Shown piece by piece: positions 1 through 64,000 of a stretch of DNA of 64,000 nt (its first letter is position 1; each line of letters opens with the position of its first letter). Both the position numbers and the translations under genes were made by a program. The stretch lies in assembly GCA_963832745.1 (NCBI GenBank), contig CAWHVC010000001.1, positions 160,001 to 224,000 of the forward strand, given 5' to 3'. The DNA is from Candidatus Bathyarchaeota archaeon. Lineage in GTDB: Archaea; Thermoproteota; Bathyarchaeia; Bathyarchaeales; Bathycorpusculaceae. The notes beneath the pieces were generated by a model, which had not been told where the DNA came from, did no database searches, and was given only the letters and a program-made list of their open reading frames with translations.

Positions 1-809
1 TTGTGGTCGCTGATTAATTTTCTCAAGAGTCTGTTCAGATTACATATAGTCGGCTGCACCGATTTGTATGTGTGCGGTCAGATTGTACATATCAGTAGTG
101 ATTTGCCAGATGTGCATATCAGTAATCTGCACGATTTCTGAGATATTCACCTGAAGATCTGGGTGATAAGGTTAATGTTGAGACCTTTAGGTGCGGTTTC
201 TAGCAATATGTTTATTGATTCTTTAAATAAACCGTACGCCCAGACGAAAATTACGCTGGATATTCCCATACCCATCAGAGGATCGATAATGTACCAGTTG
301 GTGAAAGAAACTATAATCGCGCCTACAATAATGGCCACAGATGAGGCGGTGTCGGCGAACATGTGAAGGAAGGCGCCCTTGACGTTGATGTTGTTTTTAG
401 CACTGTTTCGAAGTAACAAAATACTTACGCCGTTGGCAGCTAACCCTGCAAGGGCAACCAATAGCATTTCAAATCCCAAAACAGGCTGAGGATTAAGCAA
501 GCGTGTTATGCTTTCATATAATATGTAAGCTGTCACACCAAAAAGAAAGAGGCTGTTGAATAATGCTGCAAGAATTTCTGCCCGATAGAAACCATAAGTT
601 CGATGATGACAAGGTGGTTTACAGCTGATAACCATAGCGACATAGCTGATGATTAAGGCAAAGAAGTGAGTAAACATGTGCCCTGTATCGCTGCCTAACG
701 AGAGGCTTCCCGATAAAATGCTGCCGACAATTTCAAGCACCATAACAGAACTCGTAACAATCATTGAGAGAACCAAACGACTTCTAGCGACACCTCGGTA
801 CTCATGCAT
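1..809 (-). pseudogene. Cation diffusion facilitator (CzcD/ZitB-like) metal transporter, frameshifted, with a premature stop
   Basis: ORF 147..809 has CDF motifs (SLSLGSDTGHMFTH, TYGFYRAEILAA, NVKGAFLHMFAD). The C-terminal domain continues in another frame from ~159 (DLQVNISEIVQITDMHIWQITTDMYNLTAHIQ) and then hits TAA at 40-42. Confidence 0.85.
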
Positions 810-1011
810 CTCTGATAATGCATCATGCTCTTGTTGTGGTTCGTGTGCTCAACGCTAGACTGCATAACAATATCCCACCCTGTGTTACTAATATCGCTAA
901 TTGTCAAAAACCGGTTTATTCCTTGATTGATGCCGAACAAACGTTACTTAATGCTTTTATTTGTGGGTGGGTGGCTAACCTTAAGCATTAGACTCAACTT
1001 AGGTGAAAATA

Positions 1012-1590
1012 ATGGATTACCTTAACGACCGAGCAAAGTTCTTAATGTCTGATGAGCAAAAAAATGGCATGTTCCAGAAGTAATTCTTAATAACCTTAAA
1101 ATTACAAAGGGAATGGTTCTGGGCTGACTTAGGTTCTGGACCGGGCTTTTTTACTCTACTAATGGCTCAGATAACTGGAGAAACCGGTGCAGTATACGCT
1201 GTTGATAGCAATCAAGCAATGCTAAACAGTTTAAAAGAGAACATCGCCAAGTCGAGCATCGATAAAGGCATCATTAAAATCGTAAATAACGATGTCTGCC
1301 ATACAGGAATTACTGACAAATCAGTTGATGTTGTCTTTTTCGCAAATGTTCTCCATGAAGTAGATGACAAATTGGAGTTCTTCCAAAAGATCAAACGTAT
1401 ATCTAAACCAACTGCTATCATTGTTGATATAGCCTGGAAGAAGATTCAAACAGAACGTGGACCGCCCCTGAAAGAACGACTTTCTGAAGAAGAAGCTAAA
1501 CAAGTACTATCTGAAAATGATTTTAAAGTGATAAATCAGACTGATGTAGGACCTTATCATTACGAAGTTATTTGTCGGATAGTTGCTTAA
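1012..1590 (+). pseudogene. Class I SAM-dependent methyltransferase (UbiE/Methyltransf_31-like) with two frameshifts in the 5' part
   Basis: Reconstruction from ATG 1012: MDYLNDRAKFLMSDEQK / KWHVPEVILNNLKITKGMVL / ADLGSGPGFFTLLMAQ... The shifts are at the A7 run (1058-1064) and GGG (1121-1123). SAM motif I (DLGSGPG) lies upstream of the ORF-track start at 1162. Confidence 0.8.
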
Positions 1591-2452
1591 TATAGTTACA
1601 GTTAAGCCCTTTCATTTTTGTATTTGCTTTTTCCTATGTTCTACAATTTTTAAAAAATTGGTTGAAGTTGGTGCTTTAGTATGAAAGTTTTGCAAGAAGC
1701 ACCTCTGAAAGAAAGCGCTACATCCCTTAGAATTAGGTTATGGCATTTCTAAAAGATGTATCATTTGATGTTGAAATCTCAAATTGTTCTAGAAAAATAT
1801 CCTTGGCTGCATTTCGTGCTTTCAAAAATTGTGGTCGACATTTTCCAGTTTCGATGGATGTTTATTCGTTGTTGCAGACTTTTTTTGTATGGGAGCTGAC
1901 TTATTTTTAACCTCAAGTTGGTTGTATATATGTAGGTTTTTTCGGTTCTGTAAACTCTTTGAGGGGTAGCTCTCCATGTAAAGTTTCGAGGGATGTCGAG
2001 CCACGCATCTGAGTTCTGAACGAAAAAAGTATGTAGAGCAGCCGATAACATTTCTGTCGCAAATATTAACAGTTAAGATGAAATTCCTTAGAATCAGGTT
2101 ATGGTCTAAAGAATGATCCTGTGTTTTAAAAATTTGGTCTACAAGAATGGCAACATATTGTTAATGTTCTTGAAGAAAATGATCTGTGGCCAAGTGAAAC
2201 CCGGTTAGTTTTTCTAACCGCCTTTGAAGGGTTTCGATTGTTTACAGCCAATCGAAAGGTTTAGCTTGGTGTATGACTAGGGCGGGGTTGTATGCACAGG
2301 ATGGTAAAATTTTTTCCCCAGTCGGTATTACGAATTTATAAAAAGGTGTTACTGTATATAAGTTTATTGACACCGAACGGCAAATTTGTTGCATCTAATG
2401 GGCGAATCTGCTCAAAAAAGAGAGAAAAATTGAGGCTAATATCACCCCTTGT

Positions 2453-2481
2453 CTTGGTTTCAAACCCTGCCCTTGGCACCA
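2453..2481 (+). repeat. tRNA 3'-end-like fragment, copy 1 (att-like scar)
   Basis: CTTGGTTTCAAACCCTGCCCTTGGCACCA reads as T-loop TTCAAAC + 5 nt + 7-nt acceptor strand CCTTGGC + A + CCA. Confidence 0.6.
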
Positions 2482-2531
2482 TCTTATTTATCATCGGCGT
2501 AAGACACGACTTTTAGGAGCAATTCAGTTTC

Positions 2532-4295
2532 TTATTGCGCATTTGAGATTGTTTTAGGACCTTTAAAACGCCATAAAAGAATAGTGCCAACTACTACTAT
2601 AATTACGCTTGTAACAGAGGCAATAGGTATCAATGGGGAACTTGTGGGAACTTGCTCTTCCTCAGATGGTAGTTGCGTGTCTTCAGGTGGTGATAATTGC
2701 TGATTTGCTATTGTACCCTGCCATTTTTCAAGAGTGACTTGTATTTTATTTATGTCACATGGTTGAGTAAGCGGATAATTGTCTGTAAAGTTTTCGTAGA
2801 CGCTGTATGGGGTTTCGCCGATGCCATCGCCGTTTGTGTCACTGCCCATGTAGTTGCTCCAGTAATTGCCTTCTTTACCATTATCCCATTTATTGTATTC
2901 AGAATAATACGAGAAGTTTGTAAAGGTCATCCAATAGGTTTCATGAGCTTCATTTACTTTTGTGTTATCTTTAAAATTGTTCCATACAAAATTGTTAAAA
3001 TCAGAACTGACGAGACTAACAGCATTTTCACTTGTTCCCTGAATGTTGTTTCCTAAAACATGATTATTCAGTGCACTAGTCAAATAAATGCTAATCCTGC
3101 CCTGCTCAAGATTGATGTTATTTTGGAAGAAAGCATTATACTCACCACTTAATTGAAGACCGATTTCTTCAGCTGTTAGGTCGTTTTCATAAACATAATT
3201 TCTGCTCCCACTTAACGTTATACCTGCACAGTTATCGAAACCAGAATTTGAACTGGATGATATATTGTTTTTTTCTATCCAGTTATATGAACCATCAATA
3301 ATAAGGCCACAACAATTTATTCCTACTATAGAATTTTGTGTTACCGTGTTATTATACGAATTTGATATTGTCACTGCAGCAGACTGCCAAGTGCCCCCTT
3401 CTTTTGAAAACTCGTTATCAATTAGAATGTTATTGTGCGAGTTTGCTATGGTTAAAGGTCCTTTACAATGAGTAACCAAGGAGTTGTTTACTCCAAAAAA
3501 CGTTAAAGGCTTGTTTAAACCTGAAACATCAACATCTTGAACCACCATACCCGTACAGTTGACAAGAGTCACCTGACCCGCATTATCTATAACTTGATTT
3601 GATTGCCCCTCAAGAAATACTAATGGCTTACCATTAATCGTGTTACCTGAAATCACATTTGAATCCTTAAATTCCCAGTAAATAAGACTGCAATCTATGA
3701 ACTTGTTATCGATAAAAGTGGTTTCATCAGTTCGAAACTCGACACCGTTACCATTACCTGCATTAAACGTGTTGCCTGAAACAAAATTTTTAACTCCACG
3801 AAGTGCAATAGACCAATATCTGGTTTCAAAATAGTTATCAATAACTGTATTACGCGAAGAAACTACAACATTATCTGAATCAGTCATGAAATCGTCATAA
3901 ATTTCAACGCCTGTTCCAAAATTGACTATCTGAGTGTTCTTAATAGTAACGTCACTTTTTCCATAAATCCCTATAGCTATACCACTGTTTGTTCCTCGAA
4001 TGGTTTTCCCTGCACCATCAAAAACTATGCCATCACATTCTATGTTAATAAAAACAGAGCCCATAGCAACATCACCACTTATATCCTCTGTAAGGGTGTA
4101 AACATTCCCATTTTGGCGAATTTTATCAGTCCCAGTAACAGCACCGGATGGCGTTATTTTTATAATACCTTTAGAAGGTGTAGCAGCACTAAAAGACCCT
4201 AACGTACACACCAAAGACAACGAAAGCAAAAATATTAACATAAGGCTTAAAAATAAATTTTTAAAAATTAGATGGGATTTATTTTTAATAGGCAT
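2532..4295 (-). CDS. Secreted, membrane-anchored parallel beta-helix (NosD/CASH-domain) protein
   Basis: Signal peptide, Asn-rich PbH1 repeats, the NosD-type tail GNYWSNYMGSDTNGDGIGETPY and a C-terminal TM helix. Confidence 0.85.
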   Translation of the reverse strand: MPIKNKSHLIFKNLFLSLMLIFLLSLSLVCTLGSFSAATPSKGIIKITPSGAVTGTDKIRQNGNVYTLTEDISGDVAMGSVFINIECDGIVFDGAGKTIRGTNSGIAIGIYGKSDVTIKNTQIVNFGTGVEIYDDFMTDSDNVVVSSRNTVIDNYFETRYWSIALRGVKNFVSGNTFNAGNGNGVEFRTDETTFIDNKFIDCSLIYWEFKDSNVISGNTINGKPLVFLEGQSNQVIDNAGQVTLVNCTGMVVQDVDVSGLNKPLTFFGVNNSLVTHCKGPLTIANSHNNILIDNEFSKEGGTWQSAAVTISNSYNNTVTQNSIVGINCCGLIIDGSYNWIEKNNISSSSNSGFDNCAGITLSGSRNYVYENDLTAEEIGLQLSGEYNAFFQNNINLEQGRISIYLTSALNNHVLGNNIQGTSENAVSLVSSDFNNFVWNNFKDNTKVNEAHETYWMTFTNFSYYSEYNKWDNGKEGNYWSNYMGSDTNGDGIGETPYSVYENFTDNYPLTQPCDINKIQVTLEKWQGTIANQQLSPPEDTQLPSEEEQVPTSSPLIPIASVTSVIIVVVGTILLWRFKGPKTISNAQ

Positions 4296-4445
4296 AAGTC
4301 TTCAAAAGCATTTTCAAGTACACAACTATTAATTATTTTTCGTCAAGAAACCTTGACTAAACTTTTCTGGAATCAATACATTGCAAGAATAAATGAATTC
4401 TACTATAAAGAGAAAAGGGAAAATTCCGGGTGATATCATTTTTTG

Positions 4446-4473
4446 CTTGGTTTCAACCCCTTCCTTGGCAGCA
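4446..4473 (+). repeat. tRNA 3'-end-like fragment, copy 2 (more degenerate)
   Basis: CTTGGTTTCAACCCCTTCCTTGGCAGCA aligns to copy 1 at 2453-2481. Confidence 0.5.
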
Positions 4474-4637
4474 TCCTATTAATTTAACACTTTTATTTAG
4501 GCTTCCTAAACAGCTTAGTCTTTCTTGTATTAACCAAAATCAACTAGAGGACAAATATCTGCTCCGTCTTGATTGCTACTGACATTTGTTATTTACTTTA
4601 AGCAATAACAAATTTTTAAAACCCCGTTTAAACCAAA

Positions 4638-7040
4638 GTGATTGGTGATTTTTTGTCTCAGACTAACCTTGATCCCAAGACTGCATCAGAAGAGGCCAGT
4701 CAGCAACGTTCGGTTCTTCCAATTCCTAACAAACCTTACAAGGGATTAATTGTTTACGACGCAAAAAGCACCGACTCAAAGTTTCCACCCATAGAACCAA
4801 TCCGACCACCAAAAAAAGCAGCAAATATTGTTTTAATATTGCTTGACGACGTCGGTTTTGGCGCCTCCAGCACTTTTGGTGGACCAATCAATACACCAGT
4901 TGCAGATGCATTAGCTACGGATGGCCTAAGATATACTAGGTTTCATACAACTGCTTTATGTTCGCCAACACGTGCGGCTATTTTGACGGGACGTAATCAT
5001 CACACGGTTGGAATGGGTGGGATAACAGAAATCGCCACGTCAGCACCAGGCTATAACTCTATAAGACCCAACTATTGTGCACCTATATCAAAAATTCTAA
5101 AATATAACGGTTATTCAACCGCACATTTCGGAAAATGCCACGAAGTTCCTGTTTGGGAAACCGGTCCAATTGGACCATTTGACCATTGGCCAACCTTTTC
5201 AGGTTTTGAAAAGTTCTACGGGTTTGTAGCGGGAGAAACTAATCAGTGGTTCCCTGAAGTTTACGATGGCAGGTCAAGAGTGATGCTACCAGATGACCCT
5301 AACTACCATTTTATGGTGGACATGACTGACCAAGCCATTAATTGGATACGCACCCAAAAAGCAATAGCACCTGATAAGCCGTTTTTTGTTTATTTTGCTC
5401 CGGGAGCTACGCATGCGCCTCATCACGTTCCTAAAGAGTGGGTAGACAAATACAAAGGCAAATTTGATGACGGCTGGGATAAACTTAGAGAACGTACTTT
5501 TGAGAAACAAAAACAGCTTGGAGTCATTTCTAACGACGCAAAACTAACTAAACGGCATAAAGAAATTCCTGCATGGGCTGAAATGCCGGAGGAACTTAAA
5601 CCAGTACTTAGGCATGAAATGGAAGTTTACGCTGGCTTTCTCGAATTCACGGATTATCATATTGGAAGACTACTTGACTCCTTAAAGGATCTTGGAATTT
5701 TTGATGAAACACTGGTTTTCTACATAATCGGTGATAATGGGGCTTCAGCTGAGGGCACATTGAACGGCACTTTTAACGAAATGACCAATTTTAACGGCGC
5801 AGCATCACTTGAAACACCACAGTACCTTATGCAACATCTTGACGAATTTGGAGGACCAACATCATACAATCATTATGCGGTAGGCTGGGCGCATGCAATG
5901 TGCTGTCCTTATCAATGGACAAAACAGGTTGCGTCCCACTTCGGTGGCACAAGAAACGGCATGATTATACATTGGCCTAAAGGAATCAAAGCCAAAGGTG
6001 AACTGCGTCACCAATTCCATCATGTTATTGACGTTGCTCCAACTATTCTTGAAATTGCCGGAATTCCTGAACCGGAGTTTGTGGAAGGTGTAGAGCAGAA
6101 ACTGATGGAAGGTACCAGTATGACATATACCTTTGAAGATAAGGCAGCCCCTGACCGTCATGATGTACAGTATTTTGAAATGTTTGGCAACCGTGGAATC
6201 TACTATAAAGGTTGGACAGCAGTAACTAAGCATCGCACACCATGGCAACTTGTAGGTCAGAAAACGGTGGCTTTTAATGATGACAATTGGGAACTTTACG
6301 ATACCACAAAAGATTGGACTCAAGCTGAAGACCTGTCAAAGCAAAAGCCTGAGTTACTTCATGAATTGCAGCGTCAATGGTTGATTGAAGCAACACGCTA
6401 TAATGTTTTACCGTTGGATGACCGTGGAATAGAACGTTTTAACCCTAAATTGTCAGGTAGGCCTGAAATGGTAACTGGCAATACCCAATTCTTGTATCCG
6501 GGAATGGTTCTAAACGAAAGCGGAGTTATTGACATAAAAAACAAGTCACACTCTATTATTGCTGAAATAAACGTACCTGATTCAGGAGCCAGAGGCGTTG
6601 TTGTAGCTCAAGGCGCTAATTTCGGAGGCTGGGCACTATACTTCAAAGATGAACATCTCAAGTACTGTTACAACTTTTTAGGATTAACCCTCTACACTGT
6701 TGAAGCCCCAGACGTTATGCCACAAGGAAAGCATCAGGTTCGAATGGATTTCAATTATGATGGCGGCGGCTTAGGAAAAGGCGGTACAGCATCACTAATT
6801 GTTGATAACAAGAATGTAGCACAAGGCAAACTGGAACACACTGCACCAGTCATCTTTTCGGCTGACTCTACCTGCATGGTTGGCGACAAAATTGGGGCAC
6901 CAATCTCAAACGACTTCAAAAACGTCGATAACAAGTTTAATGGAAAAATCAGTTGGGTACGTATAGAGAAAGGAATTGAAGAAACCGAACGCCAGATTAG
7001 CCCTGAAGAATGGGTCAGAGTTCACATGTCCATACAATAA
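4638..7040 (+). CDS. Arylsulfatase (Cys-type formylglycine sulfatase) with C-terminal LamG-like extension
   Basis: ILLDDVGFG, signature LCSPTRAAILTGR (CxPxR), FGKCH, GATHAPHH, GDNG. No signal peptide visible. Confidence 0.92.
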   Translation: MIGDFLSQTNLDPKTASEEASQQRSVLPIPNKPYKGLIVYDAKSTDSKFPPIEPIRPPKKAANIVLILLDDVGFGASSTFGGPINTPVADALATDGLRYTRFHTTALCSPTRAAILTGRNHHTVGMGGITEIATSAPGYNSIRPNYCAPISKILKYNGYSTAHFGKCHEVPVWETGPIGPFDHWPTFSGFEKFYGFVAGETNQWFPEVYDGRSRVMLPDDPNYHFMVDMTDQAINWIRTQKAIAPDKPFFVYFAPGATHAPHHVPKEWVDKYKGKFDDGWDKLRERTFEKQKQLGVISNDAKLTKRHKEIPAWAEMPEELKPVLRHEMEVYAGFLEFTDYHIGRLLDSLKDLGIFDETLVFYIIGDNGASAEGTLNGTFNEMTNFNGAASLETPQYLMQHLDEFGGPTSYNHYAVGWAHAMCCPYQWTKQVASHFGGTRNGMIIHWPKGIKAKGELRHQFHHVIDVAPTILEIAGIPEPEFVEGVEQKLMEGTSMTYTFEDKAAPDRHDVQYFEMFGNRGIYYKGWTAVTKHRTPWQLVGQKTVAFNDDNWELYDTTKDWTQAEDLSKQKPELLHELQRQWLIEATRYNVLPLDDRGIERFNPKLSGRPEMVTGNTQFLYPGMVLNESGVIDIKNKSHSIIAEINVPDSGARGVVVAQGANFGGWALYFKDEHLKYCYNFLGLTLYTVEAPDVMPQGKHQVRMDFNYDGGGLGKGGTASLIVDNKNVAQGKLEHTAPVIFSADSTCMVGDKIGAPISNDFKNVDNKFNGKISWVRIEKGIEETERQISPEEWVRVHMSIQ

Positions 7041-7129
7041 AAGGCGTCTTTGCCCAAACTCTTTCTTTTTTTATTCAAGTAATTTATCAAAACAAAGGAG
7101 CGTAAAACGTAATTCAAACGTTTCATGTA

Positions 7130-8284
7130 ATGGCAAAGCCTACTGGTTCAAGATGTAACCTTAACTGTGATTACTGTTTTTTCCTAAAAAAGAAGTATCT
7201 TTACCCCAACAGCAATTTCAGAATGTCTGACAAAGTAATGGAGCGTTACATTAGCCAAACCATTTTAGCCCATAAAGTTCCAGTAGTGACGATTGCCTGG
7301 CAGGGTGGAGAGCCAACTTTAATGGGTTTGGATTTTTATCGACATACTATAGAAATAACAAAAACCGTTACCCCTCAATACATGAAAGTAGAAAATACTT
7401 TACAAACAAATGGTGTCTTGATTGACGAAGAATGGTGCCGTTTTCTTCACGATAACAATTTCTTAGTTGGTTTAAGTATTGATGGACCAAAATTTCTTCA
7501 TGACAGTTACCGAAAAGATAAAGCTGGGCATTCAGTTTTTGATAAAGTCATCCAATCTGCCCGGTTAATGCAGAAACATGGCGTAGAATTTAACATTTTA
7601 TGTACGGTAAATGCCGTAAATAGTAGGTACCCTTTAGAAGTGTACCGTTTCTTTCGTAACGAATTAAAAACACCTTATTTGCAATTCATTCCAATTGTGG
7701 AGCGAGATAATGAAACAGGAAATCAACAGGGAACTTGCATCACAGAACGATCAGTAAACCCAAAACAATACGGTAAATTCTTGATAGAAATATTCGACGA
7801 ATGGGTGCGCCATGATGTAGGCAAAATGTTTGTTCAATTTTTTGACGCGGTCTTAGCTTCGTATGTTAGAGGTTACTCTTCTCTTTGCATTTTAAGCCCC
7901 AAGTGCGGGGAAGGTGTTGCGCTTGAACATAATGGCGATGTCTATTCATGTGACCATTTTGTAGAGCCTAATTTCTTCTTAGGCAACATTTTAAAAACCC
8001 CTATAGTAGACCTTGTTTCGAGTAAACAACAGCAGCTTTTTGGAGAGGCAAAACAAAAAACGCTTCCTCGTTATTGTAGAGAGTGCGAGTTTTTGTTTAC
8101 TTGTTATGGTGAATGCCCAAAAAACCGTGTTTTAAGAGCGCCTGACGGGGAAGAAGGTTTGAATTGGCTGTGTGAAGGGTTGAAAAACTTCTTTAGCCAT
8201 ACCAAAATCCCTATGCAAATAATGGCTTATTTTTTACGTAATAACGAACCGGCTTCAAATATAATGAATATCTTTTCGAATTAA
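7130..8284 (+). CDS. Anaerobic sulfatase-maturating enzyme (radical SAM/SPASM, anSME)
   Basis: AKPTGSRCNLNCDYC (CxxxCxxC), WQGGEPTL, QTNG, SPASM cysteines (YSCDHFV, CRECEFLFTCYGECPK). Adjacent to the sulfatase. Confidence 0.93.
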   Translation: MAKPTGSRCNLNCDYCFFLKKKYLYPNSNFRMSDKVMERYISQTILAHKVPVVTIAWQGGEPTLMGLDFYRHTIEITKTVTPQYMKVENTLQTNGVLIDEEWCRFLHDNNFLVGLSIDGPKFLHDSYRKDKAGHSVFDKVIQSARLMQKHGVEFNILCTVNAVNSRYPLEVYRFFRNELKTPYLQFIPIVERDNETGNQQGTCITERSVNPKQYGKFLIEIFDEWVRHDVGKMFVQFFDAVLASYVRGYSSLCILSPKCGEGVALEHNGDVYSCDHFVEPNFFLGNILKTPIVDLVSSKQQQLFGEAKQKTLPRYCRECEFLFTCYGECPKNRVLRAPDGEEGLNWLCEGLKNFFSHTKIPMQIMAYFLRNNEPASNIMNIFSN

Positions 8285-8377
8285 CTGTTGTTTTTTGTTG
8301 TACTAAGTTTATCAGCTAGTTGGTACGATTAATTTGTTCAACTATTCTTTCATAAAAGTTAGAGGGGGACGTCACCA

Positions 8378-8397
8378 AAACCCTGCCCTCGGCACCA
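8378..8397 (+). repeat. tRNA 3'-end-like fragment, copy 3 (att-like scar)
   Basis: AAACCCTGCCCTCGGCACCA is 19/20 identical to 2462-2481. Confidence 0.6.
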
Positions 8398-8669
8398 CAC
8401 CATTAATTTGACGTCGGTTAGCGACATTTTACTTGATTGTTATTTACAAAACCTTTTAAAAATAAACTTGGATGGGGCAGCATTAACATTTCTCTTAAAT
8501 ATTAACAGTTAATGTGATTGGCCGTTTGTAGCTAAGTTGTAACAACCTAAAACAGCAAAACTCTATATCAAAAAAGGCTTTTCTTTTTTTAAAAGGAATA
8601 TGATTTTGAAAAAATTAAAAAAGCAATAAATGCAAAAGATTCTCGATAATCCTAACGCGTTAAGAGAGC

Positions 8670-9050
8670 ACAGGTTAAAACCGCCACTTTCCAAATCCAC
8701 CAATTCCTATCTTCAACATTCACCACAACATTTGCCATAAAAACAAACCACAACCCAAACAAAACAGTCACTCCCAACATGCCCCTCATCCTCACCCCAT
8801 CCCACACAACATAGCGCCACGTAACAGACAAGGCAAAAAACAACTCCCTCATCCACAACGCAACCCAAAAATCGCCCAAACCAAAAAAACAAGCCGCCAC
8901 CCAAACCCAAAACTGGGACGAGGCACCACCAAAAAACCCATCCTCACAAAAAACAAAAAAAACCACCAAACATCCAACATAACGCCAGAAACAGTAAATA
9001 CACACAAGCCACGCAACAATCTAACTCCAAATACACACAAAAAAAGAAAG
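8670..9050. other. Strongly A/C-skewed non-coding tract
   Basis: About 380 bp nearly devoid of G and T on the + strand. Overlapping ORFs in all three minus frames are compositional artefacts. Confidence 0.7.
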
Positions 9051-9119
9051 AAAAAAGAAGTTCAAGGGTAAAGTTACCTTTATTACCTTAAATTATCTAA
9101 CGCTATTTGAGGACTAATT

Positions 9120-9674
9120 ATGCAACTTGACCAATGTATTAAAGGCCGCAGAAGCGTTAGAGCTTACACAGCGGAACCTGTATCTAAAGAGCAAATTGAC
9201 TTAATTTTAGAGGCTGGCGTTTGGGCACCAACCGCAATGCACAGGGAACCCTTAAAATTTGTAGTCATAGAAGACAAAGCGTTAATCAAGTATGTTTCTG
9301 ACGAAACTAAACTGGCTGTTAAACAGAATATGCCTCCTTTAGCTGAAAGGTTCTCAACCCCTGAAGACATTATCTGTTATAATGCCCCTGTACTGGTGCT
9401 TGTCTGCGCTGAAAAGAATCCCCAATGGGCAAACGTGGATTTTATCGATTGCGTTCTAGCCACTGAAAACATGTTCTTAAAAGCTTACGAACTTGGCCTT
9501 GGCACCTGCTACATGGGTTTTGTAAGCCAACTAGCCAGCAAGCTAGATGTGTTAAGTAAAATGGGTGTTCCAGAAAATTGTTCAATGATGGTTCCATTCA
9601 TTTTAGGTCACCCAAAAACGCAGAAAGCCTCAGATAAACGAAACAAACCAGATATCATTAAATGGCTAAAATAA
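9120..9674 (+). CDS. Nitroreductase family protein
   Basis: IKGRRSVRAY, WAPTAMHREP and ENMFLKAYELGLGTCYMG motifs. Confidence 0.9.
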   Translation: MQLDQCIKGRRSVRAYTAEPVSKEQIDLILEAGVWAPTAMHREPLKFVVIEDKALIKYVSDETKLAVKQNMPPLAERFSTPEDIICYNAPVLVLVCAEKNPQWANVDFIDCVLATENMFLKAYELGLGTCYMGFVSQLASKLDVLSKMGVPENCSMMVPFILGHPKTQKASDKRNKPDIIKWLK

Positions 9675-9682
9675 CCCTTTTT

Positions 9683-10432
9683 TTAGTTATTAATTTTTCT
9701 TTTCATAATTAACGCCGTTGCTGCAACTCCAAGCATAATTATTGTGGCAGCAATAACACCCGTTGAATAATCGTTTTGATATGGGTCACCTATTATAGCT
9801 TTAGGCGTGTCTGGTGGTCTTGTTGGTATAGGCGTTTGGCTTGGTCTAGGCGTAACTGAAGGCTGAGTTGGTGTTGATGTTTGTGCTGGTGCATGCGTGT
9901 TTGTTGTTGGGGTTGGCGTCTGTATTGATGCTGTCGGTTTTGGGGTTGTTATTGTTGGCGTTTCGGGTGAAGTGGGTGATGGTGTGGTGGAAGGTTCAGG
10001 TGTTGGGGTTGTTGTTGGGCTTGGGGAGGGAGTTGGGGTTGGAGTTGGTGAGGGTGTCGGTGTAGTCGTTGGAGTGGCTGTTGGTTTAGGTGTGACAGTT
10101 GGAGTTGGCGTAGGAGTAGCTGTTGGCTTAGGGGTTGGTGTGGGCGTAGGCGTGGGAGTTGCTGTCGGTTTTGGTGTCGAAGTAGGCGTAGGTGAAGGCG
10201 ATGGTGACGGTGTAGGCGAAGCCTTGGGAGTGACTGTTGGCGTTGCCTGAACAAGTTGTATTGAAAACGATTTGCTGTCCATATTGGCGCCGCTTTGAAC
10301 CTGCGGCTGTCCGTTAGTGACTTCTGATATGCTCGATTGTTGATGTACAGCTAAAGCTAAAAAAGTAAAAACCAGCAGCAACGTTGCTGTTAACAGAAAA
10401 ACTTTCAACTGTGGCTTGTTAGCCAAAAACAT
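9683..10432 (-). CDS. Pro/Thr-rich mucin-like membrane-anchored protein
   Basis: N-terminal signal/TM segment, ~140 aa of PT/PS repeats, C-terminal TM helix followed by KRK. Confidence 0.75.
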
Positions 10433-10636
10433 TTCACCTTAAAATCATTCTAGTAGTCAAGTTATGAACTGTTGAGAGATTTTGTGTCATAAAAACGGAT
10501 GTGGGCTCACTACTGCTACAACATTGAATAAACAAGAACTTGCCATAGTCTGCGTTTTAGCGTTGTAGCAAAATATGCTGTAGCAGAAGAACGCCAATCT
10601 TTGACAAGTTACAAATAGAGCGGTGCTTAAACTGCA

Positions 10637-10894
10637 TTATGTTGGTTGAACTTCTTGAACTTCAAGTATTGATGCAACCGGCAAATCAATTTTCTCCATA
10701 ACTTCCAGAACCGCATCTTGACTTGCCCCTTCAACAACAAATGCTACTCTTTTTTCGTCAGTGCAGCAATAGCAGGATTTTACAGTAATATCTTTGATTT
10801 TTCCTTCCGTTAACATTTTTGCTACACCTGTTGCGCAGCTTTTAGGGTCTTTTCCAGAACGTAAAATGGCAGAATTAACTATATAGCTTGGCAT
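10637..10894 (-). CDS. Small hypothetical protein (possible ferredoxin-like fold, DUF4242-like)
   Basis: 85 aa from ATG 10894 with an upstream GGTGA SD. Contains CYCC and the pattern VAFVVEGASQDAV. Confidence 0.6.
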   Translation of the reverse strand: MPSYIVNSAILRSGKDPKSCATGVAKMLTEGKIKDITVKSCYCCTDEKRVAFVVEGASQDAVLEVMEKIDLPVASILEVQEVQPT

Positions 10895-11106
10895 AAAAAT
10901 CACCTATTTACTAATCTATTGTTAATTAAAACCGATGTTATATAAGTATGCTAAGCTGTTTGCTTGCGGCTTTTTAGCTAATTAATGGCTATATATGAGA
11001 CTTTATGCATTAATACTGTGTTTAACCATTTTTTGAAAAAGGGTGTAACATTGTTTGTATGTTTCCTTTTTTGACTATTTTTTTATGCTGTTAAAGGTGT
11101 TTTTGT

Positions 11107-11568
11107 TTGGTTTACAATGCAGTTGATGGTGAAACTGAAGACGAATTAATGATGGCAATTCAGGTCGAGCTAGACCAAATCGTAAGCAAAGAAGTATGCG
11201 ATGCAGTTTACGAATCTCACAGCAAAGAAGTAAAAGAAAAAAGTACCGAAGAGCTTGATGAAGAATGCAAAACACGCAAAGGTGCAATAATAAGCGTTAT
11301 TTCTTCATCGGTTTGTCTTGAACGATTGTATTTTGTTATTCGTTCATCAGTTATGGGTTTAATAACTGGTTTGTTAACTTACGCGGTAATCAGCATTTTT
11401 AAAATAACCGACTTTTTTGACTTAGTACTTTTAGGAGTTTTCGCTTTTGTTGTATCACTGCTGATTTCACGGTACTTTGACAGTCCCATCGTAAAACTGT
11501 GCAATCTAATCTTGAAATATCTAAACCGTTACGATCGTTTAAGAACATTTATTTTAAGCAGGCTCTGA
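11107..11568 (+). CDS. Hypothetical membrane protein (2 TM)
   Basis: Acidic N-terminal half and two hydrophobic helices; upstream AAGGTG. Confidence 0.65.
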   Translation: MVYNAVDGETEDELMMAIQVELDQIVSKEVCDAVYESHSKEVKEKSTEELDEECKTRKGAIISVISSSVCLERLYFVIRSSVMGLITGLLTYAVISIFKITDFFDLVLLGVFAFVVSLLISRYFDSPIVKLCNLILKYLNRYDRLRTFILSRL

Positions 11569-11648
11569 ACCTGTTTCGTTGTTGTTTTGGTGCAGTCACA
11601 TATTATTATAGGCTGCATAATGCCCTACTGTTGGTTAAGGTGATATGT

Positions 11649-11798
11649 TTGAAAGACGCAATATTTACCTGTCCATTCTGCAAACGGTCCAGTTGGCGAA
11701 CTCGGCTTCTGCTTTGGCTACACATGAGAGAATGCATGCAGTCAACTCCAACGGTCAAAATTTATTCATCCAATGAACCGTTAATTGTAACTGTGTAG
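11649..11798 (+). CDS. Small zinc-finger protein (CxxC-x13-H-xxx-C), 49 aa
   Basis: AAGGTGA SD at 11637-11643, then TTG. Sequence FTCPFCKRSSWRTRLLLWLHMREC. Confidence 0.5.
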   Translation: MKDAIFTCPFCKRSSWRTRLLLWLHMRECMQSTPTVKIYSSNEPLIVTV

Positions 11799-12291
11799 GT
11801 AATTGAAAAGCTGCTTTTCTTTTGTTTTTTGCAGCTTTTTTATATGTTCTTTTTTTGTCATATTATTTTTTCAAACATATTCTTTGCTTTGTAACTTAGA
11901 CAAAACAGGGTTTTTAAGATTTTTAACTGTTCTACAGGTTGAAAAAATATGGTTTTAGATGGGTTTTGTTCCATTTTTTCTTGTCTGCAAGGGTTGACTT
12001 GGCTGGGTTTTGATTGTTTTTGATGGTAAAAACTAGTTGTTTTATGTGTAGGCTGTCTTGAGTCATGGGTTTTTTTAGTTTGTGTTTTTCTGTTGTACAG
12101 TTGCTTTTGGTTGCTCTTTTTGGGTTGAATTCTTGTTTTTTGTGTGTTTTTTGCGTTTGAATGTTCATTTTTCGTATGCTTGGGTTATGTCTTGTTATTG
12201 CTGTATTATGTCTTAACATTTAAATAAAGTATAGTCTGTATAAAGATTCGCTAATCAAACAGGCTGAAAAATAAAAAAGGAGTAGGAGAAA

Positions 12292-12687
12292 ATGGCTAAT
12301 GTGCAAAAAGAAGTTCAAGTAAAACTTGCAAAAGGATTACTTGACCTTATAATACTTCAGTTTTTAAACACCCAGCCAATGCATGGGTATGAAGTGATAA
12401 CTAAAGTGCGAAAAACCTTCGGCGTATATTTTGGTCCAAGCACTGTATATCCCCTCTTATCAACACTGGAAAAGAAAGGTTACATTTCAAGCCAATGGGA
12501 CATGGAAAATGACAGGCCACGAAAAGTATACAGTTTAACCAATGACGGCCACAACATGCTTAATTTCACTGAGAACTCGCTCAACTTAATTTGCCAAAAA
12601 ATGGGTTCATCAATTCCTGCGGTTGAAGCTGGATCGTCAAGTTTTGATAAAAGTAAGGTCATGGCTGCCGAAGCTTTTGCGCCTTAA
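12292..12687 (+). CDS. PadR family transcriptional regulator
   Basis: KGLLDLIIL...PMHGYEV...GPSTVYPLLSTLEKKGYI...RPRKVYSLT. Confidence 0.92.
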   Translation: MANVQKEVQVKLAKGLLDLIILQFLNTQPMHGYEVITKVRKTFGVYFGPSTVYPLLSTLEKKGYISSQWDMENDRPRKVYSLTNDGHNMLNFTENSLNLICQKMGSSIPAVEAGSSSFDKSKVMAAEAFAP

Positions 12688-12723
12688 CTTGCCCTTTTCT
12701 GTTTTTGCTTCTGTTTTGTTGGT

Positions 12724-13032
12724 CTATTGGTCTATAACCATTAGAGTTAATGTTGTTTTGATGGTTGAAAGATTTTTGATGCGGCTAAAAATTTGTTCTT
12801 TTAGGTAATCTATGGATTCTCCGCTTACTTTTGCTATTATGTCATATGCCCCTTTGGAAGGATAAACTTCGCTTACCCCTTCTATCCGTCTTATGTCTTC
12901 TATGGCTGAATCGTATGTTTCCGGTTCAGTATTAATAAAAACATATGCATGCCGTTGAGGCTTAATTTTTACTGATTCAATTATTGATGAATTAGCCTCT
13001 ATCTGGTTTTCTTGATAAAAAATAGTTTCCAT
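12724..13032 (-). CDS. Lrp/AsnC ligand-binding (RAM) domain protein
   Basis: AYVFINTE...IEGVSEVY...GAYDIIAKV...IKTTLTLMV; no HTH present. Confidence 0.85.
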   Translation of the reverse strand: METIFYQENQIEANSSIIESVKIKPQRHAYVFINTEPETYDSAIEDIRRIEGVSEVYPSKGAYDIIAKVSGESIDYLKEQIFSRIKNLSTIKTTLTLMVIDQ

Positions 13033-13324
13033 AAAATAGTCACTTCACAACAAAATTATTATTAAAAATATTTCTTTGAATACGCTATTAAAGCTAAGTT
13101 ACTGCATTGCGACTACAACAAATCCATATAACACTTCATTGCCTTGAATTAGAATGCAGCTGGGAAAGCTGGGGCTTGGCGAAACCGGCTTTTTCGAAGG
13201 CACAAAGAAAGCCGCGTAACCGCGTCCATTCGCAAAATAATTTTTTTGCCATCAGGGAGGTAGAAAGAAGGAATGGAGCTTGACTTGTGCTTTCTTGTAA
13301 AGAGCCAAGCCCAACTCAACTGTG

Positions 13325-13867
13325 TTATTGTTTTGGTGTTTTGATTTTTATCAGCGAGACTATTTCGTATTTGTCGCCGAGCAGCTTTCTAGGGTCAAGA
13401 TATTCCAGTTCAATTAAAAAGCCTAAGCCGACGACGTTTCCACCAAGTTTTTCGATAAGGTCAATGTTTGCTTTAATTGTTCCACCCGTTGCGAGCAGGT
13501 CGTCAATGAGTAGGACGTTTTGGCCTTTGTTGATTGCGTCTTCTTGGATTTGGATTGTGTCTGCTTCGTATTCTTTTTGGTAAGTGTAGTCTATGCATTT
13601 GAAGGGTAGTTTGCCTTTTTTGCGGATTGGAACGAAACCTGCGCCGAGTTCAATTGCGAGGGGTGCTCCGAAAATGAATCCTCTTGCCTCGTTTGAGACG
13701 ACAAGGTCAATTTTTTTGCCTTCAAAGCGTTCTGCGAGTTGCTTGATTGTTTCTTTGAAGTATGCTGGGTCTTTAAGGATTGGTGCAATGTCCCAGAAGC
13801 ATACTCCTTTAAAGTCTGTGCATCGAAGTTTAGCTCTTATGTCAATATTTTTTTCAGATTTGTTCAT
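13325..13867 (-). CDS. apt: Adenine phosphoribosyltransferase
   Basis: EARGFIFG, IRKKGKLP, PRPP motif VLLIDDLLATGGT. Confidence 0.93.
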   Translation of the reverse strand: MNKSEKNIDIRAKLRCTDFKGVCFWDIAPILKDPAYFKETIKQLAERFEGKKIDLVVSNEARGFIFGAPLAIELGAGFVPIRKKGKLPFKCIDYTYQKEYEADTIQIQEDAINKGQNVLLIDDLLATGGTIKANIDLIEKLGGNVVGLGFLIELEYLDPRKLLGDKYEIVSLIKIKTPKQ

Positions 13868-13884
13868 GATTTTTTTCTCCGTGG

Positions 13885-14685
13885 TTATTCTTTTTGTGCG
13901 AATGCTCCGTCAAGCGCGTGTTTGCAGTTGCATGCTTGCTCTGAGGGTATGGCTTTGACGGTTTCGGCGATGATTTTTTTAACATTTTCAATGTTGGCTG
14001 TCATTACTCTAACGATGTCGCCGATGCATACTGGATGGTCTTTCCAAACGTCGTAATCAGTTACTAATGACATGTTTGCAAAGCAGATTTCGGCTTCTCT
14101 GGCGAGAATGCATTCGGGGACAAGGGTCATGCCAACGATGTCTGCGCCCCATCCGCGGAACATTTTTGATTCTGCTTTTGTGCTGAATCTTGGGCCTTCT
14201 ATGCAGACGTATGTTCCGGTTTCGTGATGTTTAATTTTGAGTTTTTTTGCAACGTCAATTACGATTTTGCGGAGTTCTGGGCATGTGGGTTCAGCGACTC
14301 CGATGTGGCAAACCTTTTTTTCTGCCATTGTGTAAAATGATTGTTCACGTTTTGTGGTTCGGTCAATAAATTGGTCAACAACAACCATGTCTCCCGGCTC
14401 GTATTCTTCACGCAGTGAGCCAACGGTTGAGGATGATAAAATGTGTTTAACTCCCAGGCTTTTTAGAGCCCAAATGTTTGCACGTACAGGGATGTCTGTT
14501 GGCCTAATTGTGTGTTTTTTTCCGTGTCTTGGTAGAAACGCTACGGATTTGCCGCCCAATTCACCGATGGTGATTGCGTCTGAGGGTTTTCCGTATGGTG
14601 TATCTACTGTGACTGACTTTATGTTACTGAAAAGTTTTGGGTCATCAAGACCTGTTCCGCCGATAATTCCAATTTCTGCTTGCAT
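13885..14685 (-). CDS. mtnP: S-methyl-5'-thioadenosine phosphorylase
   Basis: IGIIGGTG, TPYGKPS, LPRHG, EGPRFSTKAES, VGMT, VTDYD. Confidence 0.92.
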   Translation of the reverse strand: MQAEIGIIGGTGLDDPKLFSNIKSVTVDTPYGKPSDAITIGELGGKSVAFLPRHGKKHTIRPTDIPVRANIWALKSLGVKHILSSSTVGSLREEYEPGDMVVVDQFIDRTTKREQSFYTMAEKKVCHIGVAEPTCPELRKIVIDVAKKLKIKHHETGTYVCIEGPRFSTKAESKMFRGWGADIVGMTLVPECILAREAEICFANMSLVTDYDVWKDHPVCIGDIVRVMTANIENVKKIIAETVKAIPSEQACNCKHALDGAFAQKE

Positions 14686-14785
14686 AAAAGCCTAACTTGC
14701 CGCTTTATACTTATAAAAATAACGCCTTAACCCTTACTACACATAAACAGGTGCCCCGCCTCTGAAGCTCAACCATTTTAAAAGT

Positions 14786-14810
14786 GTGTTTGGGTGATGC
14801 TTCTGTATAC
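14786..14810 (+). repeat. Dispersed 25-bp intergenic motif, copy A
   Basis: GTGTTTGGGTGATGCTTCTGTATAC, one mismatch to the consensus GTGTTTGGGTGATGCTTTTGTATAC. Confidence 0.85.
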
Positions 14811-15095
14811 AAACTACTGGATTTCAACATACTTTTGAGCGGTTTTTCAACCAATAGCACCTACCCCCCTTAGTGATTTGAAGTTTTACCGCAGAAAAGC
14901 GTCAGGTAGAGCCTACCCCTCCAGTTTCCGCCTACTCCCTATAGGTTTTTGCATAGAATTGCTATTTAGATCCTAATATGTTGGTGTGAAAAGTAAAGCA
15001 ACTGTTTGTGGGCAAATTTGGTCAGATTTGATTTTTCATTAATTCAGATAAATTTTTAGACAGATTTTTATTGCATACAACTTTACATAACATTT

Positions 15096-16340
15096 ATGGA
15101 CAGGCGAGTTGGATTTTTTGCTTGGATACTTGTTTTTCATTTAGTTTTATTATCCATGGTACTTTTGGAAACAGGTAACGTTTCGGCTTCTTCTGATTAT
15201 TGGGTAACTATCGCTTCAGTCCCAACAAACGCAAGTGAGTCAATCGGTGTTCTCCCAACTTTCGGCAACATTTGGGCTGCATCATTAAATGAGGAAATCT
15301 ACTGTTTTGGAGGAATTAATCAACATCAACGCTCAGGCGGCTACGTGTGGTATGGTATAAGTGAAAAATATAACCTTGAAACTGGTAAATGGACGACAAT
15401 AACGTCGCCTTCAAGTGGCTTCATAGCCTTAGTCACATGTCAAAACAAAATTTATTCCATAGGGGCGCAAACCCAAGTGTATGACCCATCAACAGACGCT
15501 TGGTTAAATAGAACCCAAATGCCCGAGTCACTCCTTAAAGTAAATGCCAATGTAGTGGACGATAAAATCTACGTTATAAGTGGCGCAAAATCTGCTAGCT
15601 TAGGCGGCGTCTACAGTTCAGCAGTTAATCAAGTGTATGATCCCTATTTGGATTCTTGGTCAACTATGGCGTCTATTCCAACTCCTGTCGAAGGCTATGC
15701 CTCAGCGGTTTTAGATGGTAAAATCTACATTATAGGTGGCGCTGCCATGTCCCAGGATTATTCAAATCAGGTTGTAAACCTTGTTCAGGTTTTCGATCCT
15801 AAAACTAACCAATGGACTACTGGAACGCCTCTTCCAACTGGGGTTTATGCGGCAGGTGCATGTGCAACAACAGGGTTATTTGCGTCGGAAAAAATCTATG
15901 TGGCAGGTGGGCACCCTCATTATGTTTCTTGGGTAACATCCGCTATTCTCAGTCCGCATGGAACAACTCTTAATCAGATTTATGACCCTATAACTGGAAA
16001 CTGGTCGCTTGGAGCTTCTATGCCTCAACCAAGATGGCAATGCTCCGTTGTCAACGTTAATGATACGCTTTTGGTTGTGGGCGGAGAAAACGGTCCTGCT
16101 GATTCCTCTTTTTACAATAACCCCGAAAAAGTCGAAAAAATAGTCTTAGAAATCGAAAAATACTTTCCAACTGACTATGAGGGTACCTTATCTCTCACGC
16201 CTACTTTAAGCGCCTCAGCATTACTTCCTGATGAAAATACTTACTCACTTTTCGCTACGATTGCCCTCGCTATTGGCTTCGGCATTATTTTTTGTATTTT
16301 ATTTATACTTAAGAGGACACGGAGAGAATCTAATCGTTGA
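15096..16340 (+). CDS. Secreted Kelch-repeat beta-propeller protein with C-terminal TM anchor
   Basis: Repeated KIY(V/I)xGG...YDP...W Kelch motifs, signal peptide and C-terminal TM. Confidence 0.88.
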   Translation: MDRRVGFFAWILVFHLVLLSMVLLETGNVSASSDYWVTIASVPTNASESIGVLPTFGNIWAASLNEEIYCFGGINQHQRSGGYVWYGISEKYNLETGKWTTITSPSSGFIALVTCQNKIYSIGAQTQVYDPSTDAWLNRTQMPESLLKVNANVVDDKIYVISGAKSASLGGVYSSAVNQVYDPYLDSWSTMASIPTPVEGYASAVLDGKIYIIGGAAMSQDYSNQVVNLVQVFDPKTNQWTTGTPLPTGVYAAGACATTGLFASEKIYVAGGHPHYVSWVTSAILSPHGTTLNQIYDPITGNWSLGASMPQPRWQCSVVNVNDTLLVVGGENGPADSSFYNNPEKVEKIVLEIEKYFPTDYEGTLSLTPTLSASALLPDENTYSLFATIALAIGFGIIFCILFILKRTRRESNR

Positions 16341-16452
16341 AGTTGTCAATTAGGGTTTTATTGTTGTAGCTTTCTTCAGATTTTTGAAATGAAAACCTTT
16401 TTTTCGTTTTCTGACGTGATGCAGATTGAGCTTCGTTTATTTTTAGAAGGAG

Positions 16453-16899
16453 GTGATTTTTTTGGGAACCGTCACCAAGAGTATAGAAATTTTTGCTCCA
16501 GCAGACAAGGTCTTTGATTTCGTAATTGACTTTGATAAAATGAATCAGATTCACGAGGGCTACACTAAAGCTACCCCTACATCAACCAATCAGCCTGTGG
16601 GGATTGGTACAACTGCACATTTTGTTAGTCAAACGGGTGGGTCCAAAAGCGAATGGGACATGAAAATTATTGAATTTGAGCGAAACCGAAAACTACGTTG
16701 GCAATTTGTGAAACCTGAAATAGCTAACATACTAACTCTTGAACCAACGGCGAAAGGCACGATGTTAACTCATCAGACCCTTTACGAGCTTCCATATTCT
16801 GTTTTTGGAAAACTGATGGATAAAGTAAAAGTCAACAGTGATGTAAATAAAGAAGTAGAACTTGAACTGGAGAAAACCAAAAAAGCTCTTGAGAGCTAA
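16453..16899 (+). CDS. SRPBCC (polyketide cyclase/START-like) family protein
   Basis: SIEIFAPADKVFDFVID, GIGT, IIEFERNRKLRW, TLEPTAKGT. True start is probably TTG 16462 after GGAGGTGA. Confidence 0.85.
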   Translation: MIFLGTVTKSIEIFAPADKVFDFVIDFDKMNQIHEGYTKATPTSTNQPVGIGTTAHFVSQTGGSKSEWDMKIIEFERNRKLRWQFVKPEIANILTLEPTAKGTMLTHQTLYELPYSVFGKLMDKVKVNSDVNKEVELELEKTKKALES

Positions 16900-16919
16900 A
16901 TGCGCTGTTTTTGCTCGTT

Positions 16920-17144
16920 TTATTTTTCAAGTAATACGGGCGCGTCTATTGCAAGTGGTGATTCGGTTGGGTCGTTCGTGATTTTTTGAGGTTCTGTTGA
17001 TTCTGGTTCTAAGAGTATCATTGCGTTTTGTTGTGCAAAAATTTTTATGTTGTCGACTTTGTCCATTAGTTTCATGTATGTTACAAAATAGTCTAAAAAT
17101 TTGGTTGCTTCTTCTTTTTCGAATATTTCAACATTTTCGGTCAT
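16920..17144 (-). CDS. Small hypothetical protein
   Basis: 74-aa ATG ORF with protein-like composition in an otherwise empty interval. Confidence 0.5.
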   Translation of the reverse strand: MTENVEIFEKEEATKFLDYFVTYMKLMDKVDNIKIFAQQNAMILLEPESTEPQKITNDPTESPLAIDAPVLLEK

Positions 17145-17516
17145 GCGTTAAACTTCCTGACGTGTTAATGCTGTCTTATGTAGCAACTGTTAAGTCATAA
17201 CGCTTGCTAATATGCAGGTATATACGTAACAGCTACAAAGAGGCACTCAAAACCCTGCCAGCAAATCCCCAAATAGAAAAAACCAGCAAATCCACCTGCC
17301 AACAACCTCAATTTTTAAACCAACCCCTAAAAAATAAACAGCAAAAACCCAAATTCTACTCGCAAGTTAGCATCACACATGTTAAAACCGCCCCTCTAAA
17401 CATGATGTCTTTTAAGTTTTAAGCAAGAAAAAAGCCTGTTAACCATTTAAAAGAGGCTTAAATTACGCTTTGTTTTCGTTAAATGCTTTTGATGCAATAA
17501 CGCATAATGTAGGCAA

Positions 17517-17867
17517 GTGAGCGAGATGGAGAAAGCCAAAGCCCAGTATACTTCAAAAGCCATTTATGAGTTAAGCGAAAGCTGCGTTGAACTTCATAAG
17601 GCAGTAAATTCAACCACCCAAACAGCTGCGCAAGCTAAAAAGCTGTGGCGTGAAGGCAACAAATCTAACCTAATCAAAATCGGCATGGCATGCATAATGT
17701 TTCCAGACCCTTCACCGGTAGGCGAAATCATTGGTGCAGGCTTTCTGGTGGCGGGTGCAGTGCAAAAGGGCATACAGAAAAGGACCCTTTACGTTAGCGA
17801 CTTAAAGAAGAACCTTAACAGCATTCAAAAAGAGTTACGGGCAACCCAAGATTGCCTTAGGTTCTAA
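17517..17867 (+). CDS. Hypothetical protein with hydrophobic hairpin
   Basis: 116 aa, helical, with IGMACIMFPDPSPVGEIIGAGFLVAGA. Confidence 0.6.
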   Translation: MSEMEKAKAQYTSKAIYELSESCVELHKAVNSTTQTAAQAKKLWREGNKSNLIKIGMACIMFPDPSPVGEIIGAGFLVAGAVQKGIQKRTLYVSDLKKNLNSIQKELRATQDCLRF

Positions 17868-19762
17868 TCCATTTTTTGATTCTCAGGGTCTTTCTTCTTT
17901 TTTAGGATATCCTTTTTTATCGTTGGCAGCTTTACATTTTCAATTAATGGTTTTTTGAAATTGTAAACTATCAAAATAGTCAATGAAATGACAATAACAG
18001 ACGAGACAATGAACATCGTATTGTTTATACTGTATTCTAAATTGTCTGGTAAACCGCTAAAGTCACCCTCTGGTTTTTTAACAGCACAAATTTGTCCATC
18101 ACAGGCAAAATAAATTGCGCCATTAACAACATCTGGAGCAGTTTCTGCGTTACTAAAATTCCAGACGCTTGAACCATCATCTGCCCTAAAAGCCTCAAGC
18201 TTACCTGAAAAAACGTAAACATAAACAAGACCATCAACAACTATTGGAGCACTGCACTTGTCATCTACTCTTGTGCTCCATATCATTTGGCTGCTTGTTG
18301 TGCTAAACGCGTAAAGCGTACCGTAAGCATTACCGTAGTTTTGAATTGAAGTATCATAAGGAACGCCTGAGCTTGTAAAAAACAAAACTCCGTCTGCTAA
18401 CATGGGCGCGGAAGGGTCAAAGGTTTGGTCTGTACCCGCTGGAGCCGCAACTTTCGACGGGCTAGTATCGTAACTCCAAATTTTTGTTCCATCTGTAGAT
18501 CTTAAAGCGTACATGCAGCCGTCGCCTGAACCTGCATAAACTACGCCGTGACCGATTCCAGGTGTGCCTTCAAATCCTTCTCCGGCCTTAAAGCTCCAAA
18601 TTTTTTCGCCATCTTCAGCGTTCAAAGCGTAAAGGTTTGCATCGTTTGAGCCGACATAAACAACCCCATTAGAAACTGCAGGCGAAGAGGCTATCGCGTC
18701 GCTGGTAGTGAAATTCCATAAAATGTGGCCATCTATAGCGTCTAAAGCAATTATTGAGTTGCCGCTTCCAATGAAGATTTTTCCTTGTCCCGCTGCGGGG
18801 TTTGAATAGCCAGTATGGCAGGCTGTTCTCCACAGAAGGTTGCCGTTTTCAGTGTTCAAAGCTGTAACGTAGTCGCCTGCGCCAAAGTAAATCACTCCGT
18901 CTAAAACTGCTAATTGTGTAATGGTGTTGGTTGTATAGTTGCCTTGGTAGTTCCAGATTGTTGCGCCGTTAACAGCGTTGAAAGCATAAACGTTTATCCA
19001 TGTAACCTGTGGATTGCCATAAGTGTTTAGGGTTATTGTAGATTTTGCGGCGGCATAAACTACATCTTCTACTATTACAGGTTGCGTCCATGTTCTGGTT
19101 TTAGTGAAAATGTCTGTTTCCCAATAATTCTGTGCAGGTGTCCCCGTTAAACTCCATGGAATACTAGTTTCCCATGTTATTGCTTCATTGTTAATGGTTG
19201 GTGTAGGGGTTGCTGGTGTTGCTCCGCTTATGGTAAAGGTAAGCGTTGTTATGCTGTTTTTTGCAAAGGTTTCAAAAAAGGTGGTATCGCCTTGAGAAAT
19301 CAGCAAGTATCCACCACCACAGCAGGAAACGTTAATGTGCTGTTCGCCTTGAGGCACATCTGCTAATGGTATGGTGGTTTCAAATGAAATTTGAGGGTTT
19401 GCGTCGTCATCGCTAAGATTTGCTGGGTTATTAATGCTCCATTGGTAAACAGTTACTGGCTGGTTAAGCCAGCTTGCACTGTAAGAAACATTATACAGGA
19501 ATACTCCAAGACTTTCCATGTTAGTAGGCGTGTTTTGGTAAGCACTAAATTTAACCGATAAATCTGATTGGTCAGAATATATTGTGCTTCCGTTGTTAAC
19601 CGAGAACCTGACTCCGTTCCCAGCAGAGACAAGGTCAGTGTATCCTACGTCGCCTTTATAGGTTGGGTTATTTTGCTGAGCAATTACGGTTTCTGTAAAC
19701 GGCAAAAATACTGCCGCTAAAAGAATAGTTAAGCAAATCATGGATGTTAATGTTCTGTTCAT
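17864..19762 (-). CDS. Secreted PQQ-like beta-propeller repeat protein, membrane anchored
   Basis: Repeated SSPAVSNGVVYVGS..LYALNA.DG..IW units, signal peptide and C-terminal TM. Confidence 0.88.
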   Translation of the reverse strand: MNRTLTSMICLTILLAAVFLPFTETVIAQQNNPTYKGDVGYTDLVSAGNGVRFSVNNGSTIYSDQSDLSVKFSAYQNTPTNMESLGVFLYNVSYSASWLNQPVTVYQWSINNPANLSDDDANPQISFETTIPLADVPQGEQHINVSCCGGGYLLISQGDTTFFETFAKNSITTLTFTISGATPATPTPTINNEAITWETSIPWSLTGTPAQNYWETDIFTKTRTWTQPVIVEDVVYAAAKSTITLNTYGNPQVTWINVYAFNAVNGATIWNYQGNYTTNTITQLAVLDGVIYFGAGDYVTALNTENGNLLWRTACHTGYSNPAAGQGKIFIGSGNSIIALDAIDGHILWNFTTSDAIASSPAVSNGVVYVGSNDANLYALNAEDGEKIWSFKAGEGFEGTPGIGHGVVYAGSGDGCMYALRSTDGTKIWSYDTSPSKVAAPAGTDQTFDPSAPMLADGVLFFTSSGVPYDTSIQNYGNAYGTLYAFSTTSSQMIWSTRVDDKCSAPIVVDGLVYVYVFSGKLEAFRADDGSSVWNFSNAETAPDVVNGAIYFACDGQICAVKKPEGDFSGLPDNLEYSINNTMFIVSSVIVISLTILIVYNFKKPLIENVKLPTIKKDILKKKKDPENQKMD

Positions 19763-19879
19763 GCCTGTTCCAATTATGCATTTAAGGCATGGCAGGCTTT
19801 TAAGATTTAGCTCAAAAGCATTTTTTTAAGAAACAAAAATATTGACTAAAATTAGGAAAAGATATTAAAAATTGAAGAT

Positions 19880-20080
19880 TTACTCTTCATCTTCTTTAAT
19901 TTCGCATTTAAGCTTCTTGATTATTTCGTCAGCTCTGAGCGGCTCAATTTTAAGCGTGTAAAGCTGGCTTGGAGTGCGAAGCTTCAGTTTAACGTTTTCT
20001 TTGTTTCTTTTTACTTGACAATGCTTTGCTTTGGCGCTCATCGCCACGAAACTTTCAACGTCAGTCATTTCTGATGGCAT
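19880..20080 (-). CDS. rpl38e: 50S ribosomal protein eL38 (L38e)
   Basis: From ATG 20080: MPSEMTDVESFVAMSAKAKHCQVKRNKENVKLKLRTPSQLYTLKI. This matches the eL38 pattern MP..I.....F......A....IK.N...VKFK.R....LYTL. Confidence 0.8.
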   Translation of the reverse strand: MPSEMTDVESFVAMSAKAKHCQVKRNKENVKLKLRTPSQLYTLKIEPLRADEIIKKLKCEIKEDEE

Positions 20081-20320
20081 ACTAATTTTTCCTCTTATTA
20101 ACGCTTTGATGGATGCGAAGCCAGTTTTTATCTGTTTTGGTGCAGTCACGTACAATGAACAACTGTATAAGGTGTTTCTGGGTTTTGGAACTGATTTGGG
20201 AAAGCGCTTAAATCGTAAATTGCGTCAAGAAGGTTTTAGACTGCTCAAGAGGTTGCTTCAATCTGGATTTAAAAATTAAGAAAACAATAATATAGTATAC
20301 GCTCAAGAAGAGAACAGTAA

Positions 20321-21589
20321 ATGATTAAACATATTCATATTTGGGGTCACTGTTTGTCAATAAAACGTGTTTCCATTCTATTTGTCGTTCTCATAGTGCT
20401 TGTCAGTTTAGTGACAGTGGCTTTTCTGTCTCCACAGCCAATTAGTAGCACCTCATCCGATTCCGTGTATGTTGGCGTAAGCTTCTGCGGCAACACAACA
20501 CAGGAAGCAGAACTGCTAATTGATAAAGTCAAAACTTACACTAACCTGTTTGTGTTACAGTCAGGTCCAATCAGCTCCAACATGAGTGCAACTACAGAAA
20601 TCTGCGACTATGCCGTCTCCCAAGGCTTAAACATTATTGTATACTTCGGCTGGTTCAATCCTGATTACCCTTGGCAGTACCCATGGGTGCAAAATGCTCC
20701 TCAACGGTACGGCGACAAATTCTTGGGCGTGTACTATTATGATGAACCAGGCGGTATTCAGCTTGATTATGACTGGGAAAACCATTTCCTGAACATGAGC
20801 CAGCGTCTCCAAGATACTCCCGGTGCTAACAATACCCGGTATTTTCAATTTCTTGAAGATTCAATCTGCGGATATCTCAACGGATCAATCCGAGATTATG
20901 GCGTAGAAGCCCAAACCTACGTTAACTATATGCAGAATGACCATGACCTTTCACTTTTAAAAAACAGTACAACTCGCACTTTTGTTTCTGACTACGCTCT
21001 TTACTGGTGGGATTATCTTGGCGGCTACGATGTTGTGTTAACGCAGCTAGGCAACAACGCAAGCATAACACAGGAAATAGACCTGACAAAAGGCGCGGCA
21101 CACATGCAAGGCAAAGATTGGGGCGCAATAATCACTTGGAAATATGATGAAGCACCATATCTTGATAGTGGCGAAGAAATCTACAACCAAATGACTTTGG
21201 CATATCAAGCAGGCGCAAAATACATTATAATCTTTGATTACCCCTCAATTGAAGGTAACCCCTATGGCGTATTAACCAGCGACCATTTTGAGGCAATGCA
21301 AAACTTTTGGCAAGACATAACCCACCCCACAGCAACCCAGACGTTACAGCAGTCAGACCAAACTAAAGCAGTTCTTGTACTTCCGCAAAATTATGGTTGG
21401 GGCATGAGGAACGCAGCTGACCGCATCTGGCTTTGGGGACCCGACGAACATTGCACCCAGATTTGGGACATTTCAAGAAAACTACTTGACCAGTATGGAA
21501 TAAACTTGGACATCGTTTATGAGGACTCACAGTTCCCGGTTGAAGGCCAATACGACCTGATTTATTACTGGAACCAAACTTTAACATAA
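20321..21589 (+). CDS. Membrane-anchored extracellular protein of unknown function (possible glycoside-hydrolase-like TIM barrel)
   Basis: N-terminal TM helix, Tyr/Trp-rich, with FLGVYYYDEPGG and AYQAGAKYIIIF. Start may be TTG 20354. Confidence 0.7.
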   Translation: MIKHIHIWGHCLSIKRVSILFVVLIVLVSLVTVAFLSPQPISSTSSDSVYVGVSFCGNTTQEAELLIDKVKTYTNLFVLQSGPISSNMSATTEICDYAVSQGLNIIVYFGWFNPDYPWQYPWVQNAPQRYGDKFLGVYYYDEPGGIQLDYDWENHFLNMSQRLQDTPGANNTRYFQFLEDSICGYLNGSIRDYGVEAQTYVNYMQNDHDLSLLKNSTTRTFVSDYALYWWDYLGGYDVVLTQLGNNASITQEIDLTKGAAHMQGKDWGAIITWKYDEAPYLDSGEEIYNQMTLAYQAGAKYIIIFDYPSIEGNPYGVLTSDHFEAMQNFWQDITHPTATQTLQQSDQTKAVLVLPQNYGWGMRNAADRIWLWGPDEHCTQIWDISRKLLDQYGINLDIVYEDSQFPVEGQYDLIYYWNQTLT

Positions 21590-21630
21590 AAACTGGAAAT
21601 AAAAGAATTAAAACCAAAAAACTTTTGGGT

Positions 21631-21825
21631 TTAAGCTTTTTTGGAGCGGATGCCCAGTTTAACGTTCACTTCTACAGTGTATTCATCATCGTTTTTTCCT
21701 ACACTAAAATTCCAATCTTTAAGGTCAACTTCCATGTCTTTAAACTGGTTAACAACTGCATCTCGGTAATCTTGTGCAGTCTGCCCCATCTTTTGGAGTC
21801 GTTCAGAAATATTATTTTCAGGCAA
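21631..21825 (-). CDS. Small hypothetical protein
   Basis: 64 aa preceded by a GGAGGTG SD. Confidence 0.6.
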   Translation of the reverse strand: MPENNISERLQKMGQTAQDYRDAVVNQFKDMEVDLKDWNFSVGKNDDEYTVEVNVKLGIRSKKA

Positions 21826-22019
21826 AATTTACACCTCCACTAAAAATGGTTCATGCGCTAATATTGCTTGATTCCGCTTAATGGTTTAAAAATTTGTGAC
21901 TGTGCAAGCACACCAGCAGACTAAAAAGAGTTTAACTTCTAACCAGTTAAGGTTTTAGCGTTTGAATAAAAAAAAGAAGTTATTTATTTTCGTTAAAGTC
22001 ACTTATTAGTGGGTTTTTT

Positions 22020-23141
22020 GTGACTTATTCTGTTGGTATATCTGGTTCTTATGGTGGCTTAAACCTTGGAGATGAAGCCATCCTTCAAAGCATCATTACC
22101 CAGCTTCGGGAGTCTTTGCCAGTTAACATCACAGTTTTTTCACGCAACGCAGAAGACACTATTCGCCGTCATCATGTAGAAAAAGTAGTCTCACCCCGAG
22201 AATTAACATTAATGGAAGTAACTCCTGAAATTGAAAAACTGGACCTTTTCATTTTAGGCGGAGGTGGATTACTTTTTGATACTGAAGCAGAGATTTTTCT
22301 GCGCGAACTTGAAATCGCTTCGGATCATGATGTCCCAACGATGGTTTACTCCATTGGTGCAGGACCAATAAAAATGGCAACAACCCAAAAAAAGGTAAAA
22401 ATGGCCCTAAGTAAAGCAGATTTAATAACTGTCAGAGACCGTGAAGCAAAAAAACTGTTGGAGCTTATCGGTGTAAAATGTCCAATTATCCAAACCGCTG
22501 ACCCTGCCCTGCTTTTAGAACCTGAACCCTTACCGCCTGACGCGTTGAGAAATGAGCAGATACATCCAGGTAGACGGTTGATCGGTATTTCTGTTCGTGA
22601 GCCTGGTCCAGCAGCACCCGATATCGACCCAGTCTTTTATCATGCTGTTTTGGCGAACGCGGCGGATTTTGTTATTACCCGTTTGGATGCTGACGTTATT
22701 TTTGTTCCTATGGAACGGCAAGTGTTGGATGTACAAAATGCTCATGCGGTTATTTCGATGATGCTTAAACCTCAAAACGCTTCTGTGTTAAAGGGCGAAT
22801 ATACTCCAGGGCAACTGTTGTCTTTTATGAAGTATTTTGAGTTCGCTATTGGCATGCGTCTTCACTTCTTGATTTTTGCCGCCCTGCAGAGTGTGCCTTT
22901 TGTTCCCTTGCCGTATGCATCTAAGATTGGAGGTTTTCTTGAACATCTACAGGTTCCTATGCCGCCGTTAAGCAAAGTCAATTCAGGCTTGGTTAACGCG
23001 TTGATTGACCAAGCATGGGACGAAAGAGAATCCACTATAAACAAAGTTCAAAAGTTGATTCCCGACCTCAAATTGTTGGCGAAAGAAAATAATCGTTTAG
23101 CTGTTGAGCTTCTAAAAAGAAACTCCAAAGGTAAAAAATAA
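22020..23141 (+). CDS. Polysaccharide pyruvyl transferase family protein (CsaB/WcaK-like)
   Basis: GSYGGLNLGDEAIL, LGGGGLL, ITVRD, TADPA, GMRLH. Confidence 0.9.
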   Translation: MTYSVGISGSYGGLNLGDEAILQSIITQLRESLPVNITVFSRNAEDTIRRHHVEKVVSPRELTLMEVTPEIEKLDLFILGGGGLLFDTEAEIFLRELEIASDHDVPTMVYSIGAGPIKMATTQKKVKMALSKADLITVRDREAKKLLELIGVKCPIIQTADPALLLEPEPLPPDALRNEQIHPGRRLIGISVREPGPAAPDIDPVFYHAVLANAADFVITRLDADVIFVPMERQVLDVQNAHAVISMMLKPQNASVLKGEYTPGQLLSFMKYFEFAIGMRLHFLIFAALQSVPFVPLPYASKIGGFLEHLQVPMPPLSKVNSGLVNALIDQAWDERESTINKVQKLIPDLKLLAKENNRLAVELLKRNSKGKK

Positions 23142-23150
23142 GGCGATTTT

Positions 23151-24588
23151 ATGCCCATACTAAAACAACCCACTGGCACTATAGTGTTACCTGAAAGGAC
23201 CGCACAGTTGATTTCAGAAACTGACGTGCTTGTGGTTGGCGGTGGACCATCAGGGATAGCAGCGGCGCTTGGAGCAGCAGAAGCAGGCGCAAAAGTGGTT
23301 CTTGCGGAACGCTACGGTTTTCTAGGCGGCAACGCCACTGCTGGGCTCGTTTTAACATGGGCGTCCTATTACACTTCAAGCCGGCAACCCACCGAGATTC
23401 CTAAACGTAATGACGAGTTTACAATTTTTCCAACTGACCACGGTTCAGGTCAACCTATCATTGCAGGTGCATTAGCGAAAATTGTTAAACGACTGATTGA
23501 GTTAGGCGGGGCTTTTGCGCCTTCACGACGGACAGGTTACATGGTGCCTTTTGACCCTGAACTTCTAAAGCTTGTCACAGTAGAAATGCTTGATGTAGCC
23601 GGTGTCGATTTTCTGTTTCATGCTTTTGCCAGTGGAACCGTCATGGATAACGGTTTAAGAGGCGTAATTTTTGAGACAAAATCAGGTCCAATAGTGATTA
23701 AAGCCAAAGTTATTATTGACTGTACTGGCGATGGAGACATTGCTGTTTCTGCGGGGGCACCTTTCGAAGTCGGTCGATTAGAGGACAATTCAGTTCAACC
23801 GATGACTTTAATGTTTCTTGTTGAGGGCTTCGAACGTTCGAAGTTTCAAGATTACGTGGAAAAACATCCTCGACAATGGAACGGTGTGGAAGGATTAACG
23901 GACTTGATGCGTGACGCAATAAAAAAAGGTGAATTACAAGTGTCTAGGGAAGACATTTTGTTTTTCGGCAGTGTGCATGATACTCAAATCAGCGTGAACA
24001 GCACCCGCATAACGAATGTTTACGGTTTTGACGTGTGGGATTTAACTTGCGCTGAAATTGAAGGAAGACGGCAGGTTGCGCAGTTAACGAGTTTTTTTAG
24101 AAAATATGTTCCCGGATTCGAGCAGGCTTATGTAGCTCAAACCGGAACAAATGTGAGTGTCCGTGAAACAAGACGAATCATGGGCGAATACAAACTCACA
24201 GATCAAGACGTATTAAATGCTCACAAGTTTGATGACGTTATTGCTTTGGGTTCTTACCCTGTTGACGTTCATAATCCAGCAGGAAAAGGCACTTTTCTAA
24301 AAAAAATAAAGGCGGGCAGCGCCTACGATATTCCCCTACGTTGCCTTGTGCCGTTAAACGTTGATAACTTGCTTGTTGCGGGTCGTTGCATTTCTGGAAC
24401 CCACATAGCAAATGCTTCCTACCGTACAATGCCGATTTGTTTCGCAACTGGACAAGCCGCCGGAGTATGTGCAGCCATTGCCGCAAAAAACAGTCTTGGT
24501 GCCACGAAAAACGCCTGTCTCTAAAGTTCAACAGGAGCTTCTTCGTCAGGGTGCAATTTTAAAAATAAAACAAGAGGGATTAGTTTAA
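23151..24588 (+). CDS. FAD-dependent oxidoreductase (FAD_oxidored family) with an apparent frameshift near the C-terminus
   Basis: VVGGGPSGIAAA, LGGNATAG, IDCTGDGD, RETRRI, NLLVAGRCIS. The conserved tail VPRKTPVSKVQQELLRQGAIL is in a shifted frame after the A6 run (24485-24490) and stops at 24588; the ORF-track stop is 24524. Confidence 0.85.
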
Positions 24589-24599
24589 ACTAACCCTTG

Positions 24600-25976
24600 T
24601 TATTGGGTTGCTTTGATTTCAGAAGGTTTGCCGTTTTTGCCGCCTTTTTTGTATGCGATAATTAGGGTTACAGCGATTATTATGCTCAATAGGGTTATAA
24701 TGCCGATTTCGATTAGTCCAAATGTTCCCTGTGTTATTGTTGGGGTGGGCGTTGCAGTATGAGTTGTGGTTGGCTGACTGCTTTCAGTTGGCGTCGTTTG
24801 TGTGGTTGTTATTGTTGGTGTTGGTGTTGAGCTTGGATTCATGTTAACGTTTGGAATTATTGGTGCATCTACGCTTGGGCTTTCTAAAGCTGGCAGGTAC
24901 TCAACTTTTCCAAGGGTTTCGTTATTATTTTTGTCGTATATGGTTTGGTTTATTGTTGGGATATCGCGTGTTCCCCAGTAATTGTAGACTGCCTCAAGAT
25001 TTGTAGGGCTCAAGTTCTCAAAATTGTACTGTGTATTGTTCATTATGTTGTTGTTGCTGATTAGCGATTGCTCTGTGGTTTGGTAGTATATTCCAACGGT
25101 GTTGTTGAATATGGTGTTTTCTTCAATTGCTAACTGAGCGCCAATATCAATTCCTAAGCTGTTGTTCATAATTAGGTTATACTGAATAGTCACAGCAGCA
25201 CTTGCGTTGACCACTTTTAATGCGGCATTTGAGCCGTAAATCAGGTTTCCGTAAACCCGAATTGTATCTTCACATTTACCTACTCCAATGCCTGTCTCGC
25301 AATCTATGATTGTGTTGTTTTCAACATTTGCGTTGTACTTGTTGTCTGCATACCCGTTATCTGGAAAGTTAAAGCTGATTCCAATAGTGTTTCCACTTAT
25401 CGTGTTTGAAGATATTGTTGGTGCGCTTTCTCGCTCGATGCTTATGGCGTATGCGACGCCTCCTTCAGAGATGTTGTTGCCTGTAATGGTTGGGGCTGCT
25501 TGAGTGATTGTTACTCCGCCTTTAATTTGGCAGCCTGAGACCATTGGCGATGAACCATCGATTGATATGGCTGCGTTGATTTCTGCATTTTCAAGGATAC
25601 AACCTGTGCTTTCGGTAATGTTAAAGTCTGTGCTTGACGGTTCAAAAATGATTTGAGCCGTATTTGATGGGCTTAACGTTGTGCTTTGAGAATCAAACAT
25701 TATCGGGTTTGAACTGTTGCATCTCGCGTTGAGCGTTCCTTTAACCTGTAAAGAAAACGATGTTAAATCAACAGTTACCCCCGGTTCAATTGTTAAGGTC
25801 GCATTTTCATCCACAACAACCTGTGAAGTGAAAACATACGGGCTTCCAGCGGCACTCCATGTTATGTCCGTAGTTATTTCACCATAAACTTCAGTTTGCG
25901 CGTTTGCAAAACCAGTTAAAGCTGTGCTACTTAACATTAGAGTGATGGCAAGAAGCAGGACTGACTTTTTTCCCAA
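24600..25976 (-). CDS. Secreted right-handed beta-helix surface protein, TM anchored
   Basis: WSAAGSPY...ATLTIEPGV, Asn-ladder repeats, AVYNYWG, PT linker and C-terminal TM. Confidence 0.85.
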   Translation of the reverse strand: MGKKSVLLLAITLMLSSTALTGFANAQTEVYGEITTDITWSAAGSPYVFTSQVVVDENATLTIEPGVTVDLTSFSLQVKGTLNARCNSSNPIMFDSQSTTLSPSNTAQIIFEPSSTDFNITESTGCILENAEINAAISIDGSSPMVSGCQIKGGVTITQAAPTITGNNISEGGVAYAISIERESAPTISSNTISGNTIGISFNFPDNGYADNKYNANVENNTIIDCETGIGVGKCEDTIRVYGNLIYGSNAALKVVNASAAVTIQYNLIMNNSLGIDIGAQLAIEENTIFNNTVGIYYQTTEQSLISNNNIMNNTQYNFENLSPTNLEAVYNYWGTRDIPTINQTIYDKNNNETLGKVEYLPALESPSVDAPIIPNVNMNPSSTPTPTITTTQTTPTESSQPTTTHTATPTPTITQGTFGLIEIGIITLLSIIIAVTLIIAYKKGGKNGKPSEIKATQ

Positions 25977-26031
25977 TACTTTCTCCTCGCCCGCTAATTC
26001 TAACTTTTTATAATATAAAGTTTTACCAAAA

Positions 26032-29000
26032 TCACTTTTTATGAGAAAAAATTTTCCGCTTGTATTTTATAATAATCAACGTTAACCCAAATCCGACGAA
26101 TAACACTACAAGAGCTGAAGATGTTTCAATTGGGATTTTTACCGTTTGATTTTCTGGGACGTCACCACTACTGCTTGGGCTGCCTGGTTTCTGCTTTTCA
26201 ACATTTACGTTAATGCTTTTTTCAGCCATATTTCCCGCTGCATCTTGAACCTTAACCGTTACAGTATAATCGCCTGCTTCGCAAAAAACGTGGTTAACCT
26301 GCTTGCCCTCTGCAGTTGAGTTATCTCCGAAATTCCACGCGATAGTTGAAATGCCGTTTTGGTCGCTACAATCAACCGCTAAATCTAAGCGTTCACCAAC
26401 GCCGATTGTCTGGTTTCCGCCCAAATCAACAAGGGGTCCAGTGGTGTCTAGTACAATTGAAGCTTCAAAACTTGCTGTATTGCCTGTATAATCCATGATT
26501 TGGCAGTAAACATTTTTTACTCCATCTCCACTGGTTAAGCTCCAAATTTTACTGTTCATATATGGTTCCCAAGCTTGATTATTCCAAGAGGCGTCATTGC
26601 TAAAACGCATCTTCTCAACGCCTGACAACGAGTCTAAGCCGCTAATTGTTAAAGTAACCCTGCTGCTGGTCGTAAACTCTGCACCACTGTTAACTTTCAT
26701 TGAACCCGACGGAGTTGTTTTATCCAATTTAATGCTTGAAAGAGTCTTGTGGGTTAACTCTATGATGCATGTACCGTTACTCCATGTCCCCCAATACTCA
26801 AGCGCGTTATTTGCGTTTTCCACTGTGAAGAGTGGCTGCCCATTGGCGTTTACAGTTTTGGTTTCTCCACCATTTATTTTGTAATAAATCTCTGAAACTC
26901 CGTTACCGTCAATTGAAAGAGGAACAGCAAAATCAGCGCCTTTCCAGTTACCATCGTAATCTGCCACAATTTTCGGCAACTGCGTTACCGTAAAAGAGAA
27001 ATCGTCGCCTACACCACCTAAAATTACTGAGTGTTTTCCTGCTGAAGCTTGAGTTGGTACATTGAATGTTGCGTTGAAACTGCCTGACTCATCAACAACA
27101 GCTGAACCCATGCTGTCGGTTCCATCGTAAAATGCTATTATTGTTCCTTGGTTGAAGTTTTTGCCGTAAACAATCAAGCTTTGGCCTGGCTGTACAAGCG
27201 TTATACTTGACAAATCAGTGTTGTTTCCAAATAAGCCTGTTGCTAATATGTCGCCGACAATTGTTAAGCCTTTTCGATATTCTGTAAATGCTGTTTCTGA
27301 ATTGAATGTGTAACCATTGCCGTTATCTAAAGCTGCAAAAAGTATGTTGTCATAAGTTTGTGGGTGGTCGCCTACAGGATTTCCTATGATTAAATCGGGG
27401 GCGTTAAATGAGTAATTGAAGCTTTTTGTCTGCGAAATTTGCACATTGTTTGCGATTGTTGACCATGTGTTTGTAACTGGGTTAAGATAGGTTAAATTCA
27501 CCGTGTTGCCTGCGGTAAATCCTGTTCCTTGTAAGGTAATTTTTTCGCCTGCAGTGCCAGAACCTGGAGAAACAGTCAATACTGGTTCCTCGATGGTGTG
27601 TGTTACCGATAGACTTACTGTTGCAAAATTTTTGGTTTTAAGCGGTGTATCCAAAGAAACAGAGTCTCCAACAGCAAAATAAGTCACCGTTCCAGTGGTT
27701 CTTGTTAAATTATCGTACACACTTAAGAAAAATGGTTGATTGTAATAACTGGTCATTTTCTGTTTAAACTCGGTAATGTCAACCACTATGTTGTTTGGGC
27801 CAAATGGTTGATTTCCGCCTAAGACTACGGCGCTAAATACCTTACTTGCTATCGGGTGAACTGTTGTTCCGTAACCAAGGGTTATTACGCATTCGCCTCG
27901 GTATCTGTGATCTATTTTGAAGCTGGCAGTTAACTCTGGCTGATAATTGATTAAGTCATTAAAGATTATGATTGGATTATCTTTGTTTGAAAGTTGCTGC
28001 ATAATTTCATAGGGTAACCAGTAAAATCCGTCGGCAACATTTTCCCAACCACCTTCGCCCCAAGAATTTGCAATTTTAAAAGCGCCAAAATGCGTTTTGC
28101 CATTTACAGTGTAATTAAAATTATCATCGTAACCAACGATTGTGTTAGCATGGTTTAATCCTTTGCTAAAGTTGTACGAAACTAAAACATCCTGACTTGA
28201 TAAGGCTTCATACTGATAAGCGTCAAGTGCGAAAACAGCCAAATTACCTGCCGCCAACCAGTTCTTTAAGCTAAGTAAACCTTCGTTACTATTCGCATAC
28301 AAGTATTCGTAGGCAGGGCTACTGCTACTCCGGTAATATGGTGCTTCTGTCCATGCAGCTTCAGACGGCCAAGATGTGCTGTCAGTAGGTGCATAAGGCA
28401 TTGTAGCCCATGAGCAAACGCCTATGGACGCAACAAGGTTTATTGCATCTTCAAACTCGGCGCCTTGGTCCACGCCCATGTTGATAAGTGAGTAAATAAA
28501 ATCGGGGCTCATAATCTTGTCTTGATAGCTTGCGGTAGGGTGTCCGTAGGTTCCTCCTTCCCAACTTGCTTCTGACAGATCCCAGTTATGCTCTTTTGCC
28601 TCTTGATAAGTTTTAGTGTAGTAGCCAACTGCCCATGCAACGCAGGAACCTTTCCCGTCTTGGTTGCCTATTGGTGGAAACCATGGCGTAGCTGAATTAT
28701 CAACAGACGAATTAGTGCCTGCGAAGGTTATGCTGTCTATAACATGGGCGTTTTGGGCAATTTCCACGATATCTTCTTCTGTTGGTGTGCTAAATCCTGT
28801 TCCGTGACCATCAACTTTTTGCGAATAATATGTTTCTTGGTTTGATGTGCCGATTTGGTTTTTTATTTCTGAAAGTTCTTCACTGGTTATTTTGTGGTCA
28901 ATAATTGTTAAGTCTGATGAGGAACCGGTTTGGTTTTGGTTGTTATTTTGTGTTTCAACTTGAGTGCTTAAGGTTGCGTTTGAAAGTAGAATTAAAAGTA

Positions 29001-29046
29001 TTAGTGCAGTCATTAAAACGCTTATTTTTTTGGTTTTAATCAGCAC
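26032..29046 (-). CDS. Extracellular papain-like (C1A) cysteine peptidase with Ig-like and PKD domains, TM anchored
   Basis: QDGKGSCVAWA (catalytic Cys), NHANTIVGYDD (His), ANSWG (Asn). PKD motif WNFGD...HVF...GDYTVTVKV. Confidence 0.9.
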   Translation of the reverse strand: MLIKTKKISVLMTALILLILLSNATLSTQVETQNNNQNQTGSSSDLTIIDHKITSEELSEIKNQIGTSNQETYYSQKVDGHGTGFSTPTEEDIVEIAQNAHVIDSITFAGTNSSVDNSATPWFPPIGNQDGKGSCVAWAVGYYTKTYQEAKEHNWDLSEASWEGGTYGHPTASYQDKIMSPDFIYSLINMGVDQGAEFEDAINLVASIGVCSWATMPYAPTDSTSWPSEAAWTEAPYYRSSSSPAYEYLYANSNEGLLSLKNWLAAGNLAVFALDAYQYEALSSQDVLVSYNFSKGLNHANTIVGYDDNFNYTVNGKTHFGAFKIANSWGEGGWENVADGFYWLPYEIMQQLSNKDNPIIIFNDLINYQPELTASFKIDHRYRGECVITLGYGTTVHPIASKVFSAVVLGGNQPFGPNNIVVDITEFKQKMTSYYNQPFFLSVYDNLTRTTGTVTYFAVGDSVSLDTPLKTKNFATVSLSVTHTIEEPVLTVSPGSGTAGEKITLQGTGFTAGNTVNLTYLNPVTNTWSTIANNVQISQTKSFNYSFNAPDLIIGNPVGDHPQTYDNILFAALDNGNGYTFNSETAFTEYRKGLTIVGDILATGLFGNNTDLSSITLVQPGQSLIVYGKNFNQGTIIAFYDGTDSMGSAVVDESGSFNATFNVPTQASAGKHSVILGGVGDDFSFTVTQLPKIVADYDGNWKGADFAVPLSIDGNGVSEIYYKINGGETKTVNANGQPLFTVENANNALEYWGTWSNGTCIIELTHKTLSSIKLDKTTPSGSMKVNSGAEFTTSSRVTLTISGLDSLSGVEKMRFSNDASWNNQAWEPYMNSKIWSLTSGDGVKNVYCQIMDYTGNTASFEASIVLDTTGPLVDLGGNQTIGVGERLDLAVDCSDQNGISTIAWNFGDNSTAEGKQVNHVFCEAGDYTVTVKVQDAAGNMAEKSINVNVEKQKPGSPSSSGDVPENQTVKIPIETSSALVVLFVGFGLTLIIIKYKRKIFSHKK

Positions 29047-29237
29047 TTAATCTTTCACCTTTCCCTGAAGGGTCAATTTATCAATTAACTGTTTGTTAAG
29101 GTATTACTAAAATTTTTAGCCAAATTAAGCTTCTGTTTTATTAATACACACTACAAAACCTGATAAGTACCACGTCAAAAGCACAAATAATATAGCACAA
29201 ACACAACACACAATACCCTAACGGTGAAAACATTAAC

Positions 29238-30461
29238 ATGCAAAGATCCTACTCACGATTACTCGGCGTAATAGGCAAACCAAACACGGGAAAATCAACC
29301 TTCTTCAGCGCCGCAACTCTCGCGACAGCTGATATAGCAAATTACCCATTCACAACCATCAAACCAAACAGGGGCGTAGGCTACGTAAGAACCCCCTGCG
29401 TCCACGAAGAATTCAAAGTACAAGATAATCCGCGAAACTCACTATGCTTAGACGGTACACGGTTGGTCCCAATAGAATTAATCGACGTTGCCGGAATAGT
29501 GCCCGGTGCATGGGAAGGACGCGGCTTAGGCAACCAGTTCCTGGACGAAATCCGCAGAGCCGATGCGCTTATACACATTGTTGACGCTTCTGGCGGAACA
29601 GACTGTGAAGGCAAAAGCTGCAAACCTGGCGAACACGACCCATTGGAAGATGTTCAGTTTCTTGAACGGGAAATCACCATGTGGATGCTTACAATTCTCA
29701 AGAAGGATTGGGCTAAGGTTGCACGCACTGCAGAAGCCGACAAAAAAGGCATCGCTTCACATTTGGAAGAGCGGTTAACTGGTTTAGGTATAAAACGAAC
29801 AAGTGTTGCCGAAGCAATTAGGCGATGTAACCTTAACGTTGATAAACCCGCCACATGGAGCGATGATGATTTCTACCGTTTTGTTGACACCTTAAGGCAT
29901 ATTTCAAAACCGATGCTTATCGTAGCTAACAAAATCGATTTACCCACAGCTCAAATAAATCTTGAAAGACTGAAAAAGCTTGATTACACTGTAATCCCCG
30001 CCTCAGCAGAAGCAGAACTAGCGTTAAGACGGGCCTCAGAAAAACAGTTAATCGATTACAAACCTGGCGACAAAGACTTCAAAATCCTTCAGCCAGACAA
30101 ACTTTCAGCTGGACAAATCAAAGCCTTAGAATCCATTAAAGAAAAGATTCTCACAACAAACGGTTCCACGGGAGTTCAGGAAGCCATCAACAATGCTTAC
30201 TTTAAACTGCTTGACATGATAACCGTTTACCCTGTTGAAGACCTTGAACATTTAGCTGATCACAACGGACGTGTCCTACCCGATGCTTATCTGGTTCCTA
30301 ACGGAACAACTGCACACCAATTCGCCTACGTTATTCACACTGAGCTTGGTGAAAACTTTCTTTATGCTGTTGACGCTAGGGATAAACGGCGAATAGGCGA
30401 GGATGCCGTGTTAAAAGACCGTGACGTTATCTCGGTTGTTAGCGCTAAAAAACGCGCTTAA
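29238..30461 (+). CDS. ychF: Redox-regulated ATPase YchF/OLA1, archaeal type with TGS domain
   Basis: GKPNTGKST, ANYPFTTI, DVAG, GLGNQFL, NKID. Confidence 0.92.
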   Translation: MQRSYSRLLGVIGKPNTGKSTFFSAATLATADIANYPFTTIKPNRGVGYVRTPCVHEEFKVQDNPRNSLCLDGTRLVPIELIDVAGIVPGAWEGRGLGNQFLDEIRRADALIHIVDASGGTDCEGKSCKPGEHDPLEDVQFLEREITMWMLTILKKDWAKVARTAEADKKGIASHLEERLTGLGIKRTSVAEAIRRCNLNVDKPATWSDDDFYRFVDTLRHISKPMLIVANKIDLPTAQINLERLKKLDYTVIPASAEAELALRRASEKQLIDYKPGDKDFKILQPDKLSAGQIKALESIKEKILTTNGSTGVQEAINNAYFKLLDMITVYPVEDLEHLADHNGRVLPDAYLVPNGTTAHQFAYVIHTELGENFLYAVDARDKRRIGEDAVLKDRDVISVVSAKKRA

Positions 30462-30482
30462 CCATCCTCTTATCTTTTGGAC

Positions 30483-31277
30483 TTATTTTCCGAATCGTCT
30501 TCTTCGATGCTGATAGATTCTTACTGCTCTTAATAGGTCAATTAAACGGAAATCTGGCCAGTAAACATCTAAAAAGAGCAGTTCACTGTAGGCTGCTTGC
30601 CAAAGTAGAAAACCGCTCAATCTTTCTTCTCCTGAGGTTCGAATAATCATGTCAGGGTCCTGTTTTGTCATGTGTGATGTGTACAGGTATTTTTCAAAGA
30701 TTGCCTCATTAATATCGTCGATTTGTAGACGGTTTTCTTTTATTTCTTTAGCAATTTTTTTGGAAGCATCAACAATTTCTGCCCTTCCGCCATAAGCAAA
30801 AGCGAAATTCCAGACGTAATTGTCATAATTTTCTGTTGCTTTCTCAACCTCTGAAATTGCTTTTTGAAGGCTTGCGGGTAGAAGATTTGTTCGACCGATT
30901 ACTTTTACGTGGACCTTATTCTTGTGAACTCTTTCATCGGTTAGAAGCTTTTTGAATCTTTCTTCAGCTATTTGCATTATTTTTAAGACTTCATCTGATT
31001 GCCTTGAAAAGTTCTCGGTTGAAAACGTGTATAGCGTCACGTATTTGACGTCAAGAAGGCTGCACCAGTCTAAAAGTTGCTCAACAGTATCTGCGCCTTG
31101 CTTGTGGCCCCACTTGTCTGTAAGCCAAGGACTTTTCTCTTGCTCATTTGCCCAACGTCTGTTGCCGTCTAAGATTATGGCGATGTGTTCAGGTCTTTGA
31201 CCATTTTTAATTTGGTACCATAACCATCGTTCATAAACTTTGTAAGCGCCAATTACTGCAAGTATGTTCTTAAGCAC
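30483..31277 (-). CDS. uppS: cis-prenyltransferase (polyprenyl diphosphate synthase)
   Basis: HIAIILDGNRRWA, FSTENF, YGGRAEI, IRTSGEERLSGFLLWQ, RRFGK. Confidence 0.95.
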   Translation of the reverse strand: MLKNILAVIGAYKVYERWLWYQIKNGQRPEHIAIILDGNRRWANEQEKSPWLTDKWGHKQGADTVEQLLDWCSLLDVKYVTLYTFSTENFSRQSDEVLKIMQIAEERFKKLLTDERVHKNKVHVKVIGRTNLLPASLQKAISEVEKATENYDNYVWNFAFAYGGRAEIVDASKKIAKEIKENRLQIDDINEAIFEKYLYTSHMTKQDPDMIIRTSGEERLSGFLLWQAAYSELLFLDVYWPDFRLIDLLRAVRIYQHRRRRFGK

Positions 31278-31379
31278 TGTTCAGCCTCATGTTAGACATG
31301 CTAAATGAATTATTTACTATTAATTATTATGTTAAGCCTAAGTTGGTAAAATTAAAGATTGCTATATTCAACGTTTAAT

Positions 31380-32639
31380 TTAGGTAATGACCTCTTTCTG
31401 TTCAACTTCGTCTTCTTCTGACTTTTTGAAGAAACCTGTCGAGGACCGATTAATGATTGTAATCAGCAGAATTGAAGCTATTCCGATGAGTATCCCGACT
31501 ACGATTGACCAGATGAAGTTTGTGAAAAATTCGTTCTGGAAACCTATCGGTATAGGCTGTGTTTGCTGAAGTAAACTTGCTGTGCTGTACAGAATCATTC
31601 TTGCCCAAGCAACTTCCACAATCAAAGCTATGGTTCTGAGCAGTTTGGGGTCTCTTTCAAAGTATAGTCTTAAGCTTCTGCCGACTAAAACTAGAATTGC
31701 GCCAACAATCACTAGGTCCATTATGCCTTTGATAAAAGTCGCCGTTATTCCCGGAATTAAACCTAACCAGCCAGCCAAATCTGCGGGTGTAGGCGGCAAA
31801 TTGACATTAACATTTTGAATACCTAAATAAACGCTCACTGCAATACAAAGAATTCCAGCTATTATCGTATAATTAGAAATTTGCATAGGTAAAGGAGGTG
31901 GCGAGTATTCACGAACCCACGTGTAAAGGTTTTTAACTGCCTTGTCAACGCCAAAACCTTTCAGCAGCAAAAAGCTGCCGACAATTATGACTATTGTGAT
32001 GCCATAATAAATCATAGCTACTGGATAGAAGATATTTATTGCCCAAAAGATGCCGAAAATCAGCACAAGCAGACCCGGCAAACCCAACGCGACGCGTGAA
32101 TATCGCGGGTTGTCAACAAGTAACTTCATGTATTTGGTAAATACTGCAGCAGTTTCCTCGATTGATTCACTGTGCTTGATAACTATACGCCTAACTGAGG
32201 ATACTGGCACACGTGACTCAACAAGAGGCAAAACCGCTTCGTCAGAGTAACCGTCAGAAACCAAGATAACTTCGGTAGCGCTGAAAGTGTCAAGAAGATT
32301 GTTGAGTTCGCCAACAAGTTTTCTGTCTGCCGTCACACCGCCAAGTTCAGTGCCTGAAATTGTGGCTACCTCAAAAGTTTCGCCAGGCTTTTTCTCGCTT
32401 AATAGGCGGTCGTAAAGACGGATGGCTTCAAACATGGCGTTAGCGTCAGGTTCTTCTGGATCTTTTAAAGCCAAGGCAACTGCCGCGTCAAGATTGGCGA
32501 CTCGGCCAAGCAGAGGCGTTTTAATGCCTGCTTTAACCTCTATATCGCCATCTCTATCAACACATAAAATTAGAATGCTATTTTGCGTTTGCTGCGGCAT
32601 TTCCTTGTTAGCCATCGTATCTAATCCTAAATGTGCCAC
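31380..32639 (-). CDS. DUF373 family membrane protein
   Basis: LILCVDRDGDI, DPEEPDANAMF, VSDGYSDE, then multiple TM helices; in the usual position beside uppS. Confidence 0.88.
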   Translation of the reverse strand: MAHLGLDTMANKEMPQQTQNSILILCVDRDGDIEVKAGIKTPLLGRVANLDAAVALALKDPEEPDANAMFEAIRLYDRLLSEKKPGETFEVATISGTELGGVTADRKLVGELNNLLDTFSATEVILVSDGYSDEAVLPLVESRVPVSSVRRIVIKHSESIEETAAVFTKYMKLLVDNPRYSRVALGLPGLLVLIFGIFWAINIFYPVAMIYYGITIVIIVGSFLLLKGFGVDKAVKNLYTWVREYSPPPLPMQISNYTIIAGILCIAVSVYLGIQNVNVNLPPTPADLAGWLGLIPGITATFIKGIMDLVIVGAILVLVGRSLRLYFERDPKLLRTIALIVEVAWARMILYSTASLLQQTQPIPIGFQNEFFTNFIWSIVVGILIGIASILLITIINRSSTGFFKKSEEDEVEQKEVIT

Positions 32640-32647
32640 AGTTTAAT

Positions 32648-33598
32648 TTATTTTTGCGTATCAGCGTCCTCGGATTCTTCATCACTGGCAAGTAGTTGGA
32701 ATTCGTTCCAACTGAGTTTTTCGCCTTTGTTTAGTTTCTCTTTTGCTTGAGCGCCAAGTTTTTCTTTAAGAGCCTGCTCGTTAAGTAGTTTCTTGTTTCG
32801 TTGAACTGCGAACTGTTCTTTCTCTTTTAATCTTAGAGCTATTTCTTTTTCTCTTAACTCTTTATTTTGTTCCCGAACAGTGTTCTGTACACCTAACATT
32901 TGACCTGTGAGGACAGCGATGTCAACAAGTAACGTTTTAATTTTTTCTTTGTTTTCAATGAAGCCCTTATGTAACGCGTCAGCTTCTTCTTTTGCCTTTT
33001 TTGCTTCAGCGATTTTGGCAATCATGCTTTCATGAAGTTCTTGGCTTTTCTTTGCCATTTCAGAAAGTTCCTTGTGGAAAGCATCTGCCTGTTGATCAAG
33101 AACTTTGCGTTCCTGTATGTGCTCAGCAATCTTTTTGTTTTGCTTTTCAATCTTTTTATAACCACTAAGCTGAGTTTCAAGAAGTTTTACTTCGCCTACT
33201 AAGCGTTTTTCTTCTTGTAAATCTAAAGATTCAGTTTGAATCTTCCAATCAATTTTGTTTATTTCTTCCTGGATGTCTTTTTGCCGAACACGAGGCGCTT
33301 TCTTTTTAAGCTCTTCCTTTTTTTCGTTGATCGCCTGAATTTCATCCATTATCGGCTTTATTTTAACCCTAACCTCGTCCCTTTGTTGCTTAAGGGTTTG
33401 CACGTTTTGGTTAATTTCATCCCGTTGTTTTTTAATGTCACGGATTTCGAGGTTAATTTTTTTAGTTTGCTCGTTTAATTGGTCTCTTTTCTCAACCTGC
33501 TTTTTCGATTCTATGTCTGCTTTATTCACTTGATCTTTAAGGGTCGCGATCTGTGAACGCAAGTTAGCGATTTGATTGAGTTTATCTTGGGTTGACAC
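32648..33598 (-). CDS. Archaeal coiled-coil protein (COG1340-like)
   Basis: Long heptad coiled coil with DWKIQTESLDLQEEKRLV and KGEKLSWNEF; upstream of DUF373-uppS. Confidence 0.82.
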   Translation of the reverse strand: MSTQDKLNQIANLRSQIATLKDQVNKADIESKKQVEKRDQLNEQTKKINLEIRDIKKQRDEINQNVQTLKQQRDEVRVKIKPIMDEIQAINEKKEELKKKAPRVRQKDIQEEINKIDWKIQTESLDLQEEKRLVGEVKLLETQLSGYKKIEKQNKKIAEHIQERKVLDQQADAFHKELSEMAKKSQELHESMIAKIAEAKKAKEEADALHKGFIENKEKIKTLLVDIAVLTGQMLGVQNTVREQNKELREKEIALRLKEKEQFAVQRNKKLLNEQALKEKLGAQAKEKLNKGEKLSWNEFQLLASDEESEDADTQK

Positions 33599-33749
33599 GT
33601 TTATCCTCTGTGCAGTTTTGGATTAATAGTCTTGTAAATTACAGGCTTATATTATTTTAACTTACTCTTTGTAGATTTTTCCCATGCTAATACCATTTTC
33701 ATGCATTATAAGTTTTAAATACATGCAAACACCATCATTGGACTGAGAC

Positions 33750-34166
33750 TTGATTATGGACTTTCGCTATGATGATTTATTAAAAAGGGCCGAAGAACAA
33801 ATGCCAGAGGTCTCTTTAAAAAAGGAACGCCTTGAACTGCCAAGACTATACATCACAACTGTTGGCATGCGAACAATTATCTCCAACTTTGGAGAGATTG
33901 CAGACGTTTTAGACCGCGACCCACAACATATACTAAAATTCTTAACTCGAGAAATGGCAACTGCCGCAACATTCCACGATAACCGCGCTATCTTCCAAGG
34001 TAAATTTCAACGTGAAAGCTTCGAACGTCTACTGCAAAGATACATGGATGCATTCGTAATTTGCCCAGTATGCAAACGCCCAGACACTAAACTTGTAAAA
34101 GAAAAACGACTTTCGTTCCTTGTCTGTAACGCTTGCGGCGCAAAATCTGCTATTAAACAAATTTAG
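33750..34166 (+). CDS. eif2b: Translation initiation factor aIF-2 beta subunit
   Basis: RTIISNF...LDRDPQHILKFLTREMATA and zinc ribbon CPVCKRPDT...CNACGA. Confidence 0.95.
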   Translation: MIMDFRYDDLLKRAEEQMPEVSLKKERLELPRLYITTVGMRTIISNFGEIADVLDRDPQHILKFLTREMATAATFHDNRAIFQGKFQRESFERLLQRYMDAFVICPVCKRPDTKLVKEKRLSFLVCNACGAKSAIKQI

Positions 34167-34176
34167 GGAAGTAACG

Positions 34177-34473
34177 ATGGAAGTTTACGTTAAACTAAAA
34201 CAGGTAGGCAAAAACGTTGTTTTAGCTATCTGTGATGTTGAACTTCTCGGAAAAACCCTGCGTGAAGGCAAGATTATTTTTAAAATTAAGGACGAGTTTT
34301 ATAACGGTGGAAAAGCCAATGTTGACGAGGCGGTTAGCATGATAAACAATTCAACAATCGTCAACTTGGTGGGCAAATGCTGTGTTGAAAAAGCCATTCA
34401 GAAAGGCTATGTTCACCCAGATGCTGTACTAAACATTGAAGGCATTCCACATGCCCAAATAATAAAATTGTAA
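34177..34473 (+). CDS. DUF424 family protein
   Basis: VLAICDVELLGK, FYNG, IVNLVG, IEGIPHAQ; start ATG 34177. Confidence 0.88.
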   Translation: MEVYVKLKQVGKNVVLAICDVELLGKTLREGKIIFKIKDEFYNGGKANVDEAVSMINNSTIVNLVGKCCVEKAIQKGYVHPDAVLNIEGIPHAQIIKL

Positions 34474-34482
34474 ATTCGCATT

Positions 34483-34902
34483 TTACCGGGTCACTAATAC
34501 TGGACACGGAGCGTTCTTTATAACGCCGTGACTTACACTGCCTAAAAAAAGCTCTTTCATCCCGCTTAATCCCCTGACACCCATAACAATTAACTCAAAA
34601 TAACCTTCGTGGGCGGTCTTAACAATTTGCTCAACTGCATCACCCTCGAGCAACAATTTGTTGACATCAAGACCTTCATTTTTGGCCAGTTTTTTCCCTT
34701 TTGCCAACAAAGATTCACCGTTTTTTAAAGCCAATTGATAGAAATATTCTTGTCGTTCTGATACTATAAGTGAAGTTCCCATTGAATATACATGTAATAT
34801 CGTAATTTTTCCTTTTGTCAATTTAGCTAATTCAAGAGCTTCACGTAATGCACTTAAAGAAGAATCTGAACCGTCTATTGGAACTAAGATTTTATTGTAC
34901 AT
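34483..34902 (-). CDS. Universal stress protein (UspA family)
   Basis: KILVPIDGS...LIVMG.RG....LFLGSVS......APCPVLV. Confidence 0.93.
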   Translation of the reverse strand: MYNKILVPIDGSDSSLSALREALELAKLTKGKITILHVYSMGTSLIVSERQEYFYQLALKNGESLLAKGKKLAKNEGLDVNKLLLEGDAVEQIVKTAHEGYFELIVMGVRGLSGMKELFLGSVSHGVIKNAPCPVLVTR

Positions 34903-34971
34903 AATTGATGTTTTTCCCTACTCGGATTTTGATTTTTAGTTCGACATAAAAAAAGAAATGCAAGTACACAC

Positions 34972-35262
34972 TTAAAGTGGTCTTAGGTATATCCCGACTT
35001 GTCCTTTGGATATTTTAAGTTCTACACCGTTTTCTGTGCAGCACGCAAGACCTTTTTCTAAAGCAGAAATGGCCAGTTTGTTTCTGGGCATTTCAAGCAT
35101 TGCTGGTTTTATGCCAAGAACGTCTTCACTAGCTTCCTTGCTTAATTCAACCTCTAGGTGTGTCACTTTCCATTCTTCAGGATCAAAGATTATGCCTTTT
35201 ACTTTGCCAATCCTAAATCCTTTTATAAAAATGTCTTTGTCTTCTATCTGCTTAAAATTCAC
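34972..35262 (-). CDS. PRC-barrel domain protein
   Basis: GFRIGKVKGIIFDPEEWKVTHLEV pattern. Confidence 0.7.
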   Translation of the reverse strand: MNFKQIEDKDIFIKGFRIGKVKGIIFDPEEWKVTHLEVELSKEASEDVLGIKPAMLEMPRNKLAISALEKGLACCTENGVELKISKGQVGIYLRPL

Positions 35263-35379
35263 TTAAAATTCCTCACTTATTTATCGCTCTTTTGGTTTAT
35301 AAATTTTGGTCAACTTACCCATTGTTTTGCTCATTAATTCAGCGTCATCCGAGATAATTCTAAACTGCAGGTTTTAATG

Positions 35380-35907
35380 CTACACTGAATTTTTTGTATC
35401 ACCCATTATTTTTTGGATTAAATTTATAAAAAAATAAACAATAGTCGGCGTAAAAATCGAGAAAACTGCAATTACATAGTTTATTGGGTAGACGAAGTAG
35501 CTTTCAAACAGGTTACTGGCAGGGGAAAACGACATATAAATAGACAATTGGTAACCCCAAAGCTGAAAAAGCGACCAAACCGAAACGAAAACAATTGCCC
35601 CAACAAATCTTGCAAAATATTTGATTTTAACGGTTAAATGCTGTTTAATGTAGTATCCTGCAAAGACTTCGCCTGCTATAGCTCCAGCAGCACCTGGAAA
35701 AAACATATTGACCAAAATTTTTTCAGACAGATTTCCAGGAATGAAGTGGTCTATCCAGTAGCCGGGCCAGTTTAAAAAGGGTATAATTATGCTGCCTGTT
35801 GCATAACGAATCGTAACAGGAATCAAATAAATGATTATGCCTACAATCATCCAAGTCCAAAAACGTTTACTCTTTAATGTGGCTGCAACGGCAAATCTAA
35901 AGCTCAT
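35380..35907 (-). CDS. Hypothetical integral membrane protein (~4 TM)
   Basis: 175-aa ORF with several hydrophobic segments. Confidence 0.7.
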   Translation of the reverse strand: MSFRFAVAATLKSKRFWTWMIVGIIIYLIPVTIRYATGSIIIPFLNWPGYWIDHFIPGNLSEKILVNMFFPGAAGAIAGEVFAGYYIKQHLTVKIKYFARFVGAIVFVSVWSLFQLWGYQLSIYMSFSPASNLFESYFVYPINYVIAVFSIFTPTIVYFFINLIQKIMGDTKNSV

Positions 35908-35947
35908 ACGCTTTATGGCGCATTTAAATTTTAAAAATGTTCTTGAT

Positions 35948-36724
35948 TTAAGCTGCGGTTAACGTAAGATTGCTTTGTTGCTGTTCAACTGTAATTTGTC
36001 TTATTTCCGTTGTGAAAACTGGTTTTTGACTATTTTCTTCTATGGTGCCGCCGCTGAGAATGACTTCTTTAGCTCTGGGTCCAACGTTAAAAAGCAAATC
36101 TACAATAGACATGTTTGGTTCAAATCCTTCAAATTGTTGCTTATAGGTTGGATGCAGGTAGTTGTGCCATTGCAGTTTAATGTTCGCGTTAAAGAAGGAT
36201 TCCTCGTCGACATAGGCCCTTCCACCACTGCCCGCGAGGTAACTGTTTGAACCAAAAAATTTGCACATCGAAATCAATTTTTCATTTTTGTCTTGACCAA
36301 TATACGGAAATTCAGAGCTGCGAATCATTTTAACTTTTATGCCTAAAGCTTCAGCGATGTTTTTTAGAAGATGCAGGTTTAAGTCGATTAGCTGTTCATG
36401 GTTGAAGTTTAGCGCTTCTTGAATTAATGGAAAATAAGTTTCAAAGTACGGTGCTTTCTCATAGTTTTGAACTAAAAGTTGTGTATGGTCTCGTCTCCAT
36501 TCGCTTCCTGAAATTCGAACGTCCTTAATCATTTGTGGATGGTTATGTACTATGGGAATTGTTATCCAACGCCAACCTTTGCTGGTTCTTATACGGTTAC
36601 GGTTATGATAGCCGCCGTGCACGTATTGTGCATCATCATAAATAACGAAAACATCACACCTCGCAAGTTTATCAAAAAAGCCCATCCATGGAATGTATTC
36701 CGGTTGATGAACAAAAATAATCAT
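35948..36724 (-). CDS. WbqC family protein
   Basis: HQPEYIPWMGFFDK, DDAQY, NRNRI, YEKAPYF, MSIVDLLFN. Confidence 0.9.
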   Translation of the reverse strand: MIIFVHQPEYIPWMGFFDKLARCDVFVIYDDAQYVHGGYHNRNRIRTSKGWRWITIPIVHNHPQMIKDVRISGSEWRRDHTQLLVQNYEKAPYFETYFPLIQEALNFNHEQLIDLNLHLLKNIAEALGIKVKMIRSSEFPYIGQDKNEKLISMCKFFGSNSYLAGSGGRAYVDEESFFNANIKLQWHNYLHPTYKQQFEGFEPNMSIVDLLFNVGPRAKEVILSGGTIEENSQKPVFTTEIRQITVEQQQSNLTLTAA

Positions 36725-37134
36725 TTAATTTCTCCTTTAACAGAGGCTTGCTTTGTTTTATTGGGAGTTAATGCTTTAGTTAGAACTGATGTTATGCTGC
36801 TTGCTTGCTCACTTCTTTATTAGCTTAACATCACTGCTTGCTTTTCGTACAATTCCCATGGGTTCATGACTGAAAACAACTGTCTTCAAAACGAAGTAGC
36901 CTCCATAGTACGGATGTTGAAATTTGTTATATAAGGACTAGTTACTGTCACATGTAACCACAATCAACATTCAGGTTCATGCTATCCAAAGCTTGAGGCA
37001 ACTTCTGAAAGCCCTTTGAAACAGCTAAAAACTGTGAAGGGCTTCGGAGTGGCGTATCATCATAAAATTTAATTAACAATTAACCTTCTACATGATAAAC
37101 AAACCGTCTTTAACTAGCCCCTGTCGGAAAATTC

Positions 37135-38484
37135 ATGAAAATAGCCTTATCTGGAAGAGTTATCGCCTTAATCTTAATAGTTGCATTACTTGTTTCTGCG
37201 CTCAACACTTACCTTGTAATCAGCCAATACACTGCGATGAATGAGGCGGGGCAAACTGACAGTTCCGGCTACGACTTTGTCGTCTCCCAAGACGGGTCAA
37301 CCTTTAAAGCCCGAAATACGCTCACCAACCAAATAACCTACGGTTTCGTAACCGCTTCGATAGCAATCAATCAAGCGTTAACTCAAGGTAGCTCTGTTTA
37401 CCTTGACAAAGGCAACTTCAACTTGACCGAAGATATCGTTGTTTCTAACAAGTGGAATATCAAAATTGTGGGCGACGGCGCAGTAATCAACGGCAACGGA
37501 CACAAAATCATCATACGTGGAGACAACTATACGGCTTCAAAATACCCATTGATTTCAGGTTTAATCATAAATGACGGCACACTTAGAATCGAAAACTCGT
37601 TTGGCGCAACCATAACCAGCATGATATTCCAAAACAGCACCGTTGGTCTCGAATTTGTTAACAGCGACACTTGGACTGAAGGCACAAAAATCGAAAACTG
37701 CCACTTCATCAACTGCACAGAAGGTATCGCTTTTCGAACCCCTACGGGTACCGCGACTGGTTCCTACGCAAGTTCAGAAATAAACAGGTGCTTCTTCAAT
37801 CAATATGACAATTCGGTAGCAATTAACGTTGAAAACCAAACAGAATTTTCAAACAGCCAACTTCAAGATGTACGCATCTGGATTGGTGAAAACGGAGGTT
37901 ACAACCAAACAGGTTTACGTTTAGGCGGAACAATGTCTCAGTCCCTTCTTATCGGCGTAGTCTTTGAATCATTCAGCAACTCGCCAGACCTACTCTTTGG
38001 CATTGACCTTTTAGAATCAGCAGATGCAACACCCATCATTGATGGAGGCGTCAGTTTTCTGGGTAACTGGACCGCAAGAATCCATAACCCCTACAGCATA
38101 TGGATATCAGCAGCCGGTAGCATATTTGACCGCAAAAACATGCCAGTCCCAATAGGCGTAGACGGCAAATATGGCGATAACGTTACAATTATGCCTAAAC
38201 CCCTTAAAATTGTCACTTTCAAACCCAAAATTGATGTTCAAGGAAGCTTTAGCCACAACGAAACAATAACCGTGCGCATCCAACTAGAATACATAGATAA
38301 CGTTTATTCAACGCCTGTTGTGAAGGTTTTTACTAACAGTTCCAGCGTTTGGCTTTCTGATGATGAAATACTGCAACTGTTTCCTTCTCAAAACGTGATA
38401 TGGTCAATAATTGTTGATGCCTCTTGTAGTTCAAGCATAACAGATGCAACCGTGAAAATCAGCGGTTACGGCATAGCTGGTTAA
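37135..38484 (+). CDS. Membrane-anchored pectin-lyase-like beta-helix protein
   Basis: N-terminal TM; AINQALTQGSSVYLDKGNF...IVGDG is a typical beta-helix cap. Confidence 0.7.
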   Translation: MKIALSGRVIALILIVALLVSALNTYLVISQYTAMNEAGQTDSSGYDFVVSQDGSTFKARNTLTNQITYGFVTASIAINQALTQGSSVYLDKGNFNLTEDIVVSNKWNIKIVGDGAVINGNGHKIIIRGDNYTASKYPLISGLIINDGTLRIENSFGATITSMIFQNSTVGLEFVNSDTWTEGTKIENCHFINCTEGIAFRTPTGTATGSYASSEINRCFFNQYDNSVAINVENQTEFSNSQLQDVRIWIGENGGYNQTGLRLGGTMSQSLLIGVVFESFSNSPDLLFGIDLLESADATPIIDGGVSFLGNWTARIHNPYSIWISAAGSIFDRKNMPVPIGVDGKYGDNVTIMPKPLKIVTFKPKIDVQGSFSHNETITVRIQLEYIDNVYSTPVVKVFTNSSSVWLSDDEILQLFPSQNVIWSIIVDASCSSSITDATVKISGYGIAG

Positions 38485-38488
38485 CTTG

Positions 38489-38857
38489 TCACTTTTCTTT
38501 AGCTGCTGGCGGCTTCTTTGTTAATTCCGCCTTGTCCAAGGTTGCATACTCAAAAATGGCTGAACGTTTCACCGCCTTTTTAGGGCACACATCTACACAG
38601 TTATTGCAAAAAATACATTTGTCCAACCTGTACTGGGGACGCTTTTTTCCGTCAACTTCAACCATTTCTATGGCTTTTGATGGACAGTTTTTGGCGCATA
38701 AGCTGCATCCAATACAAAGGTCGTAATCAAAAATGGGTTCACCACGGTAGTTTTCGCAAAGTTCCGGCTTAACAAAGGGGTACTGAGTTGTTGCTGGCTT
38801 TGAAAAAACGTTCTTAATTGCTCTGATTGCACCGTTTCCGCCCTTTTTTTTGGTCAA
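38489..38857 (-). CDS. 2x[4Fe-4S] protein, NuoI/group-4 hydrogenase Fe-S subunit-like
   Basis: KPATTQYPF...YRG, CIGCSLCAKNCP and CIFCNNCVDVCP. Confidence 0.85.
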   Translation of the reverse strand: MTKKKGGNGAIRAIKNVFSKPATTQYPFVKPELCENYRGEPIFDYDLCIGCSLCAKNCPSKAIEMVEVDGKKRPQYRLDKCIFCNNCVDVCPKKAVKRSAIFEYATLDKAELTKKPPAAKEK

Positions 38858-38964
38858 CTTTCAACCAACCTTAACTTAAATCTAAACTCGGTTCTATATT
38901 TAATTAATCATCAATAAACCCAATAAAAATGGTTAATTTAAAAAAAGAAAAAAATAGCCGCTAC

Positions 38965-40347
38965 TTATTCGTTGAGCAGGTTTTTTCGGCTAAAAATCTT
39001 TTCCAACTGCTCAGGCTTAAGCAAACCCTTCTCCAAAGCAATTTCTTTAACTGAGCGACATTCATTTTGAGCTTGTTTTGCCAGTTTTGCTGCTTCCAAA
39101 TAACCAATATACGGTGACAGCAACGTGGCCATGGATGGATTATTTTCAAGGTAACCGGCGCATTTTTGCTCATTCACGGTTATGCCTTCAACGCATCGTT
39201 TGCGGAACACTGGCAAGTAGTTGGTGAGAATATGAATAGAAAAATGTAGGTTATACACGATTGCTGGTGTCATAACGTTTAATTCCAATTGTCCCGCTTG
39301 AACGGCTAAAGCAACTGCTGAGTCGTTTCCTACTACTTGGTAAGCTACCATGTCAAGGCATTCAGCCATAACAGGATTTACCTTACCCGGCATAATTGAG
39401 GATCCTGGCTGAACAGGTGGTAAAGTAATCTCGTCAAGCCCCGTGGTTGGGCCAGAAGCCAATAGCCGTAAATCGTTAGCGATACGGATAAGCTCCAAAG
39501 CCAGTTCTTTTAAGCCGCTTGAAACTGTCGCCGCTGCCCTGTGGCTCTGCAAGGCCTCAAAATTGTTAACTGCAGGTTTTAGTGGGAACCCCGTCATTTT
39601 AGCGAGTTCGCCGATTGCAAGCCGCTTGTATTCTGGGTGCGCGTTGGCTCCGGTTCCGGTTGCTGTTCCGCCTAAAGCAACGGCATAAAGGTTTTCTTGG
39701 CGCCTCTTTAACTCATCAGAGCAGTGTTTTATCGCTGAACCATAAGCGCTGAACTCTTGCCCATTGGTGACAGGAACGGCATCTTGCAGGTGAGTTCTAC
39801 CTGACTTGATAATATGAGCGTATTTTTTGCCTAATGCTTCAAATGCTTCTGCTAGTAGGTCAAGCTCTTTTAGCAGGGACTGGAGTGCCATTAAAGTTGA
39901 AATGTGCAGGGCAGTTGGGAAAGTGTCATTGGTTGATTGCCCCATGTTAACATGGTCATTTGGTCCAACAATTTTGTATTCACCTCTTGGTTTGCCCAAA
40001 ATTTCCAAGGCACGGTTGGCTAAAACCTCGTTAACGTTCATGTTAAATGATGTTCCAGCGCCTGCTTGGAACACGTCAATTACGAATTGGTCAACAAACT
40101 TGCCATTTAAAACTTCGTCACAGGCTTGAATTATGGCGTCAGCTGTCTCTTTTTTAAGCCATCCTACCTGTAAGTTGGCGATTGCAGCAGCTTTTTTAAT
40201 GTAAACGTACGCTTTAACGAAAACTACTGGTTCTTTAAGGCCACTTATGGGAAAGTTTTCTGTTGCACGAAAAGTTTGGATTCCGAAGTATGCGTCTTTT
40301 GGAATTTCTTTTTCGCCAAGTGGGTCAATTTCTTTTCGGGTAGACAT
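38965..40347 (-). CDS. aspA: Aspartate ammonia-lyase (fumarase/aspartase superfamily)
   Basis: GSSIMPGKVNP, GRTHLQDAVP and QAGAGTSFNMN. The last is AspA-like rather than FumC QTGSGT. Confidence 0.75.
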   Translation of the reverse strand: MSTRKEIDPLGEKEIPKDAYFGIQTFRATENFPISGLKEPVVFVKAYVYIKKAAAIANLQVGWLKKETADAIIQACDEVLNGKFVDQFVIDVFQAGAGTSFNMNVNEVLANRALEILGKPRGEYKIVGPNDHVNMGQSTNDTFPTALHISTLMALQSLLKELDLLAEAFEALGKKYAHIIKSGRTHLQDAVPVTNGQEFSAYGSAIKHCSDELKRRQENLYAVALGGTATGTGANAHPEYKRLAIGELAKMTGFPLKPAVNNFEALQSHRAAATVSSGLKELALELIRIANDLRLLASGPTTGLDEITLPPVQPGSSIMPGKVNPVMAECLDMVAYQVVGNDSAVALAVQAGQLELNVMTPAIVYNLHFSIHILTNYLPVFRKRCVEGITVNEQKCAGYLENNPSMATLLSPYIGYLEAAKLAKQAQNECRSVKEIALEKGLLKPEQLEKIFSRKNLLNE

Positions 40348-40358
40348 GCCTGTTTCTC

Positions 40359-41078
40359 CTATTTGTCCTGTTTTTCTTGCTGTATTTTCTTCTTGGTTCT
40401 AATTATTGCCTCAGTCACTTTAATGTTCTTTGGACAAACAAGCGTACACCTGTAATAATTCTTGCAACCCTTCGCTCCATGAGGCTTCATCAAAACTTCA
40501 AGACGAGCCTCTGGATTGGTGGTTCGGGAATCAAAAACGTAACGTTGACCTCGAAGCACAGCGGCTGGACCCATAAACTTGGGGTCTTGCTCGTTCACTA
40601 CCGGGCAGGCTCCATAGCAACAAGCACAAAGAATGCATTTAACGGCGTCATCAAACACTGCCCTTTGCTCAGGCGTTTGAATACGCTCCTTTTCAGGTAT
40701 ATCTTCTATGGTTTTAACCGCTGGCTGAGGATTTATCGCTTTGATTCGCTCAAAAAACGGTTCCAAATTCACAATTAAATCCTTAACCACCTCAAAATAC
40801 CGCAGTGGCTCAATCAGCAGCGTCTTAGTGTAATCGTAGTCTTTTACAAGTTTTTGGCATGACAAGGCAGGTTGACTGTTTATGGTTAAGCCATCAGAGC
40901 CACAGATTCCGTGAGCGCAGGACATTCGAAAGCTTATACTACTGTCCTGTTGCCAGCGAATTTTATTTAGGCAATCAAGGATACGGTCGTTTGGTTCAGC
41001 ATCAACAATGAAAGTATCGTAGTGTGGCTGCTTGTCTATTTCGGGGTTAAAACGGTAAATCTTCATGGTCAACTTCAT
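40359..41078 (-). CDS. sdhB: Succinate dehydrogenase/fumarate reductase iron-sulfur subunit
   Basis: SCAHGICGSDG ([2Fe-2S]), CILCACCYGACP ([4Fe-4S]), CKNYYRCTLVCP ([3Fe-4S]); start ATG 41078. Confidence 0.92.
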   Translation of the reverse strand: MKLTMKIYRFNPEIDKQPHYDTFIVDAEPNDRILDCLNKIRWQQDSSISFRMSCAHGICGSDGLTINSQPALSCQKLVKDYDYTKTLLIEPLRYFEVVKDLIVNLEPFFERIKAINPQPAVKTIEDIPEKERIQTPEQRAVFDDAVKCILCACCYGACPVVNEQDPKFMGPAAVLRGQRYVFDSRTTNPEARLEVLMKPHGAKGCKNYYRCTLVCPKNIKVTEAIIRTKKKIQQEKQDK

Positions 41079-41080
41079 GG

Positions 41081-42805
41081 TTAGTAACTCCGTTTTTCCG
41101 GGGCAAATCTGCCTACCCAAACAGGCTTAAAGCTCTCCTTAATCCCGCTTGGGCTTTCATGGATTAACGTATGTTTTAGCCATTGCTCATCGTTCCGTTC
41201 AGGGTAGTCACTGCGGAAGTGAGCGCCTCGGCTTTCGGTCCTTAGAAGCGCCGAATAAACAATAACTTCTGCAACCCTAAGCATGTTAGCCAATTCTTGG
41301 GCTTCTTGAAGTTCATAGTTAAAAATTTTTGATTTATTTCCTAACCCTACGTGTAGAAGTTGCCTGAGTTTTCTAATCTTTTCCAAGACGGCTGTAAGGT
41401 TTTCTTGATTCCTGAAAACGCTACATTGCTCCATCATCACGTTTTGCATGGCTTCACGTAACACTGCTACCTTCTCAGGTCCTTTGGATTCAAGCAGATT
41501 ATCGATTTTTTTTGTCGTCTTAATTTCGGCTTTAATCGGAAGAAGCTGAAACGCCTTACCACCTACATCTTTTTGCACAGTTAAACCGGTTCTGCTGCCA
41601 AAAACCACAAGGTCAATCAGGGAGTTACAACCTAAACGATTAGCTCCATGAACGCTCACACAGGCGCATTCTCCAACAGCATATAATCCTTCGACTGGTT
41701 CGGCTTTAATGTCTGCTAAAACGTGACCATTGACGTCTGTAGGGATTCCTCCCATCATGTAATGTGCTGTAGGCGCAACAGGTACCAAAGACTCCGCTGG
41801 GTCAATTCCCAAATAAGTCATGATAAACGACGTAATTTCGGGCAATTTCTGGTTTAAACGTTCTTTGCCAATGCCTCGTAAGTCAAGATGAACGTAGTCC
41901 TTTCCGTCAATTCCTCTGCCCTCACTGACTTCCCTTTCGATTGCTCTCGAAATGATGTCTCTTGGCGCCAAATCCTTCAAGGTTGGAGCGTAACGTTCCA
42001 TAAAAGCCTCACCCATACAGTTTCGCAAGATACCCCCTTCTGCCCTTGCAGCTTCACTAATCAGGATGCCTAACCCGTAGATACCTGTCGGGTGAAACTG
42101 CACAAACTCCATATCCATCAACGGCAAGCCTGAGTCAAGCGCCAAAGCAAAACCGTCGCCAGTTGAAGCGAAACCGTTGCTTGTTGTTTTGAAGATTTTT
42201 CCGCATCCTCCAGTAGCAAGTACGACTGCTTTAGCATGGAAAACCTGTGGTTCGGTGTCTGCTATGTTGTATCCTGCGGCGCCGCAGCAGTGATTGCCTG
42301 AGAAAAGCAGGTTTTGTATGAACACCTCATTATGGAAAGCTACTTCAGCTTGTAGGCATTGGTCATAGAGGGAATCCATGATGGTTCTGCCTGTTCGGTC
42401 TGAAGCATAGCAAGCGCGTTTTATTGGGGCTTCCCCAAAGTTTTTGGTGTGTCCTCCGAATCGGCGCTGTTCAATCTTACCTTGACCGTTTCGACTAAAG
42501 GGTACGCTCATGTGTTCGAGCTTGTAGATGGCGTTTGGCGCCTCCTTTGTCAAAACTTCTACAGCCTCTTGGTCAGCAAGGAAATCGCTGCCCTTTACGG
42601 TATCGTACATGTGCCATTCCCAATGGTCCTCTTCCTCGTTACCAAGAGCAGCGGCTATTCCACCTTGTGCAGCTACAGAATGGGAACGGGTAACATGCAC
42701 TTTACTGATAACCGCAACTCGACAATTCGGCGCTTTAGCAGTTAAGGCAGTGTACAAACCCGATATTCCGCCGCCGATAACAATAACGTCATACTGATGA
42801 ATCAT
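41081..42805 (-). CDS. sdhA: Succinate dehydrogenase/fumarate reductase flavoprotein subunit
   Basis: RSHSVAAQGG (covalent FAD His), QFHPT, LISEAARAEGG, HYMMGG, HGANRLGCNSL, ESRGAH. Confidence 0.94.
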   Translation of the reverse strand: MIHQYDVIVIGGGISGLYTALTAKAPNCRVAVISKVHVTRSHSVAAQGGIAAALGNEEEDHWEWHMYDTVKGSDFLADQEAVEVLTKEAPNAIYKLEHMSVPFSRNGQGKIEQRRFGGHTKNFGEAPIKRACYASDRTGRTIMDSLYDQCLQAEVAFHNEVFIQNLLFSGNHCCGAAGYNIADTEPQVFHAKAVVLATGGCGKIFKTTSNGFASTGDGFALALDSGLPLMDMEFVQFHPTGIYGLGILISEAARAEGGILRNCMGEAFMERYAPTLKDLAPRDIISRAIEREVSEGRGIDGKDYVHLDLRGIGKERLNQKLPEITSFIMTYLGIDPAESLVPVAPTAHYMMGGIPTDVNGHVLADIKAEPVEGLYAVGECACVSVHGANRLGCNSLIDLVVFGSRTGLTVQKDVGGKAFQLLPIKAEIKTTKKIDNLLESKGPEKVAVLREAMQNVMMEQCSVFRNQENLTAVLEKIRKLRQLLHVGLGNKSKIFNYELQEAQELANMLRVAEVIVYSALLRTESRGAHFRSDYPERNDEQWLKHTLIHESPSGIKESFKPVWVGRFAPEKRSY

Positions 42806-42862
42806 ACTAGTTATCTTACTTCTAAAGAAAATAAAAGAATAACCAAAAAACGTGGCGTAAAT

Positions 42863-43669
42863 CTAAATCTCAAACTTTTCAATTATACGATTTTCTTTTT
42901 CTCCCGTAATTTCGGCAACAACATGGAAAAACTGTTCCAAGCCCGAGTTGACAATTCTTGGTTTAAGCAACTCGTCAATTTGAAAGACTCCGGCTGAATT
43001 GCTCATTGTGATGTGGATAACGATGGGTTTAGGTTTTCCGTCGTCTGGCACTATTACGTCAACTTTTTCAATGGATAATGCTGAAACGGCGTGGATGTCG
43101 ACTTTTCCTGCTTGGAATGGGATGCGTGCGCGTCCGGCTTCCATGTCTAAGGCGTCGGCGATGCCTACGATGCCGGCTTCTTTAGTTAGAATTTTTTTTG
43201 AACCAGGTATTTCTGGTACTTCATGAGAAACGATGGCGTGCAGAACCTCTGAAGTTATGACTGTGCGTTCTTCTTCATTGTAGGTTGGCGTTAACAGGTT
43301 ATCAATAACGTTTAAGGCAAGGAAGGCACTGTATTTTTCGTGTTCACGTCTTTGAACAATCATGCCCAAGTCATGTAGTATTGAGCCCAATACTACTACG
43401 ACTTCAGCATCTTCATCGGTCATTTTGTAATTTTCAACTATGCTAGGTGAGATAATCTTCTTTTCAACGAGGACTCTAAGAAGTTTTAGGGCGATGTTTG
43501 CTACAATTTTTACGTGAGTTGGTCCATGATCAGTGTAACCCATACGTTCAATAGCCATAACGTTGGAGCATCTCCAGTACGTTTGTAGTGTCTTGTTTTC
43601 TTTGACTTTCTCCATGACCTGTTTCAGTTTAAGGTTGCTTCGGTAAGGTATGTTAAAAATGTATGACAC
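42863..43669 (-). CDS. HD domain phosphohydrolase (COG3294-like)
   Basis: DHGPTHVKIV, LHDLG, H...ADALDM..GRARIP. Confidence 0.88.
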   Translation of the reverse strand: MSYIFNIPYRSNLKLKQVMEKVKENKTLQTYWRCSNVMAIERMGYTDHGPTHVKIVANIALKLLRVLVEKKIISPSIVENYKMTDEDAEVVVVLGSILHDLGMIVQRREHEKYSAFLALNVIDNLLTPTYNEEERTVITSEVLHAIVSHEVPEIPGSKKILTKEAGIVGIADALDMEAGRARIPFQAGKVDIHAVSALSIEKVDVIVPDDGKPKPIVIHITMSNSAGVFQIDELLKPRIVNSGLEQFFHVVAEITGEKENRIIEKFEI

Positions 43670-43833
43670 GCCTATCAGTGCTCCATAGAAAGAGTATTAG
43701 GCGGTAAAGATTTAAACTTACAGTGTTAAGTCTTTTGACGCTTAGGTGTCCCTGCTAAATCTGCTGATTTCGATGAACACGCTTTTAAGGAACTAATCTA
43801 CATTCTTTTTAAATAATAATAGAGGTTTATCGT

Positions 43834-44139
43834 TTGGGAAAGAAAAAAGTCTTAAGCGAAGGCGCAATCGGCGAATTAGTCTATCCAGGACAAGGTGAAA
43901 TTCTAGGTGTAGTTACAAAACTGCTTGGTTTTGACAGAATCCAAGTCAAATGCCAAGACGGCAAAGAACGCCTCTGCCGTATCAGAGGCAAGATGAAGCG
44001 TCGCGTTTGGATCCGTGAAGGAGACATTGTTATCGTTGCACCTTGGGACTTCCAAACTGACACACGCGGCGATGTAGTTTGGCGTTATACTCATTCTCAA
44101 GCGGACACTCTTAGACGTAAGGGACTATTAACCCTATAA
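43834..44139 (+). CDS. eif1a: Translation initiation factor aIF-1A
   Basis: LGFDRIQVKCQDGKERLCRIRGKMKRRVWIREGD..IVAPWDFQ. Confidence 0.96.
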   Translation: MGKKKVLSEGAIGELVYPGQGEILGVVTKLLGFDRIQVKCQDGKERLCRIRGKMKRRVWIREGDIVIVAPWDFQTDTRGDVVWRYTHSQADTLRRKGLLTL

Positions 44140-44275
44140 TTTTTATCATACTTTCTGCTACCTTTTTAACCCAATTGTAGATAGCCCCCTTAGATTTTTT
44201 ATTTTTCTTCATTTGTCTTATTTCCTGTGGTCTGTTGCTTTAAATATCTGGGCAGTTATAGCATGGTGAACACGT

Positions 44276-45064
44276 ATGTCTAAGAAAGCTCATGAACGCC
44301 TTGCACACAACGAAAAACGTTTAGAACGCAGAGACAAAATGCTAGTCCACGACAAAGCAAACGAACGCGCAACAGTGGAGGAAGTCTTTGACCAAACCAC
44401 CCGCCTCATAGTTTTCGACCTACTTAATGACGGCATTCTTTACGAGGTTAACGGTGTCATCAGCTCAGGCAAGGAAGCACGTGTCTATTGGGGCATAAAC
44501 AAAGAAAACAAAGACTTAGCCGTAAAAATCTACCTAACCTCCTCAGCTGAATTCAAGAAAGGAATGCTCAAATACATAGAAGGCGACCCCCGTTTCAAAA
44601 ATGTCAAACGTGATACACGTTCGCTTATCGCGGTTTGGGCTCAAAAGGAATTCCGCAATTTAGAAGAATCTTGTCAAGCTAAAGTACGTGTTCCAAAACC
44701 TGTTGTTGTGAAAAGTAACGTGTTGGTTATGGAGTTCATCGGTGAAAAAGGAAACAGTGCACCATCACTAAAGGAGTCGCCGCCAAAAAATCCAGAACGC
44801 ATATACAAACAGTTGGTCAATAGTGTTAAGCGTCTTTACCAAAAAGCCAAACTGGTTCACGGAGATTTAAGTGAATATAACATTTTAATGTGGAAGGGAA
44901 ACCCAGTAATTATTGACATGTCCCAATCCGTCTCCATCGAGCATCCAATGGCCGATTTCATGTTAACAAGAGACCTAAATAATCTGAATAGGTTCTTTAG
45001 TAGGTTAAGAGTAAATGTTATCCCAGTTGAAGAATTGCATAAACAGGTTGTAGGAAAAAAGTAA
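44276..45064 (+). CDS. rio1: RIO1 serine/threonine kinase
   Basis: ISSGKEARVY, AVKIY, WAQKEFRNL, VHGDLSEYNIL, IIDMSQ. Confidence 0.94.
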   Translation: MSKKAHERLAHNEKRLERRDKMLVHDKANERATVEEVFDQTTRLIVFDLLNDGILYEVNGVISSGKEARVYWGINKENKDLAVKIYLTSSAEFKKGMLKYIEGDPRFKNVKRDTRSLIAVWAQKEFRNLEESCQAKVRVPKPVVVKSNVLVMEFIGEKGNSAPSLKESPPKNPERIYKQLVNSVKRLYQKAKLVHGDLSEYNILMWKGNPVIIDMSQSVSIEHPMADFMLTRDLNNLNRFFSRLRVNVIPVEELHKQVVGKK

Positions 45065-45645
45065 TGTCTAATCTAGATTCATTTGTCAGAATTCCACGAG
45101 AACGTGTTGGCACGCTTATAGGTCCTGAAGGAAAAGTAAAAAGCTACATTGAAGAACGAATGAAAGTAAAACTTGAAATTGACAGCGAAGACGGCGGCGT
45201 CACCATAATACTTGACGCGGCTCAAGATGACCCATCAATGCTGCTTAGAGCAAAAGACCTCATAACCGCCATAGGTAGAGGCTTTGCACCCGAAGTCGCC
45301 TTCAGATTAATCAGAAATGAAGACGACATTTTCGATATGGTTGATTTACGACTAGTATTCGGCCGTTCTGAAGCCGACATCAGACGTATAAAAAGCAGAA
45401 TTATCGGTTCGGAAGGTAAAACACGCCGGCTTATCGAAGAATTAACTGAAGCCAACGTTGTAGTTTACGGTCATACTGTCGGTATCATTGGTAACTTTGA
45501 AGAAGCTGATGCTGCCCGAAACGCGGTGCAAATGATTATTGAAGGATGCGAACATAAAACCGTTTACAGGTACTTGCAACGTAAACGTACTGAGATGAAA
45601 AAAGAAAAAATGCAACTCTGGGAAACACCACCAGAAAAAAGATAA
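45064..45645 (+). CDS. KH-domain rRNA-processing protein (Dim2/Pno1)
   Basis: RVGTLIGPEG, AIGRGF, RIIGSEGKTRRLIEE, VYGHTV; in the conserved aIF1A-rio1-KH cluster. Confidence 0.92.
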   Translation: MSNLDSFVRIPRERVGTLIGPEGKVKSYIEERMKVKLEIDSEDGGVTIILDAAQDDPSMLLRAKDLITAIGRGFAPEVAFRLIRNEDDIFDMVDLRLVFGRSEADIRRIKSRIIGSEGKTRRLIEELTEANVVVYGHTVGIIGNFEEADAARNAVQMIIEGCEHKTVYRYLQRKRTEMKKEKMQLWETPPEKR

Positions 45646-45673
45646 TTTTTCTTTTTTTCCATTCTTGTTTATT

Positions 45674-46318
45674 TTATTTTTTTGCATACTTGATTAGCGC
45701 TTCTATATCCTCTGATAGCAGTAGCGGCAAGACTTTTTTTATTTCACCATCAGGCCAATTCCACCATGCAATCTCTTGCAACGCATCAATATAATCCTGT
45801 GTAAACCGGTACTTGATTACTCGTGCAGGGTTACCACCGACCAAAGCGTAAGCTGGAACATCTTTAGTAACTAAGGAACCCATTGCAACAACCGCCCCAT
45901 TATGAACTATTATGCCTTCTTTGAAGAAAACGTTTGAGGCGACCCAAACGTCGTTTTCAATAACTATCGGCGTCGCCTCAATTTTATTCTCGTCTGGTTT
46001 GCCCTTATGCCAAAGTTTATCTTCAAAACCCCAAGCATCATAAAAATCGTAAAAAGGGTAAGTCGTGACCCACTCGTAATTGTGCTTGCCTAAAAACGAA
46101 AACATAATTCCTTCGCTTAAGGAACAGAAATTTCCTACTTTGCTGCCACGTGCCTTTCTTGCTAACCAAGGCATGGAACCCAAAAGATGGGGTTGTGGTC
46201 CATAACTGTGCCGTCCAAACGGGATTGTTAACGGCGGTTTCTCTGGAAAAACGGTTTTTTTAAAAAGTAAGAGTGGACTTAATAAATGATTTAACCTTTT
46301 AGAAAACAGGTCAATCAC
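45674..46318 (-). CDS. CatB/Vat-related hexapeptide O-acetyltransferase
   Basis: VTTYPF, IENDVWV, VTKDVPAYALVGGNPARVIKYRF, IAWWNW. Confidence 0.88.
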   Translation of the reverse strand: MIDLFSKRLNHLLSPLLLFKKTVFPEKPPLTIPFGRHSYGPQPHLLGSMPWLARKARGSKVGNFCSLSEGIMFSFLGKHNYEWVTTYPFYDFYDAWGFEDKLWHKGKPDENKIEATPIVIENDVWVASNVFFKEGIIVHNGAVVAMGSLVTKDVPAYALVGGNPARVIKYRFTQDYIDALQEIAWWNWPDGEIKKVLPLLLSEDIEALIKYAKK

Positions 46319-46535
46319 CTAACTGCCATTTTTTCTTATGATTAGCCTTTTTGGTGATTCTTTGCGAGTTTATGGTAGTGGGCTCTTTGCCATTTAACGT
46401 CTAAATTTTAGGCGTAAATGGTGGTATCGCACTCAAGATCCATATCATCCTACACGTCTTCGGGGCCAGAATCGTCATCGCCCACCAACCTGAAAAACAC
46501 AGGTTTAAACCATTAAACCTTTAGGTTAAAGAGGC

Positions 46536-47144
46536 TTATTGCACCCCTATCATTGCACCATACTGCGAGTAGACTTCCTTAATTAAGTCACCTGCTTTCG
46601 GGTTATCCCAATCATGCATCCACTCAGAAACTAATCCTTCAAGCGTTAAAGGGACCACACCAACCTGTAACATACGTTTGATTCCAAACTTGTGAGATTC
46701 AGGCGAAGAGTCACCCGCTGCATCCATTAACCCATAAACGTCAAAACCGGCCATAACAGCATGAATCGCCGTATATGTAAAGCACATGCTCGTCCACAAC
46801 CCTGCAAGGACAATCTTCTTTCTTTGCGTCTGTTTGACTGCATTCCAAGTGCTCTCGTCCTCAAAGGCATCAAAGCTTGGAACTTTACGTGCAAACACCT
46901 GTTGGTTGGGAAATAGCCGAGTTATGTCTTTAATGAATTCGCCGTTATAGTCTGGATTAATTGAGGATAAAACAACTGGAACGTTCAAGATTTTGGCGGC
47001 TTTAGCAGCGCAGACAGCAGCGGTCTTTATCACCGTCTTGTTGCTTGAGCCTATGCTTTTGAGCATTGATGGCTGAAAATCAATTAATGCTAATACACTA
47101 TTGTATGGCGTCAAAAAGTCTAATTTTCCATTTCTTGTCTCCAC
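46536..47144 (-). CDS. Isochorismatase family hydrolase (YcaC-like)
   Basis: LALIDFQP, SFDAF, LAGLWTSMC, DAAGD. Confidence 0.88.
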   Translation of the reverse strand: METRNGKLDFLTPYNSVLALIDFQPSMLKSIGSSNKTVIKTAAVCAAKAAKILNVPVVLSSINPDYNGEFIKDITRLFPNQQVFARKVPSFDAFEDESTWNAVKQTQRKKIVLAGLWTSMCFTYTAIHAVMAGFDVYGLMDAAGDSSPESHKFGIKRMLQVGVVPLTLEGLVSEWMHDWDNPKAGDLIKEVYSQYGAMIGVQ

Positions 47145-47207
47145 AAGAAAGCACCATTAGAGTGAATCGTGAGAGAATATTTAAAAAGTTGTTTCAAGCG
47201 CAAACTG

Positions 47208-47774
47208 TTAGAGTTTAACGCTTATTTCTAAACCGTCATTGCCGACACCGACATAACGGCTGCTATACTTGCCTGAAGTACGAACGTAATCCAAGTATTG
47301 TTTCATTTCAGCCGGAAACTTGCCAGCATTATCTGCGATGATAACTGCGCCTTTCCACAGTTTGTCTTCAATCAGCTTAAGATATTGAAAGTATTCATCT
47401 TTAGCTGCGTCAAGGAAAACAAAGTCAAAGCAGCAAGCCAGTGTTGGTATTACTTCATTGGCATCGCCGCCGATTACTTGAACGTCAACCTCAATTTCTG
47501 ACTGCCGAATGTTGTCTTTGGCTACTTCGGCTTCATCTAAATGTTCCTCTATGGTTACGAACCTTGCGCTCTTTTCCAGTTCACGACCAATCAAGATTGT
47601 TGAGTAGCCAATGAAAGTGCCCACTTCAAGAACATTTTTTGGATTTACTTTTCTAACTTCTTCAACCAAAACTTTTCCTTTGGCTGGTCCAACAATTGGA
47701 AGGAACTCTACGACTGCAATATCTGCAATTTCATTTAACAGTTGATCAGCTTTACTTAAGGGGTTTTTTGACAT
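47208..47774 (-). CDS. SAM-dependent O-methyltransferase (Methyltransf_3-like)
   Basis: VLEVGTFIGYS, FDFVFLDAAK..Y, IIADN. Confidence 0.9.
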   Translation of the reverse strand: MSKNPLSKADQLLNEIADIAVVEFLPIVGPAKGKVLVEEVRKVNPKNVLEVGTFIGYSTILIGRELEKSARFVTIEEHLDEAEVAKDNIRQSEIEVDVQVIGGDANEVIPTLACCFDFVFLDAAKDEYFQYLKLIEDKLWKGAVIIADNAGKFPAEMKQYLDYVRTSGKYSSRYVGVGNDGLEISVKL

Positions 47775-48328
47775 TACTGAGGCACCTTCAGCTTATCAAA
47801 GAACCTTTGTTGTAGCTTTGCAATTTTTGGTGCAATCACTACTTGACAATATGGTTCTTTGGGATGCTTCTTATAGTAGTCCTTATGAAAATCTTCAGCC
47901 TTATAAAAGATTTTCAGTGGTTCAACACTAGTTATGATGGGCTTATCGAAGATTCCTTCACGATTTAACTCAGCGATTAATTTTTCAGCGGTAGCTTTCT
48001 GCTTTTGGTCTTGATAAAAAATCGCCGAGCGATACTGAGACCCTACATCAGGTCCCTGACGATCAACCGTTGTTGGGTCATGAACTACAAAGAAAATCTC
48101 CAAAATCTCACGGTAACTAATCACTTGAGGATCAAACGTTATCTGAGCCGCTTCAGCGTGACCTGTGGTCCCATGGCTAACCTCTTCATACGTTGGATTA
48201 GACAAGGTACCACCTGTATAGCCAGGTTCAACCCTAACAACACCCCGTATAATGCTAAAAGCCGATTCCAAACACCAAAAACATCCAGCAGCCAACGTTG
48301 CTATCTCAAACCCTGTTTTTTCACCCAT
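47774..48328 (-). CDS. msrA: Peptide-methionine (S)-S-oxide reductase
   Basis: AGCFWC, GYTGG, TGHAE, HDPT, QYRSAIF, AEDFH..Y. Confidence 0.95.
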   Translation of the reverse strand: MGEKTGFEIATLAAGCFWCLESAFSIIRGVVRVEPGYTGGTLSNPTYEEVSHGTTGHAEAAQITFDPQVISYREILEIFFVVHDPTTVDRQGPDVGSQYRSAIFYQDQKQKATAEKLIAELNREGIFDKPIITSVEPLKIFYKAEDFHKDYYKKHPKEPYCQVVIAPKIAKLQQRFFDKLKVPQ

Positions 48329-48457
48329 CCATTTAACCTCAAAAGTAAGAATAAATACAGTTCAATTTTAGAACGCTATAAACTTACTGCTCACCTTTAT
48401 CATGTTGGAGCTATATTTTTAACTTCAAAAATTAATTGCTTAAACAAGGAAACAACC

Positions 48458-49456
48458 ATGAAACGCCAAGTAAGCACACTTGATCAAATCCACGTAACGC
48501 CCTTGGCTTCTGAAAGTTTCGGCGCCCGCTCCATGTGTACTCTTGTAGAAACCCCAGATGTCACTGTGCTTTTAGATGCCGGTATCTCTCTTTGTCCTTG
48601 GCGGTTTAATCTGCCACCGCATCCCATTGAATTCCAAACTATTCAGGCTCTTAGAAAGAAAATCGCTGAAGCCGCTGACAAAGCTCAAATCGTTACTGTT
48701 AGTCATTACCATTATGACCATCACACGCCATCCTTTGAAGATTGGGTAGTAAATTGGACTGCTCAAACAGAAACCGCACGCCAAATCTATCAAGATAAAA
48801 CCCTGCTTATCAAAAACCCCAAAGAGAACATTAACGCCAGCCAACGTGAACGAGCTTGGAATTTTTTAAAAACAGGTGCAAAACATGCCAAGACCGTGAA
48901 CGATGCAGACGGCAAAGTTTTTTCCTATGACAGCACTTTGTTGCGTTTTTCTGAGGCAGTTGCGCATGGTGAGGACAAGTCCATGCTGGGTTACGTAGTA
49001 ATGGTTACAATCGAATACGGCGATGAACGATTCATGTTTGCTCCTGACGTTCAAGGTCCAATGTCAAATCATACCTTGCAGTTAATCCTGGATTCTCAAC
49101 CGTCACTACTTATGCTTGGAGGTCCACCGTTTTATCTCGCAGGGTTTCGCGTAAACGAGTTAGCACTTCAAAATGCTGCAAAAAACATTAAAGCTCTCGT
49201 GCAATCAGTGCCTTTAATTATTCTGGAACATCACACGCTTAGAGACGAATCATGGAAACAAAAGCTTGCCCCAATCGAGGAACAAGCAAAGCAAGCAGGT
49301 CATGAACTTTTTACTGCTGCAGAGTTTGCTGGTGAAGAAAACCGTTTTTTGGAATCCAACCGCAAAAAGCTGTTTAAGGATTTTCCGCCTTCAAAAGAGT
49401 TTCAACTTTGGACAAAGACTCTGAACAGCAAGGTCATTAGCAAACCGCCTATTTAG
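48458..49456 (+). CDS. Metallo-beta-lactamase-fold hydrolase (UPF0282-like)
   Basis: PLASESFGARSM, SHYHYDHH, DVQGP, EHHTLRD. Start ATG 48458; the ORF-track extension overlaps msrA. Confidence 0.88.
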   Translation: MKRQVSTLDQIHVTPLASESFGARSMCTLVETPDVTVLLDAGISLCPWRFNLPPHPIEFQTIQALRKKIAEAADKAQIVTVSHYHYDHHTPSFEDWVVNWTAQTETARQIYQDKTLLIKNPKENINASQRERAWNFLKTGAKHAKTVNDADGKVFSYDSTLLRFSEAVAHGEDKSMLGYVVMVTIEYGDERFMFAPDVQGPMSNHTLQLILDSQPSLLMLGGPPFYLAGFRVNELALQNAAKNIKALVQSVPLIILEHHTLRDESWKQKLAPIEEQAKQAGHELFTAAEFAGEENRFLESNRKKLFKDFPPSKEFQLWTKTLNSKVISKPPI

Positions 49457-49747
49457 GAAGGTTTGAGCAGTTGTCTTTATAGCATGTAATAAGCTTGTAG
49501 CTGTATTGTTCGTCAGTATTTGTAGGTAACATTACGCACAATAATTCTTATCTGGAAAACACGTATCTTAAGTCACACGAAAAATAAAGAACAAACAGAA
49601 ATTACTTTGCACAATTCAGGCTTGCTACAGCTAAAAACGAAAAAATGTGGTTTAATATTACGTATTTTAACTAAAGAGCATGTTTTCATAAGGTGTTTAA
49701 ATGAAGTTTGCTATTTGTGTGTCTGTACGACTCGGAGGAAAAAGTAA

Positions 49748-49933
49748 TTGAAGCAAATAGCGGTTAATCAAAAAGAGCGAAAAGAACTCGAAGCTAAATT
49801 AGCTGACGTGTTCACGGGAAAAATGGGTGAACTTTCGACAGAATTGCAGGAAATATTGCTAGATGACCTGGTCACTGCATTCGAAAATAGAATAAATGTG
49901 TTAAATCGCATCGCCGGAAACGCTGATAACTGA
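49748..49933 (+). CDS. Small hypothetical protein
   Basis: GGAGGA SD, TTG start, 61-aa helical protein (ILLDDLVTAFENRI). Confidence 0.65.
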   Translation: MKQIAVNQKERKELEAKLADVFTGKMGELSTELQEILLDDLVTAFENRINVLNRIAGNADN

Positions 49934-50022
49934 AGTTGCCGCATGGAAAAAGTACTGATTAGTAATACATAAAGCCTTTATATTAAAAACACGGATTTGT
50001 GTTCAACAAAGAGGATCTTTGC

Positions 50023-50316
50023 ATGCGACGTTCAAAACTCGAAATGTATGTTGACATCCTGAAGGTACTGGCTCATCGGGGTCCATTAAAGCTGACTCAT
50101 GTAATGTACAAGGCCAACGTTAACTGCAGTGTACTCAAAGAATACTTGGATTTCCTGATCAAGCAAGGCTTGGTTGAAGAACGCACTATTGGTAAACGCC
50201 GTGTGGTGTATGCCGTCACACAACGTGGAATTACAGTGTTGAAGTATTTCAGAGAACTAAAGCAAGTGCTGCCAATCGTTGAAGAAGCGCGTAATTTAGC
50301 TCCAGTTCCCTTCTAA
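50023..50316 (+). CDS. Archaeal winged-helix transcriptional regulator (HTH_45-like)
   Basis: MRRSKLEMYVDILKVL...LTHVMYKANVN...YLDFL...YAVTQRG. Confidence 0.88.
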   Translation: MRRSKLEMYVDILKVLAHRGPLKLTHVMYKANVNCSVLKEYLDFLIKQGLVEERTIGKRRVVYAVTQRGITVLKYFRELKQVLPIVEEARNLAPVPF

Positions 50317-50517
50317 TCTCAATTTTTCTTCTACCCCCACAACTTTATTTCCATTTTTATTCATGTTCCGAATCGAATCAAAATGTCTTGATTGCCGCTG
50401 TTTTCGACCAGTTTTTGTAGTTCAACAATAGTTATTTATGTTTCGTAAGACTTAATAAACACTTATTTGTTACTGAACTGTATACTTGAAAAACAAATAC
50501 ACTCGGGGAGAACTTGG

Positions 50518-50898
50518 TTGAGCAAAGAAGAAGTGTTAGGAAAAAAACCTCTCGTAATTCTAGAGAAAATAAAAGAAAACCTCGAGAGACTTAACGAGAA
50601 AATCGAAGTAATGATTGAAATCCAGAAAAACGGCAACAGCAAAAAAGAAACTCCAATGATTCCCGACGCCTCACTCGACGTAATGACACTGCTTAATATG
50701 CCAGACCACCTCCGAAAAACAGCGATGACCATCTGCAGAAACGGTCGTGCAACAGCAGAAGAAATTTCTGAACAAACAAACCGAGCCCGAGCAGTAGAAA
50801 GCGCTTACCTAAATCAACTGGTAATCATGGGTTACCTTAAAAAAGAACGTAAAGGTAGAAAAGCATACTTCTTCGTTGATAGAGAATCACAGAGCTGA
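50518..50898 (+). CDS. Coiled-coil + winged-helix DNA-binding protein
   Basis: TTG start. N-terminal heptads (LEKIKENLERLNEKIE) and C-terminal ATAEEISEQTNRARAVESAYLNQLVIMGYLKKERKGRKAYF. Confidence 0.82.
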   Translation: MSKEEVLGKKPLVILEKIKENLERLNEKIEVMIEIQKNGNSKKETPMIPDASLDVMTLLNMPDHLRKTAMTICRNGRATAEEISEQTNRARAVESAYLNQLVIMGYLKKERKGRKAYFFVDRESQS

Positions 50899-50903
50899 AT
50901 GTC

Positions 50904-51680
50904 ATGAGCAAAATTATAGCCGTACACTCATACAAAGGCGGAACTGGAAAAACCCTTATGTCCGTAAACTTGGCCGCAACATTTGCCAAACAAGGAAAAA
51001 AAGTCGCCATATTCGACTTAGACTTCCGAGCGCCAAGCCTCTTTGCAATACTAAAATGCGAAAACGCTGAAACATGGTTCAACGATTATCTAAACAACAC
51101 TAGCGAAATAAACAAAATCTTAATTGACCTAAGCTCAAGAATAACTGGCGGCGGCAAATTTTACGCAGGCCTTGCAAATCCCTCAACCGAAGCAATCAGA
51201 GACATGTCCGCAAAAGACCGCAAATGGGAAATGCGTGCTCTAGGTCGACTCCTATCTCTACGAAATACGCTGCTTAATGAACAAAAGTTTGATTATTTGA
51301 TTTTTGATACCAGTCCAGGTTTGCAGTATTCTTCTATAAACGCAATTGTGACAGCCGACTTTGTTGTAGTTACTACAACTGGCGACCGTTCAGACGTAAA
51401 CGGAACTAAACGTATGCTAGCGGAACTTTACAACTTGTTCGAAAAGAAAACAGGTTTGGTAATTAACAAGGTGCTTGATGCTTCCAAAAGTAAAAACGCT
51501 GAGCTGACAAAAAAAGTAAAGGACATTTACCATGTTCCGTTGCTTGGAGCTGTACCGTGTTTTTGTGAAATACTGCGTGCTGAAGGCAACTATATTTTTC
51601 CCGAAGACAAGCCTGATCACCCATTCACGAAACTTCTGGCTGAAATGGCTGCCAAAATAGAGCAAAACGAAATAGGCTAA
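50904..51680 (+). CDS. MinD/ParA family ATPase
   Basis: Deviant Walker A SYKGGTGKT, DLDFRAP, FDTSPG, VINKV; 5 bp after the wHTH gene. Confidence 0.92.
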   Translation: MSKIIAVHSYKGGTGKTLMSVNLAATFAKQGKKVAIFDLDFRAPSLFAILKCENAETWFNDYLNNTSEINKILIDLSSRITGGGKFYAGLANPSTEAIRDMSAKDRKWEMRALGRLLSLRNTLLNEQKFDYLIFDTSPGLQYSSINAIVTADFVVVTTTGDRSDVNGTKRMLAELYNLFEKKTGLVINKVLDASKSKNAELTKKVKDIYHVPLLGAVPCFCEILRAEGNYIFPEDKPDHPFTKLLAEMAAKIEQNEIG

Positions 51681-51710
51681 GTTACTTTTTTTTAATTTCA
51701 AACTTTTTCC

Positions 51711-51748
51711 TTGTTGATGCTTGTTTTTTATATGCAAAAGCATCTAAC
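51711..51748. repeat. Degenerate two-armed (palindromic) version of the 25-bp motif, copy G
   Basis: TTGTTGATGCTTGTTTTTTATATGCAAAAGCATCTAAC has GATGCTT...AAGCATC arms head to head. Confidence 0.5.
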
Positions 51749-51771
51749 TAAATGCAGCAAAAACTTAAAGA

Positions 51772-52467
51772 ATGCACAATACGCTAAACTTGGCTGGAGA
51801 AAAACAATCAGTGATAGACAAATCAGCAATCATACTTGCAGGTGGAACCTCCCAAGGTTTTCCCGAAGACAAAGGCACAATGCTGCTTGACAACAAACCC
51901 TTGATTAGACGAGTTTTTAATATTGTTGAACCCATAGTTGATGAAGTAATAATCGTAACCAACACTCAAGAACGTGCCGACATTTACGCTAAACTTTTGC
52001 CGGAAACCGCCAAGTTGGTTCTAGACAATTCAGAAGCACAAGGACCCTTAATTGGTGCCATTGCAGGTTTTGAAGCTGCCCAAGGCAAATACGCCATGCT
52101 TCTGCCATACGATTCACCTTTCGTATCAGAAGACTTGGCTATGCTTCTTTTTGACTTGGCCATTGGCAAAACGGCAGTTGTTCCAAGAAACCCTGACAAT
52201 GAAATCGAACCGCTCTGCTCTGTATATCAAACAAAATTTGTTCTGGAAACAGCAAGACAAGTTGCAGACGAAGGTGCTGTGGATTTACAGACGCTGGTTG
52301 AGAAACTTCGTGGTGTAAGATATATTTCAACGATGGTTATCACTCAGATAGATCCGGAGTTACGTTCCTTCTTTAGCGTTAACACGCCCTTGGATCTTAA
52401 GAGGGCTGCAGTTATGCTTCAAGGAAAGCCTAACGCTTCGCGTACAAAAGGACATCACTCAAAGTAA
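51772..52467 (+). CDS. mobA: Molybdenum cofactor guanylyltransferase
   Basis: AIILAGG, DKG, GPLIG, PYDSPF, EPLCSVY, VNTPLDL. Confidence 0.88.
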   Translation: MHNTLNLAGEKQSVIDKSAIILAGGTSQGFPEDKGTMLLDNKPLIRRVFNIVEPIVDEVIIVTNTQERADIYAKLLPETAKLVLDNSEAQGPLIGAIAGFEAAQGKYAMLLPYDSPFVSEDLAMLLFDLAIGKTAVVPRNPDNEIEPLCSVYQTKFVLETARQVADEGAVDLQTLVEKLRGVRYISTMVITQIDPELRSFFSVNTPLDLKRAAVMLQGKPNASRTKGHHSK

Positions 52468-52532
52468 CTCTCTTTCTTTTATCGCTGTTTTTCTTGGCAA
52501 ATAACACAATTTTTACTTACTTAACGGTGCTC

Positions 52533-52557
52533 GTATACAAAAGCATCAACAAAACAA
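52533..52557 (-). repeat. Dispersed 25-bp motif, copy F (TTGTTG subtype)
   Basis: The + strand reads GTATACAAAAGCATCAACAAAACAA. Confidence 0.85.
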
Positions 52558-52611
52558 ACTCGACTCAAATCTTCGAAAGTATCAAATGACGATTTTTTAA
52601 CGAAAACAAGC

Positions 52612-52624
52612 GAACCTTATATAA
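52612..52624 (+). promoter_or_regulatory. Candidate archaeal BRE/TATA promoter with no downstream ORF
   Basis: GAACCTTATATAA, followed by a hairpin at 52669-52725 and a T-tract at ~52740. Confidence 0.4.
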
Positions 52625-53177
52625 TCATGGGCTGTGAAGACCTATTTCCCCAAGTTTTGTTGACCGCTTGCCTCAGTGGAGCAAAATTTTGATCACTTTT
52701 AGTGTGTCCGATGTGAATTGAGGCACTAAAAACCAGTCATTTTTTCTTCCGCCAATCCAATTTCTGCGTGTTTGGCGCCTGTAGCCACTCATAACATTGT
52801 TATATTTGTAGTTTTATTTGACCTTTCTAAGCCAACTTTATTATTTTGTGCTTTTTTTGATAACTTTGCCGTTTCAGTTTAACGAAAAAATTTCGAACGG
52901 TCATTTTTTACATTAAACAGTTAAAACAAAGCATTCAAACAATCGATAACTGACATCAACAGTTTCAATTTGCCCATGATTTAGGTGAAATTTGGCGTTA
53001 TGCTTTGCGAAGCCTGCTGGTGGCGACTGGTGAGACGTTTTTGGCGGAAGCTGGCGAAAGGATTATTTCCGTCAAGGAAAATACCGTGGGTGTTCGTGAG
53101 TGCTGGATAACGAGGGTCGGTTTCATGGCTTCCTGCAAAAAGATGAAGGTTTGGGTAAAGTTCAGTTGTGGAAAACT

Positions 53178-53202
53178 TTGTTTGGGTGATGCTTTTGTAT
53201 AC
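53178..53202 (+). repeat. Dispersed 25-bp motif, copy B
   Basis: TTGTTTGGGTGATGCTTTTGTATAC. Confidence 0.88.
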
Positions 53203-53278
53203 CGATGGGTTGCAAAGCATAATTTAACTGGTGATTCAGCACAAGTTTTGGCGTTTTTTGCAGCATTTGTGTTAAAGT

Positions 53279-53992
53279 TTGGGGTTGCACGTGTTGAGTG
53301 TTGAGCGTAATCTGATAATTTCAGTCCTAAAACTGACCCAAAAATCTCCAGTTTTAATCAAAGGTGTCAAAGAAGATGCTAAGCTGCCAATAGAGTTAAC
53401 GTATTCATTGCTGGAAAAAATGCAATCAGAAGATCTACTTAATTTAACCAGTGAAGCGGTGGAGGTCTCTGTTGATAACAGGCTTAAATTGGCAGTTAAA
53501 GCTGTCTCGTTAGGTGCAGATGTTGAGCATGTTAGCGACTTGCTTTGCTGGCAAGAGTTTGAAGAAATCGCAGCCATGGCTTTACGCAACAACGGGTTTG
53601 TTGTAGCTAAGAACGTTCGGTTCAAGCATGGGGGACGTAAATGGGAGGTGGACGCTGTAGGCTGCAAACCTCCATTGGTGATTTGTATTGATTGCAAACA
53701 TTGGAGTCGCGCCATATCGCCTTCTGTTTTAGGCAAGATTGCGCAGGCCCAAGCAGACCGTGCAAAGGCTCTGTCAGAAGTGTTACCAAATGTGAAGATT
53801 CAATTGGAATGTACCAAATGGGAAAACGCCCAGTTCATCCCAGCGATTTTGTCACTTGTTCAAGGCAGATTCAAGTTTTATGATGACATCCCGATTGTTC
53901 CGGTGCTTCAACTCCAAGATTTTCTGTGCCAGTTGCCTGCTTACATATACCAGTTGAAGTCCTTTCATAAGGTATTTGACCATTTAGGTTAA
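53279..53992 (+). CDS. PD-(D/E)xK nuclease (Mrr/NERD-like) with N-terminal helical domain
   Basis: WQEFEEIAAMAL...GF...NVRF...EVDAVG...ICIDCKHW. Confidence 0.8.
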   Translation: MGLHVLSVERNLIISVLKLTQKSPVLIKGVKEDAKLPIELTYSLLEKMQSEDLLNLTSEAVEVSVDNRLKLAVKAVSLGADVEHVSDLLCWQEFEEIAAMALRNNGFVVAKNVRFKHGGRKWEVDAVGCKPPLVICIDCKHWSRAISPSVLGKIAQAQADRAKALSEVLPNVKIQLECTKWENAQFIPAILSLVQGRFKFYDDIPIVPVLQLQDFLCQLPAYIYQLKSFHKVFDHLG

Positions 53993-55858
53993 GATTTTAA
54001 GTATCGACTTTTTAGACATTTTTACTGCTGGGTAGAGGCTTAACAGAAACATAGTTGCCAAAGCAGAAAGTAGCCATGCTGCAATTCCCATAATGGTCCA
54101 AGTTGTTACTAACGGGTTTGCCATCAAAATCATTAATGTTGTCATGATTCCAAAGGCGATTCCAACGCCAAAACTTGAAAGAAGCACAATCAAACCTTGA
54201 ATAGACAATATATTGATAACTATCTGCGGTTTTGTTCCAATCGCCCGTAAAACGCCAAATTCCTGATGCTGCTCCTCCACCGATAAAACTTGGTAACCAA
54301 CAAGGCACATGGCGGCTGAAGACAAAGTGACCATGGGAACAAGCATAATCACTGCCCACGAGGCACCTAAATAATTAAGGTTACGTTGCGTAATGGTGCC
54401 AAGCAGAAAAACCTGCAAATCAGGATCTACTGAGCCAATTCTCTGCTGCAACTGCTCAACAAAAGCGGTCATATCTACGCCGTCTTTAGGCGTAATCAGT
54501 ACAAGATTTGGTGCAAGGCCAGTTAAGTTTTCAAGGGTTTCTAGTGGTACATAGATGATTATGCCTGTGTTAATTGGGTCAACACACACGCCACGTATGT
54601 CAAATGTTTTATCGTATATTTGTGCGGTTTGAACCAGAGGGTCAGAATAGTTTATACCGTTTTTTGGATCAGGCGAGTACATTTTTGAGGCTAAGGAATC
54701 GCCGATTACCGCTTCAAAACCCGTTTTGTTGCTTAAAAATTGTCCATTAATAGATAAAGGTACATGCGTATTGTCGGGATTTAAACCGATAATGACAGAG
54801 TCTCCTTCACGATAACCGCCAACATACTCTGTTTGCCCATTTTGTTTAAAAGTAAAGTTTCTTCCCTCCAAAATGTGTGTCCGTAAAACAAGTCTTTCAT
54901 CAACCCCGGCAACATCGCTTAACGTCTTCAAACTGTTGATTGCCACTTGTGAAACGGCATAATCGGGGTTAGAATAACTAAAATTATCGTCTGCTTGGTT
55001 ACCAGAAAACGTTGATAAAACCTGCAAATACTGGTTACCCAAGCTACCGTGCGCTACTATAACTGTGTTGATGCTGTTTGTACTTACAGGGTCCTGTACC
55101 CAAGAACTGGTGGTGTCACGGGCAATTATGCCTCCCGTAATCGAAATAGTCAACAAAACAAAAACAGCTGAAAGCAAAATCACCATGCGAACAACCGCGT
55201 TTTGACGTCTACTAAGGCTTCGAGTGGCAATTTTCCAAGTTATTCCAAACTTAGAAAGAGGTTTATGCATTTTTTCAGCAGGAATCCCATAATAATTAAC
55301 GGTTGAAAGTGCCAATATAGGTGGCATTCTTGCTGTGTCCATTATGGGTTTTAACCCAAAAGCAAGCGCCAAGATAAGAAAAACTGTGAAAACAAAAACT
55401 GCAACTAGAAAATTTGGTAGAACATACGAGCCTAAAACAAAATATGCAACCAAAAAATCTGCTGCCACACCAAAAAGTGTCCCCAAAAGGCATCCACTTA
55501 CAGAGACAATCAATAATTCAGTTGTGAAATATCCTGCGACAAGCGAGCCTGGACATCCTGCAGCTTTAAGCAGACCCAAATCGCGAGTCCTTTGAGCCAT
55601 CATTAAAAAAACAATAAAAGACGTCAGGATAGCGCCAACAATAAACGTCAAGGGTTCAAGAAAAACTAGAAATTGGGCAAAAACAGCAGATAATCCGGTT
55701 GTTAACGTGCTTGTTTGAACTGAAATGCTTGTGCCGATTCTGCCGCTGAAAAGCAACAAAAACAAGGTTGATGCAACACTTAAGGTCAAGGTTGTAATAG
55801 TTAAACCGGTTTGAAGTGGTCTTCGCAGTAAGTCCTTAACGGGAAAACTCTTATTCAT
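53984..55858 (-). CDS. ABC transporter permease, FtsX/MacB-like with two FtsX domains
   Basis: QRTRDLGLLKAAG and EFGVLRAIG motifs, multiple TM helices, large extracellular loop. Confidence 0.88.
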   Translation of the reverse strand: MNKSFPVKDLLRRPLQTGLTITTLTLSVASTLFLLLFSGRIGTSISVQTSTLTTGLSAVFAQFLVFLEPLTFIVGAILTSFIVFLMMAQRTRDLGLLKAAGCPGSLVAGYFTTELLIVSVSGCLLGTLFGVAADFLVAYFVLGSYVLPNFLVAVFVFTVFLILALAFGLKPIMDTARMPPILALSTVNYYGIPAEKMHKPLSKFGITWKIATRSLSRRQNAVVRMVILLSAVFVLLTISITGGIIARDTTSSWVQDPVSTNSINTVIVAHGSLGNQYLQVLSTFSGNQADDNFSYSNPDYAVSQVAINSLKTLSDVAGVDERLVLRTHILEGRNFTFKQNGQTEYVGGYREGDSVIIGLNPDNTHVPLSINGQFLSNKTGFEAVIGDSLASKMYSPDPKNGINYSDPLVQTAQIYDKTFDIRGVCVDPINTGIIIYVPLETLENLTGLAPNLVLITPKDGVDMTAFVEQLQQRIGSVDPDLQVFLLGTITQRNLNYLGASWAVIMLVPMVTLSSAAMCLVGYQVLSVEEQHQEFGVLRAIGTKPQIVINILSIQGLIVLLSSFGVGIAFGIMTTLMILMANPLVTTWTIMGIAAWLLSALATMFLLSLYPAVKMSKKSILKILT

Positions 55859-56556
55859 TCCTTAATCAATCTTCCATCTTCAATGCTCAATACAATATCA
55901 GCTAAACCACGAATTTCCGGGTCATGAGTAGATACAATAACCGTTTTGCCTTCACTTTTGAGGAGTTGAAAGATTTGAATGATTTTTTGAGCGTTCTTTC
56001 TGTCCAAGTTTCCTGTAGGTTCGTCTGCAAGAATTATTGGCGGGTTATTGGCTAAGGCACGTGCAAAAGCGACTCTTTGCTGCTCACCGCCGCTTAATTG
56101 TGAAGGAAAATGGTTTGCCCTATGTTTCAAGCCAACAGTTTCAAGAAGATGTTGAGTGCGGTCTTCTATTTCTTGAGAAGGTTTTCTTAGCCACTCCATA
56201 GGAAAAGCGATGTTTTCTGCCACCGTTAACGTTGAAACCAGGTTGAAAGATTGGAAAACAAAGCCTGTTTGGTTGCACCTAAACTCGGCGAGGTCTTCTT
56301 CGTTTAGCTGTGTGAGGTCCTGGTTTGCCACTTTTATTTCGCCGCTTGTTTCCCGGTCGATACCTCCGATGATGTTGAGCAGGGTAGTTTTGCCTGAACC
56401 TGAAGCTCCACATAAAGCAACAAATTTGCCTGTGGACAGTTCAAGATTAACGTGTTTTAGGGCTTCAACTTTTTCAGTGCCGACAAGATATGTTTTTGTT
56501 AACGCGCGAGCCGCAACAATAATTTCCTCTAACTGTTCTTCTTCCGCCATTTCCAT
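55855..56556 (-). CDS. ABC transporter ATP-binding protein (LolD/MacB-like)
   Basis: [32 protein letters not shown]. Confidence 0.95.
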
Positions 56557-56619
56557 CCCTGACTTTTTCTGTTAAGGGCTTGTGGTTGGAAGTTAATAAT
56601 AAGGTTGAGGTACGTTCCC

Positions 56620-57087
56620 TTACGCAGACTTCTCTTCAGGGATTTCTTGGATTTCCTGATAGCTTTTGTCTATGTTAAGATTGCCTCTGTCTCGCTTTAA
56701 AATCCGTACTTTTTCAGGAATCTTGTCCTTCTGCCAATCAGACCAGCTGATTTCTTTAAACAGCCAGCGTTTCCCTAAGTGAGCAGCAACAACTGCGTGC
56801 TTATACTTGTTTTCTGTTGGGATGAATTGGTCTAGAAATCGGAATAGTTTGTCGATTTGGGGTTTTGGAAAATAGGCGTAGTAGCTGGCGTTTTTTACTT
56901 CAAACGCGTAGGTGTGTTTGCCTTTACGCGCCATTAGATCAGGTAGGGGGTTCAAGCTAGGGTTGCTTACTGGGACCCTAACGGCGAAGTAGCCTTTCTT
57001 TAGCAACAGTTTGACCAGTACGGATTCGCTGTAGAAGCCGCGTTTGCGCCAACGTCGAAGTTTAATTCGGTCAATGTCTTTGCTCAC
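56620..57087 (-). CDS. hjc: Archaeal Holliday junction resolvase (Hjc/Hje family)
   Basis: RGFYSESVLVKLL.KKGYFAVRVPVS....PDLMA.K....AFEVK. Probable GTG start at 57087 (ORF track 57111). Confidence 0.75.
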   Translation of the reverse strand: MSKDIDRIKLRRWRKRGFYSESVLVKLLLKKGYFAVRVPVSNPSLNPLPDLMARKGKHTYAFEVKNASYYAYFPKPQIDKLFRFLDQFIPTENKYKHAVVAAHLGKRWLFKEISWSDWQKDKIPEKVRILKRDRGNLNIDKSYQEIQEIPEEKSA

Positions 57088-57163
57088 ATATTCCACTTCT
57101 GGTCTTTGCAACCTTTTTGGGTTGGGTGAATAAAATGTTTGTTAACACGGCTGCGGCAACTGT

Positions 57164-57188
57164 GTGTTTGGGTGATGCTTTTGTATAC
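57164..57188 (+). repeat. Dispersed 25-bp motif, copy C (consensus)
   Basis: GTGTTTGGGTGATGCTTTTGTATAC. Confidence 0.9.
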
Positions 57189-58540
57189 GCTCTCTTGGAG
57201 CACAAAACTATGGTGTGTACTGGTGACGAATGATGGTGATGTAAAATACTGCACCAACCAATGCAGCACAACTGTGATAACTTTTATGTTCAACTATTCA
57301 AAATAATGGTCGATTTGCCTACACCAGCAACCAACAAACCTGCCGCTGACCAGAAATAAACACAAAACATCGCCACCCCAACACAAATCAAACAAGAATT
57401 TACCAGCAACAAACCATTCAAAAACAACCAACAAAACAAGTCACAAACCAACAACCTAAGCTGCCAATCAAAACAGCACACAATAAAGGGCAAACACAAA
57501 CCGGTCAGCAATTTGAACCAACAAAAACTCTTGCACATGCAATAGCACCACTCTCAACAAGGCCACAAATCCAGAAGCGAACGTACACTCAACCGAAAAC
57601 TACTCACCCAAGGTTGTTACTGGAATAGACATTTTTCGTCAGGGCTTTGTGCAAAAAACAGCAAAGTTTGCCAAACGCAGCCAACAGCCCCAAAAAGTGT
57701 CGCAAGAGTTCGAAGGGTTCTCGAAAAAGTCAGCTATTGCTTCGAATGGAGATTTTCGGGGGTACTTATATGAGGCTCCGATATTCTCCATGCCAACCAC
57801 TTTGGGTAAACACGAATACGCCAAAATCAGGGTCTTTTTGCAATTATGAGGCATTTTTGAGGCTATTAATTTTGTCTTCCGTGACAAATTTTGACCAAAA
57901 TTTTTATAAAATCGTATTCGCGATAAAGCAGCCAATAATAATTGCTTGTTTTATCAAATAACCTTAAAAAATAGGTGTTTTACATAAATGCCCCTTTCGT
58001 TTAATCGTTAGTTTTTTGAGTTGTATCTGCGTTGCTGAGTTTGTGTTGTTTGGTTGTTAACTCTTTTTTTTGATAATTTTTCTTCTTTGAATAGTTGGTT
58101 AGCTAAAAATTACCTGCTATTGATTAATTTTTAGTGAAACTGAAAATGCCCTTTTTACACAAGATTAATTCCTAAAACAGTTGTAATGCGGATGTTACTT
58201 TTTATTGATAAGCGGTTTTGTCAATTCAAAAACGGGCTTGCCGAATTTTTGCTTTGGACTGGTGAGGTCTCATTTAACTTGGGGAGCAATAATTGTTGTC
58301 AATAATAATGTAAAAAATTGTTGTCCTAAGTGGTAAACAGTTTGAGTAGCATATTGGTTTAATTTTAAGTTATGCGAGCAGTTTTCATTTATGTGTAGTT
58401 CATTATTGAATCAATAAGTGGTTAAAAATTTTGAAACTTTCTTTGGTCAATAATATGTGAATTGCTTATTTACTCTATTTTGAAAATTATGCATTACCTC
58501 TGACTGAAAACTTTAAAGAACAATCAGGCGCAACTGTAAA

Positions 58541-58565
58541 GTGTTTTGTTGATGCTTTTGTATAC
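58541..58565 (+). repeat. Dispersed 25-bp motif, copy D (TTGTTG subtype)
   Basis: GTGTTTTGTTGATGCTTTTGTATAC. Confidence 0.88.
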
Positions 58566-59108
58566 AGCCACCTGTTCGGCAAGGGGCTTGTTTTTAAAAA
58601 TAACGCCACCTTTGGCGCTGCTTGCACGGTAAGCTTAGTTAAACACCGGCAAACAAACTGGCCAGATAGCGCTCTTATGTGTGCCTATGAGCAGCTTTTT
58701 AGTTTTCCAGGTCAAAAGGTGTTTGTCCTCTTGAGGGTCGATTTTCAGGGGGGTGTCAAAAAATTTTAGCGTGTTTGGACCTGTTTTTTCATTGTTTTCT
58801 TTTGTTGTTCTCAAGTAAGCACCAGTTTTGTCTTCAACAAACAGGCGTAAATGAGCCTTTTTTGGAGGTGCTTAACATAAAGAAAAACGCAGTCAGTGAA
58901 ATCAGTGACTCACGTAATACCAAATTTTTCTCCGTCACCAAAATGTCTTAACCGAAAAATTAAGGCATTTTTCCGAAATAGAACTGGCCAAATTTGCTCA
59001 ACACACTTCAATAAATCGCCAAAACCACCCTTTTAATCGAGCTTCTTGCAGCTTGGAGTAAACACTGTTGATTTAAAATTACCCACTATCCTTGAAAAAT
59101 AATCCAAT

Positions 59109-59306
59109 TCATAGTGCCATCCCCACTATTGGTTGAAAGATAGGTAGATCGTGCAATTTGCGGCGGTGATCATCATGCTCTTCCAACGTATCAAAAACTT
59201 TTCCACACAATCTGCATCGGTACTTGCCTTCCAGAGTAATTTCTGCCGAGGATTCAGATTCGATCGGGTAATCCCAAAGTTTGTTTTCTTTTTCCTGATC
59301 AGACAC
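59109..59306 (-). CDS. Small C2H2 zinc-finger protein
   Basis: YRCRLCGKVFDTLEEHDDHRRKLH fits Y-x-C-x2-C-x3-F-x8-H-x4-H; GGGGGTGA SD upstream. Confidence 0.72.
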   Translation of the reverse strand: MSDQEKENKLWDYPIESESSAEITLEGKYRCRLCGKVFDTLEEHDDHRRKLHDLPIFQPIVGMAL

Positions 59307-59509
59307 TTTCTCACCCCCGAGAAGACAGAAAGGTCTCTGCCAAATCTAGAAAAAACTGCCTTGCTTAAGCCTGTGTGACTAGCACATTACAACAACAGCC
59401 ATTATTTTATTTTTTTAAATATTCAAAGATTTTTTGAAGGTGTAAACGGCTGAAAAGAATCAAAAATCGCCACAAACAAAAAAGCGGGCAAAATTTAAAC
59501 TTGTGATTT

Positions 59510-59534
59510 GTATACAAAAGCATCACCCAAACAC
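59510..59534 (-). repeat. Dispersed 25-bp motif, copy E (consensus, inverted)
   Basis: The + strand reads GTATACAAAAGCATCACCCAAACAC. Confidence 0.9.
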
Positions 59535-59596
59535 AGTACTGGATTTTATTAGAAAAATTTTTCAGCACAACTCGCTTTAAGATTCTTGTGAAGCGT

Positions 59597-60013
59597 ATGT
59601 CTGATTTTAAAATCGTGAACAAACAAATCACCTTCAACACAGAGGGGCCCATAAGTTTTATCGATTTAAGCAACCAAATAAACAAGGCAACTGCAGAATC
59701 AAAAATCCGCAACGGCTTGGTCCACGTATTTGCACCTCACGCAACAGGCATCCTCATCCTAACAGAAAACGACCCTGCCCTGCTTGAAGACATAAAAGCA
59801 CTTCTGGAATATTTGGCGCCAAAAAACGCTGACTACTCGCACCCCTCAAATGCTCATGCTCACTTGCGGTCGGTGCTTATGCCGCCTGACAGGACCTTGC
59901 CGGTGATTGATGGCAAAGTGGCTTTTGGGACTTGGCAATCCTTGATGTTTGTGGAAACCGACGTCTACCCACGTCGACGCACCGTAACTATCCAAATTCT
60001 TGGCGAGCAATGA
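59597..60013 (+). CDS. yjbQ: YjbQ/UPF0047 family protein (secondary thiamine-phosphate synthase)
   Basis: PHATG...ENDP, YSHPSNAHAHLRS, FGTWQ...ETD..PRRR. Confidence 0.9.
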   Translation: MSDFKIVNKQITFNTEGPISFIDLSNQINKATAESKIRNGLVHVFAPHATGILILTENDPALLEDIKALLEYLAPKNADYSHPSNAHAHLRSVLMPPDRTLPVIDGKVAFGTWQSLMFVETDVYPRRRTVTIQILGEQ

Positions 60014-60422
60014 CTCAAAATTTTTGGCCATTTTTCACCCATATTTTTGTTTCTTCGGGAATTTTGAAAAAATTCGAAGTTAACGTCATGAAATTTTATT
60101 CAATAGCCTCAAAATAAGCAACTTGAACTTCGTTAATTTAACTGTTTATTGTAAAAAATGTCCATTCGAACATTTTTCGCACACAAGAAAAAAGGTAAAG
60201 ATGTCGCCTGTAGCATAATTGCTCGAAAACAGCACTCGACGCAAAGTTTTGGACCTAAAAAAGAGGCAAAAAGCAACAATCCTTGAAAGTTTAACGCCTG
60301 TTAAAAGCGTTTTTGAAGCTTTATTCAGCAAGTAAATAATTTGAAGCTAAATTTTTCTTTCAGAATAGCTTTTTTCAGGCATGATTATATAAGGTTCGCA
60401 GCACTTCGAAAAAATTGGGTGT

Positions 60423-61157
60423 TTACCCGCCAGTTGCTACCTGTCTTCTTGCGTCTCTGGGTCGTAACCGCGCCTTTTTCTTATCTGCTGCACGAGCTTC
60501 TGGTCTCTCCTCAAGCTCATCAACAACAGGTTCATCTAATGGTAAAGTTTCTTCAGGTTCAGGGAAATTTACAACCGTCGCTTGTTCCACACCCGCTTTA
60601 ACCATTGAATCCACTGCCCTATCTGTGTCGCCTGCGTGAACGTTAATACCTCGGATTGCATCCATCAGCACGACGGTTTCAAAACCAAGTTTTCTTGCAT
60701 CAAGAACACTATTAACAATACAGTAATCGGTTGCGAGACCGCCAATAAAAAAACGTTTTACGCCGAGCTTGTACAGTTCATTTGCAAGTTCGGTTCCATC
60801 AAAAGCAGAATAAGCTTCATGGTCGGGCCGAGTTGCCTTGGATATGATATGTGTGTTTTTGGGAAGCTTGAGGTCGGGGTGAAACTTTGCTCCTTCAGTT
60901 TCTTGAACACAGTGGGGTGGCCAGGGTCCGCCTTGAGTTTTAAAGGATACGTGGTTTGCTGGATGCCAATCTCTTGAAGCAAAAATATTGGCGCCTGATT
61001 CTTGAAATTTACGTGCGTACACGTTAAGCACGGGAATTACTTGTGCTCCTTGAGGAACTGGCAACGCGCCGCCTGGAAGAAAATCGTTTTGAACGTCAGT
61101 TACAAGTAGCGCATCTGATTTGTTTAGTGTGTAAGTTTTTGACAAAACAGCATTCAC
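60423..61157 (-). CDS. pncA: Nicotinamidase/pyrazinamidase
   Basis: DVQNDFLPGGAL, SRDWHP..H.SF, WPPHCVQ, EAYSAF, GLATDYC. Confidence 0.92.
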   Translation of the reverse strand: MNAVLSKTYTLNKSDALLVTDVQNDFLPGGALPVPQGAQVIPVLNVYARKFQESGANIFASRDWHPANHVSFKTQGGPWPPHCVQETEGAKFHPDLKLPKNTHIISKATRPDHEAYSAFDGTELANELYKLGVKRFFIGGLATDYCIVNSVLDARKLGFETVVLMDAIRGINVHAGDTDRAVDSMVKAGVEQATVVNFPEPEETLPLDEPVVDELEERPEARAADKKKARLRPRDARRQVATGG

Positions 61158-61312
61158 CCTAAAATCTTTGCTAAAAATAATATAACTGCTGCTTCGGAAT
61201 AAACTTTGCCGCTAAAGCGCGATAAGTTGGTTACTAAACCGTTTTTGGGTAATGTTTTTAGTTATCAGAAAGTCGATGGATAACCTTATCTTGTAAAATT
61301 CAACACATATAG

Positions 61313-62854
61313 ATGGCGTCTAACATGCAAGCAAAAAGCCTTAAAGCTTCAATTTCCAGCCGAGAAATGAGGGCCACTGAAACAAACTCGGAGTACTACG
61401 GAATAAGCCTGCTTCAACTTATGGAAAACGCTGGAAGAAACATTGCCGAAGAAATCCAGAAACGTTTTTCAAATGACCTGAAGGTGGCACTCTTTTGCGG
61501 ACTTGGCGGAAATGGTGGAGATGGTTTTGTTGCTGCACGACACCTTTTGGCGCAAGGCTACCAAGTCACGATTGTTTTGGCGGGAAAAAGCCGAGAAATA
61601 AATCATCCATCGGCGCTTCAAAATTGGAATGCCCTTAAACCAGTCATTGATCGCATCTGTGTACTGGAGATTTCTGACAGCTCCATGATTCCTACGGTTG
61701 AATCGGATGTAGTTGTTGATGCCTTGTTAGGCACGGGAACTAAAGGGAAACTGAAAGCGCCAATACTACAGATGGTTGATTGCATCAATTCTTCTAAAGC
61801 GTTTAAAATCGCGGTTGATGTTCCAACTGGGATAGATTCTGATAACGGCGACGTTTTAGGTACCGCTGTAAAAGCTGATTTAACAGTCACTTTCTACAAG
61901 TCCAAGGCTGGCTTGGATAAAGCCAAAAAGTATGTCGGCGTTTTAGTAGTTCGAGATATTGGGTTGCCTATGGCGTTTGAACGGTTTGCGGGTCCAGGCG
62001 ACGTGAATTTAGCTGGAAAACAACGGTTTTCAACAGCGCATAAAGGCGATTTTGGGCGTTTGCTGGTTGTTGGTGGAAGCAAGGTTTTCTCGGGTGCACC
62101 CACGCTTGTTTCCATGGCTGCTTTGCGGACAGGCATTGATATTGCTTACACGGCTTCTCCGGAGAAAACGGCTTATGAAATCTCTTCAATGTCACCAGAT
62201 TTAATTGCGATTAAGCTTTCAGGAAGTAACCTTAGCCCTGACAATTTGGTTGAGTTGGCGCCTTATTTGGCGTCTGTTGATGCGGTTGCGATGGGTCCCG
62301 GGTTGGGTTTGAACGGTGAAACCACTGAATTCGTCAAAATGTTTGTTGATGAGGTTGAGAAGGCTGGTAAACCGCTGCTTTTGGATGCTGACGGCTTGAA
62401 GGCGTTTGCCAAATGTAAGCGTCCGTTAAAGGTCCCATTGGTGCTTACGCCTCACGCAGGCGAATACTCGATTCTTACAGCCGAAAAGCTTCCAGAAGAT
62501 CTTGAAGGCAAAATAGAAATAATTCAAAAAACCGCCAAAGAGTTAAACGCGGTCTTGCTTGTTAAAGGTAAAGTCGACATTATCTGCAGCCCACGCAAGG
62601 TCAAACTGAATTTTACGGGCAATGCTGGCATGACTGTCGGCGGAACAGGCGACGTGCTTTCAGGGATAGTGGGTGGATTGTTGGCGCAGAAGACGGACAT
62701 GTTTGAGGCTGCGGTTGCTGGCGCCTTTGTAAATGGCGCTTGTGGCGATTTTGTCGCTTCTGAAATCGGTTTTCACATGGTTGCTTCGGATATTTTAGAT
62801 TGGATTCCCCGAGTGTTTGTTGATCCTATGAGTCATTTGAAGGTGCGCGTGTAA
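61313..62854 (+). CDS. nnr: Bifunctional NAD(P)H-hydrate epimerase/dehydratase (YjeF_N + YjeF_C)
   Basis: LMENAG, GGNGGDG, DALLGTG, VDVPTG; then HKGDFG, MGPGLG, DADGL, TPHAGE, GGTGDVL. Confidence 0.94.
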   Translation: MASNMQAKSLKASISSREMRATETNSEYYGISLLQLMENAGRNIAEEIQKRFSNDLKVALFCGLGGNGGDGFVAARHLLAQGYQVTIVLAGKSREINHPSALQNWNALKPVIDRICVLEISDSSMIPTVESDVVVDALLGTGTKGKLKAPILQMVDCINSSKAFKIAVDVPTGIDSDNGDVLGTAVKADLTVTFYKSKAGLDKAKKYVGVLVVRDIGLPMAFERFAGPGDVNLAGKQRFSTAHKGDFGRLLVVGGSKVFSGAPTLVSMAALRTGIDIAYTASPEKTAYEISSMSPDLIAIKLSGSNLSPDNLVELAPYLASVDAVAMGPGLGLNGETTEFVKMFVDEVEKAGKPLLLDADGLKAFAKCKRPLKVPLVLTPHAGEYSILTAEKLPEDLEGKIEIIQKTAKELNAVLLVKGKVDIICSPRKVKLNFTGNAGMTVGGTGDVLSGIVGGLLAQKTDMFEAAVAGAFVNGACGDFVASEIGFHMVASDILDWIPRVFVDPMSHLKVRV

Positions 62855-63436
62855 GTGGAAACTGACGGTGAAGCCCCAAGCCAAAATTTTCCTGTTCGAA
62901 TCACCATTTACCATGCTGCACAGGACGATCCCAAAAAGAACACCGCCCTCCGACTGGGCCGCAGGGGATTCGCACGTATCGTAACAAAAATCAAGTTCCT
63001 GCCAAAACGAGCCATTGTACTTAACCCTTTCAGCGAAATCGCCCTCTCGCCAGCAGACAGGGAACGGGTTGAGCAGTTCGGCGTCGTTGCATTGGACTGC
63101 AGCTGGGAGCACGCTCAGAAAGTCATGGGCGAACACGTACGTGGAACAAGCCGCACGCTACCGATTCTAATTGCAGGTAACCCTGTCAACTATGGAAAAC
63201 TGACAAAACTATCCACGGCTGAAGCTATCGCGGCAACACTCTACATAACAGGCTTCATAGATGAAGCAAAAGCTATGCTTGACATTTTCACGTGGGGCCA
63301 TACATTCCTTGAATTAAACCAGAATTTGCTTGATAACTACGTGACCGCAAAGGATAGCACCGAGATCGTGGAGATGCAGAAGCGGCTGCTAAAACCCGAA
63401 AAACGTGAACCATCTAAAGGCATCGAATGGGGCTAA
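62855..63436 (+). CDS. tsr3: SSU rRNA aminocarboxypropyltransferase Tsr3 (DUF367)
   Basis: QDDPKKNT, LSPAD, LDCSW, LPILIAGNPVNYGK..KLSTAEA, FTWGHTFLELN. Confidence 0.93.
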   Translation: METDGEAPSQNFPVRITIYHAAQDDPKKNTALRLGRRGFARIVTKIKFLPKRAIVLNPFSEIALSPADRERVEQFGVVALDCSWEHAQKVMGEHVRGTSRTLPILIAGNPVNYGKLTKLSTAEAIAATLYITGFIDEAKAMLDIFTWGHTFLELNQNLLDNYVTAKDSTEIVEMQKRLLKPEKREPSKGIEWG

Positions 63437-63443
63437 GCATGAC

Positions 63444-64000
63444 GTGGCGTTCATCACGGATTTTCCATTATTCCTATCGTCCGTACTTCTGATTTCACTC
63501 TCGGGAGTTCTAATGCCTGGACCATTGTTTGCCGTTACGCTTAAACGAGCGGAGAAAAGCAAGTATTCTGGACTGCTTATCGCGCTTGGTCACGGCTTAA
63601 TTGAGTTCCCATTGATGTTTCTGATTTACTTTGTGTTTAGCATGTATGAGCTCCCCAGCTTTGTTCAAGTGGTTGTTGGCTTATGCGGCGGCGCCATGAT
63701 GGTTTTCATGGGTTTACAGATGTATCGAAGCCGAAGCAGACACGAATTTGCAATGGTTAGCCCCATGAGAGATACGATTGTAGCGGGCGCTTACACTACG
63801 GCAATTAACGCGGGGTTCATCTTGTGGTGGTTAACAATAGGAACAGCTTTAGTGCTTAATGCACAAATCTTTGGATTTTTAGGCTTCACAATTTTTGCGG
63901 GCGTTCACTGGTTCACCGACTTAGCGTGGTACACAATCGCTGCCTTTGCTATTTTCAAGTCTCAACGCTTCTGGAATGATAAAGTACGATTAGCTATCAC
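63444..64000 (+). CDS. LysE family translocator, truncated by the window end
   Basis: From GTG 63444: ...LISLSGVLMPGPLFAVTL...GLLIALGHGLIE...; runs past the window edge, so it is absent from the ORF track. Confidence 0.85.
   Translation, partial: MAFITDFPLFLSSVLLISLSGVLMPGPLFAVTLKRAEKSKYSGLLIALGHGLIEFPLMFLIYFVFSMYELPSFVQVVVGLCGGAMMVFMGLQMYRSRSRHEFAMVSPMRDTIVAGAYTTAINAGFILWWLTIGTALVLNAQIFGFLGFTIFAGVHWFTDLAWYTIAAFAIFKSQRFWNDKVRLAI

Follow-up and report, generated by a model that had tools for sequence, protein, structure and literature searches.

The locus reported here can be compared with the bacterial shufflon. Fully conserved bases of the Rci sfx sites are confined to the core and one of the arms, an asymmetry thought to limit Rci to inversions (PMC11852207). 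The 25-bp motif that we analysed in a 64,000-nt window (the whole stretch of DNA under study) of an uncultured archaeon resembles the sfx sites in having a conserved core and one conserved arm while the other arm is not conserved. It differs from shufflons in that its sites are intergenic and no coding sequence is varied. We see about an even chance that the motif is an asymmetric, shufflon-sfx-like crossover site for site-specific recombination, and it more likely marks DNA-inversion sites than a chromosome-partition site.

A search of the window with the pattern GTGTTTNNNTGATGCTTTTGTATAC, allowing up to three mismatches, returned six matches, whereas 100 dinucleotide-preserving shuffles averaged 0.00. 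The copies are found at 14786..14810 (+), 52533..52557 (-), 53178..53202 (+), 57164..57188 (+), 58541..58565 (+) and 59510..59534 (-), starting exactly where the preliminary description had placed them, and its division into two subtypes also held, with GGG at 14786, 53178, 57164 and 59510 and TGT at 52533 and 58541. When the copies were aligned with 100-nt flanks on each side, they shared no similarity beyond the 25 nt of the motif. The abrupt stop in conservation after GTATAC that had been noticed in the window was reproduced in 176 distinct sites from this genome and its relatives of family f1, where the information content falls from almost 2 bits to ~0 at the first position past GTATAC, unlike the arm side, where it fades gradually. 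The copies are intergenic, as had been claimed, since none of the six lies in a Pfam-supported ORF and 0 of 178 copies from 40 f1 loci lie inside a mapped gene.

The cluster lies downstream of a gene for an HTH_45/Sso10a-like winged-helix protein (49999..50316, +; 81-94% identity across f1), a gene for a coiled-coil and TrmB-like winged-helix (wHTH) protein (50518..50898, +, in a frame open from 50467), which had been suggested as the binder of the motif, and a MinD/ParA-family ATPase gene (50904..51680, +) with the deviant Walker A motif KGGTGKT, which starts 6 nt past the wHTH stop. Between the ATPase stop and the start of a MobA-like NTP transferase gene (51772..52467, +), we recovered the degenerate head-to-head site of the preliminary description at 51711..51748 (no strand assigned), whose two decayed arms read TTGTTGATGCTT-GTTTTTTATAT-GCAAAAGCATCTAAC, 31 nt past the ATPase stop codon; the same junction contains one full (-) copy in G002, G059, G091, G295 and G150. 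The copy at 52533 lies 66 nt past the MobA-like stop and is the left partner of a divergent pair ~620 bp apart. The copy at 53178 is located 77 nt upstream of a gene for a winged-helix and Mrr/NERD-type PD-(D/E)xK nuclease-like protein (53279..53992, +), with its GTATAC end adjoining the gene and a BRE/TATA-like AAAGCATAATTTAA ~10 nt further on, and this Mrr-like gene adjoins the motif cluster in families f1, f2, f4, f5 and f6. The genes for an FtsX/MacB-type permease (53984-55858) and an ABC ATPase (55855-56556), which together span 53984..56556 (-), are followed by the gene for the Hjc Holliday-junction resolvase (56620..57111, -), the sole gene in the genome to pass the Pfam cut-off for the Hjc family. 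The copy at 57164 precedes the Hjc start by 53 nt; its arm end adjoins the gene, and a TATA-like ATTTTATT is found ~27 nt past the arm. The copy at 58541 is placed in a 2.5-kb stretch, 57112-59587, in which we found no convincing gene, and the copy at 59510, opposite in orientation to those at 57164 and 58541, points its arm end to a UPF0047/YjbQ-family gene (59588..60013, +) from 54 nt upstream of the start. The region 60423..62854 contains an isochorismatase-family gene (60423-61157, -) and a YjeF/Nnr NAD(P)HX repair gene (61313-62854, +), the promoter box of which is preceded by a motif copy in five of seven aligned relatives but not in this genome. The outlying copy at 14786, which has one mismatch, lies between a divergent MTAP-like gene and a secreted-protein gene, followed by the abundant intergenic repeat modules.

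The claimed clustering was also evident at the genome level. The 3.02-Mb genome contains 13 copies within one mismatch of the 16-nt core (exact in eight), five of which are within 7 kb, while the reversed pattern, used as a control at up to two mismatches, gave one match. In a sample of 91 genomes of the order, searched with GATGCTTTTGTATMC at up to one mismatch, the motif was found in 82 with either GTATAC or GTATCC, the latter being the form of the 6-bp core in sister families. The exact 15-mer is present in 46 of 48 f1 genomes, and all 17 genomes of family f2 contain the motif, 16 of them with at least two matches. The copies gather around a recurring gene set (Mrr-like, ABC/FtsX, Hjc, Lon, GNAT, YjbQ and Nnr), and other compact clusters with both orientations hold seven copies in 14 kb (G002) and five in 12 kb (G022). 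Their constant core is an inverted (+)/(-) pair, 239-274 bp apart in all of the first 12 loci examined. Twenty such pairs were aligned. The sequence that separates the paired copies is conserved throughout f1 and extends in conserved form to f5, and this f1 spacer is homologous to the upstream region of a recombinase gene of genus g72 (f5), with TTGGTGATnnTGGTGA..GTATTA and GTAGGC boxes in common.

Small tyrosine-recombinase ORFs were found between, or within ~400 nt of, inverted copies in three families, f2, f4 and f5. The 197-aa recombinase of G102 (f2) matches Pfam Phage_integrase with 31.1 bits (cut-off 27.1), and genus g72 has a recombinase orthologue at at least 83% identity in 8 of 11 genomes, the gene being flanked on both sides by copies in four of six loci examined; further motif-linked recombinases are present in G371 and G257 (f5) and in G368 and G166 (f4). 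All aligned recombinases contain the R...HxxR...W...Y residues, and they fall into divergent groups, with 23% identity between G102 and G146. No homologue of these recombinases was detected in this genome or in 40 f1 loci by tblastn (nothing below E 0.27), by a profile search or by hmmsearch of all six-frame ORFs (best E 0.004), and an orthologue was found in 0 of 17 f1 genomes. The recombinase-free genus g71 (f5) also keeps the inverted pair. As the motif is nearly invariant in f1 without a recombinase, something besides a linked recombinase maintains it.

In the model that we favor, each site would consist of one conserved protein-binding arm, GTGTTTNGNTGATGCTTTT, and the 6-bp core GTATAC (GTATCC in sister families), with an unconserved second arm and a crossover presumably within GTATAC. 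The copies would divide a ~10-25-kb stretch of housekeeping genes into blocks, and recombination between oppositely oriented copies would invert these blocks. The ancestral unit would be the inverted pair, which in several relatives encloses or adjoins a recombinase gene, and the presumed enzyme is a small, catalytic-domain-only tyrosine recombinase; the linked recombinases may be the ones acting on the motif. Inversion may be ongoing in this genome as well; without such a recombinase, its sites would need an enzyme in trans or serve a second role.

The gene order between genomes is consistent with this model in that gene blocks with oppositely oriented copies at their ends are inverted. The order Hjc< [>] Lon< E< [>][<] GNAT> in G008 and the order Hjc< [>][<] E> Lon> [<] GNAT or UPF0047> in L012, G021, G002, G022 and G059 are related by one inversion between the first and the last copy, and the spacer orientation agrees. 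In G280 and G268, which belong to one genus, the flanks are collinear and the central block is inverted, with a (-) and a (+) copy at the block ends, and the same flank swap appears in 3 of 11 readable g1 genomes and 4 of 5 g30 genomes. The adjacencies that are free of copies never vary, namely ABC-Hjc (28 loci), FtsX-Mrr and ABC-FtsX (24 each), MinD-wHTH and GNAT-UPF0047 (12 each) and HTH45-wHTH (10). Upstream of Hjc, six different partner genes were found, and all 22 non-operon junctions there carry a copy. The spacer orientation relative to the lon side is identical in 19 of 20 pairs, the exception (L011) being internally rearranged, and no within-population inversion was seen among the short low-coverage contigs placed on the region. 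Motif-bearing junctions are also operon boundaries, where rearrangement breakpoints are tolerated anyway. The 200 kb around the cluster is heavily scrambled between G280 and G268 (nine chained blocks, six mapping elsewhere). With such junctions and such a background, the inversions are not confidently assignable to the motif.

The main rival to a recombination site is the binding site of a regulatory protein, which we regard as possible but doubtful. The motif would then be an upstream activating site or operator for a sequence-specific DNA-binding protein that co-regulates the clustered maintenance genes (Hjc, Lon, GNAT-YjbQ, Nnr/YjeF, MobA-like and Mrr-like), while the nearby recombinase genes and the inversions would be by-products of a repeated sequence at operon boundaries. 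The near invariance of the motif in lineages without a linked recombinase is in line with such a role, as are the intergenic placement of all 178 copies and the presence, 5-45 nt downstream of most copies, of a BRE/TATA-like box in agreement with the tRNA-gene promoter consensus of this genome, read from the upstream regions of the 40 tRNA genes found. A distance of 21-27 nt separates the arm end from a TATA-like box in 10 of 10 motif-bearing Hjc promoters, and the ancestral pair lies between two divergent operons with an arm end toward each. Other copies in the genome are upstream of what we take, from N-terminal sequences, to be glutamate-dehydrogenase-like, endonuclease-III-like and peroxiredoxin-like genes. 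However, the site occurs in either orientation and its spacing varies, with 5-43 nt to the conserved YjeF promoter box in the five motif-bearing cases, and promoters in other genomes lack it (Hjc in 11 of 21 rows, Mrr-like in 6 of 12, YjeF in 2 of 7), while the copy C1:301284 lies between convergent genes, where a promoter is unexpected. Operators are not usually asymmetric 18-25-bp sites with a single razor-sharp edge and an identical sequence in most copies, and the divergent tyrosine-recombinase genes found repeatedly between or beside the inverted pair are left unexplained. No candidate regulator co-occurs with the motif either: the wHTH protein is missing from f2, and the Mrr-like protein is absent in two genomes that retain the pair, G012 and G050, and present in the motif-free f3.

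The wHTH protein (50518-50898) is central to the partition system of the preliminary description, in which it would bind the copies as a centromere-like array and the MinD/ParA ATPase (50904-51680) would position or segregate the locus, in the manner of SegAB or of the pNOB8 ParA systems. A cluster of near-identical sites within a few kb does resemble a parS array, and the two genes, 6 nt apart here, are adjacent in families f1 and f4, with an ATPase that matches MinD/ParA models in addition to its deviant Walker A motif. Most f1 genomes have the pair on the same contig, ~3-12 kb from motif copies, and a copy directly follows the ATPase stop in G002, G059, G091, G295, G150 and G280, the degenerate site taking its place here. 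The co-occurrence that such a system implies is nevertheless not seen, as the order sample has the motif in 82 of 91 genomes versus a wHTH orthologue in 57 of 91, family f2 in 17 versus 0 of 17 and family f35 in 5 versus 1 of 5. G034 (96% complete), G035 (93%) and G042 (89%) of f1 keep the motif and Hjc, and neither wHTH nor MinD was found in them, with other genes occupying the usual wHTH/MinD place after the MBL gene in G035. Moreover, a distance of 50-70 kb separates the wHTH-MinD pair from the motif cluster in G008 and G022, the pair is on another contig in G016, G046 and G050, the constant core adjoins Hjc/Lon/GNAT-YjbQ and not the ATPase, and the two Orc1/Cdc6 genes sit on other contigs. 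We consider a partition role very improbable; of the two parts of the original proposal, centromere-like or recombination site, the former falls on co-occurrence, and the latter, together with its mobile-element variant, fits better with the linked recombinases and inverted blocks. It is just as hard to credit the motif as a special promoter, with TGATGC serving as BRE and TTTTGTATA as TATA box, that drives short non-coding RNAs, for example by transcription entering the 240-bp spacer between the paired copies from both sides. TGATGC-TTTTGTATA is loosely similar to the tRNA-gene BRE/TATA consensus gAAAGC-TTTAAATA, and the spacer, besides being conserved across f1 and into f5, has on one strand a small compensated hairpin (AGCC..GGCT / ACCG..CGGT / GCTG..CAGC) with a T-run after it. 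On the other hand, TATA boxes do not typically have a central G, and the two copies of the pair would fire toward each other. At copies outside the pair, the sequence 20-35 nt downstream of GTATAC is not conserved, and the only conserved structure that RNAalifold found in the spacer is the mutual pairing of the two repeats; an Rfam search gave no family match even at E up to 1.

Two other conserved elements were observed in the region. A 44-nt non-coding element, CGAAAAAATTTCGAAC..TTTTTACATTAAACAGTTAAAA, is located at 52883..52927 (+) and, inverted, at 60137..60179 (-), and these are its only two copies in the genome. A non-coding or micro-ORF element, ATGGAGATTTTCG..GGT..TATATGAGG..TCCAT, is located at 57701..57795 (+); in relatives it has the motif pair on one side and the lon gene on the other.

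The 25-bp intergenic motif consists of a conserved arm and a 6-bp GTATAC core, which reads GTATCC in sister families. All six positions claimed for it in the preliminary description were borne out, each with 0-1 mismatches, whereas 100 shuffles gave a mean of 0.00 matches. Both subtypes, GGGTG and TTGTTG, were likewise found at the window copies, as was the degenerate head-to-head version just past the stop codon of the ATPase gene (51711-51748). The abrupt end of conservation after GTATAC, which had been noted from the window copies, is seen in 176 distinct sites of f1, the family of the window's genome, as a sharp loss in the following position, and is therefore a general property of the element. 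Over these 176 sites, the information content is at least ~1.8 bits across GATGCTTTTGTATAC and ~0 one position later, with a gradual fall on the arm side. An alignment of the copies with 100 nt on each side showed nothing common outside the motif. The intergenic placement also stands: none of the 178 copies in 40 f1 loci lies within a mapped gene, and the window copies are in no ORF supported by Pfam. The mapped-gene test was used here in place of stop-free frames of at least 120 codons, since the latter flagged 35 of the 176 sites by counting upstream extensions of real genes.

In the 3.02-Mb genome (five contigs, with the window at 160001-224000 of C1), we found 13 copies at up to one mismatch to the 16-nt core, of which five lie within 7 kb in the orientation order (-,+,+,+,-), another is 38 kb upstream and the remaining seven are elsewhere. 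Relatives such as G002, G022, G016, G046, G059 and others carry 4-8 copies per 8-25 kb. The 16-mer, again at up to one mismatch, is present in 51 of 61 sampled f1 genomes from 60 genera, and two of the ten apparent misses (G004 and G055) have a decayed pair. The exact 15-mer is almost limited to f1 (46/48 in a 301-genome sample of the class). When either GTATAC or GTATCC is allowed, the motif is present in 82 of 91 genomes of the order, with family counts of 17/17 in f1, 17/17 in f2, 16/18 in f4, 17/17 in f5, 3/3 in f6, 5/5 in f35 and 0/3 in f3. This distribution suggests that the motif is much older and more widespread than the window alone would indicate. Contig ends were not enriched at the motif and so gave no hint of heterogeneity there, as ~9 of the ~450 listed matches lie within 250 nt of a contig start, near the prediction from the contig number.

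The constant core of the locus is an inverted pair of motif copies in which the GTATAC ends point inwards and the starts are 239-274 bp apart. This pair is present in 12/12 of the first-fetched loci, 11 of which have an Hjc and/or UPF0047 orthologue within 4 kb, and 20 such pairs were aligned. The spacer DNA between the two copies contains conserved blocks, namely CTGGTGA, GTAATAC, two TCACC boxes, TTAGCCTAC and a small compensated hairpin; RNAalifold on the 20 pair spacers gave no conserved fold except the trivial pairing of the two repeats. The gene neighbourhood is common to all ~60 mapped loci and is made up of blocks: HTH_45, wHTH and MinD; MobA-like; Mrr-like; FtsX and ABC; Hjc; a short element with LonB; GNAT with UPF0047/YjbQ; isochorismatase; and YjeF/Nnr. 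Additional motif copies are placed at the junctions separating these gene blocks. The window's genome has lost lon and GNAT at the locus and contains instead a 2.5-kb stretch (57112-59587) without a convincing gene. Rfam searches of the whole window (gathering scores) and of 51600-60300 (E up to 1) came back empty, and no tRNA genes were found in the window.

Two side observations concern this neighbourhood. The HTH_45 protein (49999-50316) scores 59.8 bits against the NCBIfam model of the Sso10a chromatin protein, whose cut-off is 60, and its identity across f1 genera (81-94%) is well above that of the neighbouring proteins. Within the stretch without a convincing gene, the plus strand of 57290-57538 is A/C-rich over 250 bp, and its minus strand contains an 82-codon ORF rich in Cys, Leu and Phe with no family match; this segment occupies the place of the pair's second motif copy in relatives.

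In some relatives from families f2, f4 and f5 of the same order, a tyrosine recombinase gene is found at the sites. In G102 (f2), the copies of an inverted pair are separated by 900 bp, and the 197-aa ORF between them matches Pfam Phage_integrase at 31.1 bits (cut-off 27.1). In G146 (f5), the distance within the pair is 1.47 kb, and the enclosed 238-aa ORF belongs to the same superfamily at 19.3 bits, which is below the cut-off. Genus g72, to which G146 belongs, has orthologues of the G146 recombinase with at least 83% identity in 8 of 11 genomes; inverted copies bracket the gene in 4 of 6 loci examined, and the other two loci have one clear side. More small recombinase ORFs were reached by a search seeded with the G102 protein. 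A recombinase ORF lies between inverted copies in G368 (f4), beside one motif copy in G166 (f4) and G257 (f5), and ~190 nt outside the pair in G371 (f5); in G271, it adjoins the Mrr-like gene, and no motif copy was found there at up to two mismatches. The catalytic R, HxxR, W and Y residues are retained in the aligned recombinases; the proteins are short (186-249 aa) and highly divergent, with 23% identity over 95 residues between G102 and G146. The best solved-structure match of the recombinase profile is XerA, at an E-value of only 0.17, and the family also has paralogues distant from the motif.

No homologue of the linked recombinase was found in the window's genome, in the 40 f1 loci or in any of 17 f1 genomes, and the 12 PF00589 matches of the window's genome lie elsewhere, several of them beside tRNA genes. 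The upstream region of the g72 gene and the f1 spacer have TGGTGA/GTATTA and GTAGGC boxes in common, and because of these boxes the f1 spacer looks like the same element minus the gene. Genus g71 (f5) keeps a 268-bp pair without recombinase or Hjc. Most lineages have lost the recombinase gene and kept the repeats, and the motif is almost invariant even in recombinase-free lineages. We also noticed that the slot between the pair and ABC/FtsX holds a small recombinase gene in f5 and hjc in f1 (loci L131 and L040 vs the window). Hjc, which is the sole Hjc-family gene of the window's genome, gave no match in any of the f5 genomes checked (5/5 in one set, 2/2 in another), and, considered as a replacement enzyme, it was rejected as a required partner because f5 keeps the pair without Hjc (0/5). 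The recombinase at C1:236329-237213, 12 kb past the window, was rejected as a trans-acting candidate: its f1 relatives are patchy (at E 1e-10 or lower in 30 of 41 genomes) and mostly 25-35% identical, and none of them is near the clusters.

The gene blocks between motif copies differ in orientation among relatives. When the loci are drawn with Hjc leftwards, three forms are seen. Arrangement A, in 13 loci, is Hjc< Lon< E< [>][<] GNAT> UPF0047>, in which the bracketed arrowheads are motif copies and E is the conserved short element near lon. The G008 form is Hjc< [>] Lon< E< [>][<] GNAT>, and arrangement B, found in G002, G021, G022, G059 and L012, is Hjc< [>][<] E> Lon> [<] GNAT/UPF0047>. Inverting the G008 form between its first and last copy yields B exactly, including the flipped orientation of the spacer. 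In genus g30, the flanks of G280 and G268 are collinear on both the MinD side and the isochorismatase-YjeF side and the central block is inverted; in each genome, one end of the block has a (-) copy and the opposite end a (+) copy. The same flank swap was observed in 3 of 11 readable genomes of genus g1 (G245, G228 and G182) and in 4 of 5 g30 genomes; if the genera are monophyletic, at least two inversion events are needed. The order of YjeF and UPF0047 also differs between G002 and G046 on one side and G022 and G059 on the other, again at motif copies. Six adjacencies are free of motif copies wherever they occur, and they are invariant over 110 instances. The position upstream of Hjc is filled by six different partner genes, and a copy is present in 22/22 non-operon junctions of that kind.

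These inversions fall short of proof. The motif junctions coincide with operon boundaries, where breakpoints are tolerated, and an inversion that merely includes inverted repeats at its ends is indistinguishable from one made at them. Over 200 kb, the synteny between G280 and G268 is broadly scrambled, with six of nine chained blocks mapping elsewhere. The orientation of the spacer is identical in 19 of 20 assemblies. For 51600-60100, no RNA data set was listed, and two DNA runs contained 5-7% of the words; these gave only short, low-coverage contig pieces, too little to bear on active inversion, and no joint at a motif copy.

The reading that we favor, with confidence about evenly balanced against doubt, is that the motif is a recombination site resembling sfx, that it belongs to an old inversion system of the chromosome and that f1 has lost the recombinase gene. 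We propose only tentatively the wider picture, in which this Bathyarchaeia order has a vertically inherited, chromosomal, shufflon-like multi-inversion system whose sites in f1 outlive the linked recombinase gene. In such a system, the asymmetric sfx-like sites would be served by small tyrosine recombinases of the size of FimB, and the flipped units would be blocks of maintenance genes (Hjc, LonB, Nnr, YjbQ) or a 240-bp spacer between divergent operons. The f1 sites would have been kept, and even multiplied (13 copies here), through a trans-acting enzyme or through a second, regulatory use.

The main rival, which we find possible and yet somewhat doubtful, takes the motif as a regulatory protein-binding site. 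Many copies are 5-45 nt upstream of a box that resembles the BRE/TATA consensus preceding the tRNA genes of this genome, of which 40 were found; that consensus is near gAAAGC-TTTAAATA. A TATA-like box stands 21-27 nt from the arm end in 10/10 motif-carrying Hjc promoters, as read from the printed sequences. Against a regulatory site, the copies lie either way round, they are anywhere from 5 to 43 nt away from the conserved YjeF box, one copy sits between convergent genes, and the motif is absent from many orthologous promoters (11/21 rows for Hjc, 6/12 for Mrr and 2/7 for YjeF). Moreover, no regulator with a matching distribution was found when the distributions of the wHTH and Mrr-like proteins were compared. 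The Mrr-like wHTH-nuclease is present in 78 of 91 genomes; two genomes with the pair, G012 and G050, are without it, and 2 of the 3 f3 genomes, where the motif is absent, have it, so that its candidacy as cognate binder, as judged from gene distribution, is not supported. That the motif is itself a special promoter seems very unlikely to us. A core promoter (BRE/TATA) is hard to reconcile with copies that lie both ways round and 46-140 nt from start codons, with no fixed orientation or distance, and separate TATA-like boxes stand between the motif and the genes. Three further candidates were rejected. For a replication origin, the Cdc6_C matches are on other contigs of this genome (C3:485856 and C2:280536) and there is a weak skew minimum only; for ends of MITEs or insertion sequences, the copy flanks are unrelated and the copies number only 13, most of them at a single syntenic locus; and for an origin from mobile elements, an exact scan of viral contigs gave 48 single matches, about the chance estimate from the collection size. 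The skew minimum itself is a local minimum of the cumulative GC skew at the motif cluster (C1 ~220 kb, window ~58-60 kb), of small amplitude and with no orc1/cdc6 nearby.

The preliminary description had proposed that the wHTH protein may bind the motif and that the ATPase may position the locus. The wHTH and MinD genes are a genuine conserved pair, 6 nt apart and usually 3-12 kb from motif copies. The TrmB-like wHTH match spans 50467-50898, and the ATPase (50904-51680) matches AAA_31, ParA, CbiA and MipZ in Pfam and is far under the NCBIfam cut-offs (71.8 vs 201.75 for MinD and 60.1 vs 180 for ParA). The check for co-occurrence came out against the proposal: in one 91-genome sample, the motif is present in 82 genomes and a wHTH orthologue in 57. 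The partnership fails in f2, where the motif is present in 17/17 genomes (16 with at least two matches) and the wHTH in 0/17, and where the copies are also paired, beside Hjc-like and Mrr-like genes. Within f1, G034, G035 and G042 keep the motif and Hjc, and neither wHTH nor MinD was found in them; in G035, the slot after the MBL gene that is usual for wHTH/MinD is occupied by other genes. The motif sites centre on genes other than wHTH-MinD. SegAB of Sulfolobus and AspA-ParB-ParA of pNOB8 are archaeal partition systems, and the window resembles them in that the gene of a small DNA-binding protein is followed by that of a ParA/MinD-type ATPase and repeated sites lie close by, but differs from them in the 17 f2 genomes that have sites without the wHTH and in the centring of the sites on other genes. 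It is hence most improbable, in our judgment, that the motif copies are centromere-like sites served by wHTH-MinD, and the pair should not be annotated as the motif's partner, whichever reading of the motif holds. Apart from the motif, a conserved 23-nt word, GTTTCGTAAGACTTAATAAACAC, was observed ~50 nt upstream of the wHTH gene (window ~50440-50465) in 4/4 aligned genomes, and it may be a promoter or autoregulatory site of wHTH-MinD.

With respect to the recombination-site reading, programmed DNA inversion is well studied in bacteria and bacterial plasmids. Among single invertible switches, the H segment of Salmonella is served by Hin, a serine recombinase, acting on hix, and fimS of E. coli, which has 9-bp repeats and carries a known promoter, is served by FimB/FimE, whose size is close to that of the recombinases here. 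Archaeal viruses reportedly use such inversion as well, as in the Int1 region of the haloarchaeal virus phiCh1. The likeness to these switches lies in the inverted ~25-bp repeats that bracket a 0.9-1.5-kb segment with a recombinase gene in G102, g72 and G368; in the G371 variant, a ~250-bp spacer is bracketed and the recombinase gene is next to it. The motif system differs in that any promoter inside its spacer is putative, whereas that of fimS is known, in that the spacer has one orientation in 19 of 20 assemblies, and in that most lineages with the motif have lost the recombinase gene.

In working principle, the closest match is the R64 shufflon of bacterial IncI plasmids, with its recombinase Rci and its sfx sites. 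According to one account, only the core and a single arm of the sfx sites contain conserved bases, which is thought to limit Rci to inversions (PMC11852207). The motif likewise is an asymmetric site with a conserved core and one conserved arm, several short sites in both orientations cut a compact region into invertible segments, and the loci of f2, f4 and f5 have a tyrosine recombinase gene beside the sites, as in R64. Unlike the plasmid-borne R64 type, the motif system is chromosomal, archaeal and conserved across an order, and the window's genome is without a cognate recombinase; its sites are intergenic and bound whole genes or operons, whereas shufflon sites bound alternative 3' ends of one gene. 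We do not claim shufflon membership, because there is no linked recombinase here, no coding end is switched and the alternative orientations are seen between genomes only. In the portion of a review that covers archaeal tyrosine recombinases, no direct relationship to Rci is reported (PMC8371274). The same review, in part, describes archaeal integration, excision and inversion by recombinases of mobile elements (viruses and plasmids), including large integrase-linked inversions (PMC8371274). Chromosomal inversions in Thermococcales are attributed in its text to the pTN3 integrase or to homologous recombination between integrated elements (PMC8371274), and the likeness, as far as that text goes, is that archaeal tyrosine recombinases or short repeats invert DNA and reshuffle an otherwise conserved gene order. 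The Thermococcales events as outlined there involve identical segments of at least 104 bp or whole integrated elements, with low sequence specificity (PMC8371274), in contrast to a specific 25-bp word that is order-wide and has a fixed neighbourhood. Our search of the literature on archaeal shufflons and on inversion and recombinases in Bathyarchaeia found no description of a chromosomal multi-site, shufflon-like inversion system in archaea.

If the recombination-site reading is true, these archaea would have a conserved recombination site whose core varies naturally (GTATAC or GTATCC), several compact enzymes of ~190-250 aa would be open to in vitro work, and f1 would provide a case of sites persisting after the loss of the linked enzyme. 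If the motif is regulatory instead, it would be a cis-element of unusual sharpness, found across the order, for genes of repair and proteostasis in a lineage that is uncultured.

In addition to the motif, we observed other conserved elements. A very abundant intergenic repeat gives more than 100 BLAST matches per query genome-wide, with examples at 14812-15000 of the window and at C3:667121 and C3:434549 of the same genome. Its first module consists of GTTTTTCAACAT, a hairpin (TTAATGGC..GCCATTAG) and then CACCTACCCCCCTTAG, and its second module is ACCTACCCNTATAGGTTTCTGCATAGAACCTCTAATAGG. The repeat often lies directly past stop codons in either orientation and looks like a MITE- or REP-like family. 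Module 1 trails 7 of the 8 motif copies outside the cluster, including the one at 14786, 8-29 nt on. A 44-nt element, CGAAAAAATTTCGAACGGTCATTTTTTACATTAAACAGTTAAAA, has exactly two copies in the genome, which are inverted and both inside the motif cluster (52883-52927 on the plus strand and 60137-60179 on the minus strand), and the clusters of other f1 genomes have two or three copies of it. A ~55-nt element, ATGGAGATTTTCGnnGGTnnTTATATGAGGnnnCGnTAnnnTCCATG, at window 57701-57795 and at about 4500-4560 of the relative locus L001, is conserved at the nucleotide level across f1 and has a 6-7-bp closing stem or a 12-codon micro-ORF; in relatives, it is located between the motif pair and lon, with no Rfam match. 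The promoter region of lon is itself strongly conserved in relatives (for example, L001 4700-4790) and has an inverted repeat, TTTCATATTGCCGATTTTGAAATAACCTCTATAATAATTC, ~60 nt upstream of lon, which, from its sequence, looks like an operator ahead of a TATA box; the window's genome has no lon at the locus that carries TTTCATATTGCCGATTTTGAAATAACCTCTATAATAATTC in relatives.
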